From: Narcine bancroftii
Taxonomy: Eukaryota
Assembly (NCBI RefSeq): GCF_036971445.1
Contig: NC_091480.1
Span: 5,766,001 to 5,830,000 of the forward strand
Reading direction: 5' to 3'
Length of the DNA stretch: 64,000 bases
Position numbers and translations under genes: made by a program. Under the pieces are notes generated by a model. That model had not been told where the DNA came from and ran no database searches. It worked only from the letters and a program-made list of their open reading frames with translations. Of the stretch, positions 1 to 64,000 are shown piece after piece (position 1 is the first letter of the stretch; every line of letters starts with the position of its first letter).

Positions 1-56
1 TGTCTGGTCCTGATGATCCCGAATAAAAGGTTAAGCATCTTAAATTTAAAAAAATG

Positions 57-450
57 TTGTTTCATGGATATGAGAGCCTTGGATACGAGTGTGAGCAGTT
101 CCTTTGGTCGTTCAGCATTCTCAATGCCCGTGGGAAGAAGCTGTTCCTCAGCCTGATGGTCCTGGCTGATACTCCTGGATCTCTTTCCCCGACAGGAGCA
201 GCTGAAAAATCCTGTGCGCAGGGTGGAAAAGGACCTCAAGGATCCTGGTAGATAATGTCGATATTTTGGAAGGTGGGGGGGGGGGGAAGAAGAGGGTATC
301 CGACATATTTCTCAGTAGCAACTGTACCACACTGTGATGCAGCCCGCCAGAATGCTCTCATAGAGCTCCTGTAGAAGGTTGAGATGATGGTGGCCTTACC
401 TGCCTCAGTCTTCTCAGGAAGTGCATTTACTGTTTGTATCTCTTTAAATG
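57..450 (-). mobile_element. Rex1/Babar-type non-LTR retrotransposon 3' fragment
   Basis: Minus strand resembles the TFYR..IESIL.GCITVW region seen in the other copies in this window. Confidence 0.6.
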
Positions 451-1710
451 AGCTCACAGTCATCAAGCACACTTCGGACAATTGATCTTTAGTCTTACTC
501 ATCACAGATGTCACAACTAACGCACATGAGGTCTGACACTCTTAGATGCATGAATCGGTCAAGGACAATGAAGACTGGACTGAGTCAAGGACCATGCTAA
601 GAGAAACTTGCTTACTCGTGAACGATAAAAACCAACAAGTCATTTGCCTCCCTACTACTTGCTGTACTTTCTGTGGCTGTCATATCTTGCCCACACCCAA
701 CAGTGCATCAGTGACTGGTGGAGAAACAGGGGAGGAGCTGTGACAGGAGCAACACCATAAATACTTGTATAATAGTCAAGTTTTTCGACCAATTTTTCAA
801 GGGGGGGCCTTTGACTTTTACACGAGTCATACATTTTAACCGCAGTATGTACCTGCATCGCTCAAGGCGTCGAGAGCTTGGATGGCCAGGACCAGGTGAT
901 AAATTCACATATGGGGGGGTCAGGAGCTCAGATGGGCAGGCGTTTGGGGCTCCAGTGGGTGGGCTGCCAAGATAATAGGAGCTCTGGTGGGTGCGTGGCC
1001 GAGGCGAGGATTCGTGGTTGGGACATCAGGCTCAGATGGGCAGGCAGTTGGGATCAAAAATAGGTGGGGGCTGACTTCTAAACAGTTCATATGAAAAACA
1101 TGTGACTTTTGGGCCAAAAAAAGGAGTCAACTATTGCATAGGTTGAGTATTACACAAGTATATACAGTACTGCTCTGCACACAGAGGGGTGTAGTCCAAA
1201 TAGAAAGCTTGTCAGCTGGGTCTATTACACTCCAAGCTGCCAAAATAAGTATCCACCAGGCTCCACGTTCCCGTTGAGCAAGTATCCATTGTATGGATCT
1301 CAGTGCTTGTAAATCTCCTCACCAGCCAGGTTCCTCTGGAAAGGAAATCAGCACATTTACCATAGATCATTTACCATAGATCATTTCCCAGGATTCATAC
1401 TGTCTGTAACACAGGAAATCAATCACACTCAGAAAGTCTGGATGTCTGAATCTTCTTCCCTGACACCGCCGATTCTTTCTGGGGTACGCTTTATGGGCTG
1501 AACCCTCTCTGGTGTCAGCTGCCTTCACAGTCTTTCCACTTTGAGAAATAGTGGGGGGAAGGGAGGAGGTGGGAAAGTACCAGAGATCAGCCTCAGTATG
1601 CAGAAGGTCCCATTTCAGAGGTTTGGGGGTTGGTGGTGGTGGAGAAAGAGGATTCGGTGGGGGGGGGGGTAGAAAAGAAGATACAACTTCACTTGCTGCT
1701 CCAAACTCAC

Positions 1711-4700
1711 CTTCTCAGGAAACTCCTCACTGACTAAAGACATGATCAATGACGTTTTGCCAACTTGAGCTGCAGACACAGAGAGAAAAGTATTAATTGC
1801 CAAATTCAAGAAACAGCATTGTTCGCAACACAGTTTATCCTCTCACAAGAATTGCCTCAGTTTAGTCTGAGATATCTGACACAAAGATTGGTGGTGTTGT
1901 GGACAGTGAGGAAGATTACCGTAGATTAAAAGGTGACTTAGGAAGGCTGGAGGTGTGGGCTGAGAAATGGCTGATGGAATTTAATACAGATAAGTGTGAG
2001 GTGTTACATTTTGGAAAGGCAAATCTAAATAGGTCATATGCATTAAATGGTAGGCTATTGAGATGTGCAGAGCCACAAAGGGATTTAGGAGTTGTGGTAA
2101 ATAGTACCCTCAGGGCTGATACTCAGGTAGATGGTGTGGTGAAGAAGGCATTTGGAATGTTGGCCTTCATAAATCGTAGTATTGAATTCAAGAGTAGGGA
2201 GGTTATGATGAAATTGTACAAAGAATTGGTGAGGCCAAATTTGGAGTACTGTGTACAGTTTTGGTCACCAAATTATAACCATCTAAAGATATAAACAAAA
2301 GAGAGAGTGCAGAGAAGGTTCACAAGAATGTTGACAGGATTTCAAGGTTTGAGTTACAGGGAAAGGTTGTGCAGACTGGGGCTTTTTTCTCTGGAGCGTA
2401 GAAGATTGAGAGGGGACTTGATCGAGGTGTTTAAGATTTTAAAAGGGACAGACAGGGTAAATGTGGATAGGCTTTTTCAATTAAGAGTGGGGGAGATTCA
2501 AACTAGAGGGCACGGTTTAAGATTGAAGGGGGAAAATTATAAGGGGAACATGAGGGGAAATTTCTTTACGTAAAGGGTGGTAGGGATGTGGAATGAGCTT
2601 CCGACAGACGTGGTCGAGGCGGGATCATTGGTTACATTTAAGGAAAGACTGGATAGTTACATGGATAGGACTGGAGGGGTATGGACCGGGTGCTGTCAGT
2701 GGGACTAGGAGGGTGGGGTTTTGTTACGGCATGGACTAGTAGGGCCGAACTGGCCTGTTCTGTGCTGTAAGTGGTTATGTGGTTATATATCTCACACCTT
2801 GAACAACCACTTTCAATTCCACTCAGTTTCTCCAAAGATGGAGCTAAAGAACCTGCAGGTCCAAGGTATTGCGAACATTTTGTGGGATACGTGGACTTTT
2901 GTTTCAGTCCTCCTGTGGACATTCTCTCAGCTCTTTCTTGGATACATCAATGGTGCTGTTTCATGTAGTTATTCACAACTCGGTACTTTTGCTACTGATT
3001 GCCACTCTGTTCTCACTTTCACAGTCCGTCTCTGACCCTCCTCCTACCTAGATCCCTCTCAGGAGACAATTCAGTGACAAATTTTCATCAACAACCCAAG
3101 AGTTGTCTAAATTGTACTCTACCCGCTGCAGAGTCTATTCCACTTCTTCCATCACATCTATCCCAACTAACAAGAAGATGTCACCTTTCCTATTCCCTTT
3201 AGAATAGGAAAGGGAATCTCTCTGGCGGGGCAAGATCAAGGTTACCGAGTTAATAAATGGCCATCTGCTTTTTTGTTTGAAAATTTTATTTATTGAATCA
3301 TGATGTTAAAACATACAATAAATGAAAAATATACAAAATACATACATATTTTAGAACTAATCCCCTACAACCCCCTGCCCCCTTCCCTAACCCACCCCCC
3401 CCCCAACCTACCCAAAATGAAAAAAAGGAAAAAGAGATCATATAACGTCAAAATTTATCAGTTAATTCCCATGGTTTGGAGTGACACCACTACTGTGCGG
3501 CGAGGAGATTTAATAATTCAACCCCATATAATCCAAATACGGGCTCCAAGTTTAATGATAAAAAAGATAATTATCACGTAAATTATATCTTATCTTTTCC
3601 AATGGAATACAGGACCTCAACTCCAGATGCCATCTCTGAATATTCAAATCAGTCTCATTTTTCCAAGTAATTGCCAAGCCATCTGCTTGATACCTTAACG
3701 AGAGTGGTTATAGAGAGAGAACAAGAGGGGAAGAGAGAGAGACAGCAACAACATTGTGGAAGTGCAGAGATGTCGGAAATGCTCTCATGCTACACTTGCT
3801 TAGTGCTAATAGATCTTCCTTTTCATTGTAACTCTATCTCTTTTCTTGGCTGTATGAATGTTAGAAACAGCCTGTTGGTCTGCTCGTAGAAACACCTTCT
3901 CAGTGTTTTATGACACAAAGATGAATCTTTCCTGTCTCTATCAGAACTGACTGCATCTGATACATGTCTAGCCACCTGATGGACATTAAATGCACAAGTT
4001 GGGATATCATGTTACATTGGTTCTGGATGCCTTGCTGAAAGAAAGATGTCACTAACCTAGAAAGAAAGCAAAAAAGATTCACAAGGTACCAGTTCTGGAG
4101 GGCTCGAATTCTAGAACTGGAAGGTGGGATTCTTGGTGGAGGGGCAGGGGGAGTTTTGGACCTGAGCTTTTCTTCAAGGTGTAAAAAGCAGGCAGGCATC
4201 TGCATTAAATGAAAGGGTAGGGGGAGGAGTACAGACCAACAGACAATTGGGTGGCACAGTTTTGTTACCACAACATTGTTCCAGCATTACTGATCAGGAC
4301 ACAGGTTTGAATCCCGTGCAGTCTGTGTGTAGGTTCTCCCCAGGTCGGCATGGGTTTTCCCTGGGGGCTCTGGTTTACCTCCACCCTTCAAAAACAAACA
4401 TCAGGGGCTGTAGGTTAATTTGGTGGCTTCGGTTTGTGAGCTGGAAGGGCCTGTTATCATGCCGTATGCCCAAATTTAAACTTAATGTTTCTTAAAAACA
4501 CCATTAATTGGACATGGAGAAGAGACCAGGAGAACCATAGCAACTTGAGGGGTGACCTTAGAGATTTACAAAATTGCCCAGGGGCATAGATAAGAATAAT
4601 CACAGGAAAGATTTAAAAGGAAGAGCATTATTTTCCAAACAGAGATACATATATGGAATGAGCTGTCAGGGGCTGATACAATGATGACATTTAAGACATT

Positions 4701-7700
4701 TGTTCAGGTACATACTGTGGTATGCAAAAGTTTGGGCACCCTGCATGGTCAGTACTTAGTAACACCCACCCTGGCAAATATCACAGCTTGTAAACACTTT
4801 CGGTAGCCAGTGAAGAGTCTTTCTACTCTTGCTTGCAAAGGAGTTAAGGGTTATGGGGATAAGGCTGGAAAAGGGTACTGATGGTAGTGATCAGGCATGA
4901 TCTGTAAAATGGCGGTGCTGGCTCGACGGGCCTACTCCAGCTCCTGTCGTCTATTGCTTGAGGGATTTTCGCCCATTCTTCCTTACAAAAGGCTTTTAGT
5001 TCTGCAAGATTCTTGGGCTGTCTTGCATACACTACTCTTTTAAGGTCTATCTAAGAATTTTGATGACGTTTAGGTTGGGGGACTGTGAGGGCCATGGCAA
5101 AACCTTCAGCTTGCGCCACTTGGGGGTCATCCATTGTGGATTTTGAGGTGTGCTTAGGACCGTTATCCTGTTGTAGAAGCCAACCTCTTTTCATCTTCAG
5201 CTTTTTTTTAAAAAAGGAAAAAATAGATGGTGTGATGTTTGCTTCCAGAATTTGCAGATATTTAATAGAATTCATTCTTCCCTCTACCAGTGAAATGTGC
5301 CCCATGCCACCGGCTGCAACACAAGCCCAAAGGATGATCACTCCACCCCCGTGTTTAACAGTATTCTTTTCCGCACCTTTTTTTTTTTACCTTTGCACAT
5401 TGCGGCCAATAAGTTCTATTTTCACTTCATCAGTCCATAGGACTTGTTTCCAAAATGCATCAGGCTTTTTTAGATGTTGTAGTGAGCACGCAGGAAAGGA
5501 TTTCTTCTGATGACTCTTTCATGAAGATTATATTCGTTCAGGTTTTGCTGCACAGTGCATTGCCATTCGAGAGTCTGCTAAATCTTTTGCAGTTAAACTG
5601 GGGTTTTGATTCACCTTGCTAGCAATTCTACAAGTAGTCCTCTCAGAAAGTTTTCTTGGTCTTCCAGGCCTCGACTTGACCATTCTTCCTGTTAACTGCC
5701 ATTTCTTAATCACATTACAAACTGAGGAATGGCCACCTGAAAATGCTTTGCTATTTCTTTATAGCCTTCTTCTGCTACGTGGGCATCATTTATTTTAATT
5801 TTCAACAACCTAGGCAGCTGTTTAGCATGGCTGCAGATTGTTGGGACAAGGTTTGAGGAGTCATGAGATTTATAAAGCTTTGAAATTTACATCACCTGGC
5901 CTTTTCTAATGAGGACTGAGCAAGCTAACAAGTCCTAACAAGGTAATTAAGGTCTGAGACCTTGGTAAAAGTTATCTGAGAGCTCAAATCCCTTGGGTGC
6001 CCAAACTTTTGCATGGTGCTCTTTTCCTTTTCACTAAAACAAAAATAATACACTAATCTTGCTTAAAATGTTGAAAAGAATGTGTCATCTTTAACTTTAT
6101 AACTTTTGGGGTTCAGTTCATCTTCTACTCACTTAACTATTCACAGTAACAGAAGTTTTGACCAGGGGTGCCCAAACTTTTGCATACCACTGCAGACAGG
6201 AGAGGTTTAGAGGGATATGGGCCAAGTGCAGGCAAACAGGACACGCTGAAATGGGAAACTTGCTCAGCGTGGTTGAGTTGGGTCAGAAGCCTGTTTCCAT
6301 GGTGTACAGCTCAGTTTTCCTCTCTCCACAGCTGCCTGATTTGTGGCTATTTCCACCATTTCTTTTGCTTCAGACTTGGTACCTACCAGATCCTTAATTG
6401 CATACATGTGCCTGTTAACTACACAGCCCCAGAAAGTTGTTACACGAGTACCCTTGGTCTCCACTCTGTCACAGACATTCCCTCTCCTATGTGCATCTTG
6501 AAACTCTTGTTTCCTCAGTTGAATGATTCCCAGTTCTGATTTACAGTCACTAAACTAAAACAATAACCCTGTCCCTATCTCTTCCTCCCTCTCAGTCTGC
6601 AGATGCTGCGTTACTTGTTGCAATGTTTCTGAACTAATTCTGCATTAGAGACCCAGACATTAATCACTCCCCAAACACAAGCCATCCTCTCTCCCCTGTA
6701 GTTTACCAGCATTCTCAGTAGTGGAGAGGGTCAAGAACTTAAAATTCCTGGGTGTTAACATCTTTGAGGATCTGTCCTGGAGCGTCTACATTGATGTAAT
6801 CACAAAGAAGGCTCGCCAGCAGCTATACTTTCTGAGGTGTCTAAGGAGATTCGGTATGTCACCAAAAACTCTCGTAAACATCTACAGGTGGACCATGGAG
6901 AGCATTCTGGCTGGTTGCGTCACTGTCTGGTATGGAGGTGCCAAATTACAGAACAAAGATAAACACCAGAGGGTTGTTAATTCAGCCTGTGTCATCACAG
7001 GCACACCATCAAGGACATCTACATGAGGTGGTGTCTAAAAGAGCAGCCTCTATCCTCAAAGACCCCCACCACCCAGGTCATGCCCTCTTCACTCTGCCAC
7101 CATCAGGAAAAAGGTACAAGAGCCTGAAGACAAGCATTCATCGGCTCAAGGACAGGTTCTTCTCCACTGCCATTATATTCCTGAATAATCGATGAACTAA
7201 AGACACTGCCTTATCTTTATTGTTATTTTTTTATAACATGTAAGTTTGGGCTATGATGTTGCCACAAAACACCAAATTTCATGACTTGTTCATGACAATA
7301 AATCCCAATTCTGATCTCTTCACACATGTAAATCCAATCCCTTCACCCCTTTCCCTTTTCTCTCCCTCCCATCCTCACACCTTCCCTCCAATCCATCTTC
7401 TCTCTCCTCCAAACTTTGCCACCTTCTGCCCTCTGCTCCAGCACTACCCTTTCTCCTACAGTCTCCTCTCAATCCCTATCTGCTTCCCTTCCTCTCTCCT
7501 TCTAGGCCCCCTATGTCCCCTCCTTGCATCATTATTTCCTCCTTCCCTCCAGCCTTTCAATTCATCCCCCTCATCCCTCTGGCTCCCCTCCCCCTCGGGG
7601 GTCCCTTCCCCCCCCCCATCCCTCTGGGCTCTCCCCCCCCCATCCCTCTGGGCTCTCCCCCCCCCATCCCTCTGGGCTCTCCCCCCCCCAATCCCTCTGG

Positions 7701-8486
7701 GCTCTCCACCCCCCAATCCCTCTGGGCTCTCCCCCCCCCATCCCTCTGGGCTCTCCCCACCCCCATCCCTCTGGGCTCTCCCCCCCCCCATCCCTCTGGG
7801 CTCTCCCCCCCCCATCCCTCTGGGCTCTCCCCCCCCATCCCTCTGGGGCTTCCCTCCCATCCCTCTGGGGCTTCCCTCCCATCCCTCTGGGGCTTCCCTC
7901 CCATCCCTCTGGGGCTTCCCTCCCATCCCTCTGGGGCTTCCCTCCCATCCCTCTGGGGCTTCCCTCCCATCCCTCTGGGGCTTCCCTCCCATCCCTCTGG
8001 GGCTTCCCCCACCACCCCTTCTCTGTCCCCCACCCCCCTTCTCTGTCTCCTCCCTTCACTATCTACCCCCACTCACCTTCTCTGTCTCCTCCCTCCACTA
8101 CCTAGTCCCCTACCCCCTTCTCTGTCTCCTCCCTCCACTTCCTAGTCCCCCACCCCCCTTCTCTGTCCCCCACCCCCCTTCTCTGTCTCCTCCCTTCACT
8201 ATCTACCCCCACTCACCTTCTCTGTCTCCTCCCTCCACTACCTAGTCCCCTACCCCCTTCTCTGTCTCCTCCCTCCACTTCCTAGTCCCCCACCCCCCTT
8301 CTCTGTCTCCTTCCCCCACTTCCTAGTCCCCCACCCCCCTTCTCTGTCTCCTCCCTTCACTATCTACCTCCCACCCCCCTAATCTGTCTCCACCCTTTCT
8401 CCCACCCCCTCCCCGTCTTCTCTCCCCTCCTCCCGCGGCCTTTACTCACGTTCCCCCACCAGCAGGATCCTCACGTTGGCCCTCAT
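1711..8486 (-). CDS. RHOT1: Mitochondrial Rho GTPase (Miro), first two coding exons; gene presumably continues off the left edge
   Basis: Exon 8450-8486 (ATG, 37 nt, donor GTGAGT) splices to exon 1711-1769 (59 nt, tgcag acceptor, GTGAGT donor). Translation [32 protein letters not shown] contains the Miro P-loop. LVGEP and LVSEE residues favour RHOT1 over RHOT2, but the paralog call is uncertain. No third exon was recognised in 1-1710. Confidence 0.85.
1883..2786 (+). mobile_element. CR1 LINE, 5'-truncated
   Basis: RT C-terminus WAEKWLMEFNTDKCEVLHFG...LVRPNLEYCVQFWSP...RRRLRGDLIEVFKI. Tail (GTGGTTAT)2. Near-TSD ATATCT(G/C)ACAC at 1872-1882 and 2787-2797. Confidence 0.9.
3271..3677 (-). mobile_element. 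L1-clade LINE 3' end, 5'-truncated
   Basis: Minus strand encodes TWKNE...RWHLELRSCIPLEKIRY (ORF2 C-terminus), followed by an A-rich tail. 11-bp TSD GCCATCTGCTT at 3260-3270 and 3678-3688. Confidence 0.8.
4250..4480 (+). mobile_element. tRNA-derived V-SINE/HE1-like SINE (further copies near 20280-20520, 25570-25790 minus, 33340-33550, 33945-34180, 44420-44600, 62670-62870, 63125-63260)
   Basis: B-box-like GGTTYGAATCC, shared core TTCTCCCC..G..TGGGTTT.C.C.GGG.GCTC.GGTTTCCTCCCAC, and a CR1-like 3' tail. Confidence 0.75.
4715..6192 (-). mobile_element. Tc1/mariner DNA transposon (IR/DR type) with degenerate transposase
   Basis: Terminal repeats C(A/T)GTGGTATGCAAAAGTTTGGGCACCC at 4715 and inverted at ~6165-6192, TA on the left flank, inner direct repeat at ~5995-6013. 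Minus-strand peptides RPGRPRKLSERT, LWACVAAGGMG...LLQQDNGPKHTSKST and NLAELKAFCKEEWAKIP. Confidence 0.92.
6721..7312 (+). mobile_element. Rex1/Babar-type LINE 3' fragment (similar copies near 10070-10500, 13340-13640, 14740-15320, 31950-32270, 39105-39650, 43730-44320, 61670-62280 minus)
   Basis: ERVKNLKFLGVNI...KKARQQLYFLRCLRRFGMS...ESILAGCVTVWYG...KDPHHPGHALFTLPPSGKRY. Confidence 0.8.
7613..8400. repeat. Pyrimidine-rich minisatellite cluster in RHOT intron 1
   Basis: ~22-25 bp units CCATCCCTCTGGGCTCTCCCCCC that switch to CCATCCCTCTGGGGCTTCCCTC, followed by longer CCCCCTTCTCTGTCTCCTCCC units. Confidence 0.95.
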
Positions 8487-8760
8487 GTTGAGCGTGTGTC
8501 ACCGAGCGCCTTTGAGCAGGAGCTCAGAGGGACCAACCGACCGCATCGAGAGCGCCGGACAAATCGGCAACTTCCGGCAAGCCGCCAAACGTTTCTCGGC
8601 AACTTCCACCCTCATTCGGCTCTCTCCGGACTGGGGGCGGAGCCTCCGAGCTCAGCGGCCGGCAACACTCGGATCTTTCCGGAGAGCCGGCTCGACAAGT
8701 TCGGGAAAAGTTGACGGTTCCTCGTTGCACGGAGGCTGCCCGACCTGCTGCGTGTTCTCT
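8487..8760 (-). promoter_or_regulatory. CpG-rich RHOT 5' UTR/promoter with ETS/GABP-type site
   Basis: Local CpG enrichment directly upstream of the ATG. ACTTCCGG at 8570-8577, plus further TCCGGA cores. Confidence 0.6.
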
Positions 8761-11351
8761 TATTGCAACCTTTCAGACAACCCGCTGATCAGTCTCCTCA
8801 GTCCAGTTTTATGTCCTTTGTCATAATGCAATTAACTTCTCTTTAAGAATTCAATACAGGTTCCAGAGACATAAACTATGAAGCAATACAACTCAGACTC
8901 AAGCCCTTTAGCCCATATTGCCTGTTCAGATCATTTTTTTTTCCCTCGTTATTAGTCTGTTGACGTGTACATTATGTAGTTTGTTTTGCACAACCAATAA
9001 GTGGCAATTGTGCCTCACCTGCAACAAAAAGAATCTCAGGGTTGTAAGTGATTTCATGTACATAGTCAATAAATCTGACCATGAAGGTAAACTTATTCCT
9101 ACCTGCATTTGCTGCCTGTTCATGTTCTCCAGGAATCTTCTTTAAAATATTTCACAGCCTCCCCACTCCTAATCTCTAACTCCAGCTCTCTGGGATAGAC
9201 TTACAGCACTAAATCACACCCTTCCTCTCTACACACCCACACTGACCATGATAGCCATCTATATTAATCCCACTTCTCAGCACTTCCTAAACCGTGGCAA
9301 TTCTCCCACCTCCTTAAGCAGCGCGTTCCATACCGAGACCACCCCCTGTTTTTTTTTCATTACCATCAGATTCCCCCTCACCCATGGCTTCTAGTCTTGG
9401 GGACCAGGTGTTCTCCTCCCCACCATGAACATAGCTGCTTCACTACTGCCAGGCTTGGTAAGATCTCAAGGCATGATATTCCATCATTCCTCACCCCCAT
9501 TTATATTACATCTCTACTGCGACATTTCACCAAATGAATTAGCATCTGCTACTAAAGTCCAATCTGTTCATCCTTTGGAAGCGTCAGGGGGCACAGCAAC
9601 ACTTGCCCCAATTCAAATGTCCATTAGCAGGAACAGGGTTAAGGGGGGTGAGGGGAAGATAATCCTAATCCAACAACAATAACCAACAGCTTTCCCATTT
9701 GAGGAAGCTGATGAATCAACTACCAAATAAAATTGAACTTTGTACAGAACAATACATCTCCACTTTAAAAATAAAGCAACCTGAGAGTCTGATACAAGGT
9801 GATCACTCATGTCTCTTCTCAGGTACTGCTCAACATAGAGTATTTTCAACACTTTATTTTTTTTTACTTCAGAATTACAGTAGAGGCAGTTTTCTTTTAA
9901 CCTTTAAACATTTTCAAAGTTTGTTTACTAGTAAACATGGTTAATGATTTGTAATGGAGTTTTCCATCCTGCAATATTATAGGCTTTGGAGAGGTTATTG
10001 GTATCAGATTACTTCTACAATTAACTTCTGACTCACAACTCCACTGCCAGATTTAATTCCAACAGAATCATTGTTTGCAGATGATACAACAGTAGTTGGC
10101 CCTCATCACCAACAATGACTAGACCCTCAGCTTACTGAGAGGAGAGTGGGCGGCTTGTAAAATGATACAAAAACCCAGGTCTCCATGTGAGGAGACGGCC
10201 AATTAAAGGCCAAAGGAGATGACCGTGGTATAGTAGCTGCAAAGCATCCAACCTGATGCCAATACAGAGGATCATCAAAACAGCCAAGTTCACTGGGGTC
10301 TCCCTTTCCTCTATTGATGCCATTCACTAGCAGCATTGCTTAAATAGGGCTCAAGGAATTAGAGGATCGTCTCCGTCCATCACATAGGATCTATGACCCA
10401 CTACCCACCAGGAAGGAGGTACAGGAGCATCATAATCAGGACGGCCAGGCTGGAGAATAGTTCCTTCCCGCAGGCTGCGAGATTGACCAACTGTACCCTG
10501 TAACCTCGAGGGTCTTATAAATGAAACAATTACAACTAAACCCCTGGTATCCAGCACCTATGGGGATTGGTAGATGCTGGATAAGTGACTTTTCCAGTTG
10601 CTTGAGATTCCACAATTAGTGAAGTAACGGGGAAGTTTAAACTTCTGTGCTTTTCACCCACTTATTTTCTGCAATTTTTTTTTCCAGTTGGATTCCAGCA
10701 GATAACAGGCATTTTATTGTATTCTGAAATTTTGTGTGGGGGACACTTTCATCTGGTTGTATATGTACAGCCATAAATTTGAACTTAAAAAAAGTTCTTG
10801 AATAGAAGGTCCTCTGGAAAATTAGCTGTCAAAGGGCTTCACACCCAATGTCCAATGGTACATGATGATAATAAAAGAAGCAGCAGGCTAATAGCAAAGA
10901 CCCACCTGCTCCCCTCACCAAAAGAACACTCTGCAGGGATGGTCAAAGGCTGGGCCCCTCTCTGAGGGTCAGTCATATTACACAGGTCTTTCTAAGCTAC
11001 ACTATTCTAGCTCTGTCACAGGACATGTCCTGTCCATGTTGTTTTCTCCATTGATCAGTTTATTACATCAAAATTAGCAGATAATTAAAATGACTCAGTT
11101 GAATAAATTATAAAAAAAATTTAAAAGGAAACTAAATTAGATATACTTTGTATAAATAGATATTATTCCGGTTTCACTGATTTGGCAATTAAAGGCTGTA
11201 ACGTTTAGTTCCTCCTTTGGTCTTTCATTTGACATTTCATGCCAGCATTCCCTCTTTCCAAAGAGTTTTCTGCACTTCTTCTGGGATTCGGATCATCCTT
11301 GCCAAGAACGCCTTCCCCTTAGGTTTGGTCAAATTGCAGCTTTACCAATGA

Positions 11352-14300
11352 TCAGGTGCTGTTCAAGCGTAATAAAGTTCCACTGGTGGTTGGGATGCTG
11401 TTAATAAAATTACATGTACAGTTGCTGTGGGCTGCCAGAAGTTACACACGAGAGATAGAAATTCAATATTTCATCTTTCACCAAATGAACATTTAGAAAA
11501 AGGTAAGAGTTCTTTAAGAGTCCTGAGAAAAGGGTAGCAGAACAAAAAGACCCTTGAATTACAAACAGGAGTAGGCCATGTACTTCTCAAGCCTGCTCCA
11601 CTGATCTAACTTGGCCTCAGCTCCACTTTCCATTCCCCATAATCCTGGCCCACTGGAAAAAGAATCTCAGGATTGCATGTGATGTTATACATGTTCTCTG
11701 ACAATAAATCTGATCTTTGAACCAGAGTTCCCTGGTATGAGTATATTTATAGAAGCTGCAGGTTGGCTCATGGGAACCAGGTATTGGAGCTGGGATTCGA
11801 GAGGTCGCTGAAGGCAAGAAGGCTTCCTCATCGTGTCAGAGGTTTGGATCTGGAGCTCATGTTGCTGATGAACCAGGGAGTGCTGGAGGAGAAATGCACA
11901 CACTCAGCTTCTCTGAAGGGACTCTCTTATTCTCCTCTTTCTCCTATTGGGGTGCCGGGCAATGCTCAGGGTTACTCATTATTTGCCTTATGTAGACAGA
12001 AGTACATCATGCATGTTACATTTTAAGGTATTATTACATGACAATAAAAGGAACCTTGGACCAAGATTCTAAACATTTCCCCATCTTAATCACATTCCAT
12101 CTCTCCATTTTCACAACTCTCAGGGATGGAGAATTTCAAACAACTACAACCCCAAGAAATTTCACCTCGTCTATTTAATTGGATGACTGTCAGTTCTGAA
12201 ACGAAACCCCAAAGGGGAAACGACACCTCACCAACTTGTATTGCAACAAGACCTTGACTCCAATCTGCTCAACCTTTCCTCAAATGAAACCTCCTCAATC
12301 CCCAGAGTTCACCCATCTCCCTCCTTAATTACAGAAACCAAACTCTGCACAATTACTCAAATATGGTCTAATAACTGCCTGTCCTCCCTGTGGGAGGACT
12401 TCTCTGCAATGCGCTCACTGCTAAACGGATAACTCAAATAGTCAGTGCTGTCGTGATGGACCAAATGGCCTCATCTGTGCTGTGCAGGGTCCAAATTTTT
12501 GAGTCTTCTCAGATCTCGGGCTCCCGATTGGCCTTGGCACTGAAGGGTTCCTGATCGTGTCGGAGGTTTGGATCTGGAGCTCGGGTTGCCAATGCGTCGA
12601 ATAGGAGTCTGTGCGGCTGCAGAGGCTGTAGGAGCACTGGAGACGAATCCACGATACTCAGTGACGCTGAAGGGACTCTCTTTTGTTTCTCTCTCTTACT
12701 GTAAGGGGTGCTGGGCAACACGAATGGCAACTTTTAGTCTGCCTTACGACAGGCAGAAGGCAATTTTGTGTAACGTCTTATGTTCTGTATTATTACATGA
12801 CAATAAAAAGATTTTGAATCTATTAATATACTTTTATATTAAGAGTAAAAGAATAGTAAGGGACAAAATTGGTCCCCTAAATCAGAGTGGTTGTCTACGT
12901 CTGGGACCTCAAGAGATGGGGAGTCCGTTTTTTTTTTGTATCAGTATTTACTCAAGAAACTGGCAGTGTTTAAGGAAGGAACAGAAACAAACACCAGTGG
13001 CATGGAACATAGAGATCATCATAGAGGTTAGGTGCTGTCTTGGCCCAGTATCCAAGCACAGAAAGCAACCAGGAGCAGATACCTTGGCAGCCCAGCCTGC
13101 GATGCTTAGCTACGTACAGTCGGATAATTGAGTGCAGATCAAGAAACAACCCCTGGTCTGTGTTCAAACACCAATCATCAATAACATTTAAGATCATCGC
13201 ACAGAATTTTTCTATATTTGAAAAAGTCTTTTTAAAAAAATGACTAATTTTACTCAAACTTCCTCAAGCTAACCCCACTCAGCACACAAGCATTTTCAAA
13301 TGAAGCAATGCTCCTGATGGGAGTGTGATCAAGACAAAGGACATCACCTGCATCCCTCAGCAACTTCTACGGGTGCACCACTGACAGCATCCTGTCAGGG
13401 CACATCACTGCTCGGGACGGAAACTGCTACGCCCAAGACTGCGGCTCAGGCCATCGCACCCCTCCCTTCCATCTACGGATTCTGTCTCCTACCTTGGAAA
13501 AGCAGCCCACATATTAAAAGATTCTACCCACCCCAGCCACACACTCTTCACCCCCTCGTCAAAAAGATTCACAAGGGTGAGACATGCACAACCAGATCCA
13601 AAGACACTGTCTTTCCTACCACTATCAGACTCGTGAATGAACCCCACAATAATAAAATTATATGCTATGCCTTTGCTCTGTACTATCTGATCTCTCTGTA
13701 ACTCTGCATTTCTGATCCATGTTTTACTTTCTGTACAATATATGAGATGTCCAGCTGGACTGCACGCAAAACATCACATCACTGAATCTTGATAAGTTAG
13801 AATAAATTTGAACTTTGGAAATCAGAAAATGTAAAAACACAATGCTGGAGAAACTCAGCAGGTCAAACAATATATTGCAAAGATAAAGATACGTAACCAA
13901 TATTTTGGGCTTAAGCCCTTCATCAAGGTATGAACAAAATGTAGGCAGGCTCCTGGTTTGGCTGCTTGTCTACATTTTGCTTGTACCTTGATGAAGGGCT
14001 CAAGCCTGAAACGTTGGGTTATTTATCTTTATCTCTGCTATATAAAGGACACTATTTGACCTGTTGAGTTTCTCCAGCGTTGCATTTTTAATTCAACCAC
14101 GGTGTCTGCACACTTTCATGTTTTAAATCAGAAAATGTGCTCATTCAAAAATCAAATTCATGTCTGCAATGCAACACTATTCTTTAATGAGTCCTCATGA
14201 ATGAAGTAACTTAGCAGTGATTCTCAGTATATATTGGCCATATTTTTAAGCTCTTCATGTTAACTGCAGAGAAACAATTCTATATTGTACATTATTTGGA

Positions 14301-17300
14301 TATTTCCTCTGAATAATGCTGCATTGGAAAAATAATTAATGATATTAAAAACTCAGATATTCTGCTTAAATGCATGACCTCACTGAACTTCCCATAAAGA
14401 GTGGTGCACGGACTTGAGCAATGAGGGGTGTTGTTAAGACTTTACCATTTCACCATCTCTGCTCCAATAATATCATGGACATGATACTGGATCCCCATCT
14501 TCACTGCAGAGGTTACTTTCCGACTTTCTAGCTCAGACTGCAAGACCTCATTGTACTTTGTTTTCCGGATCATTCCAAGGAGAGTTTTACGACCTGCAGT
14601 ATGCAAACAGAGGGGGCTAGTCATAAGCAATAAGTTTGTGACAACCAGTGGCCAAGAGCCTCTCAAATCAAATCAGCCCCCACACTCATGCAGTGTGCTT
14701 GGGGGCAGGCATGGGCATGTAATACACCACGTCAGGATACTGTGCTAAAACACTGAAGGGTAGAAGTGAGAGGGAACAGTGGCTTGGTGCCGAGACAACA
14801 ACCTCTCCCTCAATTTCAGCAAGTCCGGAGAGATGCTCATAGACTTCTGGAAGAGGAGCAGTGGGGATTCAAGATAGCTTTGTTCCGAGGGACAAAAACC
14901 TCCAGTGATCTGTCCTGTCCACCCACATTGATGAAATGGTCAAGAAACATCACCATCATCCCTCTACAGGTGTATCACTGAAGGCATCCTGTCATGGTCC
15001 ATTATCCCTCTACAGGTGTATCACTGAAGGCATCCTGTCATGGTCCATCATCCCTCTACAGGTGTATCACTGAAGGCATCCTGTCATGGTGCATCACTGC
15101 ATGCAATAGGAACTGCAAGATACTGCAGAGAACGTGGCTCAGACCATCGCACACCACGCGCCCCCCTCCCCATCCATCCATCTACTCCATCAATAACTCC
15201 AGCTGCCTTGGTAAAACAGCCAATAATTTACCCCACCCTGGCAATCTCTTCACCATCCTCCCGTAAGGAAAATGATTCACCAGATTCAGACACTTTCCTG
15301 CTGTTATCAGTCTTCTGAATGAGCCTCTCTAGTACAACCATGTTGCCTGTGGTCTGTACCATCAGATATCTAACTTGTGTACTGCACCTTACTTACTGTA
15401 TTATGTAAAGATGACCAGCTGGACTACTCGTAAACCCAACTGACAATAAACTTGAACTTGATGCGGTGCATAGATATAATAAAGTAGTAACTTTGGAATT
15501 ATTTATCAATTTGTGAATGTGTTAAAATTTACTCATGATCCAATCTGGATTCATTCAGAATTCTTCATAGCATCAGGATGTATAAGGTGCTTCACAACCA
15601 ATGAGGTAGATTGAAGGGTATCAAGCACATCCCCATAACAGTAATGCAACAGTTTTAATGAAGGTGCTCGAAAGATTAAACAAAAAGGGACCTGGACTGT
15701 GGGGGAGCTCTCCACCTCATAGAGCCACTCTGCATCTTTTCTGAGATCTCTTGCACACAACCAAGGCAACTGTTTAACCTCTGATTCCTCTGTCCTGCAC
15801 TGGAAGTCTACGTTAACTGGAACTCTGTACAAAAGAGCTGGAGGAACTCAGCAGCTCACGCAGAACCCATGGAAAGCAATAGCAGTCATTGTTTCAGGCC
15901 TGAGCCCTTCATCTGGCCGGAACATCGACTGACTATTAGTTTCCATGTATGCTGCGTGCCCTGTCGAGTTCCTCCAGCTTTTTTATGCAGTGTTCCAGTT
16001 CTATAGCACTTGGGGAATTCTTGTGTGACCTACAGTAACTGGTCAGGTTTCTGGAAAGAGTCTTGAATTCACAAAAGTGAGAACACTGGTCACAGCTACA
16101 TCATACTTCCATACACTGAAACATTATACAACCACAAAGTTGCCTGCAGCCTTCCAATTGTCTTCAACGTCATGCCTGTTGGATAATCCAACATAGTAGG
16201 TTGTGCCAGGGAGTACCTTTCACAAAATACTTCACAAATCGGCCAGCGCCTGGAATTGCAAGCCACCAGCTTCCAATGTCGCGTACTGTCAGGACTCCGG
16301 CATTGACCAGTTGCCTGTGCGGAAGAATCAGAATAGTTACAAAATGGAAGCAACCAAGTGTTTTAGTTGACAGAGCACCAAAGCAAAGAAAGAGTAACAA
16401 AGAAAGATGAGGTAAAGATAGGTGGAGGGGCAGTTAGTGTGAAAAAAATGGAGAGGCTGCAAAGAGATTTAGATTAGGAGATATGGGTAAAAAAAAGTGG
16501 CAAATGAAATACAATATTGGAAAGTGTATGGTCATGCACTTTGGTAGAAGGAATAAAATACCAAACTATTTGAATGGTGAGAAAATAAAAAAATCTAAGG
16601 TACGAAATGACTTGGGGGTTCTTCTGCAGGACACCCTAAAGCAGGGGTGGCCAATTTTTAAATTGTGACATACAGCACAATAACAGGCCATTTCCGCCCA
16701 CGAGTCTATGCCACCCAATTAACCTACACCCCCTGGTATGTACTTGTGGGCCAAAATGGCCTGTTACCGTATTCTATGCCTAAATTAAAAATTAAAAGGT
16801 TGGCCACCCCTGCCCTAAAGGTAAACCTCCAGGAGGAATTAATGGTGAAGAAGGAGAATACAATGTTGGCATTCATTTCTTGAAGAATAGGATACAAGAG
16901 CGGGGATGTGATGTTGAGCTTATACTCACTTTGGGGTACAGTTTTGGGCCCATTCTTTAAGAAGGGATGTACTGGCATTGGCGAGGGTTCAGAGAAGATT
17001 CACAAGAAAGATTCCTTGGAGTTTAGAAGAATGAAGGGGATTGTCATAGAAGCATTTCAAATGTAGAAAGGCCTGGTCAGAATAGATGTGGCAAAGATGT
17101 TTCCCATTGGTAGGGGAGTTGAGAAGAGGGCACAAATTCAGGACTGAAGGGTGCCCATTTAAAACAGAGATGCAAAGAGTGGTGAGCCTCCAGAATATGC
17201 AACCACGAGTGGCTGTGGAAGCCATGTTGTTGGGTGTATTTAAGGCAGAGATTGAGAAAACATGAAGGCGGCAGGGAAGTGGGGCTGAGTGAAAGAATGG

Positions 17301-20300
17301 ACTAGCTCATGATGGAATGGTGATGCTGACATGATGGGTCCAATGGCCTACTTCTCTTATATCTTATGAAACCGTCAACCAGTTAGACTAACATCATTCA
17401 ATCCGATGATTCAGGCACCTGGAGAATCGCTCGATGGGACTGACTCAACAAGGATACATCATAGGAATCTGGGAGTATATGGTTATATAAAGGAGACCGG
17501 TAGACAGATACAGCAGTGGAAATCACAGAACAGAAAGCACCATTGAAAGTAACCAATGTTGTCCCAAGAGCTCTGGAAAAACGCTGCCACCTCCCAACTC
17601 ACTCACTCAGTAAAAGTTGCTGTATCTCTAACAACCAAACATTCTCTTGTACATAACACATTAGTACAGGAATAACTGAAAAGATGCACATTGACAATGC
17701 AATTTCCTGTTGAAAATCTGGCAATGTTTAACAACCCATTTCACTTCGAAGGAAAAAGAGAACAGATTATCAAGATTAAACAATATTTGGAGCTGTGGCC
17801 TGCAAGTGACAAATCTGGTGTGGGAAGGTCCATGGAGGCTGGACTTTCTCTATTGGTGTAAACACTATTGGTCAAATTGACTCTTACACAAGACAGAACA
17901 TCCACGATCCAAAAGGACCAGGCTTCCAGAGCACATGTGAAGGAAAAAGCAAGAGCTGGACCCACTTTGTCCTCTGCACTTGGGCATTTCTGGAGAGGTT
18001 GCACATCCCAAAGCACCTCATAGATAAGGGCTAGGAAAATAAAAATTGATGGACTTTTGAAAATTGAATCAAACCCAAAAGTTTGTTTTCCTTCCACCAC
18101 TTAAGGTGCCAGTCACATTGAAAATGCACAACCTGGATGGTGGGAGAGGTTTGAATGGTTCTGCCCGACTCCTGTGGCCAGGAATCAAACTAGTTTAGCA
18201 CTGTTAGCCAATGTTTTCCGGGGCACTCACGTTATTTCTTGGTCCCGAAATGAAAACTGCTTGAGCATTTGATCCTCAGTGAAGCCCACGTCCGTGCAGG
18301 AGTTCAGCACAGTCTCCAGAAACCTCTGCACTGTGGCCGCACTCTCCCTCATCGCTGTAGCAGCCAGAACTTTACTTCTGTAATCCTCACTAAACACAAC
18401 TCCAAACACATCCATGTCAAATCCAAACTGGAAGATTCGAACAGCTCCCAGATCCTTCATCTCATTCTGACCAGGAGTGAAGACAAAGATTTTTCATTCT
18501 TTCTATTTTTCAGTCAAACTCCAAATTAGGTGGCAGATACCTTCTCAAAAAACAAACACCACGCAACCAAGGACATCTGTCTATGGAAATCCATGGGGTG
18601 GGGGGGCTTGGTAACAAGATTCATTAACCTTATTTCATAGTTGGAGTACAGAAGGATGAAAGGGACCTGATAGGAATACTTCAAATGCTGAAAGACCTGG
18701 ACAGAGTAGGTGTGGCAAGGACATTACCCATGGTCAGGGAGTCAATGACAAGAGGGCACAACTTCAGGATAAAAGATGTCTATTTAAAACAGATGCAAAA
18801 TCATTTCTTTGTCAGGGGGTCGTGAGTCTGTGGAACGTTGCCACAGGCAGCTGTGGAAGCAAGGTCATTGGGTGTATTTAAGACAGATATTTGATTAGTC
18901 AGGGTATAAAGGGTTATATGGAGAAAGCTGGGGAGTGGGGTTGAGTGGGAGGATGAATGAGCTCATGATTAGAGTGGCAGAGCAGACTTGATGGGTCTAC
19001 TTCTGCTCTCATATCTTGTGATCTCATTAAAGAGAGTTATACACAATATAATGGAATTAACAGTGTTGGTCATACCTTTATTCATGACCGTGGTTAATGC
19101 AGAGAAATCACTGGCTGGGGAGAGTGGTGCAGACAAATGGAGAGGGGAAGAGAGAAGCCTCCATCAAAGCCAACAGGAGGTCAAGAGGTAGACTGGGAGA
19201 TCTTGTCAAAGTCTGTCGACACACAGGGTGAATACTGCCGGTGCTCAGCAGTGACCCACTACTCAACACTGAGTAGATGCACCTCTTGCCCCGTAGCAGT
19301 CTTACAGGCAGCCTCTCCACAATGGACCTGGGCAATTTATTACTGAGAATTAAGCCAAGAGATCTGGAGCTCGGGTTGCTGACTATCTGAACAGGAGTCT
19401 TTGTGGCTGCAGAAGCGCTAGAGGCAAATCCACGGACACTCAGCGACTCTGAAGGGACTCTCTTTTGCATCTCTTTCTCTCTTACTATAAAAGTGCCAGG
19501 CAACACCACCATTGGTAACTCTTTGGCTGCTGCAAGGCAGGCAAAAGTTAAAGTATGTCATGTATGGCACATTTTTAATAGTATTATATGAACCTTGAAC
19601 CAGAGAGTAAAAATTCACACCAGCAGATGTAAAGGCAGAGCTTGCACAAGGCTGCCAGCTTAGCAATAATCAGAACTAAAGCACGAAAGTCTGCAGATGC
19701 CATGAATGAGGTGAAAACGCTGGAGAAACTCAGCAGGTCAACAGTGTCCTTGATGTAGCAAAGATACATAACCAAGGTATGAGCAAAATGTAGGCAGGCG
19801 CCTGAAGAAAATGGTGGGAGGGAAGGAGCACAGACCCACAGGCAGGTGGATTATGGAGGGAGGGCATAGCAGCAAGCAGGGGAAGGAGGGATGAAGGGCT
19901 TAAACCCAAAATATTCATTATGTTATATAAAGTATGCTGCCGAGTTTCTCCAGCATTGGGTTTTTACAGGTTAGCAGTAAGGTCAGTAAAGCATCACTGT
20001 GCAACTATGTTTAATGCCACAGTGACCCACTATGACCAGTGTTCCTGCAAACACACTTGAGCACGAAGCAAAGCATCAGTGTAACCAGGTAAAAGTTGAA
20101 ACATTGGTCACATTAAATAGTGTGGATACACAAATGTGAGAAATTCAAAACTATTTAACTGAGAGACTACCATTTTTCTACCCCTTCCTTTCTACCATTG
20201 CAGTTCTCCATATTTATTTACTGAGTACAAGCAGAAAGTCACAATTCTATAAAGACCATAAGATTGCATGAGGTCACCATGGGCAGCACGGGGGAGGCGT

Positions 20301-23300
20301 AGCAGTTAGTACAGCAATTGGGATTAGGGTTCGAATCCCTCACTGTCTGTAAAGAGCTTGTACATTCTCCCCATGTCTGCGTGAGTTTTCCTTGGGGGCT
20401 CTGGTTTCCTCCCATCCTCCAAAAAAAAATGTACCAGGGGTGTAGGTAGGTTAATTAGGCGGCATGGGCTCAGGGGCTGAAAGGGGCTGTTACTGTGCTT
20501 TATGTCCAAATATAAATTTTAAATTTAATTCCACACACATTTCACAGGCAGTGCTTGAATTTTATGTTCCATAAATAGGGGACTTTAACTGGTTGCCATG
20601 ACAGCCCTATCCCCAAGGTTAAGTTTATGAGATATGTCAGAGGTAAAAAATTTTTTGAGGTTAGTGGGTGCCTGGAATACATTACCAGGGGTGGTGGTGG
20701 CTGGTACAATAGGGATTTTTAAAAGACAGGCACATGGATGCAAGTAAAATGGAGAGTTATGTTATGGGTGTGAGGGAAGGAGGGGTTAGATTGCCTTGAA
20801 GTAGGCTTACATAGGTCAGCACAACATGACAGGCCAAAGGGCCTGCAGTGCTGTATTATTCCATATTTTATATATGTTCTATACTAGACACTCTCAACAG
20901 GGGCCATTCAGCACCCCCCTGGGGGCCACAACATTTTTAAGGGAGGGGGGCAGGGACTAAAATCATATTTTAAACATAGTCAGAAGGAGCCAGAACTTCC
21001 CTGCTTCACAGGGAAGGGGCTCCATAAATTATGAGTAAAGTCCTAAGGTGGCCATTGCCAAAACAAAGTTAAGAATGGCTGTTCTAGACCATCTGATCTT
21101 CAGAGTAAATACAGAATTCAAATGGATGCAAATTGAATTAATTGAGCAACATACATGGTGATCAACATGTATACTCACACACACTTCAGTGACGACTTAC
21201 AAGCTGACGATCAACCATGGTCTTGTCTTTAACAATGCTGTAGAGTTGATGCTTCAGGACAATAGGCGGAAGCGAATCGTCAAACAACTTGCGAGGAAAC
21301 AAGGATGCCAGAAAAATCAGCGCAGATTTGGTGTCATTTGGCACACCTATGAAATTGCAAAGACAAAAAAATGACATTGTTGAGAGTTTACATACACAAT
21401 TATGAAAGGCATGGACAAGATAGAGGTAGGCAGGTGGCTTCCATTGGTGGGGGAGGCCAGAACTAGGGGACATAGCCTCAAGATCCAGGGGAGTAGATTT
21501 AAGATGGAGATGAGGAGGAACTGCTTTTCCCAGAGGGCAGTGAATCTGTGGAATTCACTGCCTGTTGAAGTTGTGGAGGTGACCTCAGTAAATATATTTA
21601 AGTCAAGCTTGGATAGATTTTTTACATAATAGGAAAATTAAGGAATATGGGGAAAAGGCAGGTAGGTGGAGATGAGTCCATCATCAGATCAGCCATGATC
21701 ATATTGAATGGTGGGGTAGGCTCGATGGGCCGGATGGCCTATTCCTGCTCTTATTTCTTATGTTCTCATGTTTTGCAAAAAAATATAATAATATGACTGA
21801 ATCGATCTAATAGAAAGCAACATGCTTCACTCAGAATGCTGACCACCAAGAAAGGTTGTTTCCCCATGGTGAGAGTCCAGGAAAAGATTTCAGGATTGAA
21901 GGATGTCCACTTAGAACAGGGCATTTCTTCAGCCAGAGGGTGGAGAATCTGTTGCCACAGGCAGTTGTGGAGGCCAGGTCATAATACAGAGATTGATAGG
22001 TTCTTGATTAGACAGGGTATCAAAGGCTATGGGGAGAAAGCTGGGCAGTGGGGCTGAGTGGGGAAATGGATCAGCTCATCGGGGTGGAATCGATGGAACA
22101 AAAATAGGTTATTCAACCCATGTCTCTTATGAACTTCACGATTCAAGAAATTCAATTACTTTTCATGATTTTAATGTACAGGGGCATAACCAAATTATCT
22201 GGATATCAAGCTCAAGTCCACGTGGATTTGTGTAATTTAAAGTTTACTTGTCACATTATACCTGGTACAACCAGATGGGTTCTTCTGGGAGCAGTTTCAC
22301 ATTTTACAGTCAGATAAAATAGGACAAGATCACAATTAGAGCACAGATTTACTTCAAAAAAGGTCAATTAGCACCAAGCAAGGGCAGCATGAGCACTCCT
22401 GTGGGGTTCATTCAGGAGCCTGATGGCTGCAGGGGGAAAATCTGTCTTTATGTCTGTCACCCATTAGTGTTGGATCCAAGTTGTTTGCAATGTGGTAGGG
22501 CCTTTAGTATAGGTCTTTAACTGGATTTTCAGAACAATCAAAACCATTTCTGGTGCCAACATTCACATCACTCGAGTGGCTGCTCAGTTTATAATTTGCC
22601 TTGTGGGGTTTGATCTCCAAAGATTAAATCTAGCCACTGCCTGTACAAGTGACTAATGCAAGTTCACAAAAAGGAATTACTTTTCTACACATTTATCTAG
22701 CCCAGGGTGGCCAACCTTTTAATTTAGACATACAGCACGGTAAGAGGCCACAAATCCTTCCCACCCTAGTAACCAACAACCCCAGTAGTTGTCGTGGGCC
22801 GAAATGGCCTGTTACTGTGCTGTATGTCTAAATTAAAAATTAAGATGTTGGCCATCCCGAATTCAAGCCCCTTCAATGCAAAGGAGAGTTCTCAAACAAA
22901 AACATTTATTAAGGCTTGGAGAGGGTAAAGAAGGTGGGGGGTGGATTTAAACAATGGAATTCCAGCTGAAAATAGAGCCTTTTCTAAGACATTTTTGGAA
23001 CAAGGACATAGCTGGGAATTCCAATTTTAAATGTCCATCCTGAACTGAGGTGTAGACCCTAAGACATGGAGCAGAAATAGGCTATCCAGCTCATTGAGGT
23101 ATTACATGAATGGGGTTAAAATCGAGGAGTCACATGATGGAGTAGTGGCCGGACGGTGAACTCCAGCCCTCTCCAGAAAAGTCGGGAAAAACAAGAGAAA
23201 ACACAAAGGCACAGAAATAAAAGTTACAGAAAAGTGAGTATAAAGGTGGAAAGAAGATGGCGACAAAAAAAGAAAAGTCGAAAGCAACGGTAAGAAGAGA

Positions 23301-26213
23301 GGAAGAGAAGACAAAGGAGGAAAAAGGTGAAGGCCTTACCTGTCCGAAGAGGCCCGCTGCGGAGAGAGAAACCCGCTCCCTCAGGTCGGTAAATAATGGA
23401 CTACAAAAATGGCTCGCAGAGCCGAGCAAAAGTGTGCAACCGCGCATGCGCGAAACTTCGCGCATGCGCGATGCGAATGAAAAAAAACACACCGACGGGA
23501 GGGGGGACCAGCTGGGGAGTCGATCTCCACAGCCGGCAACGACAGCTGCAGAACACCTGCAGCAAGAAGAGACCACAGAAGACAATAGAAACAAGAAAGA
23601 AGAGGAGGAAAGGGCAACAAAGAAACAACAGATGGTCAACCCAGAGGAAGAGGAAGAGGAAGAGTATGGTGAAATAGAAGAAGAAAAGATAGGCAAGGTA
23701 AAGGATATACTTGCTCTTATTAAAGGATACATGGAGTCATTTAAAGAATGGCAAACACAGGAATTTAAGGATTTAAGAAAAAGAATAAACAACACAGAAG
23801 AGAAAATAAATAAAATGGAGATGACCTTAACAGAAATGGGAAAGAAAATGGACAAGATGGAAGAGCGGGCAGTAGCAGCAGAAATGGAGGTAGAAGACTT
23901 AAAAAAGAAATTGGAGAAATCTAATAAAAAAACTAAAGAGACACAAGAACTACTAGCTCAAAAAATAGATACAATGGAAAACCATAACAGAAGAAATAAC
24001 ATAAAGATAGTGGGCCTTAAGGAAGATGAAGAAGGCAAGAATATGAGGGAGTTTATAAAAGAGTGGATCCCTAAGACCCTAGGATGTCCAGAACTACAGC
24101 ATGAAATGGAAATAGAAAGGGCACATAGAGTATTGGCCTCTAAACCACAACCACAACAAAAACCAAGATCTATTGTAGTAAAATTCCTAAGATATACTAC
24201 AAGAGAAAAGGTACTGGACAAGACAATGGAAAAAGTAAGAGAGGGCAACAAACCACTGGAGTATAAAGGGCAAAAAATCTTCATTTATCCAGATATAAGT
24301 TTTGAACTCCTAAAGAAGAGAAAAGAGTTCAATACAGCAAAGGCGATTTTATGGAAGAAAAGGTATAAATTTATACTAAAGCATCCAGCGGTATTGAAAA
24401 TATTTATTCCAGGACAACAAAACAGACTATTCTCGGATCCAGAAGAAGCACGAAAATTTGCAGAACAATTACAAAAATAGACTGAGGGAGGAAGACGGGT
24501 AATGAGAGTTAAAATGATCACGACTGATATGTATGTGGGTAAAGACAAAAATAGACTGAGGGATGAAGACGGGTAATGAGAGTAAAAATGATCACGATTG
24601 ATATGTATGCAGGTAAAGAGGTATAAGAGTGAATAGAGACAATGAGCATACATGAATGTATCTGTACTTAGAGGAAAATATAGATAGTATAGACAAGAAT
24701 TAATAAGGGAAGGTAATGGAATAGAGAGAATAAGGAGGGAATTAAAAGAGGGACCTTTGTGACATATGAAAAGTGAAATCTTTTCTGGGGGAGGCGGGGT
24801 GGGGGGAAATAGCGGTCACTGCAAAATCAGTTGACGCTTGCGAGTGGATTCGCAAATCCAAATGGAGAGGGGAGATGTGGTTGTCCGACAAGGGATAAAG
24901 GACAACTCAGGAGGTGAAGGGGAGATTGGGGATAAATAAGATAGAAATAGGAGAATAAGGAAAATGTTAGATGTTGTAGGAATGTTGTCTTATAAAGAGT
25001 TGAAAATAAGAAAACAGAAATGGAAAAGGAGGAAAGGTAATGATGGAAAAACGGAAAGAGAAGATAAACAAAATATAAAAGGGCTACGCTGAACTATATG
25101 TCTTTAAATATTAATGGAATACATAACCAAATTAAAAGGAAGAAACTACCAAATTTAAATGAATAAATGTATTCCATTAGAAAAAATAACATATTGGTTA
25201 AGAAATAATATTGAAATATTCGAACAAGTATAGGAGCCTTACATTAAATACAATAGCGAAAACCTACCGGGGACAAACATTACCTAAGTTGATGGAAGGA
25301 GAAGGAAAGAAAAGAATGGACTCAGTAGAATTTCTGGTGTAATTTTGTTGAATGACAACATTGTCTGACTGGCTTAATGCAACCTAGATTGTATACCTAA
25401 AATGGATGAGAGGGGGGGGTGGGGGGGTGGTTTGGGAGGAAAGGGGAGGGGAGAAAAAGTCACTGTATATGTGTGAAAAAGAAATAGTGTATATCATGGC
25501 TAATGTGATTTATGGTGTGAAAAATAAAAAAATTAAAAAAAAAAAAAATGGGGTTAAAATCACATTATTTTTTTTTTGGACATTCAGCACAGTAGCAGGC
25601 TCTTCCTGTCCATGAGCTCGTGCTGCCCAATTACACCTAATTGACCTACAACTCCCAGTATGTTTTGAAGGGGAGAGGGAAACCAGAGCACAGGAAGAAC
25701 ATACAAACTCCCTACAGACAGTGTGGGATTCAAACGCTGATCACTGGCACTGTTACAGCATTGTGCTAACCACTTTACTAACCGTTCTGCAACACAGCAA
25801 ATCCATTTTGCACCTCAACACAGTTGGGCTTTAAGCCACACTCCAGTATTTTCAAAGTTGTCATCATTGAGATTAGTTATTGTTTATTTCAGTTTTACTT
25901 CATGACCCAAATTTAAATTTATCCGCTGTGTAAAGGAGTGCATTCACATCATCAAATTGAGGCCCCCTGATGACAGTCCTCTAACTTAACTTCCCCTATT
26001 ATGGTCAAAGATGACCAACATTGAATGAGTGCAAGGATTTAGAAAATTGCAGAGGCAGAGGGGTAAAACTATAGAAGGAATTGAAAAAAGAGGCTTACCT
26101 TCACTCTTTTCTGTTTCTTTATTATCCAATGAATTAAATACATTTGTGGATCCTAACTTTCTCCTCTTAACCTGCCAGAAAATGTCTGGTATCTGGTTTC
26201 TTTTCCTGTTCAT
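11352..26213 (-). CDS. STK19: STK19/WHR1 winged-helix DNA/RNA-binding repair factor, complete CDS, 262 aa
   Basis: Six coding exons, all GT-AG and phase-consistent (789 nt): 26099-26213, 21201-21346, 18231-18466, 16217-16314, 14446-14593, 11352-11397. Motifs LFPRKLFDDSLPPIVLKHQLYS, QLVNAGVLTVRDIGSWWLAIPGAGRFVKYFVKG, YHVHDIIGA and CIPTTSGTLLRL match STK19. Probable non-coding exon ends at 26763 (GAG/GTAGGT on minus). AATAAA on minus at 11059-11064. Confidence 0.96.
11690..12060 (+). mobile_element. Unclassified interspersed non-coding repeat (copies near 12510-12810, 19350-19580, 34225-34330 minus, 42330-42720 minus, 51250-51460)
   Basis: Shared GGATCTGGAGCTC...CTGAAGGGACTCTCTT core. Several copies end in CATGACAATAAAA. 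Confidence 0.65.
13833..14124. mobile_element. Fold-back Penelope-like (PLE) non-autonomous insertion with 14-bp TSD
   Basis: Two inverted copies of the AATGCTGGAGAAACTCAGCAGGTC... repeat. TSD AAATCAGAAAATGT at 13819-13832 and 14125-14138. Confidence 0.75.
14953..15090. repeat. 46-bp tandem triplication inside a Rex-type fragment
   Basis: CCATCATCCCTCTACAGGTGTATCACTGAAGGCATCCTGTCATGGT starts at 14953, 14999 and 15045. Confidence 0.9.
16410..17370 (+). mobile_element. CR1 LINE 3' fragment (other degenerate CR1 pieces near 18650-19020, 21395-21770, 21855-22130, 40845-41150, 49510-49900)
   Basis: KKWQMKYNIGKCMVMHFGRRN and a CR1-type 3' UTR. Confidence 0.8.
16642..16812. mobile_element. hAT-type MITE with 8-bp TSD (second copy ~22703-22859)
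   Basis: TIR CAGGGGTGGCCAA / TTGGCCACCCCTG. TSD CCCTAAAG at 16634-16641 and 16813-16820. Confidence 0.88.
23257..24480 (+). CDS. L1-type ORF1 protein (coiled coil, RRM, CTD), 407-aa open frame; true start may be a later Met
   Basis: Coiled-coil region, then ENHNRRNNIKIVGLKE, EIERAHRV, PRSIVVKFLRY and KIFIYPDIS.ELLKKRKEF, which are typical of L1 ORF1p. Confidence 0.88.
   Translation: MATKKEKSKATVRREEEKTKEEKGEGLTCPKRPAAERETRSLRSVNNGLQKWLAEPSKSVQPRMRETSRMRDANEKKHTDGRGDQLGSRSPQPATTAAEHLQQEETTEDNRNKKEEEERATKKQQMVNPEEEEEEEYGEIEEEKIGKVKDILALIKGYMESFKEWQTQEFKDLRKRINNTEEKINKMEMTLTEMGKKMDKMEERAVAAEMEVEDLKKKLEKSNKKTKETQELLAQKIDTMENHNRRNNIKIVGLKEDEEGKNMREFIKEWIPKTLGCPELQHEMEIERAHRVLASKPQPQQKPRSIVVKFLRYTTREKVLDKTMEKVREGNKPLEYKGQKIFIYPDISFELLKKRKEFNTAKAILWKKRYKFILKHPAVLKIFIPGQQNRLFSDPEEARKFAEQLQK
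24471..24618. repeat. 74-bp tandem duplication at the ORF1 stop / inter-ORF spacer
   Basis: ACAAAAATAGACTGAGGGA.GAAGACGGGTAATGAGAGT...GGTAAAG starts at 24471 and 24545. Confidence 0.85.
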
Positions 26214-26469
26214 TTCTGTAACAAAAAAAAATATTGGCAATTGGAACACCACATTGTCATCTCATCCAGGGGGAAAAAAAATCATGCTGATGATGTAGAC
26301 CCATGAGAGCAGGAAACGGAGACATAGTACTGTTCCACTGAATCCAGCTGCCCTGTTAAAGGAGCAGATGATATCTTTTAAATTAAAATCCTATAACTGC
26401 AGGGACTGTGCCAAGATGGTGACGCCTGAGTTCAGCAGTGGCCATGAGGGGCTGCAGACTCTCTCCCTC

Positions 26470-26617
26470 CCCCCGACCCATGGCCCGAGTCTATGCAGCC
26501 CCCCCCCCCTCATGGCCCATCTATGCAGCCCCCCTTCCTCCCCCCTCCCATGGCCCATCTATGCAGCCCCCCTCCCTCCCCCCTCCCATGGCCCGAGTCG
26601 ATGCACCCCCCCCCCCG
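26470..26617. repeat. Short C-rich tandem repeat in STK19 first intron
   Basis: About four CATGGCCC(ATC/GAGTC)TATGCAGCCCCCC units. Confidence 0.8.
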
Positions 26618-26762
26618 GGTCAGTTCAGCCAGATTAGGGTGGCCAGGCGACGGGATCTTCACACTCAGGCCCCCTGGGGGGGCGTGGAGCAACGTTGACG
26701 GATAGTCGCCGCCCGGGACCTAAGCTCCCTCCTTCCCTCCTTCCCTCCCCACCGAGACCTAC

Positions 26763-27389
26763 CTCGCTCGGCCGCCGCACCGAGTGACGCACTCGCTCGC
26801 ACCGCGGCAGCTGACGTAAACTCTCCGTGGCGCCCGACGCATAGGGATGACGTTGACCGGTGTCTTCAAACAGGGCCGCGAAGTCCGACAGACAGAATTG
26901 AGTCATTAGCGTCGAGGTACATCACAAATGAGCTTTAATCGCGGAGTGGGCACCTGTTCACCCTCCCCCCCCGTGACTCAACTATGTATAGAGCACGGGC
27001 TCTTTGTTTTAGGTTGGATAATGTGTCATTAGAATGTTCTCGAATCAATTTACCGCCTGTTGTGGACGCTCTGTCCAGACGGATGTTGGGGACGGACCGG
27101 TTTCCGGTATCGCCCCGCTCTGGCTCTGGGCCCAGAGTCGCTGCCGTCGTTTGGTCACCTACGCGATAGCAAAGGTCCGGCGTATTGAAAGGGGCCCGGG
27201 TATTTCTGTGAGAGAAGGTGGGCGTCGAGCGTTACCTGAGACCGCCATCTGTGCTCAGGCGGGAGTCAAACCTGAGGCAACAGGTAGTCCGTTCACAAGA
27301 TCCTTCCGGCTCGGGAATTGGAGAAGGTGCCCCGTTCCAGGAGGGGTGGGAAAGAGTGAGGGGCATCACTGGCACCAAGGCACTCTGAG
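26763..27389. promoter_or_regulatory. CpG-island bidirectional promoter with first exons of STK19 (-) and DXO (+)
   Basis: CpG-dense region bounded by outward-facing splice donors (26763 on minus, 27389 on plus). TGACG CRE half-sites near 26785, 26812 and 26848, TGACTCA near 26974, TTTCCGGT near 27101. Confidence 0.75.
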
Positions 27390-27441
27390 GTAAGGTGGTA
27401 AAGTTGAGGGGTTCGCTTAGGGTGCACTTCCAACTTCCCAA

Positions 27442-28096
27442 GGCGCCCCTTGGCAGGGCCAGGCAGCCACGCTGGGCGCCCCTTGGCAGGGCCAGGCAGC
27501 CACGCTGGGCGCCCCTTGGCAGGGCCAGGCAGCCACGCTGGGCGCCCCTTGGCAGGGCCAGGCAGCCACGCTGGGCGCCCCTTGGCAGGGCCAGGCAGCC
27601 ACGCTGGGCGCCCCTTGGCAGGGCCAGGCAGCCACGCTGGGCGCCCCTTGGCAGGGCCAGGCAGCCACGCTGGGCGCCCCTTGGCAGGGCCAGGCAGCCA
27701 CGCTGGGCGCCCCTTGGCAGGGCCAGGCAGCCACGCTGGGCGCCCCTTGGCAGGGCCAGGCAGCCACGCTGGGCGCCCCTTGGCAGGGCCAGGCAGCCAC
27801 GCTGGGCGCCCCTTGGCAGGGCCAGGCAGCCACGCTGGGCGCCCCTTGGCAGGGCCAGGCAGCCACGCTGGGCGCCCCTTGGCAGGGCCAGGCAGCCACG
27901 CTGGGCGCCCCTTGGCAGGGCCAGGCAGCCACGCTGGGCGCCCCTTGGCAGGGCCAGGCAGCCACGCTGGGCGCCCCTTGGCAGGGCCAGGCAGCCACGC
28001 TGGGCGCCCCTTGGCAGGGCCAGGCAGCCACGCTGGGCGCCCCTTGGCAGGGCCAGGCAGCCACGCTGGGCGCCCCTTGGCAGGGCCAGGCAGCCA
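27442..28096. repeat. Perfect 33-bp GC-rich minisatellite, ~20 copies, DXO first intron
   Basis: Unit GGCGCCCCTTGGCAGGGCCAGGCAGCCACGCTG, period 33, no variants seen. Confidence 0.98.
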
Positions 28097-30561
28097 TTGA
28101 CTGCACTGGGCACTAGGTGGCCATTTCCAAATGTCCAAAATGGAGGACACGTTGGCAGAGGTCCCTCTGAGGTGTACGTGTGTGCACGCGCGCAATGGAA
28201 ATCGTGTGTGCACATGCAGGCACGTGTTTCTTTCCACTCACATACCACTTTAAGTAATCCCAATGCTATTGGTGCTCTGTGATTAGTAAGGGATTGCTTA
28301 AGGTGGTATGTGAGTGGGAAGGGAAGGTTGGGAAGCACTGCTCTCGACCCAATTGTTACTGAAATATTTTGCTTGACAAATTGTCATTGGCCCATTTCCT
28401 TTGGAGTTGTGAAACTGTGCACATAACAAGTCAATTAGGTACAATTAAAACAGTGGTTTTAACCAATCCCTTACTAATCACAGAGCACCTAAGGCATAGG
28501 AAATGCTTTTGCAATAACTGTAATAACATTTATGTGGTTATGACTTAGAATGCAGTTAACAACTCTGTAAGCAGCCCCTATCCAGCTGGTTTGAGACATT
28601 TGATAGCAACTTTTGCTCTTTTGGAAAGAAGCTCTCTGGACAAGTGAGACAGCTGGACAGCCAGTTTTAAAAGACAGCAGAACACTTGGGATGTGATAAT
28701 CCATTCAATGAGTTCCTCATTTCCAATTAGTAAAGACAGAGAGAGAATTCCAGTATTATGGTCATTAAGACAAGATCCAAATATCAGGCTGTGGGTGCAC
28801 AAGAGGAAACCTGGCCGCACATGCTGAAATTAACAGGTAAGTGCCCTTTCTCCTCCTTGATTTGCCCTCCATTTGGGGGTATAGGCCTACACCCCTAAAT
28901 GGAGGACAAATTAATGTCTGACTCACAGTGGTGCTGGACAGAGGGCTTAAATGCTGGACTGTTCACCCTAGATGTCCAGATGTCTGGCCACTTAAGGTTT
29001 GCCTGCCTTCAGCAGTGCAAACACCGAGTACCGCAGCAGGAGGCAGGCTGCTGACTATGTTGCCAGGTGGGTCATTGGGACTAGCAGAATATTGGTTAGC
29101 GCACAATATAGAAGGGCCAAATAGCCTGTTTCTCTGTAGGTTCTGATTCCTGTACTTAGACTGAGCCTGTAGCAGTGGACCTCAGCTGAGGGTGGGGAGC
29201 CCATGAGCTCTCTGACTGGATTAAGATCACACTTTTCAGCTGCACATTCCATTGCTGAATCACTTCATAAACTCTGTTCCCTTATCATGAAAACCATTAG
29301 AGAGCTTGGTGAAACCACACTGGCCATCAACAGGTGACAAGAGTTTTGAGTCTTCCATTTCAAATGACTTGTTCCACCAGCCTCTCTAGACCGTTTCAGA
29401 AACTTATGACATCCAACGTGAATAAAACTGAGCGAGTATCCCTGAACTGAACCAAGACTCTAAACTCTTTTAGAGCCTATATAATCTGAGGTGTTGTTCC
29501 TCAAAGTTGGACAAAAAAAATGAGAAGATATTCAGAATCTTTTTCCCGGGTAAAAATGGAAAATGCTACAGGACGTGCATTTAAAGTGAGAGGGAGAAAG
29601 TTTAAAGAACTGAGTTTTTAATCACCATGAAAGTAAAAACACAATGCTGGAGAAACTCAGCAGTTATGGACAAAATGTGGGCATTTTTGTGTGGGTACCT
29701 GTCCACTTTTTGTCCATACCTTGATAAAAGGCTCAAGGCCAGAATGTTGGTTAAGTATCTTTATCTTTGCTGTATAAAGGACAAAATACAGTGGAAAAAC
29801 TTTGCTTTCCATCCAGGTAAGTCAATCTATATTCACATACTACACTACAAAATAAAACATAGCTGCAGAATAGCAGAGAAAAGGTTCAGTTAATGTTCAG
29901 CCAGCATCATTGTGCAAATGGGAGGTCCGTTCAATGGCTTGAGAACAGCGGGGAAGAAACTGTCGTTGAATTTGGTGTTTTCATGCATGTGTATCTTCTG
30001 CCCTGTAGTTTTTTTTTTTACACAGATTGATGGGTGCCTGGAGTAGGCTGCCAAAACTCGTGGTGGTGACAGTAGCATTTGAGAGTCTTTTAGACAGACA
30101 TGAATGTGCAGGGGATACAGGGATATAGATCATGTGCTGGCAGAAGAGATTTGGTTTAATTTGGCAGGATTTTCAACGCAGACCTTGTGGGCCGAAGGGC
30201 CTGTTCCTGTGCTGCTGGTTTATGTTCTATGTTTTTATTAAAAAACCTTTAAAAATTCATGTCCTGTTTGTGGACCAGAACATTGATGATTACTGTCACT
30301 GAAACTGTTCATACCAAACCTCCATGACTCAACTACTTATTTAACAATAATAGTTATTTATTTTAATATTTGTATACAAGTACTGTGTGTGTCTGTCGAT
30401 ATCTCTCTCTTTTTGTCTCTGTGTGTGTCTCTCTATCGTTTGTGTTAATTCTGTATGTGTGTTTGCAGCGTGTTGCAAAGAGGACTGTACTTGTATAATT
30501 GGATGAACTTGATCTGAATATTTCTTTTTGTTGGTGTGTTGTTTGACCAGGAAGTGAGAGG

Positions 30562-33500
30562 ATGGAGAAGCACTTTGATCGCAGTGGGCAGCCACTCAGG
30601 AGATGCTTTAGACAGAGGGAAGATGATGTTCAGGAATGTCCGAGGAAATTCCAGCTGCTGGGCACAGGTTTGGCACACCAGACCACAGGGGACAAGTGTG
30701 CATGTGTCCTCTCCGTGTTCCCGGACCTGTACGACCTGAAGTTTCCTGACTACAGGCAGCCGGTAGAAATAGGCTGCTTCTCGCTGGACTCTCACCGCTG
30801 CCTGTTTAACGACAACAGACAGCTGAGGTACTGCAACATTCCCTCCAACAAGAAGCTAAATTTTGACCTGCGAGATGGATTTAAAGACCGCTACATAAAG
30901 AGGAACGATGATGTTAAGGAGAAACTGGACAACATCCTGAGGTGGATTTTACTAAACAAACACAAGTTCCTGATGCCAACTGGTGATGAGAGGTCCCCTG
31001 TCATGACAAAGTAAGTTCATGGAATGGTTACACCAGGGAAGATGGTGACACCCAAGAACTTAAATTTGCTCCCCTTCTCCACCTCTGATTTCCCCCAGTG
31101 GATTAAAAACCTCTGGCTTTCCCTTCCTGAAATCAACAATCAGCTCCTTGCTTTTGGTGACATTAAGTGCGAGGTTGTTGTTGCACCATTCAGCCAAGTT
31201 TTCAGTCTCCCTCCTGTACACTGACTCATCCCCTTCCTTTATACAACCCACTACCGTGGTATCGTCAGCAAATTTGTAGATGGTGTTGTTTTCATACTGA
31301 GGCACACAGTCCTATGAGTGGAGGAGGGGGGTAAGAACACAGCCCTGTGGTGCTCCAGTGTTGAAAGAGATTGTGGAAGAGATGTTCTTGCCCATGCTCA
31401 ATGATTATGGTCTAGAGGTGAGGAATTCAGTTTCACAGTGGGGTGTTGGGGCCCTGGTCTGGGAGTTTGCTGATCAGTTTTGAGATGGTGGTGTTAAATA
31501 TCGAACTGTAGTTGATAATGATTATTCTGAACAGCAGGCTGCAATGATGAGGGAATCCTGTAGGAGGAAGTGGGGAAGGTGAGGGACATGTCTGATCATG
31601 TAGGCTCCCTCCTGTGGGTACTGCAGCCTATTTACCAGTACCAATGAGCATGTTGCACAGCCTGTGGTGGGGGGGGGTGTGGAGGCAAAAATTCTCTCAT
31701 GGTTGGTCCAGCACCAAAGCACTGCCTGCAAGGGTCCAAGTGCTGGTCAATGGGATTTACACAAAGGCTCAGAGAATCCACTCTGACCATATGAAAATCC
31801 TGACGGTTCAGCACCCAGCTCACCGGTCACATTTACCAAACTCCTGACGTGGCAGGGTTCTACTTCCCACTCCCATTTAGTTTATCAGGTGCCTGGACCC
31901 ATTATGGTCTCGTGGCCCTGGTCAGCTCTTCACTCCAACAATGACAACTTTAAGAGGTGGTGCTTCAAGAAACCACCCTCTATCCTCAAGGCCCCCACCA
32001 CCCAGGCCATGTCCTCCTCACTCTGCTACCATCAGGAAGGAGGTACAGGGGCCTGAAGACGAGGACCTAATGGGATAGAAACTGCTTCTTCCCCTCCACC
32101 ATCAGATTCCTGAACGGACAATGAACCACAGACACAGCCTCACTTTATTCTCTTTTTTACATCAATTATTTATTTTTAAATAGTGTTATTTATGGAAATG
32201 TAAAGCACAATACTGCTGCTGGAGAACAACAAATCATGTGACCCACATTCATGCAACAAACCTGATTCTGACTGACCAGAGGCATTGGAGCACAAGGCAC
32301 AGGAGCAGAGGTCGGCCACCTTGCCCCTGGGTCTGTTCTGCCGTTTAACAGGAACACGGCTGATGTGGCCATGGATTCAGCTCCACTTACCCGCTTTTTC
32401 CTCATACCCTTAATTTCCCGATGATGCTAAATTCTATCCCTCTGTAGCTTGTATATATTTTGAGTAAGGCAGCCTCTACTGCTTCCTTTGGCAGAATTCC
32501 ATATTTACCACTCCTAGCCAAGGCTCCACTTTGTGGGAGTCCAAGTGTGTGTGTGGATCTGTGTGTTCTTGTCTGTCTGCATATGCTTGATATTGTGTGG
32601 GCCAGTGTGTGTGTGAGAGTGTGCATGCCTGTTTGTATTTTCTGCAATTGTCCCTTTTTCTTTGCAGTCAGCTGCACACACATTTCATCACATGGAGAGG
32701 ACACCTGACAAAAATTCTTACCACCCCTTACGAGAACAGGGATGGCTGGATGATGGCTGTGACGCTGTTTAATGGAACCTATTACATGAGTGAGGTGGAG
32801 ACTGAGAAAGCCAGATGCCAGCGAGAGCAGCGGACTGAACAGCAGGAAGAACTGATGTATGGAGGATACAAGTTTGAGCAGTACTTGTGTGCAGGTCAGA
32901 GACTCATGCAAACACTCACTGCCTTTGGTCAGACCCAAGTTCAGGCCAAAGCATTCAATCAGCAAAAACTAGTTAAGAAAACTTTGCCCAGTGGCTCTGC
33001 CGATGGAGCTACTGCCTGTGAGATCCGGCTTCAGTCCTGACCTCTTGTGCTTTTTTTCGGAGTTTGCACATTCTTCCTGTAACCACATGGGCTTCCCCCC
33101 CTCCCCCATGTCATCTCGTTAAATGAGAAGGTCTGCAGATGCTGGGGTCTAGCAATTAGTTTTTTTGTTTGATACAGGCCACTGAATGCAATTTCTCTCA
33201 ACCTGGGTAATGTTTCAACCTCCCCTGGAGTTGGGGGTGTAAATAATGAAGTCTGAGTCCCTACCCCAGTAGGGGGAAAGTTCATTGATGCCTGCTGTGG
33301 TCAAATTCCTGGCATCCCACCCTCTGTGGCTGTACACAGGAGGGACAGCACGGTTAGCGCAATGCTATTGCGGCGCCAGCGACCCAGGTTTGAATCACAC
33401 TGCCTGTCAGGAGTTTGTACATTCTCCCCATGTCCTGGATGTTCCAGTTTCATCCCACCCTCCAAAACTGGATGGGGTTTGTAGGTTAATTTGGGTGAAA

Positions 33501-36500
33501 TTGGGTGGCCTGAGTTTAAATGGCTGGAATCCGCTTCTACTGTGCTATAAATAAACTTTTAGAAATATTTAAAGAACAGCTTTAAAACAACAGACAGCTG
33601 CCCAGAGAAGAGGAAGGTGGAAATTTGGTTAATATTCACACCGTTTCTTTCAGACAAACCAGACGGGAGCCCAGACCCGGCCGGGGTGGTAAATACCAAT
33701 GAAGCATTCTGTTGTGTGGTGCGGACACAGCTGAACACTCACTCTCTTGTGTTTTCTGGCGAGGTGGACTGCAAAGACAGTTCCGACCCAAAGTTAAAGG
33801 CCCCGCAGTGTTACCTGGAGCTAAAGACCAGCCGGGAAATCTACAGTCCAAACCAGCAAAGGAACTTCCTTAGGTTGGTAAAAGCAAAGATGAATTCATG
33901 TGGTTGTAAATGTCAATCCAAGTCAGCCCCTGTCCACTCAGCGAGAGGTGCCACAGTTGGTGTAGCAGTTAGTGTGACACTAATACAGCACCAGCAACTG
34001 GGGTTCGAATCCCGCACTGTCCGTAAGGAGTTAGTATGTTCTCCCTCTGTGTGGATTTCACCCAGGGGGTCTAGTTTCCTCCCACCCTCCAAAATGTACT
34101 GGAGTTATAGGTTGATATACTGTAGTGTAATTTGGCGGTTTGTGTTTAAATGGTTGGAATCAGCTTCTACCGTGTTGAAAATAAAATATAAATTAAAGAG
34201 AAGCAAAAGAGGGTCATCTCAGAGACACTGACTGTCCGTGGATTCGCCTCCACCACTCCTGTGGCTTCTGCAACCACACAAAACTTCAGTTCAGTTCACA
34301 CATTGCCAACCCGTCCAGATTCAAACCTCCAACATGATGGTCATGATGTTACAAATTATGTCTGTTAGATGATGAACCCCAACTGGAAAACGTAATGTTT
34401 GCTTACTGTTTGGCTGTGGGATGTTAAGGACAGCAAAAGCAATAAGGCCAAAAGACTTGGGAGCAGAAATAGGCCATTCAGCCCATTGAGTCTGCCCTGC
34501 CATTTAATCATGAGCTGATCCATTTTCCCACTCAGCCCCACTGCCTGGCCTTCTCCCCATAACCTTTAATGTCCTGGCAAATCAAGAACCTATCAATCTT
34601 TGTCTTGAATACACCCAATGATCTGGCCTCCACAATCGCCTGTGGCAACAAATTCCAGATTCACCAACTTCTGGCCGAAGTCCTCTGCATCTCAGTTCTA
34701 AGCGGACGACTTTCAATCCTGAATTGCAATTGCAATCCTCAATCCACATATCACCACGTTAACCCTGTCTTTGTAGATTTAAGCTGGTCAAGTGGTGGGC
34801 GCAGTCCTTCTTGCCAGGAGTACCTCGGATCATAGCCGGTTTTCGGAACGATAACGGCAGAGTGGTCTCACTTCAGACTTTTTAAACAATGAAGATCCAT
34901 CACCTGGTGAAGGTACACTTGCAATAAACTTTTTAAAAACTGGACACTGAAAGTCTGAAATAAAAATAGTCTGTGCTAAGCCATTTTTTTTTTTGCCTAG
35001 TCCCAATGACCTGCACCCAGTTCATAGCCCTCCATACCCCTCCCATCCATGTACCTGAACAAATTCTTATTAAATGTTAAAAGTAAGCCCACCTTTAACA
35101 TTGAATTAGAATTTGACATGGTGCTCGGTTCCATTTCTGAATGGGGAGAATTGGACCAGAGCTGCTTTCAGTTCAGGGAGAGATTTTGCTGGTTACCCTT
35201 GACCCAAAAACTCCTTGCTGAGCACACTGGCTGGCACTCTGATGTTACCACAAGAGTGCATTGGCTGAAAGCCACATTTGGACGATGTGGGATCTGAAAG
35301 ATGCTACAGAAATGCAGAACCAACCTTCCTGAAACTCCACCCCTCCCCCAAAGGATGAACAAAACACTGTGTAACTACAAGGGTGCCAGAACAAGTAAAG
35401 GAGTAGACACAATTCCACAAGTGTCCATTTACAGACAGAAGGATTTGGATTGGTCAGGGTTGGGGTCAGTTTTGTTTGGTTAGGGTAATGTCAAGTTTGG
35501 ATTGATCAGAGGTGGGTTGGGTGTGGATTGGTCCGGGTTGGTTCCAGTCTGGATTGGCTGGCATTGGTTCAGGTTCCAACTGGTTGGGGTCAAGTTTGGG
35601 TCAGGTTGTAGCTCGACTTGTGGTTTGGTGGAGCTCGGATGTTATTGGCACCCCTGGTGATTCCTCTCCCAGGACATGGCATTAAAATTCTACAGTGGTG
35701 TGTGACTTGAGGGGGGGGGGGGGGGGTGTAGGGGAATGAAGTGTCCCATTGCTGCAGTAGAGTTTCCATGAGGAGCTGGTATCAATAATTCCACACCAAA
35801 CTTCAGATTAAAGACTTCTTTGCTCCCCTTCCTCACAGAATGAACAGAGAAGCTGGAAGCCAGCCGTCTGCCTGAACTTCTGCAATGCCTTCCTGTCCTT
35901 CGTGAAGCAAGCGGTCACCAAAGACGATCGCCGGTACAAACCATTCACTGTCCTACAGGAATCTCGGAAACAATGGTGTGGGGAGAGGGGGGGTGAACTC
36001 CATTGTGAGGCCTGCATCTGAGAGGCTGAGAAGATAGTTGGTTTTCAGAAATAACCAATTATTCTAATTAAACAAGAACATCTGCAGATTCTGGAGTTGA
36101 GTCAATACACAAACATGCTGGGGGAAACTCAGCAGGTCACAGTGTCTTTTGGAAGTAAAGAGTAAGCAATGTTTTGAAACGTTGGTTATTTTCTGCTTCC
36201 TATAGATGCTGCACGATCTTCGGAGTTTCTCCACATTTGTGTTTTGCAATTATTCTAATTCACCAGCCTCATGTTAGATGGTCAATGTCAGACAATGGTA
36301 ACAATTAATGCACAAATATTGGCTGAAATCAAATCAAACCCTCAACATCTGTGATGGAAAGAGGAAACAAAAGCCTTATGAATTTTGGGCCAGTTGAAAT
36401 GGATTTTCATTGAACTAGTGGTGGCTTCACAATAGGAGTGAAACGCAAAAGTCTACAGGTGCTGTGATTGTAGTTTTAAAAAAACAGAAATGTTGGAGGA

Positions 36501-39500
36501 TCTCAGCTGGTCTTGCATCGTCCAGAGGAGGTAAAGATATATGACTGACATTTCGGACCTGAGCCCTCTCATGTTGGTCCCATGCACTGTCAGACAGAGA
36601 CCACTTGCAAATTGGAGGAATAAGACCTAATTTTTCATCTGAGCCCCCTCCACACTCTCCATCTGGGTGGCATTAACATCAACTTCTCTGGTTTCTGTTA
36701 GGCCCCCCACCCCATCTTGTTTCATTCCCTCTATCTCCATTTCTTTCTCCCCTTTTCCCTCTGTCTCCTTTCACAGAGCCAAAAACTACCCTGCTCCCCC
36801 TATCAATTCTCATCTTTCCTCTCTCTTGTCCTCTCATCATGTCAAATTAACACCTTTTGTCTGTTGCTCTGCACTCCTCCCCCTCCCATTCTCCCCTTTC
36901 CACCACCAGCTTTTTTAATATGGGCTTCTGCCACTTTTTGCTCATGACTTGGATGAAGGGCTGGGGTCCAAAACATCCGTCATGCATCTGGACCTCTTAT
37001 GGACGCCACAAGTCCTGCTGAGTTCCTCCAGCATTTCTGTGGCTTCACAATAAATGTAGAGGTAAAATGGTTAATTCTGAAGTGTTTCAAGTTCAAAGGG
37101 AAACTTAATGAACGAGTAATAAAGCAATGGAATAATTGCGGTGATGGAAGAAAAATAATGTTTGAATTAATATTTTTCATTTGGTGTTCAGCAGCTTTGT
37201 GGATATATTTCATTGAACAGGGAGAGAGTGGCTCACTAACTCCACGTGTGGAGAAAACCCTTGTAGAGCACTTCCATAAGAATGTCATAAATCCCAGCTG
37301 AAGGAGGCCAATTTTCCCAAAGAGCCTCCTCCACCATTCAATATGGCCATATAACCATAGAAAATTATAACACAAAAAACAGGCCATTCAGCCCTTCTAG
37401 TCTGTGCCAGAACATAATTCTGCTAGTCTCACTGACCTGCTCACATTCCATAACCCTCCAGATCTCTCCCATCCATGTATCTTTCCAATTTATTCTTAAA
37501 ACTTAAGAGTGAGCCTGCATTTACCATGTCAGATGGCAGCTCAATCTAAACTCCCACCACTCTGAGTGAAGAAGTTCCCCCTAAACCTTTCCCTCTTCAC
37601 CCTAAAGCCATGTCCTCTCGTATTTCTCTCTCCTGTGGAAAGACTCTACTCGCCTTTACTCTGTCTATACCCCTCATAATTTTGTAAACCGCTTTCAAAT
37701 CTCCCTCATTCTTCTATGCTCCAAGAAATAAAGTCCTAACCTGTGTAATCTTTCTCTCTAACTCAACTCCTGAAGACCCAGCAAGATCCTCGTAAATCTT
37801 CTTTGCACTCTTTCAATCTTACAGATATCCTTCCTGTGGCTTGGCGACCAGAACTGCACACAATACTCCAAATTTAGCAAACACCAATGTCTCGTACAAC
37901 TTTGCATAACATCCCAACTCCTGTACTCAATGCTTAGATTTATTAAGCCCAAGATACCAAAAGCTTTCTTCCTGTGACACCACTTTCAGGGAATTGTATA
38001 TCTTTATTCCCAGATCTTTGTTCCTCCGCACTCCTCAGTGCCCGACCATTTACTGTGTATGTCCTACCTTGGCTTGTCCTTATAAAATGCCTCACTTCAT
38101 GCTTGTCTTTAAATTCCATCTGCCATTTTCTGGCCTTTTTTTTCCAGTTGGTCTAGATCCCTCTGCAAGATTTGAAAGCCTTCCTCTCTGTCCAAAACTC
38201 CTCCAATCATAGTGTCATCGGCAAACTTGCTGATCCAATTTACCACATTATCATCTGGATCACTGATCGAGAGAACAAATATCAATGGTCCCAGCACTGA
38301 TCCCTGAGGCACACCACTAGTCACAGGCCTCCAGTTTGAGAAGCAATCATCCACTTCCACTCTCTATCTTCTCCCATTCAGCCAACTTTGAATCCATTTT
38401 ACAACCTCTCCATGGACACTTAGTTTCTGAACCTTCTGAACTAACCTCCCATGTGGGATCAAAGGCCTTACTAAAATCCATGTAGACAATTTCCACAGTC
38501 TTTCCTTCATCTACTTTCTTGGTAATCTCTAAAAACTCTATAAGATTCATTAAACACGACCTACCACACACACATCCATGCTGACTATCCTTTAATCAGC
38601 CCTTGGCTGTCGAAATACTTGTATATCTGATCTCTCAGAAAACCCTCCAATAATTTACTTGCTACTGACGGCAGGGTCACCGAATGAATGATCTGGCCGT
38701 GGACTCAGCTCCACCTGTTCCCCATCACTCCCAATTCCCCTGCCATGTACAGATCTATCTGCCTTAAATACTTTCGATGAGGCAGCCTTGACTGCTTCCT
38801 TGGATGGGGAATTCCACAGATTCAATATCCTATGGGGCTTAGACCACTAAACCAGCCATTCTTGACCTTTTTTTAGGCTATGCCCCCACCCCCAGGACTC
38901 CTCAGAGTTGATAGGCCCCCTTCCCTTTGAAGCAGTCTTAGTTTCTTCTGTACTTCTTTCCTCCGGACTATATAAAAAAAAATATTTATGATAATGAGGG
39001 TTTTTAAAAAAAAAAGCAAGGCTTTTTCTTAAATGTGCTGTGGCCCCCAGGGTAAAGGGGGGAGGGGGGTCACTGGGGCCCCTGTTGAGAATGGCTGTAC
39101 TAAACTGCATTACCATGGAGTTTATCAAGAGCAAGCCAATGCAAAGGGTCATCATCGAGGGTTCAGAAGTGCAGAGGGTCAATATCCTCAAATTCCTGGG
39201 TGCCAACCATCTCAGAGGATCTGTCCTGGAGCGTCCATGTTGATCCAATCACACAGAAAGCTCGCCAGCGTCTATACTTTGTGAGGTGTTTGAGAGGTTC
39301 GGTATGTCACTGAAAACACTCAAAAACTTCTCCAGGTGTACCATGGAAGGCATTCTGGCTGGTTGCATCACTGCCTGGTATGGAGGCATCAACTCTCAGG
39401 ACAAGAATAAGCTCCAGAGGGCTGTTAACTCAGCCTGCGACATCACAGGCACCAGACTTCACTCCATCGAGGACATCTACATGAGGTGGTGGCTTAAAAA

Positions 39501-40090
39501 AGCAGCCTCTATCCTCAAAGACCCCCACCCCCCGGCCATGCCCTCTCACTCTGCTACCATCGAGACAAAGATACAGGAGCCTGAAGACAAGCACTCAGCG
39601 ACACAAGGATAGATTCTTCCCCACTTGAATGATCAGCGAACCAAAGAGACTGCCTCACTTTGACTTTTCATACACTATAAACCATCTAACCATTTACGGA
39701 GCGGAAACAGGCCATGTTGGCCTTTCGAGTCCGCACCGGTTCACTGATTTTGTGTGCCCTCTTCAGGCATGGGTGATTTTAAGTGTAGTGTATCTTTGAG
39801 AATTTTAAACTATTTATTTCTTTTTGTGCGGTGGTTTATATAAATGTTTGCTCTGTGATGCTGCTGCAAAACAAAAATTTTGTGGCTTATTCTTGACGAT
39901 AAATTCTGATTCCGATATTCTTTATCCTTTCCTTTGCTGCAGGATGGTCACCCTTTTCTCCTGGGAACCTGGTAAAGATGTTTCGTATTCAGTTCACTCG
40001 GATGATGTGTTTGCCTTCCTCCCAGACTGGTATGTGGAGAGTATGACAGGTACTACCTCTTGTGCTCTGGGTGAGGAAACCAACAACTGA
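30562..40090 (+). CDS. DXO: Decapping exoribonuclease DXO (Dom3Z/Rai1 family); one in-frame TAA at 34883-34885 in this sequence
   Basis: Coding exons 30562-31010, 32668-32894, 33654-33873, 34777-34912, 35839-35933 and 39943-40090 are all GT-AG and in phase (1275 nt). Motifs: FITWRGHLTK, YMSEVET, GYKFEQY, FSGEVDC, YLELKTS, KWWAQSFLPGVP, FSWEPG, AFLPDWYVE. AATAAA at 40588-40593. Probable 5' UTR exon ends at 27389 (GAG/GTAAGG). Confidence 0.95.
31045..31520 (-). mobile_element. Rex1/Babar-type RT fragment
   Basis: IYKFADDTTVVG...WCNNNLALNVTKSKELIVDFRK on the minus strand. Confidence 0.8.
36445..37050 (+). mobile_element. Penelope-like element 3' fragment bracketed by inverted terminal-repeat copies
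   Basis: ~36585-36700 reads CQTETTCKLEE*DLIFHL...GININFSGF, resembling the C-terminus of the PLE GIY-YIG endonuclease. Both flanks are the same repeat as at 13833-14124, in opposite orientations. Confidence 0.7.
37385..38680 (-). mobile_element. CR1 LINE RT fragment, 5'-truncated
   Basis: GRSCLMNLIEF, VYMDFSKAFD, WRPVTSGVPQGSVLGP, ISKFADDT and LEYCVQFWSP on the minus strand. Confidence 0.9.
38853..39097. mobile_element. hAT-type MITE (related remnant ~20890-21082)
   Basis: TIR CAGCCATTCT(T/C) / AGAATGGCTG. Flanks CACTAAAC and TACTAAAC (7/8 TSD). Confidence 0.75.
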
Positions 40091-42906
40091 CTCTCCATGG
40101 GAAGGAGTGGGGTGCAGTTCTGTACAGTTCTGTACAGTTCTGTACAGCAGGACACTTCAAAGTACCCAAGTGGTCAAACAGTGCCTGTAAATTTAAATAC
40201 ACCTGCTCCACCATGGAACTCTGCTCTTTCTTTGTGCTACAGTTTGAGGATGGTGCGGTGTAGACAAGCAAACATTCAGGTCCCTCCAAGCTGACTGCTG
40301 TCCATTCTCCAAGGGTGAAACCTAAACATCTTCAGATGCTGTGATTGTGGTAAAAACAGAAAGCCTTTCTCTTCCCCCAACAAGCACTGTTACCTCCAGT
40401 GACCTGTACTTGGTGGCAGAGCACGTGTAACACACAGCGTGGAAATGAGAGACATTCAGACTGCAAGAACTGCTTGAAGGCTATCAGAATTCAGTCCGAC
40501 GTGATCGTCTGATAGGTGCCCATGCTTGTTTACCTTTGAAATGGATTTGGACCATACAACCTGTGCAAAGGACTTTTACTTTCTGTAAATAAAATTGGAT
40601 TGATGTGGGGTTGGTCTAAATGGGCCATGGATGGTTGGCACAGACCTGGGCTGAGGCGCTTGTGCTGCATTACTCTGTTTCTCAGGGCTGCAGTAGCCTT
40701 TCAAACTAAGTTATCAACTTGTGTTCTTCAGCAGAACAGATTTCTAACCAGGAATCCTGTCCCTAGAAATAAATAGCTTCCACCTGACTGCTCTTGGTCA
40801 GTACTTGTTGTAATTTAGGAGAATGAGGAGTGGGGGGGGGGGGCTGAAATCTCATTGAAACCTTTCGAATGGTGTAGACAGGGTGGATGTAGAAGGGCTG
40901 TTTCCCATAGTGGGAGAGTCTTCTTAGAACAGATATGTGGTGGAATTTTGTCAGCCAGAAGGTGATAAATCTGGAATCATGCAATATGAAGGCATTTAAG
41001 GGAGAAACTGATACATTGCTGATTAGCCAGGACATAAAAGGCTCTAGCTAGAAGTCCAGGCAGTAGGGCTCAATGAGAAAATGGATTAGCTCATTTGAAT
41101 GGCGGGGTAAACACAATGGGCTGAACAGCCTATTTCTTCTCCTGTGGTCTGAACACTTTAGGACTTTACCACCCTATCTACTTGAGTAGGCCCGGCCCCC
41201 GGAGGGCACATGGGATTGTGCCCTCTAGGGCCCTCTCCACCCTCGAAGGCATAGACTGAAATCATAAAATATTTATTATGTAGTCAGTAGGAGAGAGGTG
41301 TGGAAGAAAACACTTGAGGGCTTCACAGGGAAGGGAATCCATAAACTTTGAGCAGTCCTGAGAAGCCAGAAAAGGTTGAGAATGTCTGGTTTAGTGGGAC
41401 ATGGAAGGGACACAGGCAATGAAACAAACTTGAGTCAAGAATCAACTTGGTCAAGATGAAAGTTGAGCTGAAGAGCCTGTTTTCCTGTTGTAAAACATTT
41501 GATATTCTTCCCAAGTTCTTGACAACAGCAGGAAATATTCATCGTACAGAAGGAGCCCATCGAGTGTGCAGCAGTTCCCTGTACAGTAGGGCACTTTAGA
41601 CCAGTGGTTCTCAACCATTTTTTTCCCACTCACATTAGTAACCACAGAGCCCCCATGTATCATGTGACTCTGTCATTGTTTGTCCCGTTTTGCGAAGGAT
41701 GGGCCTGGCCCTGTTGCCATGGTATGTCCCAGTCAGCTGGACTTTGCCACACTACCTATCAGCACAGAACTACCTGCAGACACTGAGAGACTTGGACTTG
41801 GTGGGGTGGTTCCCTATGTAGACCGTCATCTGACAGAACGCCTCACCGGCAGGACTCACAAATAAGCACTAGAACTTGGCCTGGCTGGCGGTGAGAGGGT
41901 CACTGTGGTCAGATCCAGAAAGACTGGCTGAGTTCCTCCAGTATTTCAGTTTGTTTTTCTTAGATCCTTCCTGTACAATCAGAATATCACCAACAATGCT
42001 CATTGTCCCGAGTTGACTACAGTGGAGTGGAGGCCATCGTGCACCTCTTAGCAGAATTCAGATTGCTAAGAGTGTGTGGAGAGGGATGCAATTGTTGTGC
42101 TTCATCTTCTGCAGCAGCGTGAAAGAGGATTCTGATTTATGGGTTATTCCCAGGGATGCATCCAGAACTGCTCAAAGACCATCAACATGGTGAAAGATAG
42201 ACCCTTAGTCCACCCGAAACGTGTTGGTCTTCCAGCACACAGATGCAGGAATCTCATTAGTTATTCAGCACCAAATTGTGGAGTCTAATCTGGATCCCAA
42301 CACCTATAAAAATCTTCAAGTAAATTCCAGATTCCTTTATTATCATGTAACAGTCCAGAATATGTAATATTACACAAAATAGCCTTCTTCCTGCCGTAAA
42401 GCAGACAGAGTCGCCATTAGTGTTGCCTGGTGCCCCTCACAATTCAAGAAAAAAAGAGTCCCTTCAGAGTCACTGAGTGTCCGTGGATTCGCCTCCAGTT
42501 CTCCCGCAGCCTCTGTAGCCACACAGACTCCTGTTCAATCCATCAGCCGCCCGAGCTCCAGATCCCAACCTCCAACACGATCAGGAAGCCATCAGCATCC
42601 AAGACCCTCAGTGCCCTCTCGAATCTCAGCTCCGATACCTGGTTTCCATAAGCCAGTCTCCGGCAGCCCACAGCCCACATGGGACCCCTGACCACAAGTC
42701 TCCTTCAGCCCGTGTGGGATCCTCAGCTGTTGTGGTACTGTCCTTTAGGACATTGAAGTGCTTGGAGATGTCAGAGGATCAATGTGTCCTGTTGCAGGGT
42801 TTGTCAAGGCTAGTACAGAGCTCCACTAGTAATTGGGGAAAGTGAACAGGGAGAACCAAATACAAAAGTGGAGGCTTATGCTTCAGGTGTGGAGCAACAT
42901 CTGGAG

Positions 42907-43037
42907 CAGGGCTTCTCAACCTTCCTTTCCCACTCACATCCCACCTTAAGCAATCCCTTACTAATCACAGAGCATCAATGGCATAGGGATTAGTTAAAGT
43001 GGGATGTGAGTGGAAAGAAAAAGGTTGAAAACCACTG
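42907..43037. mobile_element. Palindromic Charlie/hAT-like MITE (related pieces ~28226-28340, 28451-28500, 41602-41650)
   Basis: CAGGGCTTCTCAACCTT...CCACTCACATCCCAC and its inverse GTGGGATGTGAGTGG...AAGGTTGAAAACCACTG. No clean TSD. Confidence 0.7.
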
Positions 43038-45029
43038 GGATAGTGTGTTGGTCTTCTTAACAATGGATGTAAAAGCATTGAAAACTGTTCTGAGAAGTTC
43101 CAGAGAAACGATCCCCTTTTGTCCAACCTCTTCTGAAGCTGATGCTTTGTAATTCAAGCAACATCCTGCGAACCTCCTCGAAAATCTCCACATCCTTCTT
43201 ACAATGTAGCACTCAGTCCTCGACACTACTCCGTGGCCTGACCAAGGCATGGTACAGATCCAGCACGACTTCCCGATTTTTATCTTCACTACCCTGACTT
43301 ATATGGGCAGGTTTGCTGCTTGAGCATATGGTCAGGAGTCCAGGGATGTGACCAAGTGCCCTCTGCAGATTGAGAGGGCGAAAATGGGTCCTTTGGCCCG
43401 ACTTGCCAACAATGACCATTATATCCCAGTCACACTTAGTCCCATCTGCATTTGGCCCAGATCCATCTAAATCCATGGATCCGGTTCCATACACCCACCA
43501 CCCTCTCTGTGTAAAAAGAAAAGTTGCCCACAGAATCCTGTTAAATTTTCTCTCACCATAAACCCACATCCTCTGGTTACCGATTCCTCTACTCCAGGCA
43601 TTAAACTTTTTGTGTTTGCCAAATCTATTCTTCTCATGATTTTACACACCTCTGTGAGATCACCCTCATCCTCCTGCACCCCCCACCGAGTCCTGGCAAC
43701 ATTCTGTCAGTATGATGGGCAACAGGATCTTAGACATTAGGAGGGAATCTATCCTGGAACCTCCATATCGATGTGATCATGAAGAAGACTCACCAGCGGC
43801 TATTCTTCATGAAGAGTTTGGGGAGATTTGGTTTGTCACCAAAGACTCTTGCAAATTTCTACAGGTGTACTGTGGAGAGCATTCAGACTGGTTGCATCGC
43901 TGTCTGGTACAGAGGTGCCAATGCACAGGCCAGGAAACGGCTCTAGAGTTTTGAATTAAGCCAGCGCCATCACAGGCACCAGACTTCACTCCATCAAGGA
44001 TATCAACATGAAGCAGTGTCTTTAAAAAGCAACCTCTATCCTCAAGGACGCCCCTCCACCCAGGTCACACCCTCTTCACTCTGCTACCATCAGTGAAAAG
44101 GTACAGGAGCCTGAAGACAAGCACTCAGTGGCACAAAGACAGCTTCTTCCCCTCCAACATCAGATCCCTGAATGATCAATGAACCACACGTCTGACTTTC
44201 CTATTTTCTAGCTCTATTTCTTTATTTTTGATACAGTATGTGATTTATAGCAATCTTTGCACTGAGGCTACTGTAAAACAACAAACTTAGTGACATGTTC
44301 ATGACATTAAATTCTGATCCACATCCAGCTGCGGCACAGAGAAGCTCCTGCCGGCAGTCAGTGGCAGCCCCACAGAGACCGGGTACAGTAGATGGTGAAT
44401 TATTGAGGTGAGTGAAGACCAACACACTGGTGCAGGGGCTAGACCTACTTTCTCGCAGTTTCTGAGACCCAGGTTCCACTCTGGCATCAGGCACTGATTG
44501 TGTGGAGTTTGCACACTCTCCCTGTGACTGGTCCGGTTTTCTCCCACTTCTCAAACATGTACAGAATGATTGGCCACTGTAAGGTGTAGGTAAGTGAGAA
44601 GTGGATTAGGAAGATTTGATGAGTTAATGGACATTAATGAAGGATTGTTGAAAATGGATGGGAACACAGACTCAATGGGCCAAAGGGTCTTTCTTTGAGG
44701 TCTCTGACTATATTTGCAAGGATAAAGGGCAGCTGCAATGTGATGTCAATGGGCCAGTACAGACAGGATGGCCTGAATGGTCTCCCTATTCCTGCTGAAC
44801 GACAGGAGTTGGGCTGAAGGATCTGCCACCTGTCACGCTTTGGCAGAATGGGGCAGGTACCAATGACGGAAACTTTCCGCAAAAGGGGTCAGGGATGGAA
44901 AGAAGAGAGCAGTGGATCTCCCCGAGAGCTGGGAATCTCCACACAGCGGAGACGGACTGGGAAGGGGATGGGTGTGAGGTCAAGGATCAACAGTAATGTT
45001 ATTGAAGAGTGGAGGAGGCCAGAATCAGA

Positions 45030-45975
45030 TGTTTGGATGTTCGCAGTTTTGTGCCAGATATTTTGGCACCCACATTATGGTGACAGACATTTGGCCAAAG
45101 AAACAAGACTTTTGCAGACCTGCTACATTTTGGCACCAACCTAAACAATGAATATAAATTATCAATTAATTAATTTTATAGAAGTTGATTATTATAAAAT
45201 TATTCATTTTATTTATTGATTAATTAATCAAATTTATTAAAATTGTTTCAATCAAAATCCTGCTTTCAGAAGGTTCACCATCTCTGAGTAGAAATGGTTT
45301 GCTTTTGTTGCAAGTTTCGTAGATCTGGAATTCTAGGTCGAGCAAATTTGTTGGATTGGGAGGTGCCTGATACATTTCTTTGGGCTCCCTTCATGTAGTC
45401 GTTTACAAGGAATCAAGACGTGGACTGCCCCTCGGACTGTCCCCTCAGACTGCCTGTGACACATCGGCCAAACGTTGATTAAGAATCGTGGAAGCAGCTT
45501 CTAAAGTTCTTTGAGCACGGTGCTGAACCGACTTTGACTGGTGCAGCAGGAGAACCATGATTTGTGTTGATTAATTTCACAAAACTCTTCACCCAATTCA
45601 CCCTTTGCATGTATTCCTATTCTCGCCTGGCCAAACACAATCCAATCATCTATCTTCCTGCCCTTGTCAAAAATATAAAGATAACCGTTATGGGCAAATT
45701 TCTCTTTGCCTCTTGTACTTAAAATGCCAACCATTGGAGGGTGAATTACACTAAAGATGTAAAAACCTAATGATGATCCAAGACACCAAATTACTGTCAA
45801 GAGCACGGTCAGACAACTCAAACACACAGAGTATGTGGTTTTCCATATCACTCTAATCGAGATGATCACATAAACCAAAGTGATTATTTGTGAAATAAGT
45901 GAATAAAGTGTGGTGAAATCTAACTGTTAACACCAAAATGTCCAGCACCAAACTGGACACAAGGGGCCAAATGGC
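45030..45975 (-). mobile_element. Probable MULE/MuDR remnant with FLYWCH-like N-terminus
   Basis: Minus-strand ILSTRGKEKFAHNGYLYIFDK. Clustered ATTTTGGCACC motifs on the left, inverted CACCAAAATGTCC motifs on the right. Confidence 0.5.
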
Positions 45976-46234
45976 CTCCTGACCTCGTAGAAATTCAAGA
46001 AACAGAAGCACGTTCATTGTCACATTGCTCTTGGCACAGGGAGAAGGGATTGTTCTGTGAATGGACAGTGGTAGGAATAAGAAAACAGCCCATTGCAGTG
46101 TGGCGGTGGAAGATCAGTCAGCACAGAGCAAAAGCAGCGCATTGTGGGCTCCTTCAGGAACCTGATGGCTGTGGGGGAGAATGTATTTCATAGAGTAGAT
46201 TCATTTCCCCCCCCCCCCCCTGCAGACCTGGACC

Positions 46235-56223
<9,989 letters not shown>

Positions 56224-57093
56224 TCAGCCATGAGATCACCGCTGGAAACAAGGATCTTCCCACCTGACCTGCTGGCTCGGGAACTGCAGCCAAGGACGAG
56301 CTATGAGGTGTCTATGGAATCGGGGAATATCCAACATTCCAGCATAGTACAGGCCCTTCAGCTTGCAATGTTGTGGTGACCTAAGTAAACCTACTCCACA
56401 ACAATCTGACCCTTCCCTCCCTCACACCCATAACCCTGCATTTTTCTGCCTTTTGAATGTCCCTATTGTACCAGCCTCCACCACTACCCTAGGCAATGCA
56501 TTCCAGGCCCCCACCCCTCTCTGTGCAGAAAATTACCTCTGACATCCCCCCTAATCTTCCCTCCCCTCACCTTGGGAAAAACTGTCCATCCATTCTAAGC
56601 CCCTCCTAATGGTATCTACCTCTATTAAGAAGGGATGAAGATCCAGGAATAATCATTCACTTGTGAATCAAAAGTCTGCAGGTGTGTTTCAGGGAGCTGA
56701 GGGTGAACAACTCATAGTTTGAGTGCCCCAAAATTAGTGGGGTGGGGGGGGGGGGGGGAGGTGGGGAGTGGGAAATGAAGCTAAATACTTGGGCATCTGG
56801 TGGAAGAGTGAGGAGTGAGTGGGGTCAAGGCCAGCCCTGGGTCAGTGCGGTGGGTATTGGGGGAGACAGTCATAGAGTGGTATGGACAGAAAGAGGCCCT
56901 TCAGCCCTCCACATCCATTTTGACCCTAATGCCCAGCTGTACTAATCCCATTTGCGGCCTTTTGAAATGCCTCTCAAACATGATGATTTTATCTGATTCC
57001 ACTACCTCCTCTGGCAATCAGATCCACATATCAATCAGCTTCAAGTGTTAAAAAATATTTAACCCTCAAATCCCTTCCTCTTACATACAAGGT

Positions 57094-57192
57094 CCCGCAT
57101 CGGACTTGTCAGCCACAAACGAGCCTGCAGCTGACGTGGACTTTTTACCCCCTCCATAAATCTTCGTCCGCGAAGCCAAGCCAAAGAAGAAG
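57094..57192 (+). mobile_element. RTE-clade LINE extreme 3' end with 11-bp TSD
   Basis: SRIGLVSHKRACS* C-terminus and (GAA)n tail. TSD ACATACAAGGT at 57083-57093 and 57193-57203. Confidence 0.8.
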
Positions 57193-57401
57193 ACATACAA
57201 GGTATGGCTTGATAGCTCAGCTACTGGAGGACGTTTCTGGCTATCCACCCTTTCAATGTCTCTATCAGGTCACCCCTTGGGAAACCAGAACTAACCTGTC
57301 TGATAACTCCCCATAAGCGCTCCCAGGGTATCTCCTGCAGGGAACATTAGTGAGGTGGAGGGAATGAGAGGAATTGGGGGAATGGGGGAAAAGAGGGAAG
57401 G

Positions 57402-57583
57402 TGTGGTGATATCTAATTACACCACTAGGTCACCAGGGGTAATCCCGGTGACCTTGTACATAAAGCAGTCCAGAGCTACAGTCTAGCCTTCCAGGTTTGT
57501 CTTGCAAAGAGACAAGACCTCTTAGTGTACATATTAGTTTATTAAAGCTGTCTTAATAAACTAGTGTGGTTATTGTCAGTACA
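57402..57583 (+). mobile_element. Possible short solo LTR
   Basis: TGT...ACA ends, TACATAAA and AATAAA inside, flanks GGAAGG/GAAAGG. Interrupts a purine-rich tract. Confidence 0.45.
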
Positions 57584-57921
57584 GAAAGGGCAGGGCTTGA
57601 GACAGAAGGTTAGGCAGCCATCGTTGAGCAGGGCTCTGAGAGGAAAGTGGGAGTGGGCAGTCGGGGAGGAGGGTGGTGGAAGGAATGAGGGGCAGAGAGG
57701 GGGATGTGGTTGGGGTAGGAGAGAGGGGTTGGATGGGGAAGTGGAGAAGGATAAGAAGTGAAGGGGAGGGGAGAGGGGTTAGGGGTGGGAAGGTTGAAGG
57801 GGAAGGAGTAGGGGAGGGGGAGGGGGAGGAGTAGGGGGAGGGGTGGGGGTGAGGGGGAGGGGTGGGGGTGAAGGGGAGGGGTGGGGGTGAAGGGGAGGGG
57901 GAGGGGTGGGGGTGAAGGGGA

Positions 57922-58121
57922 NNNNNNNNNNNNNNNNNNNNNNNNNNNNNNNNNNNNNNNNNNNNNNNNNNNNNNNNNNNNNNNNNNNNNNNNNNNNNNN
58001 NNNNNNNNNNNNNNNNNNNNNNNNNNNNNNNNNNNNNNNNNNNNNNNNNNNNNNNNNNNNNNNNNNNNNNNNNNNNNNNNNNNNNNNNNNNNNNNNNNNN
58101 NNNNNNNNNNNNNNNNNNNNN
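57922..58121. other. Assembly gap (200 N) preceded by a G-rich tract
   Basis: Run of N. GGGGAGGGG/GGGGGTG repeats at ~57760-57921. Confidence 0.99.
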
Positions 58122-58250
58122 TACCTTGAGCGGAGCAGATCCTGTCTTGCGCTGCGATGCCTCCGGTGAGACTGCTCCCAGGTAAATACAGTTCCGTCTC
58201 CGTTGTCAGGGCTGTGCGTGGCGCCTGTGCAAGAGGCTTGCTGCCGCTTC

Positions 58251-61200
58251 ATGGAGCGCCAACTGGATGTGGACACTCCTGACCAGCTGGAGGATGAAGG
58301 CGACGAGTTCTTTGAGGCGAGGCACTCGGAGAAGGTTCTGGAGGGGCTGAAGGGCCTGTGGGCTGAGTCAGGCATTCTGCGACGTCACACTGTGCTGCGA
58401 CGGTCAGGAGATTCCCTGCCACCGCATTGTGCTCGCCTCGTTCAGCTCCTATTTCCGGGCCATGTTCTCAACAGGCCTGCTGGAGTCACGGCAGGAGCGA
58501 GTGGCCATCAACGGGGTGGAGGCCCACATGGTGGGCCTGCTGGTGACCTACGCCTACACTGCCTGCGTCCGCATCACCCGGGCCAACGTCCAGGCCCTGC
58601 TGGCTGCTGCCAACCTGCTGGACGTGGCGCACTGTGCGAGAGGCCTGCTGTCGCTTCATGGAGCGCCAACTAGACGCGACCAACCTGCGTGGGCATCCAC
58701 TGCTTTGCAGAGGCACATGCCTGTGGGGAGCTGCAGGCCAAGAGCTGGGCCTACATCCTGTACCACTTCAATGAGGTGCACACCCAGGAGGAGTTCCTCT
58801 CCCTCTCCCGGAGGAAGCTGACTGAGATCATCTCCAGCGACAACCTGTGTGTGTCCCAGGAGGAGAAAGTCTTCGATGCTCGTGCTCCTCTGGCTGCTGA
58901 AGGGACCAGTCCAGGCAACGCAACTTTGAGAAGGTGAAGGGTGTATTCCGCCCCTCGAAGCTGAGTGCAGGGTGGGGGTGGATGGGGCTCCAGTTACACG
59001 GGGACGGCTGGATTGGTGGAGGGTTTGTACCTGGTGTGATGTGGCTGAGAGGAGGGGCACGGGTAAGGGTGTGTCTGGCGTCAGTCTCATTCTCGGATCC
59101 AGAAGCCTGCAGATGCTGTAATAAAACACATGAAATGCTGAGGAACTCAGCCATCCCTCACCCAGTGTCACAGGCAGTGCACAAAGATATCATCACGTTC
59201 AGCCTGCCGTTCTTCAAGCTATACCTTGTATATTCGTGTAATTGTCAGCCCACCCCACCAAAATCCCAACCCCCCAAACAGCAGATACTCCTCACCGTCT
59301 GTCCACACAACTGAAGCTCCCAAAGCCCACGAATGCGGATCTTTGCCCTGGCTGCCCGTTCATCCGAACTCCCAACCTCCCTACAGTCCTGACTGTCAAG
59401 ACCTCTCACCGTGACCATATGCCCATCAAAATTCCCTGACCCATAACATTAAACCAAAAAATTATACTTGAGTATATACGGAAAGCAAAAATCCAGCAGC
59501 TCTCTGATAAAACGCGAGGGCGAAACCAGACAAGGTCACAGGCAAGATGTCATCAGTGGATATGGGTGAGAGGGTTGGAGATAGAAGGTTGGGAAGTGCT
59601 GAGGGAGGGGACGGTCTCGGAATGGGAACGAGGCAGGGAATTGAACCGGGCGGCCACTGGGAGATCCACACTGTTGTGGCGGGCAGAACAGAGGCGAGGC
59701 CCAGTCCGTCCGATGTAGAGACTGGGGAGGAGGGGGTTAATGGAACTGGCTGGAGAATGCTGAGATGGTGTGTATCTGGGATGAGGTGCCAGAGGAAAGT
59801 GGCAGATGTTGTGACGAATTCTGGTGCAGCCTCCTGTACCTCGGGGAGAATGGCCAACGACTGGAGGTTGGTCCAGCGACCACCTTCACTTTGTCCACCA
59901 CGACATCAGACCCCTCCCAGTGGCCAATTGCTGTCTTTCTCTGGGTCAAATTCAGCGCAAGTGCCAAGAAAAAGACATTTAGACAGACATATGGAGAGGA
60001 CATGGACCAGATGGGATCGGCCTGGGCAATTTGGGCTGAAGGGCCTCTTCTGTGCTGTACGACTCTCATGGGGGTGGGGGTAGGTTTGGGGAGGAATTCT
60101 TGTCGGCTTGGAGATGGGGGCGGAAGGAGGCCGGGGTGAGGTGGGGCTGGAGAGGATTGGAGTCGGCGATCCAGATGAGATGGTGTGATCTTCAAACAAG
60201 AGGTGGTGGAGGGGGGACAGATGGAAGGACAGGGGGTCTAAATGCTGGAACTCTTTCAGATCCTGGAGCATATACGTTTGCCTTTAATCAGCCCCTATTA
60301 CATGCACGACATCATTGAAGCCCAGAGTATTGTCCAGGACTCCCTTCCATGCCAACGCCTCATCACTGAGGCTAAGAACTATCTCCTGCTGCAAGACCGA
60401 CGTGTTGAGCTGTTCGGACCTCGTACCCGCCCTCGCAGGTCAACAGGTGAGCATGGCCGCATTCCTATAGCCTCTTCTGCTTCCTTTCCCTACTCAGAGC
60501 AACCTCTTGCCTGCCAGCCCTCTAGGACCGGATAATCTGGCCAAGCTTTATAAGGAGTAATGGCCCAAACCATATTAAGCCTGGCAATTTTCAGCCACCA
60601 TCAGCTCCTTAAACAGGCCGTTCAAAGCCTACACAGAGCTGATGACTGTCTTGGCGGTTGGACCCTGCGGTGGAGCACTGAGACGCTGCTCCCTGCTCTG
60701 CACCACTGGTCACAGCAGCGCCACCATTTTACTTTTCTCATGGCAGTGGGCTACCTTTTCGCCACCCTTTGCAATCACTGATCCAAGAGGAAGGGGGGTG
60801 ATACTTGGATCTACTCCTGCGGGGTCCAGATGTTGGTAATGAGGCATCAATCCTGTCACCAGCATCTTGGGGGCTGGTCCACCGGTGAGGGAAACTCAAC
60901 TGGGCTGACTCCAAAAACGGGTCTGAGGCGAGTCGCCTTTCCTCGGTGTCCCTGATCCTCTCACGCAATTGGAAGGCAGATGTGGGGGGGTGGGATCCAG
61001 CACCTCGACACCACCCTGAAGGAAGCCCTCAGTCACCGGGACACAGACGGGGCAACCTAAACCTCAGGTGAAGTGTAACGAAGGTAAACAGGGAGTTTGG
61101 GTGCTGGGAAACCACAGAGGTGGGACATGGGGGGAGCTGGGGGATTTAGTGGGTTGCCCGCCGGGGGCGTGGGCGTGTCGCCCACTGGGAGTTCACTGTG

Positions 61201-61362
61201 CCTTGTATTTCCAGGGATAACCGAGCTGATCATCGTGGCAGGCGGGGGAGGATGAAAAGGTGGTCCTCCGGAGCGTGGAATCCTTTGACCCGATCGGCCG
61301 TGTCTGGAACTGCCTCTCCTGTTTGCCTTTCGCCATCAGTAAGCACGGCCTGGTTGCCTCAG
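58251..61362 (+). CDS. Kelch-like (BTB-BACK-Kelch) gene, 5' part; frameshifted in this assembly (sequence error or pseudogene)
   Basis: Exon ~58251-58933 gives, after removing +1 insertions, FCDVTLCCDGQEIPCHRIVLASFSSYFRAMF (BTB) and NCVGIHCFAEAHAC...IISSDNLCVSQEEKVF (BACK). Exon 60260-60446 reads ILEHIRLPLISPYY...RTRPRRSTG. Exon 61215-61362 is the first kelch repeat, IIVAGGEDEKVVLRSVESFDP. Orthology not recognised. Confidence 0.85.
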
Positions 61363-63254
61363 GTAGGCTCCCAGTCTTGCCATTGCTCAGTCACACGGGC
61401 GGTTTGCCCATCGGCACTCACTAACTGCCCTCAGAGAGCTCGCACGCACCCCCCAATGCCCTCTCCGCAGCTCTTGTGCACTTCCCCCACACAGAGGGGT
61501 GAATTCCTCCATCCACTTAATTCGCAGAGCACCCTTGGGAGGTGGTGGGAAGCTGGGTGGTTTATGATCTCAGCAGAATCCAGAAAACCTTGGGAGGGTT
61601 TATTAGAGCTCTGGAAAACTGATCCAGAAATGTGTGTTTAAATCCCTCGGGGTGGGGAGGAGAGGAAAGAATCAGAATTGATTGTCATGAACATGTCGCA
61701 AAATTGGATGCTTTACCGTGTAGTCCAAATTTTTGCTATAAATTAGTTCAAAAGTAGAGAAAATGAGGTTGTGTCTGGGGTTCCTGGATTATTCAGGAAT
61801 CTGATGGCGGACAGGAAGAAGCTGTCCTTGTGCCGCTGAGCACTCGTCTTTAGGCTCCTGTACCTTTTCACCCAATGGTAGTAGAGTGAAGAGGGCATAG
61901 CCTGGGTGGTGGTGTCCTTGAGGATAGAGACTGCTTTCTCAAAATACCCCTTGTGTCGATGTCCGCAGGCTGAGTTTTCTTGTCCTGAGCGTTGACACCT
62001 CCATACCAGGTGGTGATGCAACCACCGTCATAGGACACCTGTAGAAGTTACGAGAGTCTTCGGTGACGTACAGAATCTCCTCAAACGCCTCATGAGGTAT
62101 AGCTGCTGGCGAGCCTTCTTCGTGATTGCATTGACATGGAGGCCCCCATGAATTTGACGTTCTTGACCCTTTCCACTGCTGACCCCTTGATGAGGACTGA
62201 TTTGTGTTCCCTGGTTTCCCCTTCCTGAAGTTCATGATCAGTTCCTGAGTTTTGCTCACGTTGAGTGCGAGGTTGTTAAAGAATAATAACGTAATGATTT
62301 AACTGGTCACTTTGGACCCTGCCTGATTATTGTAAAGCAAGTTGTATGGTTTCAGTAATGTCCTACAGGGATGTTGCTCTGGGCTGTTGTGTGCATCCGA
62401 GCGGTCAGTATGAGGGAGCCTTCCCTGTTCCCTTGTTCAGGGAATTGGGGAAGGAAAGTTGATTGCCTACAATGTTCGCTTCCTTTGAATAAGGAACATT
62501 GCGATGTTATTCGCAGCTTGTAACTGGTGCTCAAGCAATCGATCTGCCTCAAGATCGAGAATTATGAGCGGTTTATTGTCTCACACGTGGAACAATGTCA
62601 GTGCAGCAGGTTTTTACTGCAGCTGCAGTTCTTTTATTGAAAAGAACCACAATGAAACTACAATAATTGGGGCAGTACAGTTGGCGTAGTGGTCAAGGGC
62701 TGTTATAGCGCCTGCGACCGAGACAGGGGTTTGTACCCGTGTCTGCCTGGGTTTTCCCCAGGAGGTCTGGTTTCCTCCCACCATTCAAAACGTACCCAGT
62801 GGTGTGTAGGTTAATTAGATGTAATTGGTGGTACGAACCCGTGGGGTGGAAGGACCTGTTATGTAAAAATGTAACTAAATTTAAAAAGCTCCGATGCGTA
62901 ATGAATAGACAGATAATGGTTGATGAGCTCATTGCCTTGGTCATATGAGGTAGCATGAACCTTGAGTAACCTTTAGATAACCCCCATCCCACAATCAACT
63001 CCCTCCAACCTCCCTCTCCACCGTGTTCTCTCTTCCACCTCTCCCACCTTCATTTGTCTAGTACCCTGCCCACACCCTGGCTCCTGCTGCCCCTTTTCCT
63101 GTCTGATATCTCCCTTCCCCACTTCACGGTTAGTGCAGCGCATTGCTTGGGTTCTAATCCTCTGCTGTCTGTAAGGAGTTTGCAAAAACAACTGTGTCCC
63201 TGGGTTTCCTCCGGGTGCTCCACCTTCTACGCACCAAAGACATACGGGGTTGTT

Positions 63255-63545
63255 GGTCATTGGGCAGCGTGGGTGAGAAGGGGTTGGTTGGTCATTGGGC
63301 GGCGTGGGCTGGAAGGGGTTGGTCAGTTATTGGGAGGCGTGGGCTGGAAGGGGTTGTTGGTTGGTCGTTGGGCAGCGTGGCTGGAAGGGGTTGGTTTGTT
63401 ATTGGGTGGCATGGGCTGGAAGGCTTTGGTCGGTCATTGGGTGACGTGGGCTGGAAGGGGTTGGTTTGTCATTGGGTGGCGTAGGCTGGATGGGTTGGTT
63501 GGTCATTGGGCGGTGTGGGCTGGAAGGGGTTGGTTGGTTATGAGG
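63255..63545. repeat. ~35-bp degenerate tandem repeat expanded from a SINE 3' portion
   Basis: About eight GGTCATTGGGCGGCGTGGGCTGGAAGGGGTTGGTT units directly following a V-SINE core. Confidence 0.85.
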
Positions 63546-64000
63546 CTGTGTGGGGTGGAAAGGGTGAAAGTCTGCAGACGCTGTGAAACGCAGAAGTGCG
63601 GGAGGAACTCAGCCAGTCTCGCACTGTCCGTAGGAGGTAAAGATGTACGTTGAGGAGGGGCTCAAGCCCGAAAACATGGGTAATATACATTTACCTCCTA
63701 TGGACACCGCGACACCGGATGAGTTCCTCCAGCATTTCTGTGTTTTGAATTATGGGCCGAAGGGCCTGTTACCACGATGTATCTCATACTTAACGGTTCC
63801 CACCCAGAAACGTTGACCGCCTCTCTCTGTGGGATGCTACCTGACTGCCAAGTCCGTACCTTGCTGGAGATTCCAGCGACTGCAGTCTGTGTTTTACCTT
63901 TGGTGGGGAATAAACCTTGGTCACTTTGCACAGGTTCGACACTCTACCTGGCTGGAGGGGAGTATTCCAACGGGTCTGCAAGCAAGGTGATGTGGCGCTA

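Follow-up and report, generated by a model that had tools for sequence, protein, structure and literature searches.

Structure of the element in the window

The window analysed comprises 64,000 nucleotides of the electric ray Narcine bancroftii (contig NC_091480.1, positions 5,766,001 to 5,830,000), and it contains, at 23124..25546 on the forward strand, a derivative of LINE-1 (L1) flanked by perfect 15-nt direct repeats (Table 1). The initial annotation, made from the sequence alone, had attributed to this element a perfect 15-bp target-site duplication (TSD), a poly(A) tail and an open 407-aa ORF1, all of which were confirmed. The identity of ORF1 is settled by the Protein Data Bank, in which residues 195-401 match human LINE-1 ORF1p (2ykp, E 1.2e-12); in Pfam, ORF1 gives only a sub-threshold match to Transposase_22 (E 0.033). 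The closest named proteins come from Narcine bancroftii, with 88-90% identity over 66-76% of the length. The window copy carries two private amino-acid changes in ORF1 (24219 and 24361) and lies 8 nt away from its nearest sister among the copies read.

Table 1. Parts of the element and its flanking repeats, in window coordinates
Feature	Position	Strand	Remarks
Left TSD	23109..23123	+	15 nt, 100% identical to 25547-25561 (repeat family D14)
5' UTR, common to element and autonomous parent	23124..23256	+	presumed internal promoter
ORF1, 407 aa	23257..24480	+	charged N-terminus, coiled coil, RRM, C-terminal domain
CpG-rich palindrome within ORF1	23441..23470	.	fold z -4.7
74-nt tandem duplication across the ORF1 stop	24471..24618	+	also in the parent; single unit in some copies
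Inter-ORF spacer, ~600 nt	24481..25079	+	collinear with the parent, without captured foreign sequence
ORF2 relic, first 26 codons (endonuclease)	25080..25157	+	start codon ATG changed to AGG
Junction of the 3,590-nt ORF2 deletion	25157..25158	+	one A fits both sides
ORF2 relic, last 42 codons	25159..25287	+	stop at 25231-25233
3' UTR	25288..25546	+	G-rich tract, AATAAA at 25523, A-tail at 25535-25546
Right TSD	25547..25561	+	15 nt

An endonuclease start of about 25 codons, deprived of its start codon and joined to the C-terminal tip of ORF2, had also been proposed, and this description was borne out by two relics, in which the N-terminal 26 codons, beginning with AGG, are joined out of frame to the C-terminal 42 codons. 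No domain was recognised in either relic by the Pfam search. The CIPLEK tip that the annotation had noted in L1 fragments at 3271-3677 and 54152-54905 is indeed present there, but neither fragment represents the parent of the element, and both belong to more distant L1s: the fragment at 54152-54905 is just 80% identical to the element over 88 nt, and that at 3271-3677 has no blastn match to it at E 1e-3.

Other repeats occur in the same window. The 3' flank of the element, 25567-25790, resembles another interspersed repeat, probably a SINE (loose ends in several runs), and a MITE-like stretch of ~150 bp at 22705-22857 has ends that are inverted relative to each other and encloses a 34-nt inverted repeat. 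Long GC-rich tandem repeats at 27232-28215 and 7253-8245 yield spurious ORFs.

Copies of the element in the genome

Exact pattern matching found 1,236 genomic matches to a 37-nt word spanning the junction and 1,854 further matches to a 27-nt word carrying the parent's letter at one site, with 0 matches for either reversed control; these counts, at least 3,090 together, are lower bounds. The loci read numbered 140, comprising the first 60 listed of the 37-nt set and the first 80 of the 27-nt set, all on a single contig (C1); their choice through exact words biases this sample toward young copies. Full-length copies, which start within 20 nt of the position corresponding to 23124, account for 124 of the 140, and TSDs of at least 10 nt (median 16) were found in 120, every one of them distinct. 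The family is multi-copy, and the element was mobilised as one piece, bearing TSDs and an A-tail. The expectation that many copies would have the same deletion junction between different TSDs thus held, and this combination identifies a non-autonomous family.

The copies of the 37-nt set have a median identity of 99.05% to the one in the window, those of the 27-nt set 97.98%. ORF1 is open over at least 390 aa in 61 of the 124 full-length copies (40/55 in the 37-nt set and 21/69 in the 27-nt set).

The autonomous parent and the deletion

A word taken from the endonuclease start in undeleted form matches the genome at 2,839 places, and the first 40 of these loci were read as the parent sample. 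Most of them are 6.0-kb L1s, whose identity to the element is 93-96% to either side of the gap; positions 1-2034 of the element align to the parent at 93-96%, and the 3' end at 93-95%. An ORF2 of at least 1,260 aa with reverse transcriptase and endonuclease domains is present in 16 of the 40 loci, and both ORFs are intact in eight. Compared with this parent, the derivative is without 3,590 nt of ORF2, with 1 nt of microhomology (A) at the join. The suggestion of an independently arisen non-autonomous family is thereby substantiated, the family being derived from an L1 resident in the same genome. Matches to the 3' side in undeleted form number 10,597, and a 34-nt word from the common 5' end has 5,764 exact matches, so that the derivative constitutes roughly a quarter of the copies that reach the junction from the 3' end and, by estimate, about half of those that keep the 5' end.

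In 27 copies of the parent (from L101-L140), codons 1-125 of ORF1 carry 20 non-synonymous and 2 synonymous shared changes, a ratio that differs from that of private changes at p 0.017, hinting that N-terminal ORF1 change in the autonomous parent is adaptive.

A lineage separate from the parent

Variable sites order the copies as a ladder leading from parent-like to youngest, with 36 stepwise differences from end to end, and the six youngest copies are 0-6 nt apart. At element position 2074, 137 of the 140 copies have G, whereas all 38 parent matches have T. The ORF2 start codon has been lost (G at 25081) in 133 of the 140, as against ATG in all 34 anchor-matched parent loci of the 40. Four copies that retain the ATG are among the oldest and carry 28-36 of the 36 old alleles, so the decay of the ORF2 relic came after the deletion. 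The stop within the C-terminal relic is present in 116 of the 140 copies.

Runs of parent-type alleles occur in 9 of the 124 full-length copies, with four clear patches (L044, L055, L172 and L183), and some of the other runs may be ancestral alleles. Mosaics bearing patches or whole heads of parent-type sequence (these four, together with L257 and L266) were observed, and may have arisen through template switching or gene conversion involving derivative and parent. Derivative and parent copies were also seen nested within one another or as head-to-tail neighbours (L065, L137/L138, L114, L185).

Mode of spread

The most probable reading, to which we assign a probability of about 0.8, is that a young, self-perpetuating ORF1-only LINE-1 family, founded by one 3,590-nt deletion, is likely to spread through its own ORF1p and the ORF2p of the parent. 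One such deletion in a resident 6-kb L1 gave rise to the derivative, which, to judge from known L1 biology, would be transcribed from the retained 5' UTR. The ORF1p would coat its own RNA in cis, and the 3' end and A-tail that the RNA has retained would allow it to recruit the parent's ORF2p in trans, with insertion of the new copy by target-primed reverse transcription. Because the RNA is short, at 2.4 kb, it would usually be copied to its 5' end, so that the promoter is preserved in most new copies, each of which could act as a source in turn.

The L1 ORF2p is the likely candidate for mobilisation in trans, as suggested indirectly by the intact parents and by a target preference, C-A/C-T-pyrimidine then AA, that is the same in family and parent sites (143 copies). 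Family sites (n=115) have C at -4 in 73 cases, T at -2 in 89 and AA at 0/+1 in 99 and 96, and the corresponding numbers in parent sites (n=28) are 15, 22, and 26 and 24. Such agreement is expected if a single endonuclease serves both. The target of mammalian L1 is TT/AAAA, which differs from the preference of the ray elements.

Selection on ORF1

Changes in ORF1 were counted in 115 non-mosaic full-length copies, after 16 truncated and 9 mosaic-looking copies had been dropped; the palindrome (300-365), the poly-E tract and the 74-nt tandem were masked, and CpG changes were excluded. Private changes give a dN/dS of 1.18 (149 non-synonymous, including 9 stops, and 45 synonymous), and changes present in at least four copies give 0.93 (26 and 10; p 0.53 against private), so that dN/dS shows no signal of constraint with 115 copies, nor did it with 68. 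The coiled coil holds a concentration of shared changes (13 non-synonymous and 6 synonymous in 291 nt), with a non-synonymous excess over non-coding DNA at p 0.009. The RRM and C-terminal domain have few such changes (3 and 2 in 486 nt), a scarcity that is not significant (p 0.11).

The reading frame behaves differently from the amino acids. With the palindrome and homopolymer runs excluded as slippage-prone, 29 disabling changes are private (9 stops and 20 frameshifts) and 0 are present in at least four of the 115 copies (Fisher p 0.011); the Poisson test gives p 0.047 against a baseline of shared non-coding indels and p 0.005 against the private rate. Stops alone are not significant (p 0.12-0.36). 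The proposal that the family keeps its own ORF1p consequently holds for the reading frame but finds no support as amino-acid constraint.

These data bear on an unlikely alternative, according to which the family is self-perpetuating and non-autonomous, with ORF1 as a passenger that has stayed open through youth while both proteins come from the parent. A dN/dS near 1 and a ladder of only about 36 changes in its entirety are what this account would lead one to expect, as are possible small clades carrying a 31-nt frameshift in the palindrome. Three copies with this frameshift (L171, L189 and L254) have a rare allele in common, so they may descend from a source whose ORF1 was broken at the N-terminus; such copies would still encode a 284-aa product from the next ATG in frame. 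Against a passenger ORF1 stands the count of 0 stops or non-slippage frameshifts among the 36 changes present in at least four copies, where 3-5 would be expected. Of the ORF1 indels found in several copies, moreover, 5 of 6 preserve the frame, compared with 7 of 27 private indels (p 0.016), and over the same period the ORF2 relic lost its ATG and acquired both a stop and a frameshift that 7 copies carry. Selection on ORF1 is thus only partly supported. As stops alone are not significant and the 31-nt frameshift may have left offspring, a need for ORF1p in cis is graded as likely only.

Origin of the common junction

Human L1 SpIREs, which the cited source describes as dead-end products of splicing within the 5' UTR or ORF1 (PMC5860796), resemble the ray family in comprising many copies with one internal junction. 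It is nevertheless very improbable that the ray copies are likewise dead-end products, with splicing of parent RNA, or a template jump on it, recurring at one site. The single junction common to all copies and a 3' break that comes after AG would fit such a process, but the removed piece ends in AC..AG or CT..GA on the sense strand, with GT..AG on neither strand, and the copies have in common alleles without a parent counterpart and form a ladder of their own. Since the relic decayed only after the deletion had occurred, the copies cannot have been generated over and over from parent RNA. Identity with SpIREs was rejected on the ground that the junction is not at GT..AG splice sites; unlike these dead ends, the ray family combines a junction lacking canonical splice sites with a lineage of its own.

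A single post-insertion deletion, which the junction counts and TSDs contradict for the window copy, a segmental duplication or an assembly artefact can be practically dismissed, since nothing favours them for this family (8 of 54 matches of a second family do lie in one array with 17-kb spacing), and since 120 TSDs are distinct and the 3,590-nt skip is also present in contigs of two other runs (short side 23 and 29 letters).

Relation to known elements

HAL1 (half-L1) of placentals and marsupials is, in the passages cited, a non-autonomous element for which ORF1p in cis is thought to be needed (PMC5753468, PMC3627910, PMC13756887); it encodes ORF1p only and arose several times in mammals (PMC5753468). 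The ray family is likewise a non-autonomous, ORF1p-only derivative of L1: it encodes an L1 ORF1p, has lost the ORF2p of L1, and is a multi-copy unit with TSDs and A-tails. Given that its parent is a resident L1 of the same genome, its origin is independent of mammalian HAL1. Descent from the latter was considered and rejected, the parent being a 93-96% identical L1 of the same genome and the nearest named proteins coming from the electric ray.

Rat RNHAL1 offers a close parallel, for its cited description gives a deleted ORF2, ORF1 only, a 5' part sharing about 98% identity with active L1 and about 7,500 copies, and holds it to be still spreading (PMC2241872). Both families are thus L1-derived by ORF2 deletion, encode ORF1 only and number in the thousands. 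Unlike RNHAL1 as described there, the ray family comes from a ray L1 (a 93-96% identical parent in the same genome), which makes its origin independent, and keeps readable relics of both ORF2 ends. Guinea pig HAL1 is reported in the cited passage to have kept ORF1 for 29-44 Myr (PMC3627910), whereas the ray family has diverged by only 1-2%, and no constraint on its amino acids can be seen as yet. Further comparison is offered by parts of PMC4859970 and PMC8535693.

HeT-A, HAL1 and Ag-Sponge have been described, in the passage cited, as ORF1-bearing bipartite LINEs (PMC5786205). HeT-A (Jockey clade) and Ag-Sponge (CR1 clade) are similar to the ray family in that 5' and 3' parts of a LINE are joined by an internal deletion with ORF1p kept; they differ in belonging to other LINE clades and to insects, and HeT-A is telomere-specific.

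No report of HAL1-like elements in cartilaginous fish (sharks, rays) was found in the literature covered, outside which most subscription journals lie. The ray element represents a real HAL1-type family, young and abundant, whose origin was independent and whose parent is still living; the kind itself is already known. It extends to cartilaginous fish a half-L1 way of life that the cited passages describe from mammals. Because intact parents coexist with near-identical young derivatives, the two form a ready pair for testing ORF1p in cis, that is, for asking whether cis-made ORF1p lets an ORF2-less RNA escape L1 cis preference, a role that has until now been deduced mainly from old mammalian families.

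More tentatively, and with the odds against it as a whole, the ray family may be an active non-mammalian half-L1 beside its living parent, about level with it in promoter-bearing copies and trading patches with it. In this picture, the coiled coil of its ORF1p would change faster than other parts of the element, as that of a parasite competing with its parent for ORF2p, and palindrome flips and deletions would retire copies with age.

The ORF1 palindrome and a second deletion family

The palindrome at 23441-23470 is a hot spot for 18-, 31- and 32-nt deletions and for loop inversion among the copies. Its loop occurs in both orientations among close sisters, with five loop alleles each accompanied by its reverse complement, and the two orientations number 11 and 8 in parent copies; the loop flips are possibly a sequencing artefact. 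Palindrome indels rise from 3 of the 34 youngest copies to 18 of the 31 oldest, and the 31-nt skip is also present in contigs of other runs. The arms resemble an NRF1-type site.

A second, separate ORF2-deletion family from the same parent (L124, L125, L211-L230) was observed, with 54 exact matches to its junction word, which points to repeated origin of such families within one genome. Its members measure about 2.7 kb, and their join is in frame, leading to a 192-aa mini-ORF2. This family is older, a palindrome deletion is present in 12 of 12 full-length copies aligned, and the array of 8 matches with 17-kb spacing lies on C1.
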